Shown: in pieces, positions 1-64,000 of the stretch
Layout of the letters: each line of letters begins with the position of its first letter
Position numbering within the stretch: position 1 is the first letter of the stretch
From: an uncultured Candidatus Saccharibacteria bacterium
Lineage (GTDB): Bacteria > Patescibacteriota > Minisyncoccia > Minisyncoccales > JANBVM01
Assembly (NCBI GenBank): GCA_964493485.1
Contig: CAZBMQ010000005.1
Span: 3,832-67,831, forward strand
DNA: 64,000 nucleotides
Direction: 5' to 3'
The notes under the pieces: generated by a model
Databases searched by the model: none
What the model saw: only the letters and a program-made list of their open reading frames with translations
Told to the model about the DNA's origin: nothing
Position numbers and translations under genes: made by a program

Positions 1-437
1 TTAGCATTTTTGCCTTATTTTGATGTAATTCCTTTTATTCCTTATTTTCCTTTACAAATTCCTCTCCATAAAAATCTAAATTATATAGTTAATAATGTTC
101 TTTTAGCAACATTTACTTTTTTTCTAATAGGATTAGCGGCTCATATTTTTATTGATACAATTAAAAAAAGAGGGGTTGAATTAAAAAAACAAAGAAAGCA
201 TTAGAAGAGGAAAGAACAACGCTTGAGATTAAAGTTAAGGCAAGAACTAAAGAATTGGAGGAACTATCTGAAAGCCTCAAAGAAAAGGTAAAAGAAAGAA
301 CAAAAGAATTAGAAGAAAAAATGAAAGAATTAAAAGAATTCAATAAATTAGCGATAGGAAGAGAATTAAAAATGATAGAATTAAAACAAGAAATTAAAAA
401 ATTAAAAGAAGAACTCAAAAGACTAAAAAATAAATAA
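1..437 (+). pseudogene. Membrane-anchored coiled-coil (signalling-helix-like) protein; 5' end off-window; frame broken at an A7 run
   Basis: Frame 1 is open from nt 1 to TAG 202-204 and has a TM-like segment (LLATFTFFLIGLAAHIFI). Frame 3 is open 180-437 and continues as the heptad-rich KKALEEERTTLEIKVKARTKELEE...LAIGRELKMIELKQEIKKLKEEL. One extra A in the A7 run 183-189 would fuse the two frames. Confidence 0.5.
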
Positions 438-438
438 A

Positions 439-537
439 ATGCAAGAAATAATCTCAAAAGAAGAATTAAACTTCTGTAAATGTAATTAATGTTATTTCCA
501 GGGCGATATTCATTATGAATACCTATTAAAATGGTGA
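439..537 (+). pseudogene. Deletion remnant of a third copy of the 200-aa paralog family found at 1002-2233
   Basis: One frame reads MQEIISKEELNFCKCN*CYFQGDIHYEYLLKW*. The N-terminus matches MEQIISKEEFN (1634) and the C-terminus matches C..GNQYHEFILKW / GGRYHEFQLQW. About 170 codons are missing and there is an internal TAA. Confidence 0.5.
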
Positions 538-551
538 TATTTTAAAAAATA

Positions 552-986
552 ATGAAAAAGAAGAAGCCTTCAAAATATTTGCAGGAATGTATAGATAAAA
601 ACGGGAAGAGAAGAAGCCCCAGGTTGCCTTCTAATATCAAAAATTTAATAATAGATATAGATGGTGTAATATGTGAAGATATCCCAAATGAAGAACCAGA
701 AAGAATGGTAAAAGCAAAAGAAATACCTGGTGCACGAGAACAAATAAATAAGTGGTATGATGAAGGTCATATAATTACTTTTTTTACTTCTAGAACAGAA
801 GATTTAAAGAAAATTACTATTAATTGGCTAAAGGCTCATAAATTTAAATATCACAATATAATATTCGGAAAACCAAGAGGAGGAAATTATCACTATATTG
901 ATGACACACACATAAGAGCAACAACTTTTAAAGGAAAATTTGGAAAATTTATATATAAAATAAAAAAAATTCAGGTATTTGAATAA
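552..986 (+). CDS. HAD-superfamily phosphatase (nucleotidase-like)
   Basis: HAD motif I is IIDIDGVICED, motif II is FFTSRT, and motifs III/IV are GKP....YIDD. The protein is 144 aa and heads a nucleotide-salvage cluster. Confidence 0.6.
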   Translation: MKKKKPSKYLQECIDKNGKRRSPRLPSNIKNLIIDIDGVICEDIPNEEPERMVKAKEIPGAREQINKWYDEGHIITFFTSRTEDLKKITINWLKAHKFKYHNIIFGKPRGGNYHYIDDTHIRATTFKGKFGKFIYKIKKIQVFE

Positions 987-1001
987 ATTTAAAACTACCC
1001 T

Positions 1002-1604
1002 ATGAACCCAATACTCTCAAAAGAAGAATTGGAAAAATTGTCAGGTTTAAAAGGGAATGTAAGAGGAATGGGAATGAAAAATTACGCAAAATTCATTTTA
1101 GAGAAAGAAGGAAAAGAAGGATTGAAAAAATTAGAAGAGGCAATGGCTCAGATTGGATATCCTGTAAAATATGAAGAATTGAAAGCAATGAGTTTGTATC
1201 CACTCCGAACAGAAACTGCTACCTTGATACTAATTAAAAGGCTTTTTAATTATGATGATAGAAAATTTCAAGAAATGGGAAGATTTGGAGTAAAGTTTTC
1301 AATGCTTATTAAGCTTTTCATGAAATATTTTGTGTCTTTAGAAAAATTAGTAAAAGAAGCTCCAAAAATGTGGAAAAAAGGAGGAACATTGGGAGATTTT
1401 AGGGTTGCTGAATATGATTTAGTAAAAAAACAACTTACACTGAGGATTGAAAATTTCAATGTCCATCCTTTATATTGTGAAATTTTTAAAGGATATTTTG
1501 CAGGTGCGTTTCAAATGATTATTAATAAAAAAATAGAATGCAAAGAAACAGAATGTTCTTTTAAGGGAGGGAGATATCATGAATTTCAACTTCAATGGCA
1601 GTAA
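1002..1604 (+). CDS. Uncharacterised 200-aa protein, paralog A (possibly DUF2378/V4R-like ligand-binding fold)
   Basis: Full-length ORF. It shares architecture and a C-terminal C..E..C...G..YHEF.L.W motif with 1634-2233. The family name is recalled by overall pattern only. Confidence 0.6.
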   Translation: MNPILSKEELEKLSGLKGNVRGMGMKNYAKFILEKEGKEGLKKLEEAMAQIGYPVKYEELKAMSLYPLRTETATLILIKRLFNYDDRKFQEMGRFGVKFSMLIKLFMKYFVSLEKLVKEAPKMWKKGGTLGDFRVAEYDLVKKQLTLRIENFNVHPLYCEIFKGYFAGAFQMIINKKIECKETECSFKGGRYHEFQLQWQ

Positions 1605-1633
1605 ATCACCGAATTTTAAGATTTAATACAATC

Positions 1634-2233
1634 ATGGAACAGATAATTTCAAAAGAAGAATTCAATAAATTAATGTCGCTTAAAGGAGAAGTAAAGGGAA
1701 ATGGGATGAAAACCCATGCAAAATTTATTTTAGAGAAAGAAGGAAAAGAAGGATTGAAAAAATTAGAAGAGGCAATGGCTCAGATTGGATATCCTGTAAA
1801 ATATGACAAGATAAAAGCAACCGCTCTTTATCCTTTAGGAGCTGAGGCTCTTACATTAGTAGCCATAAAAAGACTTTTTAATTATGACAAAGAAACATTC
1901 ATAGAAATGGGGAAATTCCATGCTAAGTTCTCCTTGATTATCAGACTCTTTATGCGCTATTTCTTTTCTCCACAAAGAATACAAAAAGAAGCTCCTAAAA
2001 TATGGAAATCATATTTTACAGTGGGGAGATTAGAGGTTTTAGATCTAGATATGGAAAGAAAATCTGTAATCTTTAGAATATATGATTTTAAGTTTCATCC
2101 TATCCACTGTATTCTTTTATTGGGTATCTTTCCTACTGTTTTACAGATGATTTTTAAAAATCCAGTAAAATGTGAAGAAACAAAATGCATTCACAGAGGT
2201 AACCAGTATCACGAGTTTATACTAAAGTGGTAA
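1634..2233 (+). CDS. Uncharacterised 200-aa protein, paralog B of 1002-1604
   Basis: The start is set at ATG 1634 (MEQIISKEEF), which aligns with MNPILSKEEL of paralog A. An internal 80-nt stretch is identical to paralog A. Confidence 0.6.
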   Translation: MEQIISKEEFNKLMSLKGEVKGNGMKTHAKFILEKEGKEGLKKLEEAMAQIGYPVKYDKIKATALYPLGAEALTLVAIKRLFNYDKETFIEMGKFHAKFSLIIRLFMRYFFSPQRIQKEAPKIWKSYFTVGRLEVLDLDMERKSVIFRIYDFKFHPIHCILLLGIFPTVLQMIFKNPVKCEETKCIHRGNQYHEFILKW

Positions 2234-2237
2234 TTCT

Positions 2238-2825
2238 ATGGATTTAACCTTAATTTTAGGACCAATGAAAAGTGGTAAATCTCTAGAATTAATAGAGTAT
2301 TTTTTTAATATCCAAAAGAAAAATATCCCTTTTAAACTCTACCAACCATTAAAAAATGTAAGAGATAAACATATAAATTCGAGAGCAGGGCTTTTTATTA
2401 AAGCTGAAAAAATAAAAGATTTGTTTGAAATAAAAGAAGGAAATGCAAAAATTATAGGCATTGACGAAATCCATATGTTTAAAAAAGAAGAAGTAAAAGC
2501 AATTGAAAGGCTATTAGAAAAACGAATAAAAGTTATTGCGGCTGGATTGGATAGAGATTACAAAGGAGAAATATTTTCAATCATTAAGCAACTATTAAAA
2601 TTAAACCCTGACAAAGTAGAATTCAAAAAATCCATCTGCGAAATATGTGGTAAATCTGAAGCTGTATATACACAAATATATAAAGACAATAAACCAATAT
2701 TAGATGGGCTTCCTCCTTGCGTACCTGATGATGGAACCTATCAATACAAGCCTGTATGCGCCAATTGTTTCCAAAGAAAATATGATCTTAGGTACAGACA
2801 AGTTATTAAAATTAATACAAAATAA
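2238..2825 (+). CDS. tdk: Thymidine kinase
   Basis: P-loop GPMKSGKSLELI, and a C-terminal zinc motif CEICG...C..C. The 195-aa size is typical of type II TK. Confidence 0.85.
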   Translation: MDLTLILGPMKSGKSLELIEYFFNIQKKNIPFKLYQPLKNVRDKHINSRAGLFIKAEKIKDLFEIKEGNAKIIGIDEIHMFKKEEVKAIERLLEKRIKVIAAGLDRDYKGEIFSIIKQLLKLNPDKVEFKKSICEICGKSEAVYTQIYKDNKPILDGLPPCVPDDGTYQYKPVCANCFQRKYDLRYRQVIKINTK

Positions 2826-3330
2826 AGGATTGATACAAGGTTTAGATAAAAAAGAAATAAACATAGAGGGCTGTGGAATTGACCTTAGAATAGGAGAAAT
2901 ATATGAAATGCAAAAAGGCAAAGGATTTATATATCGAAAAACCAGAAAAACTCCAAATTATAAATTGCTGGCAAAATTCAAAAAAGAAAAAACACAAAAA
3001 ATAAAATTAGAGCCTGGTAAATTTTATATTGCAAAAACAATAGAAGTAATAAACACACCAAAAAATCTTTTCGGAATCTTCATACCAAGGGGAACTTTTT
3101 TTGCTAATGGGGTATTGGTTTTAGGATTCAGGGTAGACCCAGGCTATAAAGGAAACTTCAGGTTTCACTTAGTTAATATAGGAGGAGGAGATTTTGAAAT
3201 AGAAATGGGAGCAAGAATTGCAAATATGATTTTTCTTAAGGTGGATGGAAAAACAAATCCTTATATAGGCCAATGGCAAGGAGGAAGGGTATTTATTAAA
3301 AAAGAAGAAAAACAAACCAAACAAAGATAA
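2782..3330 (+). CDS. dcd: dCTP deaminase / dUTPase-fold protein
   Basis: The start is set at ATG 2782 (MILGTDKLLKLIQNKGLI, a dcd-like N-terminus). It has a GCGIDLRIGE motif and VDPGYKG.F.FHL.N, typical of the dcd family. It overlaps the tdk 3' end by 44 nt. Confidence 0.75.
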   Translation: MILGTDKLLKLIQNKGLIQGLDKKEINIEGCGIDLRIGEIYEMQKGKGFIYRKTRKTPNYKLLAKFKKEKTQKIKLEPGKFYIAKTIEVINTPKNLFGIFIPRGTFFANGVLVLGFRVDPGYKGNFRFHLVNIGGGDFEIEMGARIANMIFLKVDGKTNPYIGQWQGGRVFIKKEEKQTKQR

Positions 3331-3372
3331 AAATCTCAGCAGATAAAAAAAGAACCCATAAATTTATGGGTG

Positions 3373-4038
3373 TTATATTTTTTGATTTAACAAAACCCCT
3401 TTGGCTTTATCAAGAAACTCCATTGTTTTATTAAACTGTTCTTGAGTAATTTTCTCTCTGTATAAATAGTATTTTAATACAGTCGAAAGTCTCAATCTTC
3501 TATGTACTTTATATCCATATCTTGCTAGAAATTGAGCTCCTCCCTGATCTCTATCTAATAAAACCACTATATCTTTTACCTTCAATCCATTTTCTTCTAA
3601 AATCTTAATCGCCTTTAGTATAGTAGTTCCGCTTGAAAGTACATCATCAATTACTACTACTGTCTTGCCTCTCTCAAATACTCCATCTATCCCGCTTTCT
3701 ATCCCGTGGCTCTTTTTGCTCAATCTGGGTGTTATAATTGGTTTTTTTGTCAAATAAGAAAGAATAGAGACAAAATAACTGGCAGATGTTGGAATATCTG
3801 CAAGATAATGAAACATAAGATTATTTATCATTCCCTTGAAAAGATCTACTGTTTTTATCATATCGTTTGGAAAAGATCTAAGCGCCCGGAAATCAATATA
3901 GATAGGAGACGGGGGGAGCTCTGGATATTCCTCATGGATATTAATCCAGAATCTTCCAAATTTCACAACTTTTCTCAAAAACAACATATCTAAAAACCTT
4001 GTTTCTTTTATGTCTAAAGTGAAAGGAAAAAATTCCAT
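3373..4038 (-). CDS. pyrE: Orotate phosphoribosyltransferase-like type I PRTase
   Basis: SPIYIDFR (compare SPIY.D.R of PyrE) and the PRPP-binding motif TVVVIDDVLSSGTT. The ordering R.SKK.HG...I.G matches PyrE as recalled. Confidence 0.65.
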   Translation of the reverse strand: MEFFPFTLDIKETRFLDMLFLRKVVKFGRFWINIHEEYPELPPSPIYIDFRALRSFPNDMIKTVDLFKGMINNLMFHYLADIPTSASYFVSILSYLTKKPIITPRLSKKSHGIESGIDGVFERGKTVVVIDDVLSSGTTILKAIKILEENGLKVKDIVVLLDRDQGGAQFLARYGYKVHRRLRLSTVLKYYLYREKITQEQFNKTMEFLDKAKGVLLNQKI

Positions 4039-4163
4039 TTTTCATCCCTCTTAAATTGTAAATAATAAATCAATAAATTCTCTATTGATATTAACTCTCA
4101 AATAATAAATGTCAATAAAATTAGGGTTTCCAAATCATAAAAGTTTATATAGAATAAAATAAT

Positions 4164-4700
4164 ATGAAAACAACCAATCAAATAGAAAAATTAATAAAAG
4201 AAAAAATAAGAGAAATTCCTGACTGGCCTCAAAAAGGAGTAAATTTTAAAGATATTACTCCATTACTTGAAGATAAAAAAGCATTCTTGAAAACAATCAA
4301 TGCTTTAGCAAAACCATATTTAAATAAAAAAATCGACAAGATTGTGGGAATTGATGCCAGGGGGTTTTTAATAGCAGCTGCCATGGCATATAAATTAAAA
4401 ACTGGAATTGCAATAGTGAGAAAACAAGGCAAGCTTCCTTATAAAACAATTTCTAAAAAATATTCTCTGGAATATGCCAGTAATGTAATTGAAATGCACA
4501 AAGATTCTATCCTGCCGGGAGAAAAAGTATTATTGGTTGACGATGTCTTGGCTACAGGAGGTACAATGAAAGCCACAATAGATTTAGTCAAAAAGCTCAA
4601 AGGAAAAATAGTAGGAATTGAGTTTTTAATTGAATTAACTTTTCTCAAGGGAAGAAACAAATTAAAAAGGTATAAAGTAAGGGCTTTAGCAAAATATTAA
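4164..4700 (+). CDS. apt: Adenine phosphoribosyltransferase
   Basis: IPDWPQKGVNFKDITPLL, VGIDARGF, and the PRPP loop VLLVDDVLATGGT. 178 aa. Confidence 0.9.
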   Translation: MKTTNQIEKLIKEKIREIPDWPQKGVNFKDITPLLEDKKAFLKTINALAKPYLNKKIDKIVGIDARGFLIAAAMAYKLKTGIAIVRKQGKLPYKTISKKYSLEYASNVIEMHKDSILPGEKVLLVDDVLATGGTMKATIDLVKKLKGKIVGIEFLIELTFLKGRNKLKRYKVRALAKY

Positions 4701-4704
4701 TTCT

Positions 4705-5511
4705 ATGAAAAAAGAAAAAATTAAAATAGGACTAATCGGAGGTACAGGGTTTTATGATTTCTTTTTAGGAAAAATAAAAGAAATTGAGGTAAAGACAAAA
4801 TTTGGAAAACCAAGCGATAAAATTATAATAGGGGAGTTGTTTAATAAAAAAATTGCTTTTTTACCAAGACATGGCAAAAAACATCAATATCCGCCCCATA
4901 AAATTCCATATAGAGCAAATATTTATGCTTTAAAACAACTTGGCGTGGAAAGAATAATTGCTCCTTGTGCAGTGGGATCTCTCAAACAAAATATAAAACC
5001 TGGAGATTTTGTAATATGCGACCAATTTATTGATAGAACCAAAAAAAGACAGGATACCTTTTTTAACGGACCACAGGTAGCTCACATAGAAACAGCATAT
5101 TCCTATTGTCCTCAACTAAGAAAAATAGCTATAGCACAAGCTAAAAAATTAAAATTCAGATTTCATCAAAAAGGCACGGTGGTTGTAATTGAAGGACCAA
5201 GGTTCTCCACGCTTTCTGAAAGTCTATGGTTCTCAAAGATGCAATGGGATTTAGTTAATATGACTCAATATCCTGAGGTAGTGTTGGCAAATGAACTTGG
5301 TATATGTTATTTGAACATCTCTTTAGTGACTGATTACGATGTTGGAATCTACGCAAAAACAAAAATAAAGCCTGTATCAGTCGAACAGGTACTCAAAACA
5401 TTTAAAAAGAATACAGAAAAATTAAAAAAGTTAATTTCAGCTATTATAAAGGAAATTCCAGAACACAAAAAGTGTGACTGCCTTAAAAAGGCTGAACGAG
5501 CTCGACTATGA
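4705..5511 (+). CDS. mtnP: S-methyl-5'-thioadenosine phosphorylase / purine nucleoside phosphorylase
   Basis: IGLIGGTG, FLPRHGKKHQYPPHKIPYRANIYALK, and GDFVICDQFIDRT are typical MTAP motifs. Confidence 0.85.
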   Translation: MKKEKIKIGLIGGTGFYDFFLGKIKEIEVKTKFGKPSDKIIIGELFNKKIAFLPRHGKKHQYPPHKIPYRANIYALKQLGVERIIAPCAVGSLKQNIKPGDFVICDQFIDRTKKRQDTFFNGPQVAHIETAYSYCPQLRKIAIAQAKKLKFRFHQKGTVVVIEGPRFSTLSESLWFSKMQWDLVNMTQYPEVVLANELGICYLNISLVTDYDVGIYAKTKIKPVSVEQVLKTFKKNTEKLKKLISAIIKEIPEHKKCDCLKKAERARL

Positions 5512-6125
5512 AACAAAAATATCTCAAAAATTTAGTCTCTTTTTTTTATGAAATTGGTACATTAAGAAAAATTCTAAGAATGCATCAGCAAGCTTTTCTC
5601 ACCAGTGATCCATCTGATAATATTGCCTCTCATTCGTTTAGAACAGCTGTTATAGGTTATTTTCTGGCAAAAGAATTAAAAGCAAATGCTGATAAAGTGA
5701 TAAAAATGTGCCTGTTGCATGACATTGAAGAAACAAGATGCGGCGACCAAAACTGGATTCATAAAAGATATGTAAAAGTGTTTGAAGAAGAAATCAGAGA
5801 GGGCCAGCTAAAACCACTTCCTAATTCTCAAGAAATGTTAAAACTATCTGAAGAATACCAACAAAGAAAAACATTAGAAGCCAAAATTGCAAAAGATGCT
5901 GATATACTTGATGAAATCTTTCTTATAAGAGAATATGGTGCATTGCAGGGAAATAAAGAAGCCTCCACCTGGTTGAAGGCCGTAACAAAAAAAGATCCAA
6001 AGAAAAAAAGCTACCAAGAGAAAAGATTATTTACAAAACTAGCCGAAGAGATTGCAAAGGAAGCTAAAAAACAAAATCCCAGCCAATGGTGGAAGAGTCT
6101 GTGGACTGCAGAGAGAAGAAAATAA
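5508..6125 (+). CDS. HD-domain phosphohydrolase (YfbR-like 5'-deoxynucleotidase family)
   Basis: H...HS and LLHDIEETRCGD motifs. It overlaps the mtnP stop by 4 nt and has a paralog at 17285-17896. Confidence 0.7.
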   Translation: MKQKYLKNLVSFFYEIGTLRKILRMHQQAFLTSDPSDNIASHSFRTAVIGYFLAKELKANADKVIKMCLLHDIEETRCGDQNWIHKRYVKVFEEEIREGQLKPLPNSQEMLKLSEEYQQRKTLEAKIAKDADILDEIFLIREYGALQGNKEASTWLKAVTKKDPKKKSYQEKRLFTKLAEEIAKEAKKQNPSQWWKSLWTAERRK

Positions 6126-6129
6126 AAAA

Positions 6130-6693
6130 TTACTCCACTCTTCTTACATATTCTCCATTCTCTGTATTCACTTCAATAACATCTCCGGTTTCAATAAAAC
6201 CGGGGGTATTTATTTTAGCTCCAGTTTCTAAAACCACTGTTTTTGTACCTGATTGAGCTCTCTCACCTTTCAGACTCGGGGGAGAGTCAACAACCTTTAA
6301 TGCAACCTTTATTGGCAGAGAAATATTTATTATCTCATCCTCAAAAATTAAAGCCTCAACCTCTTGATTCTGTTTAAGAAAATCTTTCTTTTCTCCAATT
6401 TGCTCTTCGCTTAAATCAAACCTTTTTGAAGGATTGTCTTTTTCGCAGAAAAAATATCTTCCTCTATGAGAATATAGGAATTTAGCTCCTATCTTTGAAA
6501 TCTCAGCTTCTTCAAAAGAATCCGAAGGATGGAATGTGCGAGAAAATACATTCCCCGTCCTCAAATTCCTTACCTTTGTCTGCAACACAGAATGACCCCT
6601 TGCCTTAAACATTGGGGCTGCCTCAATTATCTCATAGGGGTCTTTATCTACAATTATTTTCACTCCTTTTTTTAACTCAGAATAAGAAATCAT
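6130..6693 (-). CDS. efp: Translation elongation factor P
   Basis: N-terminus MISYSELKKGVKIIVDKDPYEIIE...KARGHSVLQTKVRNLRTG. The 187-aa size and architecture fit EF-P. Confidence 0.9.
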   Translation of the reverse strand: MISYSELKKGVKIIVDKDPYEIIEAAPMFKARGHSVLQTKVRNLRTGNVFSRTFHPSDSFEEAEISKIGAKFLYSHRGRYFFCEKDNPSKRFDLSEEQIGEKKDFLKQNQEVEALIFEDEIINISLPIKVALKVVDSPPSLKGERAQSGTKTVVLETGAKINTPGFIETGDVIEVNTENGEYVRRVE

Positions 6694-6711
6694 AAAATAT
6701 AAATACTAAAC

Positions 6712-6740
6712 AATATCAAAACTCTAAATCCAAATGTCAA
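6712..6740 (-). promoter_or_regulatory. Sigma70-type promoter for efp
   Basis: The minus strand reads TTGACA (6740-6735), a 17-nt spacer, then GATATT (6717-6712). It lies 19 nt upstream of the efp ATG. Confidence 0.5.
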
Positions 6741-6834
6741 AAAACCTTATCATTAAGTTTTGAATTTTGCTGATTTGGATTTTAAGCTTAGTGTTTAGAA
6801 TTTTATTTGTAATTTAATATTTAGTATTTAATAT

Positions 6835-7311
6835 TTATTTAATTGTTCTCCATTCGATATCCTTTTCCTCTCCTGCAAACTCCAGCCAATTTCCTCTCTC
6901 ATCAATCACAAACCATTTTCTCTTTGTCTCAGACCATACCATGGGATTTCCTTGATAATAGGGTTTTTTTACAATTTCTTTTGGTTTTAACCTATCTAAT
7001 TCCAACCATTTTTTAAAAACAGTCTCAATGGCATAATCCAAATTCCTTGATTTTGCCCATTCAGCTACCTTATCAATAGCCGCTTTTGCTTTTTTAACAG
7101 AACCTGCCAACTCTAATAATTGTTTTGCAGGTCTAGTGAATCTTGAATAAATAATCTTTTTTTTCTTTGCATTATCTTTTATCTCTTCAAGGCTTAATCC
7201 TTTAGTGTAAAAATAATGATTCACAATCTGTTGGATTGCTGTCTCTTCTTTTATTTTCTTTTTCTGCTTCGCCGACTGACGAATTTTTTTCTTTTTTTTA
7301 TTTTTTGGCAT
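6835..7311 (-). CDS. Hypothetical protein with lysine-rich N-terminus
   Basis: Clean 158-aa ORF, co-directional with and 12 nt downstream of the PadR gene. I recognised no family. Confidence 0.5.
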   Translation of the reverse strand: MPKNKKKKKIRQSAKQKKKIKEETAIQQIVNHYFYTKGLSLEEIKDNAKKKKIIYSRFTRPAKQLLELAGSVKKAKAAIDKVAEWAKSRNLDYAIETVFKKWLELDRLKPKEIVKKPYYQGNPMVWSETKRKWFVIDERGNWLEFAGEEKDIEWRTIK

Positions 7312-7323
7312 AAGTTTACCTTA

Positions 7324-7635
7324 TTATTGTAATTTATTCAAGACCTCCTTTAAAAATTTTTTTGCTAAAACCAATTCTTTTTTGCCTTTTTCTGTAATAT
7401 GGTAAATTCTCCTTCGTTCCTTCATTTTGCTTTTGACAAAGCTTTTGCTTTCTAATCTATAAAGCACTCTATAGGGGGTAATTCTGCCAGGTTTAAAACC
7501 AAATTTTTTTTCAATAAGAGAAGGAATTTCCCAAGCATAAATCTCTCTCTCTTTTAACAAAGAAAGGATGTAAACCCATAGATTCTCTTTGGTGTTTGAT
7601 TTTCTTAAACGCTCTAATGGAAGCATATTTTTCAA
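7324..7635 (-). CDS. PadR-family winged-helix transcriptional regulator (paralog 1)
   Basis: LWVYILSLL.E...YAWEI...I...F.F.PG.ITPYRVLYRLE..SFV is a PadR-like pattern. 103 aa. Confidence 0.7.
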   Translation of the reverse strand: MKNMLPLERLRKSNTKENLWVYILSLLKEREIYAWEIPSLIEKKFGFKPGRITPYRVLYRLESKSFVKSKMKERRRIYHITEKGKKELVLAKKFLKEVLNKLQ

Positions 7636-7642
7636 AAAGGTG

Positions 7643-7670
7643 TTGACAAACTATTTTACCTGTGTAAAAT
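7643..7670 (+). promoter_or_regulatory. Sigma70-type promoter for the inositol-phosphate synthase gene
   Basis: TTGACA 7643-7648, a 16-nt spacer, then TAAAAT 7665-7670. It sits in the 56-nt divergent region shared with the PadR gene. Confidence 0.55.
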
Positions 7671-7691
7671 ATTTTATAATAGTATAATATT

Positions 7692-8795
7692 ATGAGACAG
7701 GAAATAAAAATTGCTATTGCAGGTTTAGGAAACTGCGCTTCGTCTTTAATACAGGGAATTTTTTATTATAAAGATGTAAAAACAGACGATGAATTAATTC
7801 CAGGGTTAATGCACAATATTATAGAAAAATATAAACCTGCTGATATAAAAATTGTGGCTGCCTTTGATATTGATAAAAGAAAAGTAGGGAAGGATGTTTC
7901 CAAAGCAATATTTTCAAAACCTAACTGTACAAGAACCTTCTATTCTAAAATACCAAATTTAAACACAAAAGTAAAAATGGGACCTGTATTAGATGGAGTG
8001 CCAAAACATATGAAAGAATATCCAGAAGAAAAAAGGTTTATGATAGCTAAAGAAAAACCAGTAGATGTAATAGATGAATTAAAAAAATCAAAAGCTGAAA
8101 TTTTGATAAATTATTGTCCTGTTGGTTCTCAAAAAGCAAGCGAATTTTATGCCAAAGCAGCATTAAAAGCAAATTGCGCTTTTATCAATTGTATGCCTGT
8201 ATTTATCGTGTCTAATAAAAAATGGGCTAAAAGATTTAAACAAAAAAATATTCCTTGTATAGGAGATGATATAAAATCTCAGATAGGAGCCACAATTGTT
8301 CACAGAGTTCTCTCTCATCTTTTCTCAGAAAGGGGAGTAAAAATAGATAAATCCTATCAATTAAATGTTGGAGGCAATACAGATTTTTTGAATATGCTTT
8401 CCAGAAAAAGACTAAAGTCAAAAAAAATATCTAAAACAGAAAGTGTGGAATCTCAATTATCAAAAAGATTAAGCTATGACAATTTGCATATAGGACCTTC
8501 AGATTATGTTCCATGGCTAAAGGACAACAAAATCTGTTTCATTCGAATTGAAGGCAGAAAATTCGGCAATGTACCTGTAGAGCTTGAATTAAGATTATCA
8601 GTAGAAGATTCGCCAAACTCAGCAGGATGTGTAATAGACGCTATTAGGTTAATCAAAATCGCTTTGGATAGAAAAATAGGAGGACCTTTGATTTCAGCTT
8701 CAGCTTATTTTATGAAACACCCTCCTCAACAGTTTACAGATGAAAAAGCTCGTGAAATGGTCGAAGAATTTATTTTAGGGAAAAGAGAAAAATAA
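7692..8795 (+). CDS. ino1: myo-Inositol-1-phosphate synthase (short archaeal/bacterial type)
   Basis: N-terminal IKIAIAGLGNCASSLIQGIFYY. The 367-aa size and overall pattern fit the MIPS family. Confidence 0.8.
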   Translation: MRQEIKIAIAGLGNCASSLIQGIFYYKDVKTDDELIPGLMHNIIEKYKPADIKIVAAFDIDKRKVGKDVSKAIFSKPNCTRTFYSKIPNLNTKVKMGPVLDGVPKHMKEYPEEKRFMIAKEKPVDVIDELKKSKAEILINYCPVGSQKASEFYAKAALKANCAFINCMPVFIVSNKKWAKRFKQKNIPCIGDDIKSQIGATIVHRVLSHLFSERGVKIDKSYQLNVGGNTDFLNMLSRKRLKSKKISKTESVESQLSKRLSYDNLHIGPSDYVPWLKDNKICFIRIEGRKFGNVPVELELRLSVEDSPNSAGCVIDAIRLIKIALDRKIGGPLISASAYFMKHPPQQFTDEKAREMVEEFILGKREK

Positions 8796-8895
8796 CCTTT
8801 ACAAAGTAAAAAGAAGTCTAAATCCTAAACATATTATTTCAAACATTTGATTTTGAGTTTTGATAATTTAGGGTTTTGGATTTATTAAATTAGCT

Positions 8896-9195
8896 ATGGA
8901 GCCTTTTGAAAGATTCAAAAAATCAAATAGAGAAAACAATCTTTGGATTTATATTCTTTCTCTTGGAAAAGAAAGAGAAATTCCCAATGATGAAATTCAA
9001 AGATTAATCTTTGAAAGATTTGATTTCTTGCCAGGAAAACTATTAACAAAAAGAGTTATATATAGATTGAAAAATCAAGGATATATCAAAAAAGAAAAAT
9101 TTAAAGGAAAAACAGCTTTTATTACTACTAAAAAAGGACTGAAAGAATTAGAAAAAATGAAAAATTTTACTCAAGATTTACTGAAAAGATTATAG
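8896..9195 (+). CDS. PadR-family transcriptional regulator (paralog 2)
   Basis: NLWIYILSLGKEREI...RVIYRLKNQGYI aligns with 7324-7635. 99 aa. Confidence 0.65.
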   Translation: MEPFERFKKSNRENNLWIYILSLGKEREIPNDEIQRLIFERFDFLPGKLLTKRVIYRLKNQGYIKKEKFKGKTAFITTKKGLKELEKMKNFTQDLLKRL

Positions 9196-9202
9196 TATTG
9201 AA

Positions 9203-9247
9203 CAAAAAAGCAGCTTTTTGAGAGGTCTAGGCTGCTTTTTTGTTTTT
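9203..9247. terminator. Bidirectional hairpin terminator between convergent genes
   Basis: AAAAAGCAGC (9205-9214) pairs with GCTGCTTTTT (9231-9240). The stem is flanked by an A-run and a T-run. Confidence 0.6.
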
Positions 9248-9256
9248 TGATGTCGA

Positions 9257-9799
9257 CTATTCTTTTTGATGTTTTTCCACTGTAAACCGATATATTACAA
9301 TTTTTTCTCTTTTAGGATTAATTCCTCCTTTTTGGCAGGCAATTGAAATTTGTTTTTCTATTGTGTCTACTCCTTGTAAATCAGGAAGTAAAAGCCCTGC
9401 CTTTTGGGTTTTATGTGGTTCTTCTAAAGAAAATGTCCTGACAATAATTCCATATTTTTTAGGATCCAACTCCTCTAAATTTTTGATTTGTTCTGGTCGG
9501 CTTAAGATGGAAACAGTATAAGAAAGATAGGGGAGTTCTTCTCTTTGCACAGGAAGAAACCTATAGTCTTCAGTGGCAGCTGCAATTGCATTAGAAATAA
9601 TCTCCTTTGCAATATTCTCTTTAGTGGGCAAATATGTACCAATACACCCTCTTAATTTTCCTTCCTTTTCAATTGTTACAAACACACCTGCTTTTCTTTC
9701 AAAAAATTCTCTTGGAAGATTCGCAGGAGGAAAAATGACTATATTTTTTTCTATCCAGTTTTCAACTGCTGATTTGGCAAGTGAAACATAAAGGTCCAT
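9257..9799 (-). CDS. AMMECR1-domain protein (AmmeMemoRadiSam system protein A type)
   Basis: GVFVTIEKEGKLRGCIGTYLP is the hallmark AMMECR1 motif. 180 aa. Confidence 0.85.
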   Translation of the reverse strand: MDLYVSLAKSAVENWIEKNIVIFPPANLPREFFERKAGVFVTIEKEGKLRGCIGTYLPTKENIAKEIISNAIAAATEDYRFLPVQREELPYLSYTVSILSRPEQIKNLEELDPKKYGIIVRTFSLEEPHKTQKAGLLLPDLQGVDTIEKQISIACQKGGINPKREKIVIYRFTVEKHQKE

Positions 9800-9816
9800 A
9801 CTTTATTATATTTATG

Positions 9817-10497
9817 TTAAATAAAAGGTTTTGTAAGTTCTGGAAAGAAGTAGAGACAGATTGCCAACACTAAAAAAGAAGAAACAGGGATATATATGTT
9901 GTCATCATCAAATCTTTCGAAAAATGTTGCGACAAAAGCAGCAACAAGACCTGCAATGCCCATTTTTAGTCCGCCTATTACAGCGCAGGTTAAAAACATT
10001 CCAAGAGAACCCTCCCAAGCCTTACTTTGTTTTTTATATCTGAAATTTCTAATAATACCTGTGACACCATCACCAAAAGCCATAAAAAGAGCGGGAATAA
10101 CTCCCAGCCAAAATGATTTATCTAAAAACCAGCCAATTAAAATAGACAAACTCCACATTATGCAGAAGTTTACCTCATGACGATTTTCCTTTACTTGATA
10201 CCAATTTTGAAGTTTCTTTATTTTATGAAAAAAATATGTATAAAAAGCAAATCCGAGACCCAAGATAAAAGGAATATAAGCTTCTTTAAAAAGAAATGGA
10301 AGAAATAAGGTGGTTATGCCTGCTGCAAAGATATGAATGACCTTTCTGCCAAAATATGTAGCAGAATTTGGAGGAAAACCTCTTTTTATAGCGAAATTAT
10401 ACACCCATTTGGATAGCCAGTTTACAATAAAAAAACTCCAAAGGGAAAATGGTATCACGATTATAAAATCCTGTAAAAAAATATTGTTCGTACTCAT
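9817..10497 (-). CDS. Polyprenol (dolichol/phytol) kinase-family integral membrane protein
   Basis: Multi-TM protein. FGDGVTGIIRNFRYKK..KAWEGSLGMF resembles the CTP-dependent polyprenol kinase C-terminal motif (GD..A...G......K..EGS.G). Confidence 0.5.
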   Translation of the reverse strand: MSTNNIFLQDFIIVIPFSLWSFFIVNWLSKWVYNFAIKRGFPPNSATYFGRKVIHIFAAGITTLFLPFLFKEAYIPFILGLGFAFYTYFFHKIKKLQNWYQVKENRHEVNFCIMWSLSILIGWFLDKSFWLGVIPALFMAFGDGVTGIIRNFRYKKQSKAWEGSLGMFLTCAVIGGLKMGIAGLVAAFVATFFERFDDDNIYIPVSSFLVLAICLYFFPELTKPFI

Positions 10498-10542
10498 AGT
10501 TTTATCATCAATTTTAATTTTTTAATAATCTTCTCGACTTTA

Positions 10543-11217
10543 TTATACTTTTTTTCTTGCTTTAGCAATCAATGTAGACCCAAGTGAAGGGAACATTTTT
10601 CCTAAAAATTCTGAATATGGTGGCTGGTTATATTCTCCCGGATTAAAACAGACGAAATCAGATATTATCTTTTCTATTTTAAATCCAGCATTTTTTAAAA
10701 GTATCTCGAAAGTGCTTTTTGTAAAACACCTGACATGCTCTGTGTATCTCTGATAAGTCTCACTGGGAGCAATCCTAAGAGGATATAAGCCAAATAAAAT
10801 CCTGATTCTGTTTGGAAGAGAAACAATGTTGTCTGCCGTGATAATTATTGGCTTGTTTCTCTTTAAAATACGATGACACTCTCTTAAAAAGTGCTCTGTA
10901 TTAAAAATGTGCTCCAAAACTCTTAAACACCAAATAGCATCAAAAGTCCCGTCTTCAAATGGCATTTCTTTCTCCAAGTCTCCTTTAAAAGTTTTAACAC
11001 CTTTTTTCTCAGCTTCCTTTAGAGCTTCTTCGTTCTCATCTATTCCCCAAACTTCATATCCCATTTTTACTAAAGACTCTGAAACAATACCGTTTCCGCA
11101 TCCGGCATCTAAAATCTTAAGTGCCCGCCCTTCTATCTCCAACATCTCTATCATTGGCTTTATAATAGTCTGATTCCTTTTAAATCTTGGAGAAAGCCAT
11201 TTATAATCTTTAAACAT
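10543..11217 (-). CDS. Class I SAM-dependent methyltransferase
   Basis: SAM-binding motif I ILDAGCGNGIVS and post-I D/E (GIDENE). 224 aa. Confidence 0.75.
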   Translation of the reverse strand: MFKDYKWLSPRFKRNQTIIKPMIEMLEIEGRALKILDAGCGNGIVSESLVKMGYEVWGIDENEEALKEAEKKGVKTFKGDLEKEMPFEDGTFDAIWCLRVLEHIFNTEHFLRECHRILKRNKPIIITADNIVSLPNRIRILFGLYPLRIAPSETYQRYTEHVRCFTKSTFEILLKNAGFKIEKIISDFVCFNPGEYNQPPYSEFLGKMFPSLGSTLIAKARKKV

Positions 11218-11230
11218 TTTTAGTTTTTTT

Positions 11231-11536
11231 CTATTTTTCTAATGCTTTTTTTATTCTCTCAACTTCTCTTTCAATAATTTCCCCTTCATAATCTCCAGCA
11301 TGGGCTGTAGCACCTTTATAAACAGGCCTTCTTTGATCCAAATGCAAATTGAATATAAACTCATTGTTCTCAGAGTCTATCTTTAAGAAAAGATGAAATC
11401 TTGGATATCCTCCTAATTCCAGAGGACGCACAAAAATATATTCTTTTTTCTCTTCGTCTTCTTTCAAATAACGATAACCAATCTTTCTAGTTAAAGTAGT
11501 GATGCTTTCTCTTATATTTTTAAGTTTAAATCTCAT
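11231..11536 (-). CDS. Hypothetical 101-aa protein
   Basis: Clean ORF whose start overlaps the upstream phosphatase gene by 4 nt. I recognised no family. Confidence 0.5.
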   Translation of the reverse strand: MRFKLKNIRESITTLTRKIGYRYLKEDEEKKEYIFVRPLELGGYPRFHLFLKIDSENNEFIFNLHLDQRRPVYKGATAHAGDYEGEIIEREVERIKKALEK

Positions 11537-12294
11537 AGAATCTTAATCTCTAAATCTCTCGCGCTTTTTATCTCTTTTGATAAGTCTGCTATAGCAATGG
11601 TTCTCTTGCGTGTGTAGGCAAAAGAAGTAAAAATAGTCAAACATTTATCATCAAATAAAAATTGACGGGTATCAGATTGATGGGAGCGTATCAAAATATC
11701 TTTATCAAAACGCTTCATAATCTTAAAAAAATATTCCTTTCCAAATTGAGGTCGTCCGCTAAACCTGTCAATTCCTAAATATTCCCCCTTCCTATCAAAG
11801 AAATCTCCCCATGTAATCTCCTGCCAATGTTCGCTACCAAGTTTAATATCATTAATCTCTTTCAAACTTTCTACATCAGGCGGTACCCCATGTAATGCTA
11901 TTATATTTTTTACTACAAACACTAATGGAAAATTCTCTACAATTGAAGTATATATCTTATATTCTTCTTTGCTTAACCCTTCCCAGAACTCAGCAGGAGA
12001 AAACCTTAAAATATGATATCCTTCATGATTCCCTTGAAGCAAATAGATCTGTTTTGGGTTTTTAAGTTTTGCCTCTAATAAAAAATCCAAATTTTCTTTA
12101 GAAAGAGGCCCTCTATCTACATAATCTCCGAGAAAAACAATAATATTTCCTGGTTTTAAATAATCTTTTAGAACTTTTTCTGAAGCCTCGAGATCTCCAT
12201 GAGTGTCTCCTGCAAAGATAATCTTTTTCCCTTTTTTAATTTTAATTAATTTTGATTCTTTTTTTAGAACTTCTTTTATTTTTTTAAAATTCAT
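11533..12294 (-). CDS. Metallophosphoesterase (PPP-family Ser/Thr phosphatase / ApaH-like)
   Basis: The GDTHGD, GDYVDRG and GNHE motifs occur in the canonical order. Confidence 0.8.
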   Translation of the reverse strand: MNFKKIKEVLKKESKLIKIKKGKKIIFAGDTHGDLEASEKVLKDYLKPGNIIVFLGDYVDRGPLSKENLDFLLEAKLKNPKQIYLLQGNHEGYHILRFSPAEFWEGLSKEEYKIYTSIVENFPLVFVVKNIIALHGVPPDVESLKEINDIKLGSEHWQEITWGDFFDRKGEYLGIDRFSGRPQFGKEYFFKIMKRFDKDILIRSHQSDTRQFLFDDKCLTIFTSFAYTRKRTIAIADLSKEIKSARDLEIKIL

Positions 12295-12307
12295 AAAATT
12301 TGTCTGC

Positions 12308-12922
12308 TCATAATTTGAAATCTGCCACTAAGTAACCTACACCAAATGGTCCTTCGTAAGAAAGTATTTCTGCTTTCCAATCAATTCCAGAACCTTCTAA
12401 GATTCCTAATAAAAAACAAAAAGAACGAAGACCACATTCACCAGCCTCAGGAAAATAATCATCGAGTTTCAAGAATTTCTCAATGTTCTTGTTTTTCAAA
12501 TATTTAATCAATGCCTTGTCAAATTCCGGACCATCAGGAGTAAACCCATAAGGTCCATCTTCCTTCAAACAATGAGAAAGGTCTCCAGAAGCAATAACAG
12601 CGTATTTTTTATTGTCTTCAAGGGTATTATAGAATTTTTTTCCTTCCTCAAAATAAAATTCAGGGGTTTTCCCACCCAAAAGATATCTTCTTATTTCTCC
12701 CTTGAAGTCTTTTGCTAAAAAGAAAAGCGGGACATTAAAACCCCAGTCAGGATGGGGTGAAGAAATCAAAATAACATCTGGGGTTTTTTCTTTTAGTTTT
12801 TTGCCCAATGTTTCAAGATTCTGAATTGTGTTTTTTACCAAAAGCCTATCTTTTTCAGAGCCAACTGAAGGCAAGATTATTGGGGGGTGAGGAGATATAG
12901 CTGCAAAAACAATTTTTTTCAT
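12308..12922 (-). CDS. Class III extradiol dioxygenase subunit-B-like (LigB/Memo superfamily) protein
   Basis: N-terminal AAISPHPPIILP, then SSPHPDW and GDLSH. It lies immediately downstream of the AmmeMemoRadiSam-type radical SAM gene. Confidence 0.55.
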   Translation of the reverse strand: MKKIVFAAISPHPPIILPSVGSEKDRLLVKNTIQNLETLGKKLKEKTPDVILISSPHPDWGFNVPLFFLAKDFKGEIRRYLLGGKTPEFYFEEGKKFYNTLEDNKKYAVIASGDLSHCLKEDGPYGFTPDGPEFDKALIKYLKNKNIEKFLKLDDYFPEAGECGLRSFCFLLGILEGSGIDWKAEILSYEGPFGVGYLVADFKL

Positions 12923-12924
12923 AA

Positions 12925-13941
12925 TTAATGTAAGATTATATTTAAATCTTCATCACATTCTGAACATTTTCCATTATTGTCATACCTATGAATCATATAA
13001 CCTGTTCTATCAATGGCTACTGCCTGACACTTTGGACAGACTGTATCTTCTGAAGGAAGTCCAGGAATGTTGCCTGTATAAACATATTTTAATCCTGCCT
13101 CTTTTCCTATTTCATAAGCCCTTCTTAGTGTTTCAAGGGGGGTGTCTGGAAGATGTTGAAGCTTCCAAGAGATAGCCCCAGAAAATTGTGTGACATGCCA
13201 GGGTGTTTCAGAGCCTAACTTATCTTTTATAAATTGAGCAATCTTTTTTAGCATCTTTTCAGAATCACTTAAAGTAGGAATAACCAGGGTGGTAATCTCC
13301 ACCCATACTCCAGATTTTTTCATCAATTCTGCTGTTTTTAACACCGGCTCTAATCTGGCACCACAATTTTTCTTATAAAACCTATCAGAAAAGCTTTTAA
13401 TATCAATATTATTGGCATCTAAATAGGGAATAATTAATTTTGCTGATTTTTCTGACATAAAACCATTACTCACCCAAGCATTCTTTATTCCCTGTTTCTT
13501 TGCCAATTTCATAGTATCTAATGCATATTCCAAAAATATCGTAGGTTCAGTATAGGTATAAGAAATACTGGGAAGATTGCCCTCAATAGCTAAATTAACA
13601 ATCTCTTCTGGGCTTAATTCTTTGCCTGGAATTTCCTCTTTATCTTTAAAACCTTGAGAAATATCATAGTTTTGGCAATTCAAACATCTAAAATTGCATC
13701 CAACTGTAGCAATAGAAAGAGAAAGGGTGCCGGGTAAAAAATGGAAGAATGGTTTTTTTTCAATTGGGTCAATATTCACTGCAATAGCTTTTTCATAATT
13801 TAAGGTATATAACTTTCCATCAATATTTTCTCTCACACCACATATGCCTCTTTTTCCCGGTTTTATAAGACAGAAGTGAGCACAATTTTCACACTTCACT
13901 TCTTTATTTTTTAGTTTTTGATATAAATAAGCTTCTTTCAT
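12925..13941 (-). CDS. AmmeMemoRadiSam-system-type radical SAM enzyme (PflA-like activase fold)
   Basis: N-terminal Cys cluster C.NC..C...PG.RG.CGVR, and radical SAM motif GCNFRCLNCQN (CX3CX2C). It also has a C-terminal CPKC...C.EC. 338 aa. Confidence 0.8.
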   Translation of the reverse strand: MKEAYLYQKLKNKEVKCENCAHFCLIKPGKRGICGVRENIDGKLYTLNYEKAIAVNIDPIEKKPFFHFLPGTLSLSIATVGCNFRCLNCQNYDISQGFKDKEEIPGKELSPEEIVNLAIEGNLPSISYTYTEPTIFLEYALDTMKLAKKQGIKNAWVSNGFMSEKSAKLIIPYLDANNIDIKSFSDRFYKKNCGARLEPVLKTAELMKKSGVWVEITTLVIPTLSDSEKMLKKIAQFIKDKLGSETPWHVTQFSGAISWKLQHLPDTPLETLRRAYEIGKEAGLKYVYTGNIPGLPSEDTVCPKCQAVAIDRTGYMIHRYDNNGKCSECDEDLNIILH

Positions 13942-13952
13942 TTTTATAATAA

Positions 13953-15119
13953 TTAATTACCTCTTATTTTTTTAACAGTATTTTCCCTCCACTCACGATA
14001 TTGAACAGCACTGAGTTCCTTTCCGTTTTTTATCTGAGAATCTAATCCACTCTTAAATCCATCTCCTGCTGCCTGTCCGATAACAGCTAAAGAACCTGAC
14101 CCGCTTCCATAACCCAGCATACAAACATTCTTGCCTCTGCTGATTTCTTCTAATACAGACATCAAAGAAATGAAAATAGATACATTATAGCAATTGCCAA
14201 TATATGAATTATATTTCAGTCCAGGTTTAATCTTTTTTATGAAAAACTCCTGAAACTCTGGAAGTTCTCTTACTTCATCTAAGAGTTTTTTAAATTTCTG
14301 AAATAACTTTGGATAAGAAACACATTGAGAGAGCAAATCTAAAAACTCACTTTCTTTATATTTTTCATACCGCCATAAAGCAGCAGAGGTCCACACTACC
14401 ATCTTGGGAAAAGGAGTATGCATCACAAAATAATCGATCTTATCTATAAGCACATCGAATGAATTTTTAACTTTATAATCTAAAAATGCCTGAATAATGC
14501 ATTTAATATAGGCTGGTTTGGTTAATGGACCATCAACCTCTGGAAATGGAGCTGTTTTAATCGGAATTTTAAAATCATCAATGTCTTCAACATATTGTCC
14601 ATAGTTTTGAAAATCTAAATCTAAAAGCTTGGGATTCCTTTCTATTCTTAATGCAACCACCCCAGCTCCTTGAGTTACCTCAGCCTTATTATCATTGTAA
14701 AGAGAACGGTCTGCCACTATTACTATACAAGGCTTATTGTGAGACACGCTATATTCTGAAGCCAAAAGCAGGGCTTGTATGCCAGAAAGGCAAGCAAATT
14801 TCAACTGAAAGGGGACAATATTAAGTTTTAAATTATTAATAGCCTTTATTGCTAAACTTGCTTTAGACAAATCATAGTCTGATTCTGTAGCAAATATAAA
14901 TCTATCCACATCTCTATAATTTATCTTTTTTAAGGCCTGGACTATAAGTTCTTCTAAAGTCACATTATATGGAATTCGAGCCTGTACCAAACCCAGGCCT
15001 CCATTTACATATTCTAACGGCAATTCTCTTTCCTGAGCTATCTTTTCTACTCCAATAAAATATTCTGGAATCACACCTGCTATTTCACTTATTCCGACTT
15101 TTTGAGTTTTTATGTTCAT
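13953..15119 (-). CDS. HMG-CoA synthase-like thiolase-fold condensing enzyme
   Basis: FATESDYDLSKA (compare the ATES..D.SK of HMGS) and the catalytic-Cys context FACLSGIQALL. 388 aa. Confidence 0.6.
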   Translation of the reverse strand: MNIKTQKVGISEIAGVIPEYFIGVEKIAQERELPLEYVNGGLGLVQARIPYNVTLEELIVQALKKINYRDVDRFIFATESDYDLSKASLAIKAINNLKLNIVPFQLKFACLSGIQALLLASEYSVSHNKPCIVIVADRSLYNDNKAEVTQGAGVVALRIERNPKLLDLDFQNYGQYVEDIDDFKIPIKTAPFPEVDGPLTKPAYIKCIIQAFLDYKVKNSFDVLIDKIDYFVMHTPFPKMVVWTSAALWRYEKYKESEFLDLLSQCVSYPKLFQKFKKLLDEVRELPEFQEFFIKKIKPGLKYNSYIGNCYNVSIFISLMSVLEEISRGKNVCMLGYGSGSGSLAVIGQAAGDGFKSGLDSQIKNGKELSAVQYREWRENTVKKIRGN

Positions 15120-15235
15120 TTTTAAAAATCAGATACAAATTCCAAAAATTTAGGCGATACTTTTATATTAAAGCATTTTGTCAAAATCATCAATTTTTAC
15201 TGAAATTTAGAATGTGCTATAGTGAGAATAGCTAT

Positions 15236-15802
15236 ATGAATCATAGGATTTTTATTGCTATTAATCTGCCAGAAAAAATCAAAAACAAACTTGTCGGCTA
15301 TCAAGAAAAATGGCCTGATTTACCGATAAGATGGACGAAAAAAGAAAATCTCCATATAACCCTGGTATTTATAGGTCCTGCAAGGGATGAAGAAATCCCT
15401 GAGATCTGCAAAAAAACAGAAGAAGTGGCATCGAAGAATGGATCCTTTGAGGTTGTATTGAATAAGATTTGCTATGGACCTCCAAAGAAAATGCCTCCTC
15501 GAATGGTATGGGCCATAGGAGAAAAATCAGAAAGTTTGACAAAACTACAGAAAGAATTAGAAACTGTCTTGATGTCTTCTCTTAAAAACTCATTTAAACC
15601 TGAAACCAGACCGTATTCTCCCCACATTACTTTAGGGAGAATTAGAAAATGGGAATTTAAACAAATCAACCCAGAAGAAAGACCACAAGTAGATGAAGAC
15701 ATTTTTTTAAGCTTTGAAGTAAATTCAATAGAGGTAATGGAAAGCAGATTAAAAAGATCAGGAGCAGAATACACAATTCTCGAATTAATCCCACTCCATT
15801 AA
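15236..15802 (+). CDS. thpR: RNA 2',3'-cyclic phosphodiesterase (2H / LigT family)
   Basis: Two HxT motifs (HITLVF and HITLGR). The start is set at ATG 15236 (MNHRIFIAINLP). Confidence 0.8.
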   Translation: MNHRIFIAINLPEKIKNKLVGYQEKWPDLPIRWTKKENLHITLVFIGPARDEEIPEICKKTEEVASKNGSFEVVLNKICYGPPKKMPPRMVWAIGEKSESLTKLQKELETVLMSSLKNSFKPETRPYSPHITLGRIRKWEFKQINPEERPQVDEDIFLSFEVNSIEVMESRLKRSGAEYTILELIPLH

Positions 15803-15856
15803 AACTCAAATTATAAATTTCAATTGAAATTTGGATTTTGGAATTTGGATTTCATT

Positions 15857-17269
15857 ATGAGAGTTCATTTCATCGGTATTGGCGGGATAGGAGTGTCAGC
15901 ATTGGCAAGATATTACTTATCAAAAGGGCATAAAATCACTGGCTCTGATTTAGCTTCTTCAGAAATCACAAAAGCTCTTAAAAAGAAAGGGGTAAAGATT
16001 TTCATTGGAAAACACAGACCAGAACATATTTCAAAAAATATTGACCTAGTAATCTATAGTCCGGCTATCACAAAAAACAATCCAGAGCTTAAAAAAGTAT
16101 ACAATCTTAAAAAAACCAACAAAAAACCGAAGGTTTTAAGTTATCCTCAGGTTTTGGGGGAACTAACGAAAAGTCATTTTACTATTGCAGTCTGCGGAAG
16201 TCATGGGAAAAGTACGGTAGCTGCAATGATAGGACTTCTGTTAACAAAAGCTGGATTAGATCCTACTGTGATTGTAGGCACAAAATTAAAAGAGTTTGGA
16301 GATTCTAACTGCAGGGTAGGGAATTCAAAATATCTGGTTATCGAAGCTGACGAACATTTTGGTTCGTTTTTAAATTACTGGCCAAAAATTATTGTCTTGG
16401 TGACTCTTGAAAAAGACCATCTCGATTATTACAAAAACTTCAATAATATCTTGAAAACATTTAAAAAATTCATCTTACATTTACCAAAAGATGGTGTCTT
16501 GGTAGCTAATAAAGATGATGAAAATATAAAAAAATTATTAAAAGAACAGAAATCATTAAAACAAATAAAAAAGTCTAAATCAAGGCAAATAAAAAAATCT
16601 AAATCAACCTCAATCATAGATAACGCATTTTTCACGATCGTTAAAAATGCAAGATTTTATTCTTTGAAAGATAAAGAAGCGAAAAAGATAAAAAAGATGT
16701 TAAAAGTCCCAGGTGAATTCAATGTTTCAAATGCTCTAGCAGCTTTGGCAGTAGCTCGAATATTAGAAATACCAGATAAAATCTCTTTTAAATCCTTGTC
16801 AGAATACAAATGCTCTTGGAGGCGGTTTGAAATCACTAAAATTTTAAAACCTGTACCTTATACATTGATAGACGATTATGGACACCATTCCACTCAGGTA
16901 AAAGTAACATTAAAAGCTGCCAAAGAAAAATATCCTAAAAAAGAAATCTGGTGTGTATATCAACCTCATCAATACCAAAGAACCTATTATTTATTTAACG
17001 ACTTTGTCAAAGCTTTTAAAAAAGCACCTGTAGACAAGGTAATTATTACTGATATCTACAGTGTAGCCGGCAGAGAGAAAAAAGAAATAACAAAGAAAGT
17101 AAGCAGCAAAAAATTAGTAAAGGCTGTAAATAAACCATCTGTAATTTATATACCTCAAAAGAAACTAGAAGAATTTTTAAAGAAAAACTTAAAACCAAAA
17201 CAGGTATTAATAATTATGGGAGCAGGGGATATATATAATTTAAGCCTTAAATTAAAAGGTCAACATTAA
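15857..17269 (+). CDS. murC: UDP-N-acetylmuramate--L-alanine ligase
   Basis: HFIGIGGIGVSALARYYL, P-loop GSHGKST, and DDYGHHST. The start is set at ATG 15857. It contains an in-frame 24-nt tandem duplication (16562-16609). Confidence 0.85.
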   Translation: MRVHFIGIGGIGVSALARYYLSKGHKITGSDLASSEITKALKKKGVKIFIGKHRPEHISKNIDLVIYSPAITKNNPELKKVYNLKKTNKKPKVLSYPQVLGELTKSHFTIAVCGSHGKSTVAAMIGLLLTKAGLDPTVIVGTKLKEFGDSNCRVGNSKYLVIEADEHFGSFLNYWPKIIVLVTLEKDHLDYYKNFNNILKTFKKFILHLPKDGVLVANKDDENIKKLLKEQKSLKQIKKSKSRQIKKSKSTSIIDNAFFTIVKNARFYSLKDKEAKKIKKMLKVPGEFNVSNALAALAVARILEIPDKISFKSLSEYKCSWRRFEITKILKPVPYTLIDDYGHHSTQVKVTLKAAKEKYPKKEIWCVYQPHQYQRTYYLFNDFVKAFKKAPVDKVIITDIYSVAGREKKEITKKVSSKKLVKAVNKPSVIYIPQKKLEEFLKKNLKPKQVLIIMGAGDIYNLSLKLKGQH

Positions 17270-17284
17270 AATATTAAATAAAAA

Positions 17285-17896
17285 ATGAAGAAAAAGAAGA
17301 CTTCTTTTGAAAAAATAAAAAAGCTGGTAGATTTTTTGTACGAATTCAGGATTCTAAAATATATCCAGAGAGCGGGCCTGCAATATCTTAAAGGACCAGC
17401 AAAAGAAAATGTGGCAGAACACAGCTTTTATACAGCAATCATAGGCTGGATACTGGCTAAGTTAGAAAATGCAGATGAAGAAAAAGTAATCAAGATGTGT
17501 TTGATACATGATTTGCCTGAAGCTCGGGGTGGAGAGAAAAATCTAATCAATAAATTCTATACCCAGCGCTTGAATGAACCAAAAATAATAAAAGAAATTA
17601 CAAAAGACCATTCTCTTGAAAAATTTTTTCTGGATGAACTTTTAGAAGAATTCTTTAAAGAAAAAACCCTAGAAGCAAGAATTGTAAAAGATGCAGATGT
17701 ATTAGCAGGGATGCTCTTGGAAAAAGAGTGTTTTGATTTAGGAAATCAAAAAGCCAAAAAATGGCTTTCTTTTTCCTTAAAGAGACTGAAAATAAAAAAA
17801 GCTCGCCAGCTTGGGAGATTTATTTTGAAAAGCAATACTGATGAATGGTGGCTTAATCTTGTTAATAAATATATTCTAAAAACTAAATTTTTCTAA
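17285..17896 (+). CDS. HD-domain phosphohydrolase (paralog of 5508-6125)
   Basis: AEHSFYTA and CLIHDLPEARGGE motifs. 203 aa. Confidence 0.7.
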   Translation: MKKKKTSFEKIKKLVDFLYEFRILKYIQRAGLQYLKGPAKENVAEHSFYTAIIGWILAKLENADEEKVIKMCLIHDLPEARGGEKNLINKFYTQRLNEPKIIKEITKDHSLEKFFLDELLEEFFKEKTLEARIVKDADVLAGMLLEKECFDLGNQKAKKWLSFSLKRLKIKKARQLGRFILKSNTDEWWLNLVNKYILKTKFF

Positions 17897-18618
17897 AGCA
17901 AGCCCCATAAAGCCATAAATAGAGCTCTCAGCAAATAAACCACGAGAGGGTTTTCTATTAAGAAACCTTCTTGTTTTTTTGGATTAATAAAAATAGCGCT
18001 GTCAAAGAGAATCAATGTGCCCTTTAGATCGAGTGTAGGAGAAAATTTTCTTTCCACTTCCGGCATTTTAGATTTTATCTTCAACTTCTGAGAATAAATC
18101 TCTTTAACCCTTAATTCTCCTAATCTCTTTTTAATTTTCTCATAAATCTCTTCTTGTTTTTTCAACTCTTTCTTGGTTATCTTTGAAGACAACACCAAAA
18201 TCTCTGAATAGTGAGTAAAAGAAAAAGTTTCTTCTAATACCTTTAATCCTTCTTTTCCCTTGTATATCTTTATTTCTCCTCTTTCTTTTGAATATCTTGC
18301 TTCTAGGGCTGCGATGATTCTAATAAACTCTCTTTCTTTTTCTTCAATCTCTCGTTTTTTTATCCTCAAAATCCCTAAAATCTTATCAGGAGATTCAGCA
18401 ACAAAATATCTTTTTTTATCTTCTCTTATCTCAGTAAACAATCCTCTTTTTTCTAATCTTTTTATTATCTCGTATGTTGTAGCCCTGGGAATATCTGCAG
18501 TCTTTGCAATATTTTGAACAGAAGTAGGGCCTAATTCTAAACCGGTTAGATATACTATTACTTCTCTTTCTGTCAAACCTAATTTTCTCAATTCTAGTTT
18601 TATTGGCAGTGTCTCCAT
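17893..18618 (-). CDS. TrmB-family transcriptional regulator
   Basis: LGLTEREVIVYLTGLELGPTSVQNIAKTADIPRATTYEIIKRLEKRGLF is a typical TrmB wHTH. The start is set at ATG 18618 (METLPIK). Confidence 0.7.
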   Translation of the reverse strand: METLPIKLELRKLGLTEREVIVYLTGLELGPTSVQNIAKTADIPRATTYEIIKRLEKRGLFTEIREDKKRYFVAESPDKILGILRIKKREIEEKEREFIRIIAALEARYSKERGEIKIYKGKEGLKVLEETFSFTHYSEILVLSSKITKKELKKQEEIYEKIKKRLGELRVKEIYSQKLKIKSKMPEVERKFSPTLDLKGTLILFDSAIFINPKKQEGFLIENPLVVYLLRALFMALWGLL

Positions 18619-18720
18619 ATTTCCAAATAATATATTATACAGCGTTATTATTTTATCATATCTCAATAAAAAGCAAAAGCAAAACTAATTTTCTCTGTTT
18701 ATTGTGGTAAAATAAAATAT

Positions 18721-19269
18721 ATGGCAACAGAAATTGAACTCAGGGGACCATTAACAAAAACTGAATTCCAAAGGGTTTTTAGCTTTCTAAAAAAGAAGGG
18801 AAGATTTATTAAAAAAATAAAAAGAAAAACCTTTGTGTATTATTTTCCAAACAAAAAGCTGGATATTAGAATAAGAATTACAAATGGTTTTTCAGAAATT
18901 GTTGTTAAAGAAGGAGTTTGGAGCTCAAGAAAAAGACAAGAGGTAATATTCCCAATTAATTCAAAGTCCGTCAAAAAAGCTCAAAAATTCCTGGCAGCTC
19001 TTGGGTATACAAAAGGCGGAATCGCTCTTAGGGAAAGTTATATATTTAAATTTAAATATGTAGAATTTGCATTAGTGAAATGCCCCAAAGGTTATTATTT
19101 TTATGAAGCCGAATTCATAAAAAATAAAAAAATTGTAAACCCTGAAAAATATATATTAGATATTCTAAATTCTCTAAATCTCAAGGTCTGGTCTGAAAAA
19201 GAAGTAATTAAATTTTTTATGTTCTGTAAGAAAAGAATTGATAAACCTTTTAGAATAAATAAAATATGA
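18721..19269 (+). CDS. CYTH-like (triphosphate tunnel) domain protein
   Basis: The N-terminal EIELRG resembles the CYTH ExExK signature, followed by alternating beta-strand-like basic/acidic pattern. The assignment is weak. Confidence 0.4.
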   Translation: MATEIELRGPLTKTEFQRVFSFLKKKGRFIKKIKRKTFVYYFPNKKLDIRIRITNGFSEIVVKEGVWSSRKRQEVIFPINSKSVKKAQKFLAALGYTKGGIALRESYIFKFKYVEFALVKCPKGYYFYEAEFIKNKKIVNPEKYILDILNSLNLKVWSEKEVIKFFMFCKKRIDKPFRINKI

Positions 19270-20015
19270 ACACTTTGTATTCTCAGTGGAAAAAAGAAGA
19301 ACAAGCACCTTTTTCTGGCTGGGATTTCTCATATATTAAAAAAAGAATTAAAAAAGAACATCCTTCCTGGAATTATAAAAAAAGGGCAAGGGCTTTAATA
19401 AAAAAGGCAGAATCTGTATTGGATATGGGAACAGGAGGAGGGGAATTTTTCTCCACCCTTGCTCCTTTTCCAAAACACACAATAGCTACTGAAACCTGGC
19501 CTCCTAATGTGCCTATAGCAAAAAAGAGGTTAAAACCCTTAGGTGTTGAAGTCATCAAAATAAACAGCCAAAAAAGACTGCCTTTTCATGATGAAGAATT
19601 CGATTTAGTACTAAATCATCATAGTGCTTATGATGCAACAGAAGTATTTAGAATAACTAAAAAAGGCGGTGTCTTTCTTACCCAGCAAGTGGCTGGGGAC
19701 AACCTGAAAGATTTAAAAAAAGAATTCAATGCAAAGCCAAAATTTAAAAATTGGAAACTCAAAAAAGCAAAAAGGGAATTAGAAAATGTTGGATTCAAGA
19801 TAAAAGAAGCTAAAAAATGGTCAGGAAAAATAGAATTTAAGGATGTAGGTGCTATTGTGTATTATTTAAAAGCCATACCGTGGCTTGTTGAAAATTTCAG
19901 TGTAGATAATCATCTTTCTGTGCTAAAAAAACTTCAAAAGAGAATAGATAAAGGAGAGAAATTAATCTTTACAGAAACCAGATTCTTCATCTTAGCTGAA
20001 AAAATTAATTCTTGA
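19266..20015 (+). CDS. Class I SAM-dependent methyltransferase
   Basis: Motif I VLDMGTGGGEF. 249 aa. It overlaps the upstream gene by 4 nt. Confidence 0.7.
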   Translation: MNTLYSQWKKEEQAPFSGWDFSYIKKRIKKEHPSWNYKKRARALIKKAESVLDMGTGGGEFFSTLAPFPKHTIATETWPPNVPIAKKRLKPLGVEVIKINSQKRLPFHDEEFDLVLNHHSAYDATEVFRITKKGGVFLTQQVAGDNLKDLKKEFNAKPKFKNWKLKKAKRELENVGFKIKEAKKWSGKIEFKDVGAIVYYLKAIPWLVENFSVDNHLSVLKKLQKRIDKGEKLIFTETRFFILAEKINS

Positions 20016-20040
20016 CAGAAAATTGTTTTAGATATATGAT
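20012..20040 (+). promoter_or_regulatory. Sigma70-type promoter of a short orphan transcription unit
   Basis: TTGACA 20012-20017, a 17-nt spacer, then TATGAT 20035-20040. Confidence 0.6.
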
Positions 20041-20052
20041 AAAATCATAATT

Positions 20053-20136
20053 ATGAAATATGCAGTTTCTCAAAACTACCATTCTAAAGAACCACAGGAT
20101 TATTGCTGTTGGCGGTTTTGTGATGACAATAAATAA
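20053..20136 (+). CDS. Candidate 27-aa Cys-rich micro-protein (MKYAVSQNYHSKEPQDYCCWRFCDDNK)
   Basis: This is the only ATG-initiated ORF between the promoter at 20012 and the terminator at 20164. No SD is visible, so it would be nearly leaderless. It could instead be a non-coding sRNA. Confidence 0.3.
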   Translation: MKYAVSQNYHSKEPQDYCCWRFCDDNK

Positions 20137-20163
20137 GAATAAATATATTCCTAAAAACCAAAA

Positions 20164-20186
20164 CCAGCCGACAGCGGCTGGTTTTT
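20164..20186 (+). terminator. Intrinsic terminator
   Basis: CCAGCCG-ACAG-CGGCTGG followed by TTTTT. Confidence 0.75.
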
Positions 20187-20212
20187 AAGTAGAATATAAC
20201 TTTATAGAAACT

Positions 20213-20779
20213 ATGAAGAACAACTCTATAACAACAAAAAGAAAACTTCAAATAGGAGTAATGGGTTCTGCGGCAGATCTCAAATACAACAAAAAACTTG
20301 AAAAACAAGCAGAAGAATTAGGCTATTGGGTTGCTAAAATGGGAGCTATATTGATTTTTGGAGCAGAAAAAGATTATGATTCTTTGTCTACAGCAGCTTG
20401 CAGAGGAGCAAAAAAAGCAAATGGCCTTACTATAGGAATAACCTATGGAAAAGGTTTAAATATATATGAAAGGAATGCAGACGTAATCATTGGTACTGGC
20501 ATTGAAAGAGGAGGAGGTCGTGAGTTTGTATTGGTTAATAGTTGCGATGCTATTATTGCCTTAAGTGGAGGTTCAGGCACCTTAACTGAAATTGCCATTG
20601 CTTACCAGTCGAATATCCCGGTTATTGTGTTGAAAAACACCGGAGGCTGGAGTCAAAGATTGGCTAATCAATACCTAGATAGCAGAAAGAGAATAAAGAT
20701 AAAGGTTGCAAATACTCCAAAAGAAGCTGTTGAACTGGCTATTAAATTGTCTAATAAAAGAAATGAAAAAAGAAAATAA
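20213..20779 (+). CDS. LOG/TIGR00725-like Rossmann-fold nucleotide-binding protein
   Basis: IGVMGSA..., GAILIFGAE, and ALSGGSGTLTEIAIAY follow the LOG-family pattern. Confidence 0.65.
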   Translation: MKNNSITTKRKLQIGVMGSAADLKYNKKLEKQAEELGYWVAKMGAILIFGAEKDYDSLSTAACRGAKKANGLTIGITYGKGLNIYERNADVIIGTGIERGGGREFVLVNSCDAIIALSGGSGTLTEIAIAYQSNIPVIVLKNTGGWSQRLANQYLDSRKRIKIKVANTPKEAVELAIKLSNKRNEKRK

Positions 20780-21225
20780 GGTTACAATTCTTTCAACATT
20801 TGCAAAAGACATTCTTGTTAAAGAAACAGGAGAAATTATATCTGAACAAAAGGGCGGTCCTGCTTTTTTTCTATTAAAAGCCTTTGAATTGGAAAGTGCC
20901 AGAAAAAACTGCTGAATCAATTTTTTGCTTAAAAGCTACGGAAAAAGAAACAAAATACTTACCTAAATCCTTCATAAACTCTCAAAAACAAAAAGTTTTA
21001 TTAATCACTAAAGGAAAATCTGGTTGCGAAATATATGGATTTGGAAAAAAGAAATCCATAAAACCATCTATGATAGTAAAAAGTCCTGACACAATTGGAG
21101 CGGGGGATTATTTCTTTGCAAATTTCCTAATCAATTTCATTAAAACCCAAAATCCATTCATTAGTGCAGAGTCTGCAGTAGAGAATATAATAAAATTTTT
21201 ATTATCTAAAAAATATGAAAAATAA
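20763..21225 (+). pseudogene. Eroded PfkB/ribokinase-family kinase (N- and C-terminal fragments only, in two frames)
   Basis: Frame A (20763-20915) carries the N-terminal GGPAFF motif. Frame B (20884-21225) carries VLLITKGKSG and the C-terminal DTIGAGDYFFANFL anion-hole motif. The combined ~150 aa compares with ~300 aa for intact family members. Confidence 0.5.
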
Positions 21226-21943
21226 AATCCTTTTTTTAACAGCAACCCATGGTGATGAAAGACTTGGATATAAAGCTCTCAAAAAATTAGAAAAAGAATA
21301 TCCGAGAAAGCTCCATTGGGTTGTAGGAAATGAAAAAGCATTGAAACTTAAAACAAGGTTTGTTGATATGGACTTAAACAGAGCAGCTCCGGGGAAAAAA
21401 GAAGCAAAAGAATACGAACGACGAAGAGCTTATGAATTGATTGAAATTTCTAAAAAATATCATTATGTAATCGACATCCATGATACCAAGGCTGATACTG
21501 GTATTTTTACCATAGTTTCAAATCCCAAATTAATCAATTTATCTCTCGCCTCTGTATTACCTATAAAGAATGTAGTTATATGGGCTGCAGAAAAATCGAA
21601 AGTTTCAGGTCCTCTCGCTCAATTTATGAATTGCGGAATTGGAATTGAATGCGGTCCTAGAAATTCAAAAAAAATTCAAAAAAAGCTGTACAGCATCTTG
21701 AAATTTATAATCAGTAAAGAGGACCTCTTTTCAATAAAATCTATCAGCCCCAAAAATTACTTTCAGGTTTATGGAAAAATAAATAAAGATGAAATCACAT
21801 CTGATCAATCTAAAAGAATAAAAGATTTTAAAAAAACAGAAATAAATGGAGAAATATTTTATCCTCTTTTGGTAGGGGAATATAAAAATATTTTGTGTTA
21901 TAAAATGAAAAAAATAAATTTCTGGGACAAGTTTTCTTATTAA
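21215..21943 (+). CDS. Succinylglutamate desuccinylase/aspartoacylase-family (M14-like) zinc hydrolase
   Basis: LFLTATHGDERLG (the H..E zinc motif near the N-terminus), DLNR, and a later H (IDIHD). 242 aa. Confidence 0.5.
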   Translation: MKNKILFLTATHGDERLGYKALKKLEKEYPRKLHWVVGNEKALKLKTRFVDMDLNRAAPGKKEAKEYERRRAYELIEISKKYHYVIDIHDTKADTGIFTIVSNPKLINLSLASVLPIKNVVIWAAEKSKVSGPLAQFMNCGIGIECGPRNSKKIQKKLYSILKFIISKEDLFSIKSISPKNYFQVYGKINKDEITSDQSKRIKDFKKTEINGEIFYPLLVGEYKNILCYKMKKINFWDKFSY

Positions 21944-21964
21944 AAAGAAATTATTTGCCTTTCT

Positions 21965-22558
21965 ATGAACTACCCAAAGATAATTTTTAAGTATTCTTGG
22001 ATTTATGACCAAAACTGGAAAGAATGGATAAAACTATATAGTAAAAAGAAGAAAAAATACCCATCTATAAAAAAGATTTTGAATTATATAGAAAAAATAG
22101 AGAAATTGTGGAAAAAAGAAGAGAAAAAAGTTCTTACAGAGCTTTCAAGAATCAGCCATATAAAATGGAAAGAAAAGTCTATCATCTGCTATGTAGTAGG
22201 AAGATGCAGACCGTTTTCTTGTCCTTTGACAATGCCTGTTTATGAAAAATATCCAGATTATTTTATTGATGTATTGATACACGAACTAATTCACAATCTT
22301 TTTATGCAAGATTATGAAAAAATTGAAAAAGCATGGAAATACTTCCAGAGAAAGTATAAAAGTGAATCCATAACAACAAGATGTCATATCGTTTTGCACG
22401 CACTACACTCGCATATTTATTTGAAATTCTATGGAAAGAAAAGATTAAAAAGAGATATCAAAGCCCTCCCGATTCAAGATTATAGAAAGTCTTGGGAGAT
22501 TGTCCAAAAACAAGGATATCAAAATATTATCAATGAGTTTGTGGAAAGAATAGAATAA
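21965..22558 (+). CDS. Hypothetical protein with HExxH motif
   Basis: LIHELIHNLF suggests a putative metallopeptidase-like site. I recognised no family. Confidence 0.45.
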   Translation: MNYPKIIFKYSWIYDQNWKEWIKLYSKKKKKYPSIKKILNYIEKIEKLWKKEEKKVLTELSRISHIKWKEKSIICYVVGRCRPFSCPLTMPVYEKYPDYFIDVLIHELIHNLFMQDYEKIEKAWKYFQRKYKSESITTRCHIVLHALHSHIYLKFYGKKRLKRDIKALPIQDYRKSWEIVQKQGYQNIINEFVERIE

Positions 22559-22646
22559 TTCTCTAAAAAGTTATAAACCTATTAAAGGACTTGACAAGAT
22601 TTTTGTTTAGTATTATTGATTAAATAGAACTTAAAAGAATAAAGCG

Positions 22647-22718
22647 GCCGGCGTAGCTTAGTAGAAGAGCAACGGTCTCCAGAACCGTAGGTCACGGGTT
22701 CAAATCCCGTCGCCGGCG
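22647..22718 (+). tRNA. tRNA-Trp (anticodon CCA), discriminator G, no encoded CCA
   Basis: Acceptor stem GCCGGCG/CGCCGGC, D arm GCTT-AGTAGAA-GAGC, and anticodon arm ACGGT-CTCCAGA-ACCGT. The T arm is ACGGG-TTCAAAT-CCCGT. 72 nt. Confidence 0.85.
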
Positions 22719-22773
22719 CTTTTATCTTTTTAAGTTTGAGTTCATTAAAAAATAAATACTGAATTAGAGGTGA

Positions 22774-23811
22774 ATGGTCGTGACAATCAAAAGAATATTA
22801 ACTGGAATAAGACCAACAGGTCCTTTGCATCTAGGCCATTATGTAGGAGCACTTAAACAATGGGTAAGCCTTCAGGAAGAATATGAGTGTTTCTTTCTAA
22901 TAGCAGACATTCAAGCGTTAACTACTCATATCGATCAACCAAAACTAATAGAAGAATCAGTCAAAGAAGTTATATTAGATTTTATTGCTGTGGGGCTCGA
23001 TCCTGAAAGAGATAACGTGTACTTTGTTCTTCAGAGTGCAATTCCAGAATTAACCGAACTTACCACATACTTTACGATGTTGGTTCCTTTTTCGGAAATG
23101 GAAAAAAATCCTACTATTAAAGCGGAGAGAAAACAACTTAACTCCTCGCCTACAGCAGGTTTCATGATATATCCTATCAGCCAAGCAGCAGATATCCTTC
23201 TCTTTGTCCCTTATCCTTCTGAAAAAAATGATGAATTATTAGTTCCAGTCGGAGAAGATCAAGTTCCTCATCTCGAACAAACAAATAAAATAGCACGAAG
23301 GTTTAATCGTCGATATGGTAAAATTTTTATAGAATGTACTCCAAAAATTGGAGAAATAGGGAAACTTCCAGGAACCGATGGAAAGGCTAAAATGAGCAAA
23401 TCATTAGGGAATGCAATTCTTTTAAAAGATAACTCAGAGACCGTTAAGAAAAAAGTGATGAAAATGTTTACAGATCCTCTTAAAGCTAGAAGATATGATG
23501 AAGGTCATCCTGAAGAATGTCCGGTATATCTTTATCATAAAGCTTTTGGAGATCAAAATACTATTTATAGTCGTGCTGCTCGCTGTCGTTCTGGTGTATT
23601 AGGTTGTGTCGATTGTAAAAAAGATCTAATAGAAGCACTTAATAAATTCCTAGATCCAATCCGAACTCGAAGAAAAAATGCGGAAAAAGCTCCTCTTGGA
23701 AAATATCTTGAAAAAGGAATTAAAAAAGCCAGAGAAGTAGGAAAAAACACCATCTTGGCCGTAAGAAAAGCTATGCACCTTAATTATACTAGTCTCTACG
23801 GAGGTGATTGA
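22774..23811 (+). CDS. trpS: Tryptophan--tRNA ligase
   Basis: The RILTGIRPTGPLHLGHYVGAL (HIGH-type) and KMSKS motifs are present. The start could instead be GTG 22780, which has better spacing from GAGGTG. Confidence 0.9.
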   Translation: MVVTIKRILTGIRPTGPLHLGHYVGALKQWVSLQEEYECFFLIADIQALTTHIDQPKLIEESVKEVILDFIAVGLDPERDNVYFVLQSAIPELTELTTYFTMLVPFSEMEKNPTIKAERKQLNSSPTAGFMIYPISQAADILLFVPYPSEKNDELLVPVGEDQVPHLEQTNKIARRFNRRYGKIFIECTPKIGEIGKLPGTDGKAKMSKSLGNAILLKDNSETVKKKVMKMFTDPLKARRYDEGHPEECPVYLYHKAFGDQNTIYSRAARCRSGVLGCVDCKKDLIEALNKFLDPIRTRRKNAEKAPLGKYLEKGIKKAREVGKNTILAVRKAMHLNYTSLYGGD

Positions 23812-23812
23812 A

Positions 23813-24829
23813 ATGGAAAATAAGAAAAAAATTTCAGGTTGGACAAAATCAATTTTTTTAGCGTCTATTATGGCGGCTATTTTTCGAGCATTATATCTTG
23901 CAAACGATACTTTTATAATGCATCAAATAATTGTCTCCGCAGATCTGTTCACAGCTGTATCTGTATATCTGATTATAGGAGGATGGATAGGTACTTTCTG
24001 CACCCTTATCTATAACTCTTTCTTAGGAAAATGGTTAGATAAGGAATATCCTGGCTTTAATTTTGGTACAAAAAAAATGCAGCTCTTTGCAGCAATTTCC
24101 GGAATCATCGCGGCAGGCTCCACCACTTTCTGTCTTATTGGTAATCAATCATTGGATCCGAGTTTAGTGATATCGCTGTCTAATCTTTCTATTCTTTATC
24201 TTGCAATTTACGATGGAATTCGCGGCAGTATCTCTATAAAAAAATTCTGGTTCCCAGCCCTCATCGTAATCCTAGGTTCAATCTTTGCCTCAACAACAAA
24301 AATTACAGGAGGCCTTCAGGTTACTCTGTTAGGAATTTTAATTCTACTTATAGGACAGTGCGGTACAGATGCTCTAGAAAAAATTATCAGACAAAGAGGG
24401 GTATGGAATTCAGACGCAGTTACTTTTACTTTCTGGCGATTCCTTTGGTTAAGTGTTTCTGGGACAATCTTTGTAATAGTAATATCTCTCCTCAGAGGTA
24501 CTTTTTATACTCTTCTAGAACTATTGATTTTCATTTTCCTACCAGCTTTTCCATGGATTTTATTAACAATGCTATTCGTTTTCTTCTTTAACACTCTTTT
24601 CCAAAAAGCAATAAAAAATGGAACAGTAAGCAAAGTTTCTTTGATTCTCAATATCTCAATTATCTTAGGAATCCCTATTGCTCTGTTTGGTGATTGGCTA
24701 AAGCCAGGTATATTCGGAGAAGTACCATCTGACTTTCTCACTTGGATTGTACGGACTCTTGGAATTATTTTGATTATCTCTGGAATTATCTTAATAAACA
24801 AAAAGAAAGAGTCTTCTCTTAATAAATAA
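23813..24829 (+). CDS. Polytopic (about 10 TM) membrane protein, possible DMT-like transporter
   Basis: ATG 23813 is preceded by GGAGGTGA. The sequence is hydrophobic throughout, and substrate is unknown. Confidence 0.6.
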   Translation: MENKKKISGWTKSIFLASIMAAIFRALYLANDTFIMHQIIVSADLFTAVSVYLIIGGWIGTFCTLIYNSFLGKWLDKEYPGFNFGTKKMQLFAAISGIIAAGSTTFCLIGNQSLDPSLVISLSNLSILYLAIYDGIRGSISIKKFWFPALIVILGSIFASTTKITGGLQVTLLGILILLIGQCGTDALEKIIRQRGVWNSDAVTFTFWRFLWLSVSGTIFVIVISLLRGTFYTLLELLIFIFLPAFPWILLTMLFVFFFNTLFQKAIKNGTVSKVSLILNISIILGIPIALFGDWLKPGIFGEVPSDFLTWIVRTLGIILIISGIILINKKKESSLNK

Positions 24830-24834
24830 TTTTA

Positions 24835-24869
24835 ACCCGAGAATAAATTACTTTTTCGGGTATTTTTTT
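24835..24869 (+). terminator. Intrinsic terminator after the membrane-protein gene
   Basis: ACCCGA (24835-24840) pairs with TCGGGT (24856-24861) and is followed by ATTTTTTT. Confidence 0.55.
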
Positions 24870-24923
24870 AACCTTGTAGGAAGTATTTATAAGGGCCTTA
24901 AAACAGAAGTGTTATTCAAAAAC

Positions 24924-24952
24924 TTGACAAGTTTTTTTGAATTCGTTATACT
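24924..24952 (+). promoter_or_regulatory. Near-consensus sigma70 promoter of the T-box leader
   Basis: TTGACA 24924-24929, a 17-nt spacer, then TATACT 24947-24952. Confidence 0.7.
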
Positions 24953-24958
24953 AATAAA

Positions 24959-25302
24959 GAGTTAGAAAGTTAAAAACTGTAAAATCTATAGTTAGGTCCC
25001 GGGATATTTATAATATACCGGGGTTGGGCCTAACTTTCTTCAGTTTTAAAAACTGGGGAGGATGGTCTTTGCGCTAGTGAAGACCCGGCAGCCCCCGTAA
25101 CCATGGGCTAACTGATGCTGGATCCTATTCTACATCTTATAGGATACAAAGTCAGTAAAAGTGATCTTGAATTCGTTTTACTGACGAATTTTTTAAGTTC
25201 GTTAGTAAAAACTTTCAAGATAAAAAAGGTGGCACCGCGGGAGAAACCTCTCGTCCTTTTGTCTAATCTTACTATGTTTAGACTAAAAGACGAGGGGTTT
25301 TT
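24959..25302 (+). promoter_or_regulatory. T-box riboswitch leader (probable Trp specificity)
   Basis: The canonical T-box core AAGGUGGCACCGCGGG is at 25227-25242. The terminator arms at 25247-25266 and 25278-25297 are followed by a U-run, and the 5' arm can alternatively pair with the T-box. UGGC at 25230-25233 matches the GCCA end of the G-discriminator tRNA-Trp. Stem I and the specifier are not confidently resolved. Confidence 0.8.
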
Positions 25303-25349
25303 ATTAACTTTTCGATAGTTTGTTCTTTAACAAAAAAAAGGTGAAAAGT

Positions 25350-26534
25350 ATGAAGAATATAAAAATCAATATAAAGCATATCTTAAAAAACCACGCCTAC
25401 AGAAATATTCCGCTTAGCTTCGATGAAGCCTATAGTTTAGGGGAATATGTATTAGAAGGTTGCAAAGGAAATAAGCTTGCTCAAATACAAAGTATTGCTG
25501 CTCTATGCGCATTACATACTAAAGCAACTTATAGTTGGGAAGAGAATAAGAATCGTGAAAAAGAACATAATGACAATCACAGTCTTCCAAAAAATGCGGC
25601 AGAGCAAATTGCTGGAATATGTGCTGCAGTTTTTGAACATGATATTGCAGTCTCTGAGTTTGGTTTTCTAAATCCGAATGTCCCTTATGCAATAGATAAT
25701 TGTGGTATGGGAGGTGACTTAATCATCACCGCAAATATCAGTACTATAGCAGCATTTATAGCAGCATCGGCTGGTATCCCAATGTGCAAGCATGGCTCTC
25801 CTGCTAATGCAGATGAAGGTAAATACGGAAGTTCTGATTTTCTTTCAATAATATGTGGAATCAATACATATGCCACAAAAAAGGAAATTGAAAACTGTGT
25901 AGAGATATATAATTTTGGGTATACAGAAGCGCTTGACACTCGTTATAAACAAATTCACATACAGACTCATAGAGTTGCTATGTTACCTCATATGAACGAT
26001 ATAATAGGTCCGATGACTAATCCTCTAAATCCACAAAAAATGACTCGAAGAGTTTTAGGTGTTAATCACCTTATCTCTCCGAGAATTATAGCTGAAGCTT
26101 ATATCATTCTTAACAAAAAAAGAATTACTCATCTTAAACATGGTCTTTTCATTAGAGGATTTGTAGATAATGCACGAGTCAAAGGAATAGATGAACTCTC
26201 TATTTGTTCGAGTGGTACCCAAGTGGCTGAACTGAAAGATAATAAAATTCAAGAATATAATCTGTTTGCTAGGGATTTTGGAATTCAACCTATACCTAGT
26301 TATATGGTTTCCCCAGTTGGAGATAAAGGTCAGTACTCTCTGAAAATTTTAAAAGGGGAAATCAAAGGACCAAGACTTGAGTTGATACTCGCTAATGCTG
26401 CAATAATTTTCTATCTGGCTGAAAAATCAGAGAACTTTAAAGAGTGCTATAGTATGGCGAAAGAAACTATGCTAAGCGGAAAGCCATATAAGACAATGCT
26501 TTCAGTAAAAAGATTATTATCCCGAAAAAAATAA
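25350..26534 (+). CDS. Anthranilate phosphoribosyltransferase-like (glycosyltransferase family 3, TrpD/TrpD2-like) protein
   Basis: CGMGGD..ITANISTIAAFIAASAGIPMCKHGS...GSSDFL parallels TrpD GTGGD..T.NIST..A.V.A.AG..VAKHGNR...GSADVL but is divergent. The start is set at ATG 25350, after AAGGTGA. Confidence 0.65.
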   Translation: MKNIKINIKHILKNHAYRNIPLSFDEAYSLGEYVLEGCKGNKLAQIQSIAALCALHTKATYSWEENKNREKEHNDNHSLPKNAAEQIAGICAAVFEHDIAVSEFGFLNPNVPYAIDNCGMGGDLIITANISTIAAFIAASAGIPMCKHGSPANADEGKYGSSDFLSIICGINTYATKKEIENCVEIYNFGYTEALDTRYKQIHIQTHRVAMLPHMNDIIGPMTNPLNPQKMTRRVLGVNHLISPRIIAEAYIILNKKRITHLKHGLFIRGFVDNARVKGIDELSICSSGTQVAELKDNKIQEYNLFARDFGIQPIPSYMVSPVGDKGQYSLKILKGEIKGPRLELILANAAIIFYLAEKSENFKECYSMAKETMLSGKPYKTMLSVKRLLSRKK

Positions 26535-26539
26535 ATAAA

Positions 26540-26578
26540 AGAGGATATTCTCAAATAATTTTATCCTCTATTTTTTTT
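26540..26578 (+). terminator. Intrinsic terminator
   Basis: AGAGGATA (26540-26547) pairs with TATCCTCT (26562-26569) and is followed by a T8 run. Confidence 0.7.
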
Positions 26579-26615
26579 AGACTCTGAAAACTCATTATTA
26601 CTATACATAGGTTAA

Positions 26616-26643
26616 TTGACATCTAAATGAATTCTATTATACT
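26616..26643 (+). promoter_or_regulatory. Sigma70-type promoter
   Basis: TTGACA 26616-26621, a 16-nt spacer, then TATACT 26638-26643. Confidence 0.6.
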
Positions 26644-26676
26644 GATTTTAGTACTTATAAAAAATAGAGGATAAAG

Positions 26677-27366
26677 ATGGAATATCTTAAAAGAAAAGAA
26701 AAACTACTAAGAATAAATAATTATGATATAATATTAATTGATAAGCCTAAGGATACCCTTGATATAAATAATAACACACATTTTATTAATCAGTTAAGAA
26801 TACTTGCAGCAAATGGTTTCGGTGTAAAAATAGAAAATAAAAGTATAGAAGGAATCTATAAGCACGTTATTGAGGTAGACTCATTGATAATTTGTTATCT
26901 TGAAGCAAAGCCTATAGCCTTTGCTTCTGCGAAAATCATAAAAAAAGAAAATATTATATTTCTTTGTGGAATTGTTGTAAATAAAAAAAATCAAAAAAAG
27001 GGAATTGCCACACTTTTAATGGAAACCCTATATAATCATCATAAAAAACCTATGATAGCTCTTACTACACAGAATCCTGTAATGTACGACTTTCTAAGAA
27101 AATTCTGTAAAGAAATTTTCCCATCTCCGAAACAAAACAAAATACCGAAAGATCTCCAAAAAATAGGCTATAAGTTGATAAAAGACCGTAATGGGATTTT
27201 TAATCCAGACACATTTATAATAAGAAACCTTTATCCAAAGTGCCGTTATGAAAAAATCCCTCAATCTAAAAACCTAGAGATAAATCAATGGTTCGATAAA
27301 TGTCTCAGGATTCGTAATAGAACCTCGAAAGATGGAATTTTGTTAATTGGCAAAGTAAAAGATTAA
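26677..27366 (+). CDS. GNAT-family N-acetyltransferase-like protein
   Basis: Motif-A-like VVNKKNQKKGIATLLME (Q/R..G.G/A). It is a monocistronic unit with its own promoter and terminator. Confidence 0.5.
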   Translation: MEYLKRKEKLLRINNYDIILIDKPKDTLDINNNTHFINQLRILAANGFGVKIENKSIEGIYKHVIEVDSLIICYLEAKPIAFASAKIIKKENIIFLCGIVVNKKNQKKGIATLLMETLYNHHKKPMIALTTQNPVMYDFLRKFCKEIFPSPKQNKIPKDLQKIGYKLIKDRNGIFNPDTFIIRNLYPKCRYEKIPQSKNLEINQWFDKCLRIRNRTSKDGILLIGKVKD

Positions 27367-27371
27367 CACTT

Positions 27372-27399
27372 GGACGAGAGGAGCTCGTCCCCTTTTTTT
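27372..27399 (+). terminator. Intrinsic terminator
   Basis: GGACGAG-AGGAG-CTCGTCC followed by CCTTTTTTT. Confidence 0.75.
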
Positions 27400-27541
27400 A
27401 TATTGATATTACTATTATTGTCTGTGATCCTAGAAATCCAGAACTAGTCAATGACAAACCTCAAAAAAGAAATAATTAGTATTAAAAAAATTAAAAAATA
27501 TTTGAATCTTTTGGAGAATATTATGTATAAATCCTGCAACT

Positions 27542-28366
27542 ATGAACAAGCTCAAAGAAATCTTCAAAAGAGATAAAAATATCATAATAGGAGTCATTCA
27601 TTTTCCGCCTCTTTTAGGATATAAAGATTTTCCCGGTTTTAATATTGCTTTAAAAAATGCTTTAAAGGATTTAGATGCTTTTAAAAAGGGCGGGGTAGAT
27701 GGAATCATTTTTGAAAATAATTATGATATTCCTCATAAAGTATTTGTAGACCCTGAAATAGTTGCCTCTATGACCTTTCTCATACAAGAAATTCTGAAGC
27801 GAAAAAGTATAAAGATGCCTTTTGGAATTAGTGTGCTTTGGAACGATTACAAAGCAGCTCTTTCCATTGCTAAAATTTGTAGAGCTGATTTTGTTCGAAT
27901 ATCTGTATTTGTAGATAGTGTAAAAACCCAATATGGGAAGATTTTTGCAGAGCCAAAAAAAGTTCTTTCTTTTGGAAAAAGAATTAAGGCTCAAAAAATA
28001 GCTTTATTCACTGACATCCATGTAAAACATGCGAAAATGATAGAAAAGAAAACAATTACTCAATCAGCAAAAGAAGCAAAAAAGAAAGGAGCAGATTGTA
28101 TAATTATTACAGGAAAATGGACTGGAAATGCACCTGATATTTCTAAATTAAAGGAAGCCAGAAAAGCTGTAGGTAAAAATTTTCCTATCTTAGTTGGTAG
28201 TGGAGCAAATAAAAACAATATAAAATCTCTCTTGCAATACGCCAATGGAATAATTGTAAGCACATCTTTAAAAAGAGGAGCTCCCAAAAGGGGAGAAGTG
28301 AATATTAAATCATACAACCAAAGAATTGACGAAAAAAAAGTAAAGAATTTAATAAAACAGCTATAA
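27542..28366 (+). CDS. BtpA/SgcQ-family TIM-barrel protein
   Basis: IIGVIHFPPLLGY....F.G......A..D...........DGIIFEN..D.P is the BtpA-family N-terminal pattern. 274 aa. Confidence 0.65.
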   Translation: MNKLKEIFKRDKNIIIGVIHFPPLLGYKDFPGFNIALKNALKDLDAFKKGGVDGIIFENNYDIPHKVFVDPEIVASMTFLIQEILKRKSIKMPFGISVLWNDYKAALSIAKICRADFVRISVFVDSVKTQYGKIFAEPKKVLSFGKRIKAQKIALFTDIHVKHAKMIEKKTITQSAKEAKKKGADCIIITGKWTGNAPDISKLKEARKAVGKNFPILVGSGANKNNIKSLLQYANGIIVSTSLKRGAPKRGEVNIKSYNQRIDEKKVKNLIKQL

Positions 28367-28407
28367 GCTTGGAGCCTCTTAATGAAAACAATTAATAATG
28401 CTTTTTT

Positions 28408-28854
28408 ATGACCAAAAAAATTATTCAAAAAATAGTTTTAGGAGGAGTTATTTTTAAAGATAATAAAATTTTAATTTTACAACGAAGCGAGGATGAAAAA
28501 ATCTTTCCAGGACTCTGGGAGCTTCCAAGCGGAAAAAAGGAACTTCTGGAATCATCAAAAGAATGTTTGAGACGAGAGATCGAAGAAGAAACAAGGCTTA
28601 AAAACATAGAAATAATAATGCCTTTTGCTGTATTTGATTATCAAATTGAAAAAGAAAATGAAATTAAAGATTCTACTCAGATAAATTTTTTAATTAAACT
28701 AAGAGGAAATGAAAATGTTAAATTGAGCAAAGAGCATCAAGATTTTGCCTGGATTGAAAAAAAAGATATTGAAAAATATAAATTATCAAAAAACATTAAA
28801 AAAGTTATTCAAAAAGCCTTTGAGTTAATCGAACGACTTAATGAAAAAACTTAA
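28408..28854 (+). CDS. NUDIX hydrolase
   Basis: Nudix box GLWELPSGKKELLESSKECLRREIEEETRL (GX5EX7REUXEEXGU). Confidence 0.8.
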   Translation: MTKKIIQKIVLGGVIFKDNKILILQRSEDEKIFPGLWELPSGKKELLESSKECLRREIEEETRLKNIEIIMPFAVFDYQIEKENEIKDSTQINFLIKLRGNENVKLSKEHQDFAWIEKKDIEKYKLSKNIKKVIQKAFELIERLNEKT

Positions 28855-28873
28855 CAATTAATAATGTTTAGAT

Positions 28874-30086
28874 ATGAAAATCATTACTGATTCTAAAAAA
28901 ATAAATGAGTTGTTAACCAGGGGAGTTGACAAAATTATTGAGAAAAAGAGTTTAATAAAGAAATTGAAATCTGGAAAAAGATTAAGAATCAAATATAAGA
29001 ATCAAATACGGAATCGATCCTACAGGCCCAAAGATTCATATAGGAAGAGCAATTTCACTTTGGAAGCTTAAAGCATTCCAAGAACTGGGACATAAAATTA
29101 TTCTTATCATTGGTGATTTTACTGCTCAAATCGGCGATGCCTCTGATAAAACCTCGACGAGGAAACCTTTATCTGAAAAGGAGATAAAGAAAAACATAAA
29201 AGATTATTCAAGACAGATTGGAAAGATTTTAGATATGAAAAAAGTCGAACTTCATTACAATAGTGAATGGTTAAATAAATTAAGTGCAAAAGATCTACTC
29301 TCAATCTCAATGAAATTTACTGCTCAGCAAATGATTCAGAGAAGAAATTTTAAAGAAAGATGGGATGCAGAAAAACCTATAGGCATACATGAATTAGATT
29401 ACCCTTTGCTTCAAGGCTATGATTCAGTGGTTGTTAAGGCTGATATTGAAATTGGAGGATTTGATCAATTGTTTAATTTAATAATTGGCCGAGAAATTCA
29501 AAAAATATTTGGTCAACCACCTCAGGATATCATAACCTTTAAAATGCTTCCTGGATTAGATGGTAGAAAAATGTCAACTAGTTGGGGAAATACAGTATCG
29601 ATTATTGACGAACCAAATAATATGTATGGAAAAATAATGTCATTAAAAGATGAATTAATTCCTTTATATTTTGAACTCTGCACTCCATTAGCATTAAAAG
29701 AACTTAAAGAAATTAAAAGAGATTTAGAAAAGAAAAAAGTAAATCCAAGAGAACTGAAGGCAAAATTAGCTTACGAAATTGTGGCTTTATATCATGGAAA
29801 AGAAAAAGCCAAAAAAGCAGAAGAGGAATTCAATAGAATATTCAAAGAGAAAAAACCTCCAAAGAAGATACCTGTTTTCCTCACCTCAAAGAAGATTTAT
29901 CCACTTCTTGATTTATTGGTAGATGCAAGTCTAGTTCCTTCAAAAAGTGAAGCCAAAAGAATTGTTTTACAAAAAGGAGTAAAGATTAGTGGAAAAAGAG
30001 AAACCAACTGGAAAAACACAATCCAACTTAAAAATGGAATGGTTATTCGGGTTGGAAAACGAAAATTTGTTAAGATTAAAATTTAA
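28874..30086 (+). pseudogene. tyrS: Tyrosine--tRNA ligase interrupted by a 13-nt tandem duplication (frameshift)
   Basis: The N-terminal 41 codons are in frame 2, and the remainder is in frame 0 (open 28986-30086): GIDPTGPKIHIGR (HIGH), KMSTS, and a C-terminal S4-like domain. AAGAATCAAATAT (28984-28996) is immediately repeated as AAGAATCAAATAC (28997-29009). Removing one copy restores RLRIKYGIDPTGP. Confidence 0.8.
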
Positions 30087-30148
30087 AAAGAGAAAACACA
30101 CTACTACCATCTGTACTATTACTATTTCCTGTAAAACTCCCGCAAGTA

Positions 30149-30177
30149 TTGACAAAGGAGTAGTTTTAAGATATATA
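30149..30177 (+). promoter_or_regulatory. Sigma70-type promoter of the second T-box leader
   Basis: TTGACA 30149-30154, a 17-nt spacer, then TATATA 30172-30177. Confidence 0.65.
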
Positions 30178-30183
30178 TAAAAT

Positions 30184-30446
30184 TAGTAAAGGACATTAAA
30201 ACTTTAAAGCGTTGACCGGAGTCGCGATCCGGAACAGTCGTTTCAAAACAAAAACGACGACGCAGCCGCTCAAAATAGCGGACGGGAAAGGCCCGTAACA
30301 GCCGGAGGCTTTTAATATCTCATAGAGATAGAGAAAGTCATAGAGCCACGCTTAGGTGACTAAGTGCGGGAAGAAGGGTGGTACCGCGTTAATTAAAAAC
30401 GCCCCTTCAAGTTCTGAAGAAATTCGGAAAATGAAGGGGCGTTTTA
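30184..30446 (+). promoter_or_regulatory. T-box riboswitch leader upstream of argH-argG (probable Arg specificity)
   Basis: The T-box core GAAGGGUGGUACCGCG is at 30373-30388. The terminator is ACGCCCCTTCA (30399-30409) pairing with TGAAGGGGCGT (30432-30442), followed by TTTT. Arg codons CGA CGA CGC-A lie at 30255-30264 in the upstream structured region. Confidence 0.8.
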
Positions 30447-30464
30447 TTTAACCAAACAAAAATT

Positions 30465-31973
30465 ATGAAAAAAATCAACAAACTTTGGGGCACAGCTTTT
30501 AAGAAAGCTCCTAAAGAATCTACAATTAAATTTACAGCTGGCAGAGACGTGTATTCAAAGAATCCCGCAGATTATAATTTAATTCCATATGACATATGGG
30601 GAAATAAAGCGCATTGTGTAATGCTTTATAAACAAGGATTGATTAACAAAAAAGATGCAAAAGTAATCTTGAAAGGATTAAAAGAAATAGAAAGCCTTTG
30701 GAAAAAAGGTAAGTTCCAGCTGGATCCTTCAAAAGAAGATGTTCATACGAATATCGAGTCTTGGATTATCAAAAAATATGGAATAGATAATGCAGGAAAA
30801 CTGCATACAGCTAGATCTAGAAATGATCAAAGCAGTTTAGATATCAAACTCTATCTAAGAGATAAGGTTTTGGCTTTTCTAAAAGCAAATATCTCTTTGA
30901 TAAAAACCTTGTTGGCAAAAGAGAAAAAATATAAAGATCTTGTAATGCCCGGGTTTACGCATCACCAGCATGCAATGGTTACCAGTTTTAATCACACATT
31001 AATGGCTTTCGCTTCGATGCTTCTCAGAGACAACAAGAGATTCGAAAATTGGTTTAATCTGCACAATTTTAATCCTTTGGGAAGTATAGCTGCTTATGGT
31101 ACAAGTTTTTCTATTGATAAAAAGCTTACTGCAAAATTCTTTGGATTTTACGGTCTAGAGGAAAATTCATTAGATACAATTACCAATAAATGGGAGGCTG
31201 AATCAGATTTAGCTTTTGCAATAACAGTTTTAATAAACCATTTATCTCTTATAGCCCAGACATTCATAATTTTTTCTACTCCAGAATTTAGCTTTGTTCA
31301 ATTAGACGAAAAATACTCTACAGGCAGTTCAATAATGCCACAAAAGAAAAATCCTGACCCTTTGGAGGTTATAAAAGCTAAAGCCAGTTTTGCGTCTGGA
31401 ATACTGCAGAGTTTAGTAGGAATTGGAAAAGGAAATTTTATAGGCTACAACAGAGATTCTCAATGGTCAAAATATTTCATTATGGATTTAGTAGAGGAGT
31501 GTATAACTGCTCCTGAGATTCTCAAGGAAATTGTAGAAACCTTGATAATCAATAAAAACAAAATGAAAGAATGGGCGCAAAAAAGTTTTATCGGAGCTAC
31601 AAGTGTAGTTGAACAGCTAGTGTCCAATCATCGAATTCCCTTCAGAAAAGCAAAAGTGATTGTGGAAAAAGCAATCAAATATTCTCAAGACAAAGATAAG
31701 ATAACTTATCAGGCTCTGCTAAAAGCCTTAAACCAAGAAAAATCCAAAGTAAAAATAAAAAAGAATGAGATTACAAAATGGCAAGATCCAGAATGGATTA
31801 TTAAACAACTTAAATCTCACGGTGGACCGGGCTTTAAAAGTATGAAAGAAATGAAAAAAAACATTACAGGAAAGTTGCGTTTCCAAGAAAAATTCTTGTC
31901 TGAAAAGAAAAAGAAAATAAAAAAAGCTTATGAACTACTAAATAAAGAAATTAATAAAATATTAAATATATAA
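30465..31973 (+). CDS. argH: Argininosuccinate lyase
   Basis: It carries the fumarate-lyase signature GSSIMPQKKNPD, an N-terminal KLWG..F, and TARSRNDQ. At 502 aa it has a lysine-rich C-terminal extension. Confidence 0.85.
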   Translation: MKKINKLWGTAFKKAPKESTIKFTAGRDVYSKNPADYNLIPYDIWGNKAHCVMLYKQGLINKKDAKVILKGLKEIESLWKKGKFQLDPSKEDVHTNIESWIIKKYGIDNAGKLHTARSRNDQSSLDIKLYLRDKVLAFLKANISLIKTLLAKEKKYKDLVMPGFTHHQHAMVTSFNHTLMAFASMLLRDNKRFENWFNLHNFNPLGSIAAYGTSFSIDKKLTAKFFGFYGLEENSLDTITNKWEAESDLAFAITVLINHLSLIAQTFIIFSTPEFSFVQLDEKYSTGSSIMPQKKNPDPLEVIKAKASFASGILQSLVGIGKGNFIGYNRDSQWSKYFIMDLVEECITAPEILKEIVETLIINKNKMKEWAQKSFIGATSVVEQLVSNHRIPFRKAKVIVEKAIKYSQDKDKITYQALLKALNQEKSKVKIKKNEITKWQDPEWIIKQLKSHGGPGFKSMKEMKKNITGKLRFQEKFLSEKKKKIKKAYELLNKEINKILNI

Positions 31974-31975
31974 CT

Positions 31976-33262
31976 ATGAAAACCAATATCTTCAAAAAAT
32001 CAAAATATATAAAGGTAGCCTCGCATGAGGCAAAAAAAGGAAAAATTAAAAAAGTTGTGCTTTTGTATTCCGGAGGACTAGATACTTCCTGTATGTTAAA
32101 GTGGATCCAAGACGAATATAAATGCGAGCTAATAACTTTAACTATTGACTTAGGGCAGCAATTAGACAATCTCCTTGACATAAAAAAGAAGGCTTTAAAG
32201 CTTGGAGCCGAAAAAGCCTATGTTTTGGATTGCAAAGATGAGTTTGCTGAACAATATATTGCAAAAGCCATCAAGGCTAATGGGTCATATCAAGGAGATT
32301 ATCACTTAAGCACTCCGCTTGGAAGACCTCTGCTTGCCAAAAAAGCAGTAGAAATTGCTCATAAAGAAGGAGCAGATGCAATAGCTCATGGATGTACTGG
32401 AAAAGGCAATGACCAGGTCAGAATTGAAGCCACAGCTTTATGCTATGACCCAAATATAAAAATAATAGCACCAGTCAGAGAGTGGGGGATGGGTAGAGAC
32501 GAAGAAATAAAATATGCAAAAAAACATAATATACCAATCCCAAAAGCATTGGATAAAACCCAAGAATGCCCTTATAGTGTTGACGATAATATGTGGGGAG
32601 TAACTTGGGAAGGAGGGGAAATAGAAGACCCAAAGCTTGAGCCAAAGTTAGATAAAATTTTAAGAGTTTGTACACTGCCTGAAAAAGCTCCTGATAAAAA
32701 AGAATATGTTGAATTATATTTTGAAAAAGGAATACCTACTCACTTAAATGGAAAGAAAATGAAACTGGCTGATTTGATAATGAAACTCAATAAAATTGCT
32801 GGCAAACATGGGGTAGGGTATACCATTTTGATTGAAGATAGATTGGTCGGTCTCAAGGTTAGAGGAGTATATGAATTGCCTGGGGCTCATGTTATCACTC
32901 TCGCACACTATAATCTAGAAAAGCTGGTTTCAACACAAGAAGAAAATGCATTTAAGGAAATAATTGACTCCAAATGGGCATATCTATGTTATAGCGCCAA
33001 GTGGCTTGAGCCTACTTTAAGCCATCTTAACGCGTATATCGATGATATGAATCAAAAGGTGACAGGGAAAGTAAAAATAAGTCTTTACAAGGGAAAAGCT
33101 GAAGTAGTCTCTGTTGAAAGCCCCTATTCATTGTTTGACAAAGATTTGGCTACATTTAAAAAGAATCCTAAATTTAATCAGAATTCAAGCCCAGGTTTTA
33201 TTGAAATTTATAGTTTAGGAATGAAAACTGCTCATCAGATAAAACATATCCCAAAAGATTAG
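31976..33262 (+). CDS. argG: Argininosuccinate synthase
   Basis: PP-loop VVLLYSGGLDTS, AHGCTGKGNDQVR, and STPLGR motifs. Confidence 0.9.
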   Translation: MKTNIFKKSKYIKVASHEAKKGKIKKVVLLYSGGLDTSCMLKWIQDEYKCELITLTIDLGQQLDNLLDIKKKALKLGAEKAYVLDCKDEFAEQYIAKAIKANGSYQGDYHLSTPLGRPLLAKKAVEIAHKEGADAIAHGCTGKGNDQVRIEATALCYDPNIKIIAPVREWGMGRDEEIKYAKKHNIPIPKALDKTQECPYSVDDNMWGVTWEGGEIEDPKLEPKLDKILRVCTLPEKAPDKKEYVELYFEKGIPTHLNGKKMKLADLIMKLNKIAGKHGVGYTILIEDRLVGLKVRGVYELPGAHVITLAHYNLEKLVSTQEENAFKEIIDSKWAYLCYSAKWLEPTLSHLNAYIDDMNQKVTGKVKISLYKGKAEVVSVESPYSLFDKDLATFKKNPKFNQNSSPGFIEIYSLGMKTAHQIKHIPKD

Positions 33263-33288
33263 TTTGATTCATTAAGGAAGGATGCAAT

Positions 33289-33321
33289 TAAAAAAATGAG
33301 TGTTAAAACACTCATTTAGTT
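33289..33321. terminator. Bidirectional terminator between argG and the convergent radical-SAM-like gene
   Basis: ATGAGTGT (33296-33303) pairs with ACACTCAT (33308-33315). The stem is flanked by an A-run and T-rich sequence. Confidence 0.65.
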
Positions 33322-34449
33322 TTACATTGTCTTTTCAAATATTTTTATTGCTTCGATTATTCTTTGTTTTTCTTCAGAATCTGGTAATTTCTCTGGAGCA
33401 AAACGTATAGTTGCTATCGCATAAGCAGGACAACAGCCAATTTTAATAGCTGTGGCTTTGATCCATTTAAATAATGCTCTTTTTTGTCTATCAATTATAA
33501 CTTCTCCTTTCAGGATTTTTCCTATAGGTAAACCCGGGATAAAAATACATGGATTGACGGGAGAATTATCTTTCAAAGAAATAATAGAAAATTCATCTCC
33601 AGCCACACAATAACCTTTTAGCTTTTCAGGCTTTAGATATTGACTTCCGATTGGTCCGTCTCTTTGGATATAAAAGTCATCTTTCGAATATTTTTTCCGA
33701 GCTTGAATAATCTGATGAGTGGCTACTGACAATTCATCTAAAGAGGCTACTAAATCACATAAATCATGTGAGGTAGGGATAACAGTTAAGAATCTAACAC
33801 GATCTGCTTTATATACTGTATAAACATAGTCACACATTTCAAATATTTTATTATAATTTTCAGCTGTCACTGTCACAGTAGCAGTTGTCTCAAATGCCCT
33901 TTCCGGATTTCTTAAATTATATTTTCTTATCTCATCAAAGGCCACTTCTATAATTTCCTTTGGTGTTAAATTAAGAATTTCAGGCGACTTTGTGATATTC
34001 GCAGTGATAACAATTCCCTTTATACCAACTTCTGCAATTTCATCTAATATCTCACAACCTCTCTCAGCAATTATGATCCCATTAGTATTTATGTATCCGT
34101 GATTAAGAATATCAACTATCTCCTTCCAATTTGGTGCTAACAGTAATTCACTCGTAATCGGGAAAAATATATTATTATAACCACTACTCTTAAGTTGTTT
34201 AGCAATCTTTATAATATCGGTAGATTCAACAACTGGATACTTTGCGATATCAATCCATTTGTATGCTGCTTTATAGTAACAATGAGTGCACAAATTATGG
34301 TTACAAGTTGGTACTTCCCCGAATGGAGTGAAAAATAAAGAAATACCAGGATTATTCTTATCTATCATGGATAATTTTTTTTGTGATCCAGGGATTTTTT
34401 GTGAGGAACTATCCTTCATTCTTCGATTGCTTCTCATTTTCATTGCCAC
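33322..34449 (-). CDS. Radical-SAM-like TIM-barrel protein with atypical CX4CX2C cluster
   Basis: SLFFTPFGEVPTCNHNLCTHCYY, followed by elements like ...ITSELLL... and NTNG that parallel the radical SAM core (CxxxCxxC, GGEPLL, TNG). The first Cys spacing is 4, not 3. The true start is uncertain (34449 or ATG 34368). Confidence 0.45.
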   Translation of the reverse strand: MAMKMRSNRRMKDSSSQKIPGSQKKLSMIDKNNPGISLFFTPFGEVPTCNHNLCTHCYYKAAYKWIDIAKYPVVESTDIIKIAKQLKSSGYNNIFFPITSELLLAPNWKEIVDILNHGYINTNGIIIAERGCEILDEIAEVGIKGIVITANITKSPEILNLTPKEIIEVAFDEIRKYNLRNPERAFETTATVTVTAENYNKIFEMCDYVYTVYKADRVRFLTVIPTSHDLCDLVASLDELSVATHQIIQARKKYSKDDFYIQRDGPIGSQYLKPEKLKGYCVAGDEFSIISLKDNSPVNPCIFIPGLPIGKILKGEVIIDRQKRALFKWIKATAIKIGCCPAYAIATIRFAPEKLPDSEEKQRIIEAIKIFEKTM

Positions 34450-34756
34450 TTTTTATTTTTTTTACATAAATCATTATCTAATTGTTAACATTCTATCTAC
34501 AGAGATTATTTAATCTCTATGCATATGTAATAGTTATGCATAATAATATATCCTTTGTCAAGAGGGTGCGTAATGTATAACGATGTAATATTTCATATTA
34601 TATTATCCCGCCTGGGAAATCTTATAAAACGATCAAAGAAATGTTATATTTTAAATGGATACCTATCGAGACTTAGTTCAACAAAGAGCTTATAAAGTTT
34701 ATAGTCCGGTTCGAAACGATAAACAACCATACCAATAATATTATTTTTATAATAAA

Positions 34757-35116
34757 ATGCATTTAGTTGATGAATTATTCCGAGAAATTAAAGCTTTAGG
34801 ATATCTCAAAGACCTTAATAATTATCCTCTTAGCAAACGTTGGAAGAAATTAGATGAAATTGTTAAAAAGCTTAATATCTTTAAATCAGAAATGAGTAAT
34901 CTTTCTAGTGATGAACAGCTTTATTTAGCTTTTAAGATTCAGGAAAAAGGAGTTAATATGGGGCTTTGTCCCCATTTTTATATCTTCTTTTCCAACAAAT
35001 ATGAAAAGTTTCACCATACTTGCAAAGCCCTAAATAAACAAAGAGTATATTGCAAAGGTACAAATAAGAAGAAATGCCTTCTGAAAAAATTAGATAAAAT
35101 AAAAAAGGAAAAATAA
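34757..35116 (+). CDS. Hypothetical 119-aa protein with C-terminal Cys/His cluster
   Basis: Clean ORF. Its Cys/His cluster is CPHF....HHTC.........C.......C. I recognised no family. Confidence 0.45.
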   Translation: MHLVDELFREIKALGYLKDLNNYPLSKRWKKLDEIVKKLNIFKSEMSNLSSDEQLYLAFKIQEKGVNMGLCPHFYIFFSNKYEKFHHTCKALNKQRVYCKGTNKKKCLLKKLDKIKKEK

Positions 35117-35263
35117 TTTATTCGGGCTAAAAAAAGAAACTAAATTAGCTTGCAAGTATAAATCAAATTCATTGAATGCATTAGTGTAAAGAATATACAC
35201 TCTTTTTTTATTTATAAATACTGGTATAATTTACTAAAAAAAGTATTTTGTTCTCAAAAATTA

Positions 35264-35291
35264 TTGACAATTGTGTTGCTTTAACTACAAT
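35264..35291 (+). promoter_or_regulatory. Sigma70-type promoter of the HTH-Nudix gene
   Basis: TTGACA 35264-35269, a 16-nt spacer, then TACAAT 35286-35291. The palindrome ACAATTGT at 35267-35274 overlaps the -35 element. Confidence 0.6.
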
Positions 35292-35333
35292 TACAATTGC
35301 CACTAAATTTATGTTATACATTCCACCTCTATT

Positions 35334-36146
35334 ATGAAGCAAATTTGGTTATTAAAATCAAAAACAAGAGAAAAAATTTTACGATTTTTCTTTAAAAATA
35401 AAGAAAAAAAATATTATCTAAGAGAATTGGAAAAAATTCTTAAAATTCCGGTGGGAAATATCCGCCGAGAGCTTATTTCTTTAAAGGAATTAGGACTCTT
35501 CAAACAAAAAAAGACGGGAAATTTAATGTATTATTCTTTAAATAAAGATTCTCCTTTTTTTGAAATTATTGAAAAGATTATTTCAATAAGTACTCCGAAA
35601 AAGAAAAAAACTTCACCAGAAAAATTTAAAAAAGAAAATAGTTTAATACTTATTAAAAAGGAGGAATTAGATTTATTAAAATCTAAAATAAATGAATTAG
35701 AAAATATTTTTAAAACTCTCTCTGTAAAGCACTCAGAAACAAAAGATCTTCTCAATCTAGGAATAGTTGTAAATGAACACGGAAAAGTTTTATTGGTAAA
35801 ACGAATAAAAGAAGAGATGGGAAAAAATAAATCAATTTTAACATGGGCTTTTCCAGGAGGAAGACAAAAGCCCAATGAAACTCGCAGAGAATGTGTGTCT
35901 AGATCAGTTTTAAGCGAAACTGGCTATAAAATAAAGCCAATTATGGAAATTTCTTTAAGATCTCACCCTCAATTTCCAGTTTTTATTGTTTATCATCTTT
36001 GTAGATTAGTCTCGTCAAAACCAGTAGCAAAACCAAAAGAACCTCATGAAATAGCGGAGATAAAATGGGTGAACCCAGAAGAGATTAAAAAAATGTTCAC
36101 CACTAATTTTGATGCTAAGGTTAAAAAAGAGCTTGGTTTAGATTAA
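35334..36146 (+). CDS. Winged-HTH (ArsR-like) - NUDIX fusion protein
   Basis: The N-terminal REKILRFFFKN...YYLRELEKILKIPVGNIRRELISLKELGLF is a wHTH. The C-terminal Nudix box is GGRQKPNETRRECVSRSVLSETGY. Confidence 0.65.
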   Translation: MKQIWLLKSKTREKILRFFFKNKEKKYYLRELEKILKIPVGNIRRELISLKELGLFKQKKTGNLMYYSLNKDSPFFEIIEKIISISTPKKKKTSPEKFKKENSLILIKKEELDLLKSKINELENIFKTLSVKHSETKDLLNLGIVVNEHGKVLLVKRIKEEMGKNKSILTWAFPGGRQKPNETRRECVSRSVLSETGYKIKPIMEISLRSHPQFPVFIVYHLCRLVSSKPVAKPKEPHEIAEIKWVNPEEIKKMFTTNFDAKVKKELGLD

Positions 36147-36222
36147 GCCTTATAAAAAATAAACAAAAATATAAAAGCTTTTAAGAAAGCTTTTTTTATT
36201 TTTCAAAAAAAACAAAAAACAC

Positions 36223-36251
36223 TTGACAGGAAATTATAAATTGAATACAAT
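36223..36251 (+). promoter_or_regulatory. Sigma70-type promoter of the GAF-protein gene
   Basis: TTGACA 36223-36228, a 17-nt spacer, then TACAAT 36246-36251. The palindrome TACAATTGTA at 36246-36255 overlaps the -10 element. Confidence 0.6.
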
Positions 36252-36276
36252 TGTAGCAGAAAATGACTACAAAGAT

Positions 36277-37152
36277 ATGAAAAGAATTAATGTTTCTAAA
36301 TTAATAGAAACAAAACTAATGTCTAAAAAATTTTTAGTTTTTTTACTATTTTTTCTTAGTATTATCTTCATAGGATATCTGATAGCTTTTATTTCTACTC
36401 GTTATTTTTTGAATACTGGCCAAATAAGAATATTAATTTTGCTTTCTGCTATAATATTATTCCAACTTACTAAATTTTATAATGAAATGACTAGAACATA
36501 TTTCTATCTTAATTTTTTAGATAAAAAAATCATCTTCCCTAATTTTAAAAAAGAAATACAACATATTTTAGAAATGAAAATTTTCTCTTCTTTAATTACA
36601 AATACTCTTAAAAATGCTTTCAAAACAGAGAATATAGTTATTTTAGTTAAAAATTTCCGTAAAGAGAAATTTAATATCAAGAAAATATCAGGATATAGAA
36701 AGAAAGAAATTAAAAAGCTTTTAAACAAAGAATTATTTTTCTCGGTTATGCCAAAAATAAAAAAGCCTTTTATTGTTCAAGAAATTTCTAAATCTCTTAA
36801 TAAATACAAGAATAGGGAAGAATTAATAAGTCTTAAAAATAAATTAAAAGAACTAAAAATAGAGGTGGTAACACCTCTATTTTTTAAAGATAAATTAATA
36901 GGAATAATCTTAATAGGACAGAAAAAATCTTCAGAAGCTTTCACTAAAGGAGATATGGAGTTGTTGACAACCTTTTCTAAACAAGCATCAATTGCTTTAA
37001 GAAATACACTGTTATATGGGGAAGTTAAAAAGAGGAAAAAAGAATTAGAAAGGTTTTACAGAATGACGGTTGACAAAGAGATCATGATTTTAGAGCTTAA
37101 AAAGAGAATATTAGGATTAGAAGAAAAACTCAAAGAAAAGAAAAATTTTTAA
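36277..37152 (+). CDS. Membrane-anchored GAF-like sensor protein ending in a coiled-coil signalling helix, no output domain
   Basis: It has two or three N-terminal TM segments and a GAF-like core (PLFFKDKLIGIILIGQKK...FTKGDMELLTTFSKQASIALRN). The C-terminus is ELERFYRMTVDKEIMILELKKRILGLEEKL. The start is set at ATG 36277 because the ORF-track start overlaps the promoter. Confidence 0.55.
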   Translation: MKRINVSKLIETKLMSKKFLVFLLFFLSIIFIGYLIAFISTRYFLNTGQIRILILLSAIILFQLTKFYNEMTRTYFYLNFLDKKIIFPNFKKEIQHILEMKIFSSLITNTLKNAFKTENIVILVKNFRKEKFNIKKISGYRKKEIKKLLNKELFFSVMPKIKKPFIVQEISKSLNKYKNREELISLKNKLKELKIEVVTPLFFKDKLIGIILIGQKKSSEAFTKGDMELLTTFSKQASIALRNTLLYGEVKKRKKELERFYRMTVDKEIMILELKKRILGLEEKLKEKKNF

Positions 37153-37256
37153 AGAAGCCAAACTTCTTTATTTGAAGTTTTTAGAATAAACTGACAGATG
37201 GGGTATAATTTAATAAATCTATAGAAAGTTTGTTTGGACTCAAAAAGGTAATTTAT

Positions 37257-37505
37257 ATGGCAAAAAGAAGAGTTAGAATATATACAATAAAAATTTTTTG
37301 TGCTAATTGCAAAACTTTACTCTATAAATATCAAAAAGAAGGTCCTGGATATCTGCTAAAGTGCTATAAAGATAGAATTACTAAAGATTATACGAATAAA
37401 GATTTAAAGTGTCCAAAATGCAGAGTTCAATTTGCCAAAGAAGCAATAATTCATGGAAGACCAGCTAATAAAATAATCCAAGGAAAAGTATATGTCAGGA
37501 GATAA
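37257..37505 (+). CDS. Small zinc-ribbon protein (82 aa)
   Basis: It carries CANC....CPKC. The start is set at ATG 37257 (MAKRRVRIY), and a hairpin terminator follows at 37533-37565. Confidence 0.5.
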   Translation: MAKRRVRIYTIKIFCANCKTLLYKYQKEGPGYLLKCYKDRITKDYTNKDLKCPKCRVQFAKEAIIHGRPANKIIQGKVYVRR

Positions 37506-37737
37506 ATAAGAAATCGAAACCTTCTTTTTCATCAGCTCGCCAATAGAGGAGCTGGTTTAATTTTGTCGGAAGTCACCAGACAAAATAAATATTCAATTTT
37601 TATCTTAAAAACAGCAAAAATTTAAGCTTGTGGATAACTTTTGTCGGAAATTATTGACAGAAAAATGGAAAAATAGCTATTATAAAAATAGCTATTAAAA
37701 AGAAAAAATGGGAAAAATTCCCATTAGAGATAAGAGG

Positions 37738-38358
37738 TTAGGAATCTATTACGAAAAATTTATAAAGCATTGGATTGGTCTTCTGAAGTTTCTTTTCTCC
37801 TGATGGGATATCTATAAAAGCTGGAATTGTCTTAGATCCTTCGTAAAATTGAGGAGGACCAATTATCTTGACTTCAAAAAGTTTATTAAGTAAAGAAAAA
37901 AGTCTAAAATCAGCTGCCATAAGTATACCTGTTATATCATTTTTTCTAACGCATCGATACGCTGCCCTCATTAACATAAGCGAAGGAATATGTTTCGCTC
38001 TCTTACTGCGGAATTCTTGGACTAAAGTGAATAAAGTAAACTCAGCTGAATTTTTATCAAAATCTTTTATTATCTTAAAATCTTTTATAACTGGTAAATC
38101 AATTTCTTGATTAGGAAAGATAACTCTGATCGTTCCTATAGGATTAGAGTTAAAATATAAAATAAAATCTCTTGAATATTTATCGTATAAGCTATAGTGT
38201 TTCCTTATATCTTCGAATGTCTTATCTCTGCCAATATACCCTTCGTCTATCCAGATTTTTATCCATAAATTTTTGAATGTTTTCTCTTCTTCTTTATTCC
38301 TCACCTCTTTTATAGAATAATTTTCAAAATTAAATATTCCCTTGGGAATAATCATCAC
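37738..38358 (-). CDS. GNAT-fold N-acyltransferase resembling N-acyl amino acid synthases / autoinducer (LuxI-like) synthases
   Basis: The 206-aa pattern (W..IW..EGY......D.YD...........P.GTIRVI.........E..LF.V...R..........L..A.....GI...MA......L......IGP...Y.GS...PAFIDI) matches my recollection of the Acetyltransf_5 / LuxI-like layout. This is not verified. Confidence 0.45.
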   Translation of the reverse strand: MMIIPKGIFNFENYSIKEVRNKEEEKTFKNLWIKIWIDEGYIGRDKTFEDIRKHYSLYDKYSRDFILYFNSNPIGTIRVIFPNQEIDLPVIKDFKIIKDFDKNSAEFTLFTLVQEFRSKRAKHIPSLMLMRAAYRCVRKNDITGILMAADFRLFSLLNKLFEVKIIGPPQFYEGSKTIPAFIDIPSGEKKLQKTNPMLYKFFVIDS

Positions 38359-38419
38359 CTCAATTACAACCCCAAAAAATTTATAAAGTTCTTATTATGT
38401 TGTATAATAAAAAATAATA

Positions 38420-38848
38420 ATGAAAAAGTCAAATGAACAAAAAAAAATATTTGGGTACCATTTAGCTTTAGATCTTTATTGTTGTAATCCAGATAAAATA
38501 AGGAGGATAGAATATGGATATTCTTTTCTTAATGATATTCCTAAAGTAATAGAAACAGATATTCAATCTCCTCCATTTATTGTCTATAAAAAAAATATTG
38601 GCTTTGCTGGATGGATTCCAGTTGTAGATTCAGGAATCTCGCTATATGTCTTTTTCCCTAACAATTTTGTCTCAGTAGATATATATACTTGTAAAAAATT
38701 CAATCCTTTAGAAATCAAAAGTTTTACTATAAATCTTTTCCAACCCCAAAAAATAAGAGAATACTATTTTTTAAGAGGGAAAGAATATGTACCACCTATG
38801 GAATTATTGAAAATAAAAGAAAATATAAAATGTCAGCAAAAAAAATAA
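38420..38848 (+). CDS. S-adenosylmethionine decarboxylase (SpeD/SpeH, class 1)-like protein, copy 1, non-canonical cleavage motif
   Basis: GYHLALDLYCC, GFAGWIPVVDSGISLYVFFP, and VSVDIYTC align with SpeD G.H...(E/D).Y.C / GVSGVV.ISESH(L/I)TIHT.PE / A.ID.(Y/F)TC. The ESH triad is replaced by DSG. Confidence 0.6.
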   Translation: MKKSNEQKKIFGYHLALDLYCCNPDKIRRIEYGYSFLNDIPKVIETDIQSPPFIVYKKNIGFAGWIPVVDSGISLYVFFPNNFVSVDIYTCKKFNPLEIKSFTINLFQPQKIREYYFLRGKEYVPPMELLKIKENIKCQQKK

Positions 38849-39261
38849 TAAAAAGAAAAAATAATGAATTCTTTGGAGATTATCTAATGTTAGATCTCTA
38901 TGATTGTAAACCCGAAACAGTGGGAAATTTAAAAATCTGCTATTCTTTTCTAGACACACTTCCAAAAATATTAGGTGTAAATAAATTGTCTCAACCTTTT
39001 TTAATATATACAGATGAAAAAAAATATCCAGATAAAGCAGGGCTAAGCGGATGGATTCCTCTTTTCTCTTCAGATAATAAAACTTTCTCAGGAGCTTCTA
39101 TTCACACCTTAACGCCAACGAATTTTATCTCTATCGACATCTATAGCTGTAAAAAAATTAATTATAGCGAAATAAAAAGATTTATTATTAAAATCTTTAA
39201 ACCAAAAAAGGTTGAAGAGAAACATCTTTTAAGAGGAAAAGAATATAAGAGTTTTCAATAA
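38830..39261 (+). CDS. S-adenosylmethionine decarboxylase-like protein, copy 2, with insertion at the cleavage region
   Basis: It has GDYLMLDLYDC, GLSGWIPLFSSDNKTFSGASIHTLTP and ISIDIYSC. It shares the same fold signature as copy 1, with an extra SSDNKTF segment and GAS in place of SES. It overlaps copy 1 by 19 nt. Confidence 0.55.
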   Translation: MSAKKIIKRKNNEFFGDYLMLDLYDCKPETVGNLKICYSFLDTLPKILGVNKLSQPFLIYTDEKKYPDKAGLSGWIPLFSSDNKTFSGASIHTLTPTNFISIDIYSCKKINYSEIKRFIIKIFKPKKVEEKHLLRGKEYKSFQ

Positions 39262-39262
39262 G

Positions 39263-40873
39263 ATGTTCCCTCTAGAATTCGCTCTCCATATCTTTGCCCA
39301 AACAGTAATTTTATTTTTGGGCATTTTTGTATTGGTAAACAACCCTAAGAAAAAAACAAATCAAGTTTTTTTTCTATTTATTCTTTCTGTAATATTTTGG
39401 GTATCTTGTGTTTTTCTGGCTGATTTTTTAAAAAACTATCACAAAGTAATGTTCTGGACAAAAATGTCTATAATAGGCCCTGTATTTTCAGCTATATTTT
39501 TTTATTATTTTTCCTCAATTTTCCCTCAAAAAAATTTTGAAATTAGTAATAGAATTAAAATTTTAATATTCCTATCCATAATTCTCTTTCTAATCCTTTC
39601 TCCAACTTCTCTTAATATCAAAAATATTGAAATAAAAGAATGGGGAACAGATTTTACTCCTGGCCCTTTATACCTCCTTCTGTTTATCCATATAATTTTC
39701 TTTTTTGGTCTTGCCTTTAAAAATTTAAGAAAAAACTACATAACCGCTCAAGAAAAAATTCAAAAATATCAAATACTCTATCTTTCTGCTGCCTTTTCAA
39801 TAGGAGTTATTGTAGCAATGTTAACAAATATAATATTTCCTTTCTTAGGTTTTGCATATTTTTCAAAATATGGACCTTCTCTTTCAATACTTTTCTTTGT
39901 CTTAATAACCTCTATTGCTATATTAAAACACCATTTGCTCAATGTGAAAGTGATTCTTACAGAAGCTCTCGTTTTTCTCCTTATTAGTATATTAATTATT
40001 AAAATTCCTATTTCAAAAAATACCTCTGAATTAATATTTAATACAATTATCCTAGTATTAACTACTGTAGTTGGTTTAGGATTAATTAGAAGCGTAATTT
40101 GGGAAATAAAACGAAGAGAGGAAATAGAAAAAATAACTAATGACCTCAAGAAGGCGTATAAAAAATTACAGATATTAGATCAAGCAAAATCAGAGTTTAT
40201 TTCTATTGCATCACATCAGCTAAGAACACCACTTACTGCAATAAAAGGATATATCTCTTTAATCCAAGAAAAACTCTATGGCAGCCCACCGGCAAAAATG
40301 AAAAGGCCTTTAGAAAATATCTATATTTCTACTGAAAGACTGATAAAATTAGTGAATGATCTTTTAAGTATCTCAAGAATTGAAGCAGGAAAAATAAAAG
40401 CAGAGCTTGAAATCTCAGCTTTAGAAGATATAATTGATAGTGTAGTAGAAGAACTGAAGAATTTAGCCAAAGAAAAAGGACTCTATTTGAAATGGGAAAA
40501 ACCTAAAGAACCCTTGCCAAAACTTCTGTTAGACAAAGACAAAATAAGACAAGTAGTACTAAATGTAATTGATAATGCTATTCGTTATACAAAAAAAGGA
40601 GGAGTTGTGATAAAAGCTATATCAAAAGAAAATAGTTGTGTGATAGAAGTAAGAGATACTGGTCCTGGAATGACAGAAGAAGAAATATCCCGTTTGTTTG
40701 AGAGCTTCAGAAGAGGAAGTGCTGGTAAAAGAACTTGGACGGGAGGAGCCGGTTTAGGCCTGTATATTGCAAAGAAATTCTTAGATATGCATAATGGAAA
40801 AATCTGGGCTGAAAGCCCTGGAATAAACAAAGGATCTATCTTTTATATTGAAATACCTATTAAAAAACAGTAA
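39263..40873 (+). CDS. Sensor histidine kinase with large polytopic N-terminal membrane domain
   Basis: About 7-8 TM segments are followed by HisKA (FISIASHQLRTPLTAIKGY) and HATPase_c (N box VIDNAIRYT, G boxes DTGPGM and GGAGLGL). Confidence 0.85.
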   Translation: MFPLEFALHIFAQTVILFLGIFVLVNNPKKKTNQVFFLFILSVIFWVSCVFLADFLKNYHKVMFWTKMSIIGPVFSAIFFYYFSSIFPQKNFEISNRIKILIFLSIILFLILSPTSLNIKNIEIKEWGTDFTPGPLYLLLFIHIIFFFGLAFKNLRKNYITAQEKIQKYQILYLSAAFSIGVIVAMLTNIIFPFLGFAYFSKYGPSLSILFFVLITSIAILKHHLLNVKVILTEALVFLLISILIIKIPISKNTSELIFNTIILVLTTVVGLGLIRSVIWEIKRREEIEKITNDLKKAYKKLQILDQAKSEFISIASHQLRTPLTAIKGYISLIQEKLYGSPPAKMKRPLENIYISTERLIKLVNDLLSISRIEAGKIKAELEISALEDIIDSVVEELKNLAKEKGLYLKWEKPKEPLPKLLLDKDKIRQVVLNVIDNAIRYTKKGGVVIKAISKENSCVIEVRDTGPGMTEEEISRLFESFRRGSAGKRTWTGGAGLGLYIAKKFLDMHNGKIWAESPGINKGSIFYIEIPIKKQ

Positions 40874-40897
40874 AGAAATAATAAATACTCTAATACC

Positions 40898-41329
40898 ATG
40901 AAAAAGAAAGCCTGCAAATCAAAGAAGAAAACTATAAAGTCAAAAGAAAAAAGTTCTTCCAAAAAAAAGAAAATTCTCATTATTGAAGATGAAAAAATCT
41001 TGGCTGAAATGTATGACAATAAGTTTACCAAGGCTGGTTTTAAGGTAGTCTTGGCTTATGATTCAGAGGAGGGAATTAAAATAGCCAAAAAAGAAAAACC
41101 AGACTTAATAGTTTTAGATATACTTCTACCTAGTGAAAACGGAATTACATTCCTCAGCTGGTTGAAAAAAGATACAAAAATTTCCTCAATTCCTGTGGTA
41201 GTGTTTTCAAACTATGATGATCCTGAAACTAAAAAAGAGGCAGAAGAATTTGGAGTAAAAGATTACTTAATCAAAGCAAACTATACTCCTCAAGCGATTG
41301 TAAAAAAGATAAAATCATATCTTAAATGA
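40898..41329 (+). CDS. Receiver-only response regulator with lysine-rich N-terminal tail
   Basis: KILIIEDE, PDLIVLDILLP, and a conserved K (DYLIKA). There is no DNA-binding output domain. 143 aa. Confidence 0.8.
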   Translation: MKKKACKSKKKTIKSKEKSSSKKKKILIIEDEKILAEMYDNKFTKAGFKVVLAYDSEEGIKIAKKEKPDLIVLDILLPSENGITFLSWLKKDTKISSIPVVVFSNYDDPETKKEAEEFGVKDYLIKANYTPQAIVKKIKSYLK

Positions 41330-42696
41330 AAAGGGTTTTAAGTATTGAAACAATCAAATATCTAGGAAAAAAGATTAAAGTTGCAGGTTGGGTCAATTCC
41401 CGTCGAGACCATGGCGGGATAGTTTTTTTAGATCTCCGAGACGTATCCGGGCTTTTGCAGGTAGTTTGTCCAGCTAAATTAGCAGAAAATGTCAAAGAAG
41501 AATATGTCTTAGAAGTAGAAGGAATAATTGAAAAAAGACCACAAAACATGATTAATCCTGACTTGAAAACCGGAGAAATAGAACTCAAAGCAGAGAATAT
41601 AAAAGTCTTAGCAAAATCCCAAGCCCTGCCTTTTGATTTAAAGAATTTAAAATTACAGCTTCCAACACTTTTGGATTATCGGCCTTTAACATTAAGAAAC
41701 AACAAAATTAAAGCAATATTTAAAGTAGAAAATCAAATAATTTCCAGTTTTAGAAAAACAATGCAAGATTTGGGCTTTATAGAATTTCAAGCTCCCTCAA
41801 TCGTGCCTGTTGCTACTGAAGGTGGGGCTGAGCTATTTCATATTGATTATTTTGAATATGATGCGTATTTAGCCCAAAGCCCTCAATTATATAAACAGAT
41901 TATGGTGGGGGTGTTTGAAAAGGTTTTTACGCTAGCCCATGCTTATAGAGCAGAACCCAGCATGACAACCAGACACATAACTGAATATATAAGCTTGGAT
42001 GTAGAAATGGGATTTATTGATTCCTGGGAAGAATTAATGGAAGTCTGTGAAACTATAATGCGTAGTATTCTTTCCGATATTAAGAAAAATTGCAAGGAAG
42101 AGTTGAAAATGTTTAATGTCAAAATTCCAGATTCAATTCCAAAATTCCCCCGCATAAGAATGCGGGAGGCACAAGAAATTATATTTAAGAGGACGGGGAG
42201 AGATAACAGAAAAGAGCCTGATTTAGAACCCGAAGATGAAAAAGAAATATATAAATGGGCAAAAGAGGAATATAAATCTGACTTTATATTTATAACTCAT
42301 TATCCTACATCAAAGAGGCCTTTTTACACATATCCTGATCCTGAGAATCCAGAATATACTTTAAGTTTTGATCTTCTTTATAAAGGTTTGGAGATTGTCA
42401 CTGGCGGGCAGAGAATCAACGATTACAAAAAGCTTGTTGAAAATATTAAAAAATGGGGAAATAAAATAAAAGATTTTGAGTTTTATCTTCAGGCATTTAA
42501 ATATGGTATGCCCCCAGAAGGAGGCTTTGCTATTGGTGCTGAAAGGGTTGTAAAGCAATTATTAGATTTAGAAAATATAAAAGAAGCAAGTCTCTTCCCA
42601 AGAGATATGGGAAGGATTGACCAAAGGCTCTCTGTGTTATATCCTAAAAAAATCTCATCTATTAAGAAAGATAAAAAGAAAAAATCTCGTAAATAA
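41326..42696 (+). CDS. aspS: Aspartate--tRNA ligase (short archaeal/AspRS2 type, possibly non-discriminating)
   Basis: The OB-fold N-terminus is VAGWVNSRRDHGGIVFLDLRD. Class II motifs are FRAE-like (AYRAEPS) and GGFAIGAERV. 456 aa. Confidence 0.85.
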   Translation: MKRVLSIETIKYLGKKIKVAGWVNSRRDHGGIVFLDLRDVSGLLQVVCPAKLAENVKEEYVLEVEGIIEKRPQNMINPDLKTGEIELKAENIKVLAKSQALPFDLKNLKLQLPTLLDYRPLTLRNNKIKAIFKVENQIISSFRKTMQDLGFIEFQAPSIVPVATEGGAELFHIDYFEYDAYLAQSPQLYKQIMVGVFEKVFTLAHAYRAEPSMTTRHITEYISLDVEMGFIDSWEELMEVCETIMRSILSDIKKNCKEELKMFNVKIPDSIPKFPRIRMREAQEIIFKRTGRDNRKEPDLEPEDEKEIYKWAKEEYKSDFIFITHYPTSKRPFYTYPDPENPEYTLSFDLLYKGLEIVTGGQRINDYKKLVENIKKWGNKIKDFEFYLQAFKYGMPPEGGFAIGAERVVKQLLDLENIKEASLFPRDMGRIDQRLSVLYPKKISSIKKDKKKKSRK

Positions 42697-42711
42697 GTAA
42701 GTTAAAGAAAA

Positions 42712-43632
42712 ATGAGTAAAAATCTAAGATTTTTCTTTACAGCTTTTACCATAAGTGCATTTTGGGCGCTGGGCATAAATATTTCTCAAAAAAATGTAGA
42801 AGATTTTTTTTATGCTCAGATTTCTAAACCTTTTGAAAATCCTGTATTGGTAAAGATACCGCCTAAACCTAAAAAACCAAAACTTGAAATTAACGCAGAA
42901 TCAGCAATTTCCTTTAAAATCAACAAAGCAGGCAGGGAAAAGATTGTTTTCAAAAAAGATCCAGAAAAGACTCTCCATATTGCTTCTTTAACTAAACTAA
43001 TGACAGCTCTGATTGTGCTGGAAAATACTCCAGAAGATGATTATAACTTTAAAAACCCAATCTCAATATCAAAAGAAGCAGAAAGCCAGGAAGATGTACC
43101 TATCTATGGCAATTTAAGAGAAGGGGAAACCCTTACAGTAGAAAAACTTTTAGATTTAATGCTCATTTATTCAAGTAATGATGCAGCTTTCGCGCTTTCT
43201 GAGGTTATTGGTAAAGAAGAGTTTGTAGAGAAAATGAACCAAAAAGCCCAAGCTTTAGGTCTTGAAAATACCCATTTTGTTAACCCAACAGGTCTAGATC
43301 CAGAAGACCAAGAAACAATTCCAAATTATTCCAGTGCTAAAGATTTAGTAAGTCTTTCAAAATATATTCTTAAAAATTATCCTTTGATATTTGAAATATC
43401 TATCAAAAAAGGGCCATATCCTACAAAAAACGGAGTTTCTGATCTGCACTTATCAGAAGGACAAAAATTTATTGGAGGAAAAACAGGATACACAGAAAAA
43501 GCAGGAGGATGTATGCTTGTAATCTTCGAGGACAAAAAAGGAAGCCGTTTTATAAATATAATATTGGGAACTGAATCTCCAGAAGATAGAGTCAAAGAGA
43601 TGCAAAAATTAATCAATTGGTTAGCATTATAA
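42712..43632 (+). CDS. D-alanyl-D-alanine carboxypeptidase (PBP5/6, S11 family)
   Basis: It carries the SxxK (ASLTKLMT), SxN (YSSNDAA) and KTG (GKTGYT) motifs, plus an N-terminal signal/anchor. Confidence 0.75.
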   Translation: MSKNLRFFFTAFTISAFWALGINISQKNVEDFFYAQISKPFENPVLVKIPPKPKKPKLEINAESAISFKINKAGREKIVFKKDPEKTLHIASLTKLMTALIVLENTPEDDYNFKNPISISKEAESQEDVPIYGNLREGETLTVEKLLDLMLIYSSNDAAFALSEVIGKEEFVEKMNQKAQALGLENTHFVNPTGLDPEDQETIPNYSSAKDLVSLSKYILKNYPLIFEISIKKGPYPTKNGVSDLHLSEGQKFIGGKTGYTEKAGGCMLVIFEDKKGSRFINIILGTESPEDRVKEMQKLINWLAL

Positions 43633-43650
43633 ATCCATATTCTAAAACTC

Positions 43651-43800
43651 TTGACATCTTTTTTAAAAAATATTTAAATATTACTTAGCAGGAGATAGTT
43701 TAGAATATAGTTTTCTTACTCATCTCACCTAAAAAACTTTTTTAACTATCTCCTGCGCTTTCTCATTTTATTAAAAACTGCTTTAAAGAGCGGTTTTTAT
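43651..43800 (+). ncRNA. Candidate small RNA / leader: promoter, 13-bp stem with 43-nt loop, terminator
   Basis: TTGACA 43651-43656 is followed after 17 nt by TTAAAT. GCAGGAGATAGTT (43688-43700) pairs perfectly with AACTATCTCCTGC (43744-43756). A terminator-like hairpin plus T-run lies at 43775-43800. There is no ATG ORF, and the element sits 34 nt upstream of mraY. Confidence 0.4.
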
Positions 43801-43833
43801 TTTAACTAAAATCTGATATAATGAATAAAGTTT

Positions 43834-44925
43834 ATGATTACTCTTTTTACTTTTAATGTAATTAAACTTTCAATATTGTCTGCTTTAAGTGCTATAATTT
43901 CTTTTCTCTGGGCGCCTTTTTTAATTAAGTTTTTAAAAAAGGCCAAATTCTGGAAAAAAAATGCAAGACAAAAAACAATTACCAATGAGGAAGCAACTGT
44001 TTTTTATTCTTTACACAAAGATAAAGAAACTACTGTACCAAGGGGTGGGGGAGTCTTGATCTGGGTTTCAATATTAATAATAATATTGTTAATCTATCTT
44101 CTATCTTATATACCTCACCCTTGGTGGATAAGATGGATTCCAAGATTCAATTTTGTATCAAGAAACGAAACATGGCTTCCTCTCTTTACTCTTGTGGTAG
44201 GATCTATTGTGGGTCTAATTGATGATATCTTGACTGTCTATGGAAAAGGAAAATATATAGGTGGAGGAATGAGTTTTAAAAGAAGATTATTGATTGTGAT
44301 ATTAATAGGATTAATTGGGGGCTTATGGTTTTACTTCAAGCTAGAATGGGATACTATTCATATTCCTCTAATCTATAATTTTCCTGAAGGAATTGATGTT
44401 TCAATAGGAATCTGGTATATGCCTCTCTTTATCATTGTGATGTTAGCCTCATGGGCAGGCGGGGTGGTTGATGGTTTAGATGGTTTATCAGGAGGAATCT
44501 TTGCATCTATTTTTGGAGCTTTTGCAATAATTGCTTTTTCGCAAGGCAAAACAGATTTAGCTACTTTTTGCGGTGTAATTGTGGGAACACTTTTTGCTTT
44601 TTTGTGGTTTAACATACCACCTGCAAAATTCTATATGGGAGAGACAGGAATCTTAGGTTTAACCTCAACAATGGCAGTTATTTCTTTTTTAACCGATTCG
44701 GTCGTAGTCCTTCCTATTATAGCAGGCATACTTGTTTTGGAAGTAAGCTCTATAATTATTCAACTCTTATCTAAAAAATTCCGCAAAAAAAAGATCTGGC
44801 TATGTACACCTATCCATCATCATTTCGAGGCTAAAGGCTGGCCTTCTTATAAAGTAACAATGAGATTTTGGATTATGGGCGTAATATTTGGCATCTTAGG
44901 AGTAGCTATACGTCTTTTAGGTTAA
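43834..44925 (+). CDS. mraY: Phospho-N-acetylmuramoyl-pentapeptide transferase
   Basis: Polytopic protein. It carries LIDDILTV, DGLDGLSGG and the hallmark PIHHHFE motif. Confidence 0.9.
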   Translation: MITLFTFNVIKLSILSALSAIISFLWAPFLIKFLKKAKFWKKNARQKTITNEEATVFYSLHKDKETTVPRGGGVLIWVSILIIILLIYLLSYIPHPWWIRWIPRFNFVSRNETWLPLFTLVVGSIVGLIDDILTVYGKGKYIGGGMSFKRRLLIVILIGLIGGLWFYFKLEWDTIHIPLIYNFPEGIDVSIGIWYMPLFIIVMLASWAGGVVDGLDGLSGGIFASIFGAFAIIAFSQGKTDLATFCGVIVGTLFAFLWFNIPPAKFYMGETGILGLTSTMAVISFLTDSVVVLPIIAGILVLEVSSIIIQLLSKKFRKKKIWLCTPIHHHFEAKGWPSYKVTMRFWIMGVIFGILGVAIRLLG

Positions 44926-44929
44926 TAAT

Positions 44930-46327
44930 ATGACAGCTGGTTTTCTCAGAAAAAAATATCCTAAATTCATTTTTGAAAACTTTTCATATAAAATTTCTAA
45001 GGAGGATTTAGAAATTTTTTTTGATTTCAAAATCCCGCCGGATATTGAGTTTCGTCCAAAATTAACCATTAAAAATGTAGAAAAAGCTCGAATAAAAAAA
45101 ATAAGAAAGAAGGTTTTTAATAATTTAATCTTTCATTTAGGATTAATTGAACTTTTGAGTTATTGGAAAACAACATGTTCCCCCGAGATTGAGATTAAAT
45201 CAGGAAAATTAAACGAAAATCAAATTAAATGGTGGAAGAACTTGATAATAAATGGAATGGGACAGTTTTTCTATAAAAATAGAATCAACTGGACCTCCAG
45301 AAATTTCTTAATCCTAAAATCAAAACCTGCGGAGGACGGGCCTCCGCAAACTTATAAAAAAAGACTTAAAGAAGAGATATTAATCCCAATAGGGGGAGGA
45401 AAAGACTCTATAGTAACCTTGGAGCTCTTGAAGAATTCAGGATTTCCAATTAAATGCTTTTCTTTAAATCCTACTGAAACAACAAAAAAAGTAATGGAAG
45501 TGGGGAAGTGCCAAAATCCAATTATTGTAAAAAGAGAAATTGATTCAAATCTATACAAACTAAATCAGAGAGGTTTTTTGAATGGCCACACCCCTTTTTC
45601 AGCTTATTTAGCCTTTTTAAGTACACTGCTTGGTGTAGTTTTTAATAAAAAATACATTGCCTTTTCAAACGAAAGGAGTTCAAATGAAGGCAATCTAAAA
45701 TATTTAGGAAAAGAAATTAACCATCAGTATTCTAAGAGTTTTGATTTTGAACAAAAATTCAGAAAATATTCAAAGAAATACTTATCTAAAGATATAGAAT
45801 ATTTCAGTTTTTTAAGACCACTATACGAAATACAAATTGCAAGATTATTTTCTCATTACCCAAATTATTTTGATGCTTTTTTAAGCTGCAACGAGGCTTA
45901 TAGAACTCATTCAGGTACTAAAACACCTATCAAACAATGGTGTGGTAAATGCCCCAAATGCCTTTTTGTCTTTACCTGCCTTTATCCATTTATAGAAAAA
46001 AAAGATATAATTAGAATCTTTAAAGAAAATCTCTTTCAAAAAAAAGAATTGACATATTTAATGAAAGAATTGATTGGGGTCGAAAAATTCAAGCCTTTTG
46101 AGTGTGTAGGAACAAAAAAAGAAAGCTTAATAGCTTTTTATCTGAGCTGGAAAAAAAATAAAAAAGAAACAAAAAGAATACCATATCTCTTAAGATATTT
46201 TGAAAAAAATATATTGCCAAAATACACAAAATTAGAAAGGAAATCAAAAAGATTATTAAACTCTTGGAATAAAAACCATAATTTGTCTCCAGTATTCACA
46301 AAAATACTCAAAAAAGCTCTTAAATAA
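44930..46327 (+). CDS. Uncharacterised 465-aa PP-loop (adenine-nucleotide alpha-hydrolase-like) protein in the dcw cluster
   Basis: IPIGGGKDSIV (an SGGxDS-type PP-loop, around nt 45387-45410) and a downstream WCGKCPKC Cys cluster. It starts 4 nt after the mraY stop. Confidence 0.55.
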   Translation: MTAGFLRKKYPKFIFENFSYKISKEDLEIFFDFKIPPDIEFRPKLTIKNVEKARIKKIRKKVFNNLIFHLGLIELLSYWKTTCSPEIEIKSGKLNENQIKWWKNLIINGMGQFFYKNRINWTSRNFLILKSKPAEDGPPQTYKKRLKEEILIPIGGGKDSIVTLELLKNSGFPIKCFSLNPTETTKKVMEVGKCQNPIIVKREIDSNLYKLNQRGFLNGHTPFSAYLAFLSTLLGVVFNKKYIAFSNERSSNEGNLKYLGKEINHQYSKSFDFEQKFRKYSKKYLSKDIEYFSFLRPLYEIQIARLFSHYPNYFDAFLSCNEAYRTHSGTKTPIKQWCGKCPKCLFVFTCLYPFIEKKDIIRIFKENLFQKKELTYLMKELIGVEKFKPFECVGTKKESLIAFYLSWKKNKKETKRIPYLLRYFEKNILPKYTKLERKSKRLLNSWNKNHNLSPVFTKILKKALK

Positions 46328-46377
46328 ACTTGATAATTTTTAAAAAGTAATTAGAATCAAAGAGGAGGTGAAAACCA

Positions 46378-46692
46378 TTGCAAGTTACAATTGAACCAGA
46401 ATATTGGTTCATAAGAAAATATTATATTGGAGATATCATTATTTCTGCTAGTCAAACTGGTTATTTCGGAAGGTTTCTCTTGCTTAAAAAAAGAAGCCTT
46501 AAGAGGTTAGGAAAAATTGGGAGCTTTTTAATAAAAGAGTTATTAAAAATAAAAGGAATCTCTGAAGTATTCATTACACAAAAGTTTCTAAAAATATGGC
46601 TGTTGAGAGACTACAAGTGGGAAGATATTGATGACAAAATTCTTAAAGTACTTGAAGAAGCCTTAGAAAAAGCAAAAGATAAAGATCTTTAA
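46378..46692 (+). CDS. Small 104-aa protein (possible Nfu_N-like fold), paralog 1
   Basis: A strong SD (AGGAGGTGA) lies 7 nt upstream of the TTG start. The pattern GISEVFITQKFLKIWLLRDYKWEDIDDKILKVLEEAL resembles GV..VF....FI.V.K....W..I...I...I. The terminator is at 46691-46720. Confidence 0.45.
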   Translation: MQVTIEPEYWFIRKYYIGDIIISASQTGYFGRFLLLKKRSLKRLGKIGSFLIKELLKIKGISEVFITQKFLKIWLLRDYKWEDIDDKILKVLEEALEKAKDKDL

Positions 46693-46730
46693 AAACAGGC
46701 ATTTAAAAATGCCATTTTTTTATTCAAAAG

Positions 46731-46759
46731 TTGACAAATTATAAAATTTTGATTTAATA
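46731..46759 (+). promoter_or_regulatory. Sigma70-type promoter
   Basis: TTGACA 46731-46736, a 17-nt spacer, then TTAATA 46754-46759. Confidence 0.5.
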
Positions 46760-46769
46760 AACAAAAAGG

Positions 46770-47078
46770 GTGATTATATTGAGTGAAGCGAAAGTAGATG
46801 TTTTGAATTTGGGTGAATACAAAAGTTTTCATATTTTTTTCCCGGAAAATCTTACATATACAAAAAAACTTATTGTATTTACATTTCCTTTCGATGGTGA
46901 AAACTCAAACCTATATGTTTTAGAAAGGGGACAGCAGATTTTAAAAGATTTATTTAGTTGCTGTGGAGTAAAAGAAATACTTGTTTGCGGTAAATGTCTG
47001 TGTGTTAAGGCTGACAAAGAATACGCAGAAAGGATTCAAAAGATCTTAAAATCTCATGGAATCAAAATAGTATCTTAA
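46770..47078 (+). CDS. Small 102-aa protein, distant paralog 2 of 46378-46692
   Basis: ILKDLFSCCGVKEILVCGKCLCVKADKEYAERIQKILKSHG parallels the C-terminal half of 46378-46692. It has a GTG start, and the terminator hairpin AGAGTA-GCTA-TACTCT plus T-run lies at about 47105-47130. Confidence 0.4.
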   Translation: MIILSEAKVDVLNLGEYKSFHIFFPENLTYTKKLIVFTFPFDGENSNLYVLERGQQILKDLFSCCGVKEILVCGKCLCVKADKEYAERIQKILKSHGIKIVS

Positions 47079-47192
47079 AATTTAATAATTTATTTTTTAT
47101 TTAAAGAGTAGCTATACTCTTTTTTTTATTGTTTATATTTTTCAGCTTTTCTGATTTATTTTTAGCCTTTTTTATGTTATTTTTAATATATA

Positions 47193-48641
47193 ATGGAGTT
47201 AAAAGAATTAAAGAATAAAAAGATATTAATTTTAGGGTTTGGAAAAGAAGGAAGAGATACTTTTAAATTTTTAAGGAAAATTTTTCCCACAAAAACCATT
47301 GGAATTGCTGATAAACTGACATTAAAAGAATTGAACCCTCAAGCTCAAAAAATAATATCTCCATTTTTTGACGATCGTGAAAAAATGGAGATGAGAAAGG
47401 AAATAGGAAAGAAAAAAAGAGTAAAAAAGAAAAAAGGGGAAAGAAAAAGAAAAAAGGGGGATAGAAAAACTAAAAAGAAAATTAAATTATATTTAGGAAA
47501 GAATTATCTTAAAGCCTTAAAAGAATACGATGTAATAATCAAATCGCCAGGAATTCCTCCAAAAATAATACAGTCTTTTTTAAAAAAAGGACAAAAAGTA
47601 ACTTCACAAGCCGAGATTTTCTTAAAAAACTGCAAAGGTAGGATTATAGGAATAACAGGAACAAAAGGAAAAAGTACAACTACTGCTTTAATCTATAAAA
47701 TCCTTAAAGAAAATAAATTCAAGGTTCATTTGGTTGGAAACATAGGGAAACCTGTATTAGCTCTATTATTGTCATCTAGACCAAAGGATATATATGTATA
47801 TGAACTTTCATCTCACCAGCTTTTTAATCTAAAACAGAGTCCCCATATAGCCGTTTTGCTGAATATTTATCCTGAACATTTAGACTATTACAAAAACGTT
47901 AAAGAATATATTAAAGCGAAAACAAACATCACAAGATACCAAACAAAAGAAGATTTTTTAATTTTTGACCCAAACAATAAGATTGTCAAAGAAATAGCAA
48001 AAAAATCAAAGGCAAAAAAGATTCCTATAAACCTTGAAAGTAAAAAATTCAAACAAATTATTAAAAAAATAGGAAAAACTTCTTTGATAGGAAAATTTAA
48101 TTTAAAGAATATAGCAGCGGCAATTAAGGTAGGGGAGATATTTAAAGTTTCTGAGAAAAATATTATAACAGCAATCAAGAAATTTAAATCTCTTCCTCAC
48201 AGATTAGAATATGTTGGTACATACAAAGGTATTAAATTTTACAATGACGCCTTATCCACCATTCCAGAAGCCACAATAGCAGCATTAGAAAGTTTAGGTA
48301 AAAATGTCGAAACAATAATGCTAGGGGGGTTTGAAAGAAGATTAAAATTCGATAAATTAGCAGATAAAATTTCAAAGAGTAATATCAAAAACATAATCTT
48401 ATTTCCCACTACTGGAGAAAGAATCTGGAAAGAGATACGCAAAAAAAATCCAAGCAAACATTATAATGTATTCAAAGTAAATAATATGAAAAATGCTGTA
48501 AAATTAGCCTTTGAGCACACTGGTAGAAAAAAGATTTGTCTGCTTTCAACTGCATCTCCAAGTTTCAGTATTTTCCGCGATTACAAAGAAAAGGGAAATC
48601 TATTTAAAAAATATATTAAAAAGTATGGTAAAAACCAATAA
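47193..48641 (+). CDS. murD: UDP-N-acetylmuramoylalanine--D-glutamate ligase (MurD family) with lysine-rich insertion
   Basis: [11 protein letters not shown] and the P-loop [11 protein letters not shown] mark a Mur ligase layout. A roughly 40-aa K/R-rich insert ([24 protein letters not shown]) is encoded by the purine tract at about 47405-47480. Confidence 0.8.
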
Positions 48642-49743
48642 AGCGAATCCAGACTATATTCTAATGGGTATTACAGGACTATTAATAGTTTTTGGGATTA
48701 TCATACTGGCAAGCACTGCTACAAGCATTCCACCTGATAAATTTGGAAGCAATTATTATTTTCTGAACCATCAGATTATATTTGGTTTAATACCTGGCTT
48801 ACTACTAGGTCTTTTCCTTTTAAAACTACGCCTTTCTCTATTGAAAAAGATAGCTCCTGTATTATTGATAGTAAACATAATTTTGATGATGTTGGTTTTT
48901 GTTCCTAAAATAGGAATGAAGTCTGGAGGAACAGCAAGATGGATTTCGTTAGGGTTTTTATCTTTTCAGCCCTCTGAATTTCTAAAAATAACATTTATAC
49001 TTTATCTTGCCAGTTGGTTAGAAAGCAGAAAAAAACACGCTTATCTATCAGAAAGAGAAAAAGAATTTAAAGAAAGCCTGATAGCATTTTCAATAATCAT
49101 TGGTTTAATCACAGCGCTTTTAGCCTTGCAATCTGACATCAGTACTTTAATTGTTATTGTCTCTACCGGAATATTAATGTATTTCTTTGCAGAAACCCCA
49201 ATATGGCATATTGTGCTAATAGGGATTATGGGAATAGTAATTTTATTGTTTTTAATCCAACAAGCTCCTTATCGAATGCAAAGAATTTTAGTATTCTTAA
49301 ACCCAGAGAAAGATCCTATGGGTCTAGGTTATCAGATAAAACAATCTCTAATCGCTGTAGGTTCGGGTGGACTATTTGGAATAGGATTGGGAATGTCTCA
49401 ACAGAAATTTGGTCTTCTTCCACATCCTGCTTCTGATTCAGTATTCGCCATCTTAGCTGAAGAAACTGGATTTGTGGGCTCTACAGTTTTAATATTTCTT
49501 TTTTTATTATTCTTATGGGAAGGATATAAAATCGGACGAGAAAGCCACAGTTTATTTTCAAAATTAACAGCTCTTGGCATCACTTCCTGGATAATACTAC
49601 AGGCATTCATCAATATTGGTGCTATGATAGGTATATTACCCTTAACAGGCATACCTTTACCTTTTATCAGCTATGGCGGATCAGCCCTGCTGGCAGAATT
49701 AGCTGGTATAGGGATTTTATTGAATATATCAAAACATATCTAA
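48625..49743 (+). CDS. ftsW: SEDS-family peptidoglycan glycosyltransferase (FtsW/RodA)
   Basis: About 9-10 TM segments, with the patterns SEF.K, QQAPYR..R and [16 protein letters not shown]. The start is set at ATG 48625. Confidence 0.85.
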
Positions 49744-49747
49744 TACT

Positions 49748-50875
49748 ATGAAAATATTACTTACAGGTGGAGGTACAGGAGGACATATCTTACCAATAAT
49801 AGCAGTTGTCAGAGAAATAAGGAAAATCTCACCCAAAGGAAAATTTGAGTTTTTTTACATTGGCCCAAAAGATGAATTCAGCAAACTTTTACTTTCCCAA
49901 GAAGATATTAAAGTAAAACACATATTAGCCGGGAAAATCAGAAGATATTTCACCCCAAAGAGTTTTTTGCAAAATATAATTGATATTTTCTTTAAAACGC
50001 CAATTGGTTTCTTTCAATCTTTTTCCTATATTTTCTTTCTGGCACCTGACTTAATATTCTCGAAAGGAGGGTTTGGTTCTGTCCCAGTCGTCTTAGCTGG
50101 ATGGATTCTTGGAGTAAGATCAATATTACATGAATCAGACGCTATACCCGGAATTTCAAACAGGCTTTTAGCTAGGTTCTGTGTAGAAATCTTCATTTCT
50201 TTCAGAAAAACTCTTTATTTGCCTGAAAGAAAGATGGTATTAGTAGGAAACCCAATCAGGAGAGAACTTTTAGAAGCTGAAAGAGAAGAGGCTCAAAAAT
50301 TCCTTAAATTAACCGGAAATAAACCTGTAGTCCTAATCTTAGGAGGTTCCCAAGGAGCTCAAAGGATTAATGACAAAATCTTAGATGTGTTGGAACAGCT
50401 TTTAAGAGAGTTCGAATTAATTCATCAATGTGGAGAAAAAAACTTCAATCAAGTCAAAAATGAAGCTAAAGCAATAATCCCTGAATTCTTACAAAAATAC
50501 TATCATCCTTACCCTTTCTTGAAAGAAGAAGAGCTCAAAAGAGCTTACGCTGCCTGTGATTTAGTAGTCTCAAGAGCTGGATCCGGTACGATATTTGAAA
50601 TAGCTGCTGTTGGTAAACCTTCTATCCTAATTCCTTTACCAGAATCTGCCCAGGAACATCAAATCAAAAATGCTTATGAATATGCATTAAATGGAGCGGC
50701 AATAGTATTAGAAGAAGCAAATTTCACTCCTCGTTTCTTCCTTGAAAAATTAAAATATCTCTTTTCTCATCCTGAAGACTTAGAAAAAATGAAAAAGGCA
50801 GCTAAAGAATTCGCAAAACCTTTAGCTGCAAAAACAATTGCAGGATATATAGTAGAATACTTAACTATGCAATAA
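49748..50875 (+). CDS. murG: UDP-N-acetylglucosamine--N-acetylmuramyl-(pentapeptide) pyrophosphoryl-undecaprenol GlcNAc transferase
   Basis: The N-terminal LTGGGTGGHILP, together with GGSQGA and the overall MurG pattern. 375 aa. Confidence 0.85.
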   Translation: MKILLTGGGTGGHILPIIAVVREIRKISPKGKFEFFYIGPKDEFSKLLLSQEDIKVKHILAGKIRRYFTPKSFLQNIIDIFFKTPIGFFQSFSYIFFLAPDLIFSKGGFGSVPVVLAGWILGVRSILHESDAIPGISNRLLARFCVEIFISFRKTLYLPERKMVLVGNPIRRELLEAEREEAQKFLKLTGNKPVVLILGGSQGAQRINDKILDVLEQLLREFELIHQCGEKNFNQVKNEAKAIIPEFLQKYYHPYPFLKEEELKRAYAACDLVVSRAGSGTIFEIAAVGKPSILIPLPESAQEHQIKNAYEYALNGAAIVLEEANFTPRFFLEKLKYLFSHPEDLEKMKKAAKEFAKPLAAKTIAGYIVEYLTMQ

Positions 50876-50923
50876 TCCCTGTAAGATTTGACTAAATAAG
50901 AAACTTATTTGAAAATTAAGTTG

Positions 50924-52510
50924 ATGATTCCTGAAGAATTTAAACTTAAAAAACTCGGGGAAGTAAGGGTAAGACTAGCTCCGTCTCCTACAGGCTTTTT
51001 ACATCTTGGAACTGCCAGATCAGGCCTCTTTAACTATCTCTTTGCCAAAAAACATCAAGGTACATTTGTTTTAAGGATTGAAGATACTGATAAAGAACGC
51101 TCAAAACCTGAATATGAAAGAGATATAATTGAAAATTTGAAATGGTTAGGAATAGAACCAGATGAAGGACCTGGTATTGGAGGTAATTATGGACCTTATC
51201 GTCAGTCTGAAAGAAGAGAAATATATAAAAAATATTTAAAAAAATTATTTGAAGAAAATAAAGCGTATTATTGTTTTTGTTCAAAGGAAGAACTAGAAGC
51301 ACATAGACAATATCAGCTATCAATAGGGGAGGCCCCTCGTTATTCAGGCAAATGCGCCAATCTCTCAAAAGAAACAGTAGATAAATATTTAGCAGAAAAA
51401 AAACCGTATGTAATAAGATTCAGAACCCCGCCTAAAAAAGTTGAGTTTGAGGATATAATAAGAGGAAAAGTAGAATTCGATGCATCGTTGATAGGGGACA
51501 TAGTAATTGCAAAAAGCTTTACAGAACCTCTATACAATTTTGCCTGTATTGTTGATGATTTTGAAATGAAGATCTCTCATGTCATAAGAGGAGAAGACCA
51601 TCTTTCCAATACTCCAAAGCAAATTCTATTGCAAGAGGCCCTGGGATTTCCTAGACCAAAATATGCTCATATTCCCTTAATCTTGGGACCTGATAGAAGT
51701 AAGTTATCGAAACGACATGGGGCAACCTCTATTACAGAATACAAAAAGCAAGGATATTTACCTGAAGCTCTTATTAATTTTATGGCACTTTTGGGATGGA
51801 ATCCCGGTACAGAAAGAGAAATATTCTCATTAAATCCTTTAATTAAAGAGTTTTCCTTAGAAAAAGTGCAAAAATCAGGGGCAGTTTTTAATCAAAAAAG
51901 ATTAGATTTCTTGAATGGTTTTTATATCCGCCGCAAATCCATAGAAAAATTAACTGAGCTCTGTCTTCCATATTTAATAAGAGAAGGACTGATAACGCCT
52001 TATTTTACAGAAAGACAATATCCACCAGCATATGGAGCCAAGGAAATTGTGCAGAGATATAAAGTATCAGAAACAGGAGAAGAGATAACAATAGATAAAA
52101 TAAAACAAATAATATCTATTTACCAGGAAAGAATGAAAAAACTTTCTGAAATCTCAGAATTTACAGATTTCTTTTTCAAAAAAGAAATTATATATGATAA
52201 AGAACTTTTGAAATGGAAAGAAATGACAGAAGAAGAATTAAAAACATCACTTGACAGATTATATAATATATTGTATAAAATAGATGCAGAGAGCTTTGAA
52301 AGAAATTATTTGGCAGATATTTTACTAAAAGAAGCAGAAAATTTTTCAAGAATAATAAACAAACCTGGGGATAGGGGATATCTTTTATGGCCATTAAGAG
52401 TAGCCTTGACAGGGAAAAAAGAATCAGCAGGACCCTTTGAAATAGCTGAAATTTTAGGAAAGGAAAAAAGCTTAAAGAGAATAAAAAAGGCAATAGAATT
52501 AATAGGTTAG
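50924..52510 (+). CDS. gltX: Glutamate--tRNA ligase
   Basis: RVRLAPSPTGFLHLGTARS (HIGH) and KLSKRHG (KMSKS). The start is set at ATG 50924. Confidence 0.9.
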   Translation: MIPEEFKLKKLGEVRVRLAPSPTGFLHLGTARSGLFNYLFAKKHQGTFVLRIEDTDKERSKPEYERDIIENLKWLGIEPDEGPGIGGNYGPYRQSERREIYKKYLKKLFEENKAYYCFCSKEELEAHRQYQLSIGEAPRYSGKCANLSKETVDKYLAEKKPYVIRFRTPPKKVEFEDIIRGKVEFDASLIGDIVIAKSFTEPLYNFACIVDDFEMKISHVIRGEDHLSNTPKQILLQEALGFPRPKYAHIPLILGPDRSKLSKRHGATSITEYKKQGYLPEALINFMALLGWNPGTEREIFSLNPLIKEFSLEKVQKSGAVFNQKRLDFLNGFYIRRKSIEKLTELCLPYLIREGLITPYFTERQYPPAYGAKEIVQRYKVSETGEEITIDKIKQIISIYQERMKKLSEISEFTDFFFKKEIIYDKELLKWKEMTEEELKTSLDRLYNILYKIDAESFERNYLADILLKEAENFSRIINKPGDRGYLLWPLRVALTGKKESAGPFEIAEILGKEKSLKRIKKAIELIG

Positions 52511-52520
52511 AGAATTATAT

Positions 52521-52940
52521 ATGACAAAAATATCAAAAATTTCAATAATTCTTATATCAATAACTGCATTGAGTGTATCGTCTTTTTCTTTTGCACAAGA
52601 AGAAAATCTTCATGTTCCTGAAAATTTAGAAGAAGCACAAGAAATAGGAAAACAAGCAGTAAAAGTAGGAAAGGAAGAATTACCAGGGATTATTGAGAGG
52701 ATTTGGAAATATGAGGTAATACCAATATGGCAGAAGATGTATAACTGGTATTACAATAATATTTGGATAAAACTTGAGAGTTTCTTTGTAAAAGAAGTAA
52801 AACCTAAAGTGGAACAAGAAGTTGAAAAAAGAAAACCTATAATCCAAGAAGAATATAAAAAAGAAAAAGAAGAAATGAAACAAGAGATACCAAAAGTAAC
52901 AAAAAGTATTTGTGAAAGATTTAAAGAATTGTGGAGGTAA
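52521..52940 (+). CDS. Small secreted protein (signal peptide)
   Basis: The N-terminal KISKISIILISITALSVSSFSFAQE fits a Sec signal with an AQE cleavage context. I recognised no family. Confidence 0.5.
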   Translation: MTKISKISIILISITALSVSSFSFAQEENLHVPENLEEAQEIGKQAVKVGKEELPGIIERIWKYEVIPIWQKMYNWYYNNIWIKLESFFVKEVKPKVEQEVEKRKPIIQEEYKKEKEEMKQEIPKVTKSICERFKELWR

Positions 52941-52982
52941 GAAAGACTATATATCTTCCTATGGGGAAGTATATTTTTCCAC

Positions 52983-53011
52983 TTGACATAGCCCTTGAGG
53001 CTATTTTAATA
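52983..53011 (+). promoter_or_regulatory. Sigma70-type promoter upstream of the first recombinase gene
   Basis: TTGACA 52983-52988, a 17-nt spacer, then TTAATA 53006-53011. Confidence 0.5.
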
Positions 53012-53071
53012 TAAACATAGAAATATTCGCATAATTATACTTAATAGTCTCTTAATATATTTATATTTAAA

Positions 53072-54022
53072 ATGGAGAAAAGCTCAAAACCTATTTCCCA
53101 ACATTTATCTGATTTTCTAGATTGGCTAGAAATAGAAAAAGGATTATCCTCTAAATCTCAAGAAAATTATTCGAGATTTCTTAAGAAATTTTTAGATTGG
53201 CTAAAAATAAATAATCTTGAAAATATAAAACCTCATGAATTAACTCCCCAACATATATGGAAATATAGAGTTTTTCTTTCACGTCAATATATCTCTAGAA
53301 CTAAAAAACCCCTTAAAAAATCTACACAGAATTATTATTTAATCGCTTTAAGATCTCTTCTAAATTATTTTGCTGAAAGAGATATTCTTTCCTTACCTGC
53401 TGAAAAAATCAAATTAGCTAAAGAACGAAAGGAAAAACAAGTACGTTTTTTAAATTTAGAGCAACTAAAAAAGTTATTTTCAGCTCCTGATACTTCAAAA
53501 ATCCAGGGGCTTCGAGATAGAGCTATCTTAGAAACTTTATTTTCCACTGGAATGAGAATATCAGAATTAGTAAGTTTAAACCGAGAACAAATTAAAATAA
53601 AAGAAAATATGGAAGAATTAGAACTTTCAATTATCGGAAAAGGAGAAAAACCCAGAACTGTTTATTTCTCAAAAAGAGCATTATTATGGCTCAAAAAATA
53701 TTTAGATATGCGTGATGATAAAGAAAAAGCATTGTTTATTAATTATAGAAGCAAGAAAGGTGCTCCCAGAAGATTAACTGCTCGTTCAATAGAAAAAAAT
53801 ATCAAGAAATATGCTATCTTGGCAGGAATTCCATTAAATACCACTCCACATGTACTACGTCATAGTTTTGCCACAGATCTCTTAACTCAAGGGGTTGACT
53901 TGAGAACACTTCAAGAATTTCTAGGGCATAAAAGTATTTCCGCTACTCAAATTTATGCACATGTGACTAGTAAACGGTTGAGAGAAATTCATCGTAAATT
54001 TCATAGCGGAAGAAAACTGTAA
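53072..54022 (+). CDS. Tyrosine recombinase, XerC/XerD family (copy 1)
   Basis: The N-terminal SAM-like core-binding domain is followed by the catalytic pattern R..(ETLFSTGMRISE)...HVLRHSFATDLL...LGH.S...TQIYAHV. Confidence 0.8.
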   Translation: MEKSSKPISQHLSDFLDWLEIEKGLSSKSQENYSRFLKKFLDWLKINNLENIKPHELTPQHIWKYRVFLSRQYISRTKKPLKKSTQNYYLIALRSLLNYFAERDILSLPAEKIKLAKERKEKQVRFLNLEQLKKLFSAPDTSKIQGLRDRAILETLFSTGMRISELVSLNREQIKIKENMEELELSIIGKGEKPRTVYFSKRALLWLKKYLDMRDDKEKALFINYRSKKGAPRRLTARSIEKNIKKYAILAGIPLNTTPHVLRHSFATDLLTQGVDLRTLQEFLGHKSISATQIYAHVTSKRLREIHRKFHSGRKL

Positions 54023-54045
54023 ATTTAATTTGTGGATTTAATATA

Positions 54046-54582
54046 ATGAACCATCAAAAATCAAAATCTTTAACTTGGGAAGTAGTTGAAAAAGCTATAT
54101 CAAAAGAAATTAATTGGCTCAGAAGAACAATAATCAAAACTCCTTACCGAAAAGAGAATGAATTTTGTGATGAATGTATTTATAGAAGAATAGCAATTCT
54201 AATAGTAAGTGGGAAGATCAAAGCAAAAGATATTAAATCACGTGTGTGTCTGTGGGGCAACCAAAATCTCTTACCACAAGAAGGTAAAAAACACGGAAAA
54301 GAATGGCATTCAAGAATGATGAAATTAATAAGTGAGTATTTTAAATCAAGTGGATATGATGTTACTATAGAACCTAAACTAAATATGGGTCGAGCAGATC
54401 TAGGAATATATAAAGAAAATGAACGAGATTTGTTTGTTGAGATAGGGACAATATCTTTATACAAATTATTGTTTAATTTAGAATCCATGGAAGGCTCTGA
54501 TTTTCTATTAGTTCTTAGCCAAAATCGAGCAATAGAATTTTCTGTAATAAAAGCAGGATATAAACAAGAAACTACAAAATAA
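54046..54582 (+). CDS. Hypothetical 178-aa protein, possibly restriction-endonuclease-like (PD-(D/E)xK) fold
   Basis: HSRMMKLISEYFKSSGYDVTIEPKLNMGRADLGIYKENERDLFVEIGT has an E...D...E-x-G arrangement reminiscent of nuclease cores. The evidence is weak. Confidence 0.3.
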   Translation: MNHQKSKSLTWEVVEKAISKEINWLRRTIIKTPYRKENEFCDECIYRRIAILIVSGKIKAKDIKSRVCLWGNQNLLPQEGKKHGKEWHSRMMKLISEYFKSSGYDVTIEPKLNMGRADLGIYKENERDLFVEIGTISLYKLLFNLESMEGSDFLLVLSQNRAIEFSVIKAGYKQETTK

Positions 54583-54586
54583 AAAT

Positions 54587-55528
54587 ATGATAAACTCATT
54601 ACCTTTTACAAAAAAATTTTTTCATTTCTTAGAAAAAAATAATTATTCAAAAGAAACCATCTATAATTATAAAAGAGATTTACAAACCTTTGATAGATTT
54701 CTCTGTAAGAAAAGATTGAGTTTCAGAAAAATAACTAAACAAATAATAGAAGAATACAAACATTATCTAACTTCAGAAAAAAGGAAAACAGCAAAAAATC
54801 AAAACGCCCTAAAAAAGCTTAGTAAAGTTTCTATTAATAGGATGTTATCTTCAATCAGATGTTATTTAAAATATCTTGATGACAATAATTATAATTCCCC
54901 ATTATCTCACGAAGTCATAAAGCTTGTAAAATACAACAAGAAAACTTCTCATCATATAAGATTAAAAGATCAATTAAAATTAGTAGAAGCTCCAACCCTA
55001 TTTGAAAAAAAGAAAAAAATAGCTTTAAGAAATAGAGCGATGTTAGAAGTTGTGTTTTCCACTGGAGTAAGAATTTCAGAGCTCATAAACATAAAAAAGG
55101 ATGAAATCGACAAAACTGGAAGAATTTTCATAAAAGGTAAAGGAAAAAAAGAAAGGTTTGTTTATCTAACCCCTAGAGCTCAGAAGCATATTAAAAAATA
55201 TTTAGAGGTCCGTGGAAAAACAGATTCTCCTTATCTTTTTATTCCTTTTCAAGGAAAAAATATACATAAAAAAAATAAAAAAATTTCTCCTAACTATCTA
55301 CAAGCTAAGATAAAGAGATATAGAGAATTATTGGGCCTTAATATACCTATCTCCTGTCACTCAATTCGTCATGCATTTGCAACCTATCTTGCTGAAAGTG
55401 GAGCTAGTCCAGCGGCTATTCAGATTTTACTTGGTCATGAATCTCTAGATACAACCACTCGATATGTTCATGCTTCTGATCGTTATGCAGAAAGAATCTT
55501 TAGAAAATTCCATCCTCTAAAAGAATAA
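54587..55528 (+). CDS. Tyrosine recombinase, XerC/XerD family (copy 2)
   Basis: The catalytic pattern is R..(EVVFSTGVRISE)...HSIRHAFATYL...LGHESLDTTTRYVH. Confidence 0.8.
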   Translation: MINSLPFTKKFFHFLEKNNYSKETIYNYKRDLQTFDRFLCKKRLSFRKITKQIIEEYKHYLTSEKRKTAKNQNALKKLSKVSINRMLSSIRCYLKYLDDNNYNSPLSHEVIKLVKYNKKTSHHIRLKDQLKLVEAPTLFEKKKKIALRNRAMLEVVFSTGVRISELINIKKDEIDKTGRIFIKGKGKKERFVYLTPRAQKHIKKYLEVRGKTDSPYLFIPFQGKNIHKKNKKISPNYLQAKIKRYRELLGLNIPISCHSIRHAFATYLAESGASPAAIQILLGHESLDTTTRYVHASDRYAERIFRKFHPLKE

Positions 55529-55550
55529 TTAATTTTATAAAAACAAAAAG

Positions 55551-55576
55551 AAAAAACTGTCTATGACAGTTTTTTA
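55551..55576. terminator. Bidirectional terminator
   Basis: AAAAAACTGTC-TAT-GACAGTTTTTT. Confidence 0.75.
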
Positions 55577-55609
55577 TTTTTTTATTTTAAAGAACAAAAA
55601 ATAAAAAAA

Positions 55610-55906
55610 TTAGAATTTAATTATTAAAGTCTCACCTTTCACCTCAAAGTTGTAAAAGTACAAAGAAAGAGTTGGAATCTGACGAGCATGTTCTTCGAAT
55701 AAAGGACTCAGTGGATTTTCCACCACTGCCACTTCCCTGCCTTCTATTGCTTCAATCGTTCCATGGTTTTCGAGTATTGGAATATTTTCTCCTTGCATTT
55801 CAACCTTTACTTTATATCTTTTTAGCATATCAATATTGTGACATATCTTTAAAATTTTGTCAAATTCTAATTGTAAAATAAAAATAAGTCCTATGGGACT
55901 TATCAA
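55610..55906 (-). CDS. Hypothetical small protein (98 aa from TTG, or 72 aa from ATG 55828)
   Basis: The TTG start overlaps the upstream zinc-ribbon gene's TGA (TTGA). I recognised no family. Confidence 0.4.
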   Translation of the reverse strand: MISPIGLIFILQLEFDKILKICHNIDMLKRYKVKVEMQGENIPILENHGTIEAIEGREVAVVENPLSPLFEEHARQIPTLSLYFYNFEVKGETLIIKF

Positions 55907-56118
55907 ATATTATCTTCATCTTTGAAGCAACAAACAGAATGACATCTGGGACACTCTATATTTAATTCAAAAGAAGACCAATCTTTCTTACATTTTAAAC
56001 AATAAGCTTTCTCCTTATCAACAAATTCTAATTGTTGATTACATCTCGGACAAAAAGCCTTTCCATATATAATATTGCAACATTCATATTGATCGCACAC
56101 AAATATTGCTTTTCCCAT
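55903..56118 (-). CDS. Zinc-ribbon mini-protein (71 aa), paralog of 57615-57857
   Basis: It carries CPRC, CLKC and CPRC motifs. A strong SD (GAGGTGAAAGGGGAGG) and a TATAAT box lie upstream. Confidence 0.6.
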   Translation of the reverse strand: MGKAIFVCDQYECCNIIYGKAFCPRCNQQLEFVDKEKAYCLKCKKDWSSFELNIECPRCHSVCCFKDEDNI

Positions 56119-56194
56119 CCTCCCCTTTCACCTCTTTTTTTAAATTCTAATTATACTACTTGAGAATAAATCAAAAAATATTTTTTTCAATAAT

Positions 56195-57310
56195 CTAATC
56201 TGTAAATTTAAAACTGGAAAGAATATTCTTAAAAAGGGTTATTTGTTCTTTATCCTGTTCCTCAAAAAAAGTGGTAATTATATAAGTATAACCGTTATGA
56301 AGTATAATAAGAGAATCACTGATAGATGAATAGCATCCTATTATATCCCCGGGTTTATAGTCATTCTCTGCAATCCATTCTTGAGTCTCTTCTGAAAACC
56401 AGTCTAAATGAGTTTTAGGTAATACATAAGGTTCCACACATCTTCTTGAACATTTAATTGCCGGTACCCCATCTATTTCATAATTTGGTTTACCACTACA
56501 ACATTTAATCTTTTGAACATTTTCCACCTTCTTACACATCTCAGGTAAACTTAATCCAGCTGTATTTGAATAAACAGAAATAAGTATATAAGGGCTTTGA
56601 TATTGACAGATTTCTTTTGGTCTATTTTCAGGCCACCAGTCTGGAATGACATATCCTTTTTTAGTTACCATCAAACGACTCTTTGCAACAATATCTGGAT
56701 CTCCTGTAGGTTCTTTCTTCGGACACTTCAAATCAGGATTTAGCTCTTGAAGATCTTCACAAACTCCCAGATATCTTAATTCATTTTTGTCTAACGAGTA
56801 TTTAATTGAATAACCATATCTATTCTCATAAGTTTCCCAGTCACTCATATCTATTTTGGTAAAATCTTCCTCATTTTGAAAAAAATCAGTACAAGCCAAA
56901 GAATTGGGTGTATTCAGACCTATCTCGTCATATTCCTTCTTTTCTTTATCTTGGAGAGAAACACATTCTTTTCCATTAAAACATTTATTTTCTCCACAAT
57001 CGCAAATTTTTACCTCATAACTATTTTTTTCAGAACAACCGCAAGAACTAATAGCGCAAGTATTGGGGAAATCACTTACTGTATTACAACATAAACCAGT
57101 TGAAACCTTGCCGCCTGCCTCGAGACACCTTTGCTCTTGTTCTGTTGTTTGATTCTCCCCTACTGGTTCTTTTTTATTTTCTCCTTGTTGAGGATTAGAT
57201 TCTTGTTGCTCTATTGGCTCCTCCAAAACAGGAGCTATTGTAGGACGAACCCAATAAACAAGCACTATAATAGCGATTATCCCTACTATTAATATAATTT
57301 CTTTTCTCAT
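56195..57310 (-). CDS. Membrane-anchored/secreted Cys-rich protein (371 aa)
   Basis: An N-terminal TM anchor is followed by a low-complexity linker and the Cys-rich module CLEAGGKVSTGLCCNTVSDFPNTCAISSCGCSEKNSYEVKICDCGENKCFNGKECV. Further Cys pairs follow. Confidence 0.6.
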   Translation of the reverse strand: MRKEIILIVGIIAIIVLVYWVRPTIAPVLEEPIEQQESNPQQGENKKEPVGENQTTEQEQRCLEAGGKVSTGLCCNTVSDFPNTCAISSCGCSEKNSYEVKICDCGENKCFNGKECVSLQDKEKKEYDEIGLNTPNSLACTDFFQNEEDFTKIDMSDWETYENRYGYSIKYSLDKNELRYLGVCEDLQELNPDLKCPKKEPTGDPDIVAKSRLMVTKKGYVIPDWWPENRPKEICQYQSPYILISVYSNTAGLSLPEMCKKVENVQKIKCCSGKPNYEIDGVPAIKCSRRCVEPYVLPKTHLDWFSEETQEWIAENDYKPGDIIGCYSSISDSLIILHNGYTYIITTFFEEQDKEQITLFKNILSSFKFTD

Positions 57311-57334
57311 ATATTTTTATAAAAATGCATTTAT

Positions 57335-57496
57335 CTACCACTCATAAGGATTTTTTTTCTTTTTGCCCCACTCCCAAGGAGGAAGATCTTTATCATAATC
57401 TTCATCTTTTTCTTCTTTTTCATTTTTCTTCTTTTTCGTCTCGGATTCTTTTTCTTTTGGATATAACCATCTGTCTATTTTTTCTTGTTTTGGCAT
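57335..57496 (-). CDS. Candidate 53-aa lysine/glutamate-rich small protein
   Basis: The ATG-to-TAG ORF reads MPKQEKIDRWLYPKEKESETKKKKNEKEEKDEDYDKDLPPWEWGKKKKNPYEW. It ends 24 nt upstream of the 371-aa gene, and no SD is visible. Confidence 0.3.
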   Translation of the reverse strand: MPKQEKIDRWLYPKEKESETKKKKNEKEEKDEDYDKDLPPWEWGKKKKNPYEW

Positions 57497-57577
57497 ATTT
57501 TATATTTGGATATTATTTATTAAACTGATTTTTATTTTAACATAAAAAATTTAAATATAAAATTATTTTAAAAATAC

Positions 57578-57600
57578 AGTGGAACAATCTAACCACTGTT
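57578..57600 (-). terminator. Intrinsic terminator of the 80-aa zinc-ribbon gene
   Basis: ACAGTGG...CCACTGT is a 7-bp stem, followed on the minus strand by ATTTTT. Confidence 0.6.
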
Positions 57601-57614
57601 AAAATTAATTCTTC

Positions 57615-57857
57615 TCATTTTTGCTCTGGTTTAAACAAAAGATGTCTTTTGGAACCGCAATTTGGACAAGGAGGAAAATCCATAAAAGCCACAGAATATT
57701 TATTGCATTTTACACATAATGCAACGCTATGATGGCCCAAGATATCACCACTAGATGGAAATTCTAACTCATTGTTGCATCCTTCTCTATGACAAATTGC
57801 TTTTCCCAGAACTTCTCCGCAATTCATACAAAACAAAACTGCCTTTTTCATCCTCAA
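57615..57857 (-). CDS. Zinc-ribbon mini-protein (80 aa), paralog of 55903-56118
   Basis: It carries CMNC, C.REGC, CVKC and CPNC motifs. It aligns with the 71-aa protein through KA..FC...C....GKA.C.R..CN..LEF...C.KC.K......CP.C. Confidence 0.6.
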   Translation of the reverse strand: MRMKKAVLFCMNCGEVLGKAICHREGCNNELEFPSSGDILGHHSVALCVKCNKYSVAFMDFPPCPNCGSKRHLLFKPEQK

Positions 57858-57953
57858 CCCTCTTTTTTTATAATTTCAATATACCATATTCTCTTTAATC
57901 CTAAATATAATTTTTGTCAAATCTATAATAAGCGAAATGGAATTCTATTCTGT

Positions 57954-58042
57954 TTGACAAAATTAATATCTCATTGTATAATGAAATCATATCGAATCTA
58001 CAAAGATTGAATAAAAAACCCTTTCCAAAGGGGTTTTGTTTT
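57954..58042 (+). promoter_or_regulatory. Perfect-consensus promoter followed about 30-55 nt later by a terminator hairpin (short RNA or attenuator upstream of the ABC exporter)
   Basis: TTGACA 57954-57959, a 17-nt spacer, then TATAAT 57977-57982. A small hairpin AATCT-ACAA-AGATT comes next, followed by AAAAAACCCTTTCCAAAGGGGTTTTGTTTT at 58013-58042. Confidence 0.55.
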
Positions 58043-58114
58043 AATATAAATATTGATTTCAATAATTTTAATTTCTGTTTTATAATAAAAATGTGTTTTT
58101 ACTGCTTTAAAATT

Positions 58115-59854
58115 ATGTTGAAAGTTCTCAAAAGATTTTTTCAATTTTTATTTTATTATAAAAAGGCATTCATCGCCTTTATTTTCGTATTAATTATAGG
58201 AGCAATATTGTCTAACCTTACTCCATATATCTATAAACTTTTGATTGATGCTGTCCCCTCTTCTGACTATCAAAAACTTATAAAAATTATTCTCTTATTT
58301 GTAGGAATTAGGATCTTAGCTAATCTTTTTGAGGCTTTAACCTTATATTTAGGAGATAAAGCCCTACTGCCTGCTGCAAGAGATGCCAGAATAAAAATCT
58401 TTAAAAAAATTCATGATTTAGACTTTGCTTTTCATGTAAACAAAAGCACAGGTGTTTTAATAAGTATTTTCAAAAGAGGAGACAATGCTTTCTTTAGCTT
58501 GTTCCATAGACTAACCGTTCATATAGCCTATATTGTTTTATCTTTATTTGTTGTACTGTTTTTCTTCTCTAAGGTTGCATTCTCTATTGTCTTTTTAATG
58601 CTTTTGGTCTTTATGGGCAATGCCTATATAAGTTGGCAGTTGATTAAAATCAACATCAGAAAAAGAAAAAGATTTAATAAAATAGAAGATAAAATATCAG
58701 GAATTATTACTGACAGCTTATTGAATTACGACACAGTAAAATTCTTTGCGCAGGAGAAAAGAGAAGAAAAACGATTAAAAAGAGAATTTAAAGAGTGGAT
58801 AACTAGATTGTGGGAATATGCAATCAGCTTTCGAATAATGGACATCACAATAGGCACTTTATCTAATTTAGGAATGCTTTTAATTCTCTTAATTGTCATT
58901 AAAAAGTTATCTCTTGGACAAATTACTACTGGAGATTTAGTAATGGTGGTAAGTTTTAGCCTAGGTTTTTATTTTCATCTTTTTGATCTTTTATATAGTC
59001 TTAGAGATGTAGCTAAAGATTATGTGGACTTAGAACGATATTTTTCTATTTTAGATAATGAAATTTTAGTAAAAGATCCTAAAAAACCGGTTAAATTAAA
59101 AGAAATCAGAGGGGAAATAAAATTTGAAAATGTAAGTTTCGACTATCCTGAGGGTAAAAAGGGTGTATTAGTAGATTTTAATTTACATATCAAACCTGGA
59201 GAATCTGTAGCTTTTGTCGGACGCTCTGGTGTAGGAAAAACAACCATTGTTAAACTCCTGTTGAGATTTTACGATGTCACTAAAGGAAGAATATTAATTG
59301 ATGGAATTGATATCAAAAATCTAACCAAAACTCAGCTTCGTTCTTTTATCGGTATTGTTCCGCAAGAACCAATACTTTTTAATAACACAATAGGTTTTAA
59401 TATTTCTTATGGAAAGCCGAAGGCAACAAAAAAAGAAATAATAGAAGCCACAAAAATAGCTAATTTATATGAGTTTATTCAAAGCCTCCCCCTGAAATAC
59501 GAAACAAAAGTAGGAGAACGAGGAATAAAACTCTCTGGAGGTCAAAAACAACGATTGGCTATAGCAAGAATGATACTCACTAATCCCAAAATTATAATCT
59601 TTGATGAAGCAACAAGCAGCTTAGACTCAGAATCTGAAGCTTTAATCCAAGATGCTTTATGGAAAATAGCACAAAACAGAACGGTCTTAATTATTGCTCA
59701 CCGTTTATCAACAATTAAAAAAGCAAACAGAATTATTGTGTTAGAAAATGGAAAAATTATTGAATCAGGAACGCATAATGAATTAATAAAGAAGAAAGGG
59801 CTCTATTCTTATCTATGGTGTCTCCAATCTAAAACACAGATGTTGTCACTTTAA
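58115..59854 (+). CDS. ABC transporter, fused permease/ATPase (MsbA-like exporter)
   Basis: A six-TM N-terminal half is followed by Walker A GRSGVGKTT, the signature LSGGQKQR, and Walker B IIIFDEATS. The start could be ATG 58091 or 58115. Confidence 0.85.
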   Translation: MLKVLKRFFQFLFYYKKAFIAFIFVLIIGAILSNLTPYIYKLLIDAVPSSDYQKLIKIILLFVGIRILANLFEALTLYLGDKALLPAARDARIKIFKKIHDLDFAFHVNKSTGVLISIFKRGDNAFFSLFHRLTVHIAYIVLSLFVVLFFFSKVAFSIVFLMLLVFMGNAYISWQLIKINIRKRKRFNKIEDKISGIITDSLLNYDTVKFFAQEKREEKRLKREFKEWITRLWEYAISFRIMDITIGTLSNLGMLLILLIVIKKLSLGQITTGDLVMVVSFSLGFYFHLFDLLYSLRDVAKDYVDLERYFSILDNEILVKDPKKPVKLKEIRGEIKFENVSFDYPEGKKGVLVDFNLHIKPGESVAFVGRSGVGKTTIVKLLLRFYDVTKGRILIDGIDIKNLTKTQLRSFIGIVPQEPILFNNTIGFNISYGKPKATKKEIIEATKIANLYEFIQSLPLKYETKVGERGIKLSGGQKQRLAIARMILTNPKIIIFDEATSSLDSESEALIQDALWKIAQNRTVLIIAHRLSTIKKANRIIVLENGKIIESGTHNELIKKKGLYSYLWCLQSKTQMLSL

Positions 59855-61620
59855 CCTGCGCCTCCGCCTCCTCCCCCACCCCCTCCTCCAGCAGATCCTC
59901 CTCCAACTCCCCCACCTCCTCCGCTTGGAGTGCTCCTAAATGTAGAAGAAATAGATGAAGTAAAAGAAGAAATGCTTTCAGCAAAAGAATTAAAAGAACT
60001 GGGTATACTTTCACCCGTCTCCCTATCTGAAATATAAACACTTGGTACATACCAGTTCTGTTCCTGATACGAAAAATCTGCAAATCTTGCTGCCCATTTT
60101 TTTTCTACCCCCAGAACCAAAGCGAATGGAAGATACTTTGAAAAAGTCTCTATAGTCTCAGCTCCCAATCTAAACCTTTCAGCAGTCTGAAGATAATCTT
60201 TAAATCCAAGCAACTTCCATTTAGCTTCTGCTCCTGTTTGAGTTAAAGAAGGCATATAATAAGCAAATCCTATAATAATTAATGCACAAATCCCCATGCT
60301 TATTTCAATTATTAAAGCCTGAGCAAAATATCTAGAGAGATGTCCACTGAATATAAAAATTCCAAAAATTCCTATAAATAAAGTAAACAAAAAGATTTTA
60401 TTACCTAATTTGCCATATTTCTTTCTAATTTTTTGAATATTTCCAGTAAAATAATCTGTTTTTGCTACCTCTTGGTATATTAATTCTTTAATCTCGGGGA
60501 TCTCTTTATAGAATTCACACCTTAAATCCTCACTTGAAACCATTTTTTTGTTCCTGAAAATAGTTCTCATTATCTTTTTCTCAAAAGGATTAAGGTCACC
60601 CTCATCTTTTAATTTTTCAAAGATGTATCTTTTCTTTTTAAAAAACAGGATTTTTTCTTTTTCCTCTATAATCCTTAAATACCCTCTTACAGCAAGATCA
60701 ATCACTGTAGCTATTATATCTCTCATTTCAATAGACTGGTCAATCAATACTCCAAATATTGCTGGAGGCAAATCTGATGGAGGTGTATATTGAGCTATAA
60801 TGGTCTTCTTTATTTTTGGATCTTTGCCTTTTTCTCTCCATAAAACAAACATTTTAAAGAAAGTAAACACGGGTAAAGCAATACCAATTATTAATACTAT
60901 CCAGTTTATCATTTGATTACGATAAAAAAGTGGTTTTTTAATTGCTCCTTTTGGCCAAGCCACGACTATAGTCAAAAAGTGATAGGGCTTTATATCCTGA
61001 GCCCAAAATTTTACTGTTTTGCTATCTAAAATCTTATAATTAGTACTTTGAATTAAACTTCCTTTTTCGCCCACAAATAATTTCAATGCTATCTCATCTT
61101 TATCAAAGTTTTTAGGCAGATGAACCAATACCTCTGCTTTTTTTACTAAAACTTCTCTATCTTCAAATATAGCATTCCAATATAACTCGTCCCATTTCTC
61201 GTAAAAACCCAATCCCCCATAAACCTTATATCTTATTGTCCAAGATTTTAATTCGTTATAGAAATTTCTTCTGGGAAACTCCCATCTAATATTTAATCTA
61301 TTCCCGTTATAAGAAACTGTATATTCATTTTTATTCAATCTCCTGCCATTTTCATCAAACACCTCAATGTCTGAAATATGGTCTAATTTTTTCAATGCGA
61401 TATCTCGGTAAAAATATCCAAAACTACCTGTCAAATTAAATGTCTGAGTTTCTATCACATCAAATGTACTGTCTTGATTAATCTTAATCTCCACTTTAAT
61501 AGAATCATAATAATATCTTTTTTCAGGAACAGCGTGGCAAGAATTAAAAAAGCTTAAAAAAAATATCAAAAGAAATAGTTTTAAAACAAGTTTTTGAAAA
61601 TCGTTGTTTGTTTTACGCAT
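59851..61620 (-). CDS. DUF2207-like membrane protein with poly-glycine C-terminal tail
   Basis: It has a signal peptide, an N-terminal beta-rich ectodomain (IKINQDSTFDVIETQTFNLTGSFGYFYRDI), and internal TM segments. The C-terminus is GGGGGVGGGSAGGGGGGGGGGAG. Confidence 0.6.
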   Translation of the reverse strand: MRKTNNDFQKLVLKLFLLIFFLSFFNSCHAVPEKRYYYDSIKVEIKINQDSTFDVIETQTFNLTGSFGYFYRDIALKKLDHISDIEVFDENGRRLNKNEYTVSYNGNRLNIRWEFPRRNFYNELKSWTIRYKVYGGLGFYEKWDELYWNAIFEDREVLVKKAEVLVHLPKNFDKDEIALKLFVGEKGSLIQSTNYKILDSKTVKFWAQDIKPYHFLTIVVAWPKGAIKKPLFYRNQMINWIVLIIGIALPVFTFFKMFVLWREKGKDPKIKKTIIAQYTPPSDLPPAIFGVLIDQSIEMRDIIATVIDLAVRGYLRIIEEKEKILFFKKKRYIFEKLKDEGDLNPFEKKIMRTIFRNKKMVSSEDLRCEFYKEIPEIKELIYQEVAKTDYFTGNIQKIRKKYGKLGNKIFLFTLFIGIFGIFIFSGHLSRYFAQALIIEISMGICALIIIGFAYYMPSLTQTGAEAKWKLLGFKDYLQTAERFRLGAETIETFSKYLPFALVLGVEKKWAARFADFSYQEQNWYVPSVYISDRETGESIPSSFNSFAESISSFTSSISSTFRSTPSGGGGGVGGGSAGGGGGGGGGGAG

Positions 61621-61649
61621 ATCTTATTTATTATAACATTTTTATTTCT

Positions 61650-61919
61650 TTATTTTATCAAAAAAAACCGGATTAATCTCGGTTTATTCTCACAACAAAA
61701 AAGATATTGGGAACCGTTAGCATCAGCTAACGGTTTAATATTTGTTATAGAATGCGGGTTTATCAAATAGTTGAGGCGACGTTTTTTTAACTCTTCCTCA
61801 TCATATTCTCTGCCACATTTACAGACAAAAATCCGTTTTCCATCTTTTTTAATCCATCTACCTCTGTCGCCTCTCAAAATATCGCCGCACCTATCGCAAA
61901 GATAATACATTTCTTTCAC
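61650..61919 (-). CDS. Small zinc-ribbon protein (89 aa)
   Basis: It carries CDRC....CKC near the N-terminus and lies directly upstream of the DUF2207-like gene. Confidence 0.5.
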   Translation of the reverse strand: MKEMYYLCDRCGDILRGDRGRWIKKDGKRIFVCKCGREYDEEELKKRRLNYLINPHSITNIKPLADANGSQYLFCCENKPRLIRFFLIK

Positions 61920-62001
61920 CTCCTTTTAATTTTTAAATATAAATTTGAAAACAACTCTTACTTAAGAGTAAAGAAGTTATAATCTATTGTCAATATTATT
62001 T

Positions 62002-62883
62002 TTATTTTATTTCTGTAATACATTCATTAAATAATCTCACTTGTCTATTGTAGCTTTCAATTAAGAATTCTGTAGTATCTATCAAAATATTATATTGAGA
62101 CACAAGATCATTATATTGCTTTACCTTTTGATTATACTCTACTCCTTTTTTAGGTTTTATAGATTTAATCTCCTTCTGTAATTCATTAAGGGTATTATAC
62201 ATTTTTTCAATCTCATCCTGTTTTTTCTCTATCTCATTTTTCAATTCTTGATCAGGTTCAGTACACACAGAAAGAGGAAGACCAAAATGCTGTACTGCAA
62301 ACCAGGTATATTTCCCTTCAAACATTCCTTTAGCTACAGCTACTCCAATTTCTTTGTATTTTGTATTTAAGATATTCTCTCTATGTCCCTGACTTTCCAT
62401 CCATGCTTGCACAAGCGCCTCATCGTTCTGAAAGTTACCCAAAGCCAGATTTTCTCCAATTAAAATAAACTCATATCCGGCTTCTTTTACCAGGTCTCCC
62501 ACCCCTTTGCCATCGGGAGAATAATGGGAAAAATATTGTCTCTCAATCATATCTTGAACTTTAAGTTTGGCACTCTGATTCAATTCTTCACTTTCTGTAA
62601 GCTCTGGAAGACCATATTCTTTTCTTTTAATATTTGTCCAATAAATTATTCCTGGTCTGGTAAGAAATGATTCTGGAACTTCTCTTTTTGCGCGAAGAGG
62701 AGGTGGAGTAAAGATTTCTTCCCCAACTTCTTGTGTTAAAAATTCTGTTACCTGTCTTTCAACTTGAGGCAGTCTAACATAAAACTCAGTATATAATGCC
62801 AAGAGATCATCCAAAAAAAATAAAAAAAATAAGGAAGATATTGTAATTATTAAAATAATAAAAAGCGCTCTAATATTTTTCAT
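62002..62883 (-). CDS. CAP/SCP (PR-1-like, YkwD-type) domain protein with N-terminal anchor and C-terminal coiled coil
   Basis: NIKRKEYGLPELTESEELNQSAKLKVQDM, YFSHYSPDG, GENLA, and W..S.GHRENIL...Y.EIGV are typical CAP motifs. Confidence 0.75.
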   Translation of the reverse strand: MKNIRALFIILIITISSLFFLFFLDDLLALYTEFYVRLPQVERQVTEFLTQEVGEEIFTPPPLRAKREVPESFLTRPGIIYWTNIKRKEYGLPELTESEELNQSAKLKVQDMIERQYFSHYSPDGKGVGDLVKEAGYEFILIGENLALGNFQNDEALVQAWMESQGHRENILNTKYKEIGVAVAKGMFEGKYTWFAVQHFGLPLSVCTEPDQELKNEIEKKQDEIEKMYNTLNELQKEIKSIKPKKGVEYNQKVKQYNDLVSQYNILIDTTEFLIESYNRQVRLFNECITEIK

Positions 62884-62945
62884 CGCTTTTAAATAATATC
62901 AATAAATATATTTCTATTCTAACAAAAACAACTCATTGTTGAAAT

Positions 62946-62968
62946 AAAAAAACGGTAATAATACCGTT
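62946..62968 (-). terminator. Intrinsic terminator
   Basis: On the minus strand, AACGGTA-TTAT-TACCGTT is followed by TTTTTT. Confidence 0.65.
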
Positions 62969-62982
62969 AACAAAAGAACTAA

Positions 62983-63114
62983 TTATAAATTTCCCTTTCC
63001 CCTTCCTAATATTCCTTTTTGTATCTCTCCCCAAGAAATCCTTTTCCCAGAAAGAGGATCTATATCTTTGAACAATATTATATCCTTATCATTCTTTTTT
63101 TCTTTCTTCTCCAT
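62983..63114 (-). CDS. Candidate 43-aa small protein (MEKKEKKNDKDIILFKDIDPLSGKRISWGEIQKGILGRGKGNL)
   Basis: An AAGGAG SD lies 8 nt upstream of the ATG (63114). The stop is followed by the terminator at 62946-62968. It is below the ORF-track size cut-off. Confidence 0.5.
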   Translation of the reverse strand: MEKKEKKNDKDIILFKDIDPLSGKRISWGEIQKGILGRGKGNL

Positions 63115-63183
63115 TTTTTGCACTCTCCTTTTATAATTTATATATAAATCTAATTGAAACTTTTATCAAGATTTTATTGACTT

Positions 63184-63912
63184 TTATAAAGCTGCTCCCA
63201 AAAAACAAAGTAAAGCGAAAATTAAAGCAAATTTAAAGAAATTTATTTTCTTGGCAATGTTCATTAAAAACTTCAAAGTCAAAAATCCCACCAAAAAACT
63301 TGCAATCAAAGAAAACCATCCTTCAACAATAATGGTTTGGTTGTTTAAAAATAAATAAAAACTTGAAGCTAATATCACAGGGACAGATATCATATAAGAA
63401 ATCTTGAGAATTTCTTTGGGAGAATTTTTTCCTAATGAAAGACCGAAAATGGTAGCGCCTGATCTAGATACTCCCGGAATTACTGCTAAACCCTGTAAAA
63501 ATCCAGATACTACTGCTAGTTTATCATCATCAATTTTTATCTTCTTTTTAGTTTTATGAAAATAAGCTGTCAACAATAAACCAAATCCCATAAGAATCAA
63601 TAAACTATCCCCTACTACTGTTATATCTTTTATTCCATTATAAATTGGATATCCTATTAAAAGAGAAACTAATGTTGCTATTAGCAAAAAACGAAGCAAT
63701 TGGGGATTTTGAAAAGTTAAAATATCCTTCCAATCTTTCCAAAAATAAATTAATACTGCAAAAAGAGTTCCAAAATGCAAAAATAAAGCCACATCTATCG
63801 GATTAATATTAATAACTAAAAATCTACTCGTTAATGCTACAATTCCTTCACTAGAAATTGGCAACCACTCAAATATTCCTTGAAGTATCCCCAATAAAAT
63901 ATATTTCCACAT
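63184..63912 (-). CDS. uppP: Undecaprenyl-diphosphate phosphatase
   Basis: The N-terminal GILQGIFEWLPISSEG resembles the E.LP(V/I)SS motif. The protein is polytopic and also carries PGVSRSGATI. 242 aa. Confidence 0.85.
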   Translation of the reverse strand: MWKYILLGILQGIFEWLPISSEGIVALTSRFLVININPIDVALFLHFGTLFAVLIYFWKDWKDILTFQNPQLLRFLLIATLVSLLIGYPIYNGIKDITVVGDSLLILMGFGLLLTAYFHKTKKKIKIDDDKLAVVSGFLQGLAVIPGVSRSGATIFGLSLGKNSPKEILKISYMISVPVILASSFYLFLNNQTIIVEGWFSLIASFLVGFLTLKFLMNIAKKINFFKFALIFALLCFLGAAL

Positions 63913-64000
63913 ATTTATTTCTTGCTTTTATTATATAGGATAGTCAAAACATTAAAAGTATCTCAATAATAGGTAAGAACAAGAGAAATAGGTCCCATCC

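Follow-up and report, generated by a model that had tools for sequence, protein, structure and literature searches.

An AmmeMemoRadiSam locus of a Patescibacterium and its variable neighbors: one pathway or a mosaic?

Introduction

AmmeMemoRadiSam is a widespread three-enzyme system, and Patescibacteria are bacteria with tiny genomes. In the window (the whole 64,000-nucleotide stretch of DNA analyzed here), the radical SAM enzyme (rSAM), protein B, and protein A (AMMECR1) of such a system share a string of eight genes with an HMG-CoA synthase (HMGCS), a PPP-family metallophosphoesterase, a 101-aa protein (u101), a methyltransferase, and a membrane protein. A sequence-only reading of this DNA suggested that the string could serve a single pathway in which a polyprenyl or lipid-linked molecule is phosphorylated, dephosphorylated, and methylated. 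Do the neighbors of the trio reveal what it acts on, or are they separable from it? We compared the string with ~100 related loci, including ~50 from Patescibacteria and 36 from outside this group. The relatedness of these loci inflates every count given below, and most share the same flanks, so that recurrence may reflect inheritance rather than selection for linkage.

Results

A tightly packed string and its terminator

All eight open reading frames (9257-15119, minus strand) and the claimed spacings of -4 to 45 nt were reproduced, with intergenic gaps of 11, 2, 13, -4, 13, 45, and 17 nt. The GC content is uniform at 31-35% and gives no sign of a foreign insert. All eight products were also called independently in Logan SRR7051285 and ENA ERZ27248139, and part of the string is found in NCBI GCA_029935855.1. 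Between the convergent units lies a bidirectional intrinsic-terminator-like hairpin (9203-9247) with A-run and T-run flanks. It is bidirectional, as had been claimed: it folds, with a U-run after it, on both the minus strand (-17.0 kcal/mol, z = -5.4) and the plus strand (-21.7 kcal/mol, z = -3.8); it matched no Rfam family, and other terminator-like sites in the region were at chance level (5 found vs 4.9 expected). Given the tight spacing and this terminator, the string is probably co-transcribed.

Assignment of the trio

Pfam and NCBIfam profiles bore out most family calls of the sequence-only reading, the exception being the membrane protein as a polyprenol kinase. The 338-aa rSAM (12925-13941, minus strand) scored 328 bits with TIGR04337 (cut-off 220) and 82 bits with Pfam Radical_SAM, and its translation contains the proposed CNFRCLNC motif. 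Equally clear is the 180-aa AMMECR1 (9257-9799, minus strand), with 125.5 bits for TIGR04335 (cut-off 99) and 150.5 bits for Pfam AMMECR1. The 204-aa protein in the B position (12308-12922, minus strand) belongs to the LigB/Memo superfamily as stated (Pfam LigB, 94.7 bits), but its Memo score of 20.7 bits lies below the cut-off of 27 and TIGR04336, which models protein B of AmmeMemoRadiSam, did not match it. Proteins of 265 aa that occupy the same locus position and pass TIGR04336 (29-49 bits, cut-off 26) share 41-47% identity with it, and its residues H12, H57, H117, E162, and C163 are invariant; the closest solved relative is TK2203 (5HEE, E = 2.9e-6). Judged by its sequence, the protein is a deletion variant of B with ~70 residues fewer and every metal ligand retained. 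The locus is a lineage-specific variant of the known AmmeMemoRadiSam system.

The accompanying genes

HMGCS (13953-15119, minus strand; 388 aa) is above cut-off for Pfam HMG_CoA_synt_C (61.7 bits). With its closest solved relative, S. aureus MvaS (1TVZ, E = 1.8e-31), it aligns at the Glu (ATES), Cys (FAC), His (HTPFPKM), and Asn (GNCYNVS) motifs, in agreement with its earlier description as HMG-CoA-synthase-like. A 51%-identical homologue lies within a complete mevalonate operon (L096), and another adjoins a thiolase (L097). Since HMGCS and u101 hold the same LigT-adjacent position in two trio-less loci, where LigT is followed by HMGCS-u101-HHH_8-EFP (L094) or by HMGCS-u101-AIP-synthase-like-IPS (L095), they are independent of the trio. 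HMGCS is the lineage's ordinary mevalonate enzyme, a backbone neighbor that is not trio-specific. No further mevalonate or prenyl gene was found within the window. The 101-aa product u101 (11231-11536, minus strand), previously listed as an unknown, indeed matched no Pfam or NCBIfam profile. Its family of ~40 clusters, all from Patescibacteria or unnamed, has invariant R17, Y21, P45-R46-F47-H48, H65, D67, Y73, H79, E91, and R94, and its AlphaFold2 model (pLDDT 82.7) has an alpha+beta fold with weak fold matches only. The small protein u101 is specific to the clade and occurs also where the trio is absent.

The 253-aa metallophosphoesterase (PPP; 11533-12294, minus strand) scored 77 bits with Pfam Metallophos and has the GDxHG, GDxVDRG, and GNHE motifs expected from its earlier PPP call. 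The catalytic subunits of PP1, PP5, and PP2A are its closest solved relatives (E = 2e-16), and at the sequence level it is a homologue of the protein-phosphatase type (PP1/PP2A), not of a known lipid phosphatase type. Its gene is tied to protein B: it comes immediately after B in 7/7 loci that have PPP, with a 4-nt overlap in four. The 224-aa SAM methyltransferase (10543-11217, minus strand) was likewise recognized as such; it is a generic class I enzyme (Methyltransf_11, 78.8 bits; only 74 bits with the UbiG model, whose cut-off is 103), and homologues in the slot between the trio members were found only in L015 and L082/83.

The polytopic membrane protein (9817-10497, minus strand; 226 aa) had been described as polyprenol-kinase-like, which we could trace to source labels only. 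No Pfam or NCBIfam model matched it even at E <= 10. Its family has 229 homologues, some of them labeled dolichol kinase by NCBI and JGI, and 302 representative clusters; none of 50 diverse members matched a relevant Pfam family. The AlphaFold2 model is all-helical with a pLDDT of 94.7. It found no fold match in the PDB (best E = 0.14), where no sequence match was found either, and comparison with E. coli CdsA by hhalign gave a probability of 0.5%. The motifs RKxxH, GDGxTG, E, and DDN are conserved family-wide. Among six independent close homologues (56-61% identical), five are encoded 1-2 genes upstream of AMMECR1, always with a myo-inositol-phosphate synthase (IPS) gene convergent downstream; archaeal homologues (45-47% identical; L085-89) and L093 sit elsewhere.

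The 367-aa IPS of our locus (7692-8795, plus strand) is assigned by Pfam Inos-1-P_synth (126.9 bits), with 458.6 bits for TIGR03450 falling below the equivalog cut-off of 638. This agrees with the earlier family call, but the gene does not lie just past the terminator as claimed: a 99-aa PadR-like winged-helix ORF (8896-9195, plus strand; weak HTH_45), the last gene of the convergent IPS unit, intervenes. This ORF is a paralog of the one at 7324-7635, and the IPS-winged-helix pair is kept in L005 and L040. IPS is present in 6/6 distinct loci with the membrane protein inside the trio, and is paired with an archaetidylinositol-phosphate-synthase-like gene in L040 and L095. The co-occurrence itself is plain, and it suggests that the membrane protein and IPS may share a role in lipid head groups.

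A fixed core and a variable slot

Divergent from the operon, the upstream backbone consists of a LigT-type 2H phosphoesterase (15212-15802, plus strand; Pfam LigT_PEase) and MurC (15824-17269, plus strand; Pfam Mur_ligase), both Pfam assignments coming from precomputed tables. In most Patescibacteria loci, the rSAM gene is flanked by homologues of these two. The downstream backbone comprises a PadR-like ORF (7324-7635, minus strand; Pfam PadR on homologues) and a 158-aa, HHH_8-related ORF (6835-7311, minus strand; Pfam HHH_8 on homologues), a homologue of which follows AMMECR1 in most loci. Between these flanks, the order rSAM-B-A is fixed among the ~50 Patescibacteria loci and invariant in the ~35 with a complete interval, with 0-8 genes, mostly singleton clusters, inserted between trio members.

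The extras of our string do recur next to the trio in relatives, the opposite of the outcome that the sequence-only reading had named as refuting it. PPP, u101, the membrane protein, the methyltransferase, and HMGCS were found in or beside it in L004, L005, L009, L015, L017, L082/83, L084, and L090-92, with near-identical sets in L084 (HMGCS-rSAM-B-PPP-u101-memb-A) and L082 (rSAM-B-PPP-memb-MT-A). However, each is individually dispensable and unrelated genes occupy the same slot, which speaks against the single pathway that the sequence-only reading had proposed. A bare rSAM-B-A trio is frequently seen (L002, L010, L011, and L040), and elsewhere the slot holds glutamine synthetase (GlnA), TruB, an AIR-synthase-like protein, extra radical SAM enzymes, a TIM barrel, glycosyltransferases, PD40, MBOAT/DUF459, or DUF3850. 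The accessory genes are scattered across the rSAM tree, implying repeated gain or loss. In the 36 loci outside Patescibacteria, none of the extra genes was found near the rSAM gene, A and B are mostly non-adjacent, and the recurrent rSAM neighbor is a ParA/NUBPL Fe-S carrier rather than a lipid gene. No lipid genes lie within two genes of rSAM in these loci; other neighbors include KH-domain, SPOUT, and MazG proteins, each found only twice.

Isoprenoid and phosphoesterase genes near the trio

Non-homologous isoprenoid genes recur near the trio. A geranylgeranyl reductase (GGR) family gene lies between rSAM and B in L041 (TIGR02032, 171 bits vs 158.8), and a GGR-like gene lies inside the trio in L018. 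Nine loci from two phyla have a polyprenyl synthase gene at a distance of 1.4-4.1 kb from rSAM, five of them from Thermodesulfobacteriota/Deltaproteobacteria (L048, L050, L051, L052, and L055) and the others being L012, L013, L018, and L024; these synthase genes are convergent or several genes off, and a panel of ~17 probes brought them up post hoc. Four Pfam-scanned loci gave 208-255 bits with PF00348, and the other five were called by homology to an L096 probe. These genes speak for the suggested isoprenoid/lipid link, but not for the eight-gene pathway. Burroughs et al. reportedly proposed such a link for Memo-AMMECR1-radical SAM systems already in 2019, and are said to have proposed a nucleotide-base context as well.

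Phosphoesterases form the second theme. A PPP, Metallophos_2, HD, GDPD, or CYTH protein is encoded in 15/35 complete rSAM-to-A intervals, a count that is biased because the queries of this enrichment test were drawn from the slot itself. In less biased, precomputed Pfam tables, phosphoesterases account for 4/19 inserted genes vs 3/80 flanking genes. GDPD, which also counts toward the isoprenoid theme, occupies the slot in L027-28 and comes immediately after B in L026, where the contig ends before AMMECR1; a PHP enzyme comes right after AMMECR1 in L040.

Discussion

On balance, we lean toward reading the region as a genuine gene string that is nonetheless a mosaic, with a trio core and optional passengers, rather than as one conserved pathway. 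The host would be a Nealsonbacteria-like Patescibacterium, in which the trio would sit in a gene-flux hotspot between the MurC-LigT and PadR/HHH_8/EF-P flanks. The passengers would be separable units, namely HMGCS, PPP, u101, the membrane protein with IPS, and the generic methyltransferase. Because the extras come and go among the ~100 loci, they only hint at an isoprenoid-lipid substrate of the trio. Tentatively, we propose that the trio may modify an isoprenoid-type lipid that carries phosphate, for example a polyprenyl phosphate or a glycerophospholipid of isoprenoid type. The rSAM would abstract a hydrogen from an unactivated carbon of the lipid, with the Memo-like His/His/His/Cys metal center and AMMECR1 as its partners, and an associated phosphoesterase would process the lipid phosphate. 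The passengers would be optional lineage-specific additions to this chemistry, not obligatory steps.

The phosphoesterases could instead be true partners of a trio that acts on phosphorylated RNA, nucleotide, or protein, with the lipid genes coincidental. PPP, a PP1/PP2A-type enzyme, directly follows B in all 7 loci that have it, phosphoesterases of several folds recur (PP1-like, HD, CYTH, Metallophos_2, and PHP), and the conserved divergent neighbor LigT is a 2H phosphoesterase. TruB and DUF3850 in the slot, and KH-domain, SPOUT, and MazG proteins in place of close lipid genes outside Patescibacteria, fit such a substrate, as would the nucleotide-base context mentioned above. In archaea, AMMECR1 has been reported to be linked to a PIN/Zn-ribbon protein (PMC6393860), which points to RNA and against the lipid reading, and Memo reportedly binds a phosphopeptide (Qiu et al. 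2008). We consider a non-lipid substrate unlikely, however, given the GGR genes of L041 and L018, the polyprenyl synthases nearby in two phyla, and the membrane protein, GDPD, and MBOAT in the slot, while the neighbors outside Patescibacteria were each seen only twice.

Less probable still is that all eight genes are dedicated to one pathway for a mevalonate-derived polyprenyl or lipid-linked molecule that the membrane protein would phosphorylate as a kinase and PPP would dephosphorylate, and that would be methylated and modified by the trio. The tight co-directional string with its single terminator, the gene sets of L084 and L082, the "dolichol kinase" label on some membrane-protein homologues, and the GGR and polyprenyl synthase associations in other loci would all fit. 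Against this, every extra is dispensable in close relatives and absent near rSAM outside the clade, unrelated genes also use the slot, HMGCS is a housekeeping mevalonate enzyme that keeps its position, as u101 does, without the trio, and the window has no other mevalonate or prenyl gene; moreover, PPP resembles protein phosphatases, and Pfam, NCBIfam, PDB sequence, PDB fold, and CdsA comparisons lend the membrane protein no support as a kinase. Finally, that the neighbors say nothing about the trio, with Patescibacteria genomes packing unrelated genes in one direction and the hotspot gathering insertions at random, agrees with the housekeeping GlnA and TruB in the slot, its mostly singleton genes, and flanks that make the loci non-independent, but is very improbable since non-homologous members of both themes recur in different sub-lineages and a second phylum, and PPP follows B in every locus that has it, overlapping it in four.

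Organization of the eight-gene string

Translation recovered eight co-directional minus-strand ORFs at exactly the coordinates proposed in the sequence-only reading (9257-15119), and independent assemblies gave identical products for all eight. The intergenic gaps in transcription order are 11, 2, 13, -4, 13, 45, and 17 nt. The string is homogeneous in composition and lies in a window of ∼31% GC whose closest relatives are Parcubacteria/Nealsonbacteria MAGs. The bidirectional terminator previously called at 9203-9247 was borne out, as this hairpin folds strongly on both strands (-17.0 kcal/mol, z = -5.4 on one and -21.7 kcal/mol, z = -3.8 on the other), each fold being followed by a U-run. Other terminator-like sites in the region occurred at chance frequency only, and no Rfam family, riboswitch, or other known RNA was matched there. 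Given the gaps and the strong hairpin with its U-runs, we infer that a single transcript covering the string is plausible.

The trio and its divergent protein B

The AmmeMemoRadiSam trio is clustered, all of it falling inside 4.7 kb of the minus strand, with the radical SAM enzyme (rSAM, 12925-13941) first, LigB/Memo protein B (12308-12922) second, and AMMECR1 protein A (9257-9799) last. The rSAM scored 328 bits against TIGR04337 (cut-off 220), carries its CxxxCxxC motif as CNFRCLNC in translation, and is a bona fide AmmeMemoRadiSam enzyme. Protein A likewise exceeded the curated cut-off, with 125.5 bits against TIGR04335 (cut-off 99), and reached 150.5 bits with Pfam AMMECR1. The 204-aa protein B, in contrast, scored 94.7 bits with Pfam LigB and 20.7 bits with Memo, below the cut-off of 27, and gave no TIGR04336 match at E ≤ 0.01. 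A further departure from the known system is that the window trio is interrupted by four passenger genes and preceded by an HMG-CoA synthase gene, whereas many relatives have a contiguous trio.

The close ortholog of window B in L002 (L001-L097 denote comparison loci from related or other genomes) scored 20.2 bits on TIGR04336, under the cut-off of 26, while 265-aa proteins at the B position, 41-47% identical to window B, pass with 29-49 bits. Alignment of the short and long forms showed that H12, H57, H117, E162, and C163 are invariant and that a DHG His in the long form corresponds to Trp in the short form (DWG). Since the 265-aa relatives pass TIGR04336 and both forms share the invariant His/His/His/Glu-Cys set, window B is a divergent deletion variant, cleanly missing ∼70 residues, and not an unrelated protein. 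Among solved structures, the archaeal TK2203 is the one that matches it best. The precise ∼70-residue deletion and the DHG-to-DWG change, with the other metal ligands kept, mark one sub-clade (alignment A5), and both forms of B were found with identical accessory genes.

A fixed core around a variable slot

We compared 80 genome loci retrieved with rSAM and ∼15 more reached through homologs of the membrane protein and the HMG-CoA synthase. The Patescibacteria share a conserved backbone, MurC(-) and LigT(-) on one side of the interval and PadR, HHH_8, and EF-P on the other. The trio order of rSAM, B, and A is constant in ∼35 related loci, and 0-8 other genes lie between or ahead of trio members in the Patescibacteria. 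Bare trios are common (L002, L010, L011, and L040), and inserted genes are mostly singletons. These include glutamine synthetase, TruB, an AIR-synthase-like protein, extra radical SAMs, a TIM barrel, PD40 propellers, glycosyltransferases, MBOAT/DUF459, methyltransferases, and HD, CYTH, Metallophos_2, and GDPD enzymes, so this slot clearly accepts unrelated genes. The extras are scattered over the rSAM tree, which implies that they were repeatedly gained or lost. In the 36 non-Patescibacteria loci, no window extra was found within 10 kb of rSAM, A and B were mostly unlinked from rSAM, and the commonest rSAM neighbor was a ParA/NUBPL-type Fe-S carrier.

HMG-CoA synthase and the 101-aa protein are backbone residents

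The first gene of the string (13953-15119) encodes a predicted HMG-CoA synthase (HMGCS) that scored 61.7 bits with Pfam HMG_CoA_synt_C (cut-off 25.1), 18 bits with HMG_CoA_synt_N (below the cut-off of 25), and 154.5 bits with the equivalog model TIGR01835, far below its cut-off of 360. Alignment with S. aureus MvaS (1TVZ) showed conservation of the catalytic Glu, Cys, and His and of the Asn motif (ATES, (F/E)AC, H(T/V)PF.KM, and GN.Y..S). Within this family, one member sits in a complete mevalonate operon (L096, 51% identity to window HMGCS) and another adjoins a thiolase (L097). No other mevalonate, thiolase, or prenyl-synthase gene was found in the 64-kb window. Set against a bacterial mevalonate operon (thiolase, HMGCS, HMG-CoA reductase, GHMP kinases, and decarboxylase), window HMGCS belongs to the same Patescibacteria family as the L096 enzyme and keeps the catalytic motifs, but it stands alone beside LigT.

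HMGCS accompanies the trio in the window, L005, and L084 only. In L094 and L095, both without the trio, it occupies the identical LigT-adjacent position and is followed by the 101-aa protein (u101). Because of this shared position in trio-less loci, HMGCS and u101 are backbone residents and not trio accessories, and synteny explains the presence of HMGCS at the operon head.

The u101 family (∼100 aa; ∼40 clusters) has been seen in Patescibacteria only and shows invariant R17, Y21, PRFH48, H65, D67, Y73, H79, E91, and R94. No family match was found. Structure prediction gave a confident alpha+beta model, and a fold search with it returned weak alpha+beta matches only (to BamC-N, KA1, and helix-grip folds), none of them a convincing structural relative. 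The possibility that u101 is a substrate peptide was rejected in view of its invariant His, Asp, and Arg residues, which look catalytic or metal-binding. Copies of the gene lie at 11231-11536 (-) in the window, L094:10172-10471, and L095:10155-10463, directly after HMGCS in the trio-less loci and with a 4-nt overlap in L095. Given this direct adjacency, u101 may belong with HMGCS and not with the trio.

As a separate observation, the complete mevalonate operon of L096 (L096:1-19167) encodes thiolase, polyprenyl synthase, HMGCS, HMG-CoA reductase, two GHMP kinases, decarboxylase, and a geranylgeranyl reductase (GGR), and it adjoins FabA-like, acyltransferase, biotin carboxylase, and squalene-hopene-cyclase-like genes. 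This lipid biosynthesis gene set is unexpectedly rich for Patescibacteria.

Membrane protein and inositol-phosphate synthase

The gene at 9817-10497 encodes a polytopic membrane protein that the sequence-only reading had called polyprenol-kinase-like. Some of its homologs carry the source label "dolichol kinase", and the family motifs RKxxH, GDGxTG, K-x-x-E-G-S (K..EGS), and DDN presumably resemble those of the dolichol/polyprenol kinase-CdsA superfamily. Unlike the CTP-dependent dolichol, polyprenol, and phytol kinases and CdsA (PF01148), the window protein had no match to Pfam or NCBIfam at E ≤ 10, to PDB sequences in two profile searches, or to PDB folds in a Foldseek search with its pLDDT 94.7 model. 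PF01148 was not matched by any of 50 diverse family members in a Pfam scan, and hhalign against E. coli CdsA gave a probability of 0.5%. The kinase-like identity thus found no backing in any of these profile, sequence, or fold comparisons. The family comprises at least 302 representative clusters (50% identity) and has no Pfam or NCBIfam model.

The membrane protein is absent from the first 80 loci, those retrieved with rSAM. In five of its six independent close homologs, the gene lies one or two genes upstream of AMMECR1 with an inositol-phosphate synthase (IPS) convergent downstream. IPS is present in 6 of 6 distinct loci that have the membrane protein inside the trio. A metagenome scan added five distant loci only. 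Distant homologs lie in archaeal loci with unrelated neighbors (L085-L089), whose contexts of thiolase, methylmalonyl-CoA mutase, and RNA polymerase were uninformative. The archaeal proteins from these loci, where Rpb2-type RNA polymerase and methylmalonyl-CoA mutase are encoded, are 45-47% identical to the window protein (9817-10497, -), and so much identity between a bacterial and an archaeal membrane protein is unusual.

Window IPS (7692-8795, +), convergent to the operon, scored 126.9 bits with Pfam Inos-1-P_synth (cut-off 27) and 458.6 bits with TIGR03450, below the mycothiol-specific equivalog cut-off of 638. IPS is paired in L040 and L095 with a CDP-alcohol transferase whose score on the archaetidylinositol phosphate synthase model, 137.8 bits, falls short of the 180-bit cut-off. 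This pairing points to IPS and its partner as a head-group module of their own. The window differs from such a cassette in that it holds no CDP-alcohol transferase, and the membrane protein co-occurs with IPS instead. The transferase (L095:10478-11080 and L040:3075-3689) scores best on the archaeal model (versus 73 bits on the bacterial PIP synthase model), a hint that the inositol lipid chemistry of these bacteria may be of archaeal type. IPS in the window is flanked by a pair of paralogous PadR-like winged-helix ORFs, each ∼100 aa long (7324-7635, -, and 8896-9195, +), and the arrangement is kept in L005 and L040.

Phosphatase pairing and isoprenoid neighbors

The gene following B (11533-12294) encodes a PP1/PP2A/PP5-type phosphatase (PPP; E = 2e-16; Metallophos, 77.4 bits) in which GDTHGD, GDYVDRG, and GNHEG align to the GDxHG, GDxVDRG, and GNHE motifs of PP1. 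It was found in seven loci, directly after B in every one and overlapping B by 4 nt in four, with both short and long B forms. The methyltransferase (10543-11217) is a generic class I enzyme that recurs in L015 and L082/83 only. More broadly, a phosphoesterase of one of several folds was present in 15 of 35 complete intervals, a frequency for which a Fisher test is invalid as a probability because the loci share ancestry and slot genes themselves served as the queries. Counted with less bias, phosphoesterases made up 4 of 19 inserted genes versus 3 of 80 flanking genes.

Isoprenoid enzymes recur as well. A GGR family gene (TIGR02032, 171 bits versus 158.8) lies between rSAM and B in L041, L018 has a GGR-like gene, and polyprenyl synthases (PF00348) were found 1.4-4.1 kb away in five Thermodesulfobacteriota/Deltaproteobacteria and four Patescibacteria loci. 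Outside Patescibacteria, no lipid family was found among the two genes on each side of rSAM; direct probes found polyprenyl synthases at the third position. Both themes are suggestive, and both are weakened by kinship among the loci and by post hoc selection. They leave two recurring hints that could guide substrate screens, namely isoprenoid enzymes in or near the trio and a phosphoesterase joined to B.

Burroughs, Glasner, Barry, Taylor and Aravind 2019 (J Biol Chem 294:10211) reportedly linked Memo-clade contexts to nucleotide-base and aliphatic-isoprenoid modification and are said to have already proposed an isoprenoid link for Memo-AMMECR1-radical SAM systems; other papers cite that work when treating "Memo-Ammecr1 systems" and the PCAD-Memo superfamily. 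Such an isoprenoid context is matched by the neighbors seen here (GGR, polyprenyl synthase, and HMGCS).

Interpretation of the locus

The string is best understood as a mosaic, in which the conserved AmmeMemoRadiSam core would occupy a hotspot of gene flux that is home to lipid genes as well and would have been joined by passengers specific to the lineage. The survey lends modest support to the broader view that the trio has to do with isoprenoid lipids. A rival reading, in which the substrate is an RNA, nucleotide, or protein carrying phosphate, may also hold. The pathway proposed earlier, in which a mevalonate-derived polyprenyl compound is phosphorylated, dephosphorylated, and methylated, lacks support as an obligate eight-gene unit, as bare trios are common, HMGCS and u101 occur without the trio, and the slot holds unrelated genes.

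In Patescibacteria, genes packed as closely as in an operon are weak evidence for shared function, and the most striking neighbor, HMGCS, is present by synteny. It is a tentative and rather unlikely proposal that, in the Nealsonbacteria-like clade, the trio recruited the PP1-like phosphatase, the archaeal-type "dolichol-kinase-like" membrane protein, the clade-specific His-rich 101-aa protein, and, in sister lineages, GGR, the substrate being a phosphorylated isoprenoid membrane lipid or polyprenyl-phosphate carrier. If true, these compact operons would supply a concrete, testable hypothesis on the substrate, the first of its kind for the Memo and AMMECR1 families, conserved up to humans.

Taken together, the locus is a lineage-specific variant of a known, functionally uncharacterized system, with no new mechanism. 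The leads it offers are the B-phosphatase pairing, GGR inside the trio, the short B form, and two unmodelled families. The prokaryotic trio models have "hypothetical equivalog" status only, no experimental data on the prokaryotic trio were found in the literature searched, and gene neighborhoods are the main available clue to Memo and AMMECR1 function. One paper (PMC11081632) describes Memo (human MEMO1) and AMMECR1 as conserved from bacteria to humans, disease-linked, and of unknown biochemical function.

Other neighbors of the trio

No more than two genes from rSAM, 8 of ∼34 non-Patescibacteria loci (L048, L050-L052, L055, L061, and others) carry the ParA/NUBPL-type Fe-S cluster carrier ATPase, which lies directly downstream where checked (L051) and is plausibly a dedicated cluster-delivery partner. 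In a more distant Patescibacteria clade (L031:11034-13932 and L036-L038), a secreted-looking protein of ∼465 aa lies between rSAM and B and a 227-aa 5-TM protein between B and A, and neither had a family match. Comparison ruled out this 5-TM protein, encoded upstream of AMMECR1, as a hidden relative of the window membrane protein. The richest slot is that of L015 (11642-16101), where the genes between B and A encode two additional radical SAMs, a TIM barrel resembling xylose isomerase, a methyltransferase, u101, and an HD protein. Lastly, an MBOAT and DUF459 (SGNH-like) pair, typical of cell-envelope polymer O-acylation systems, lies downstream of rSAM in L024:11592-14001 and L090:4094-6470, and MBOAT alone precedes the contig end at L001:7451-8636.
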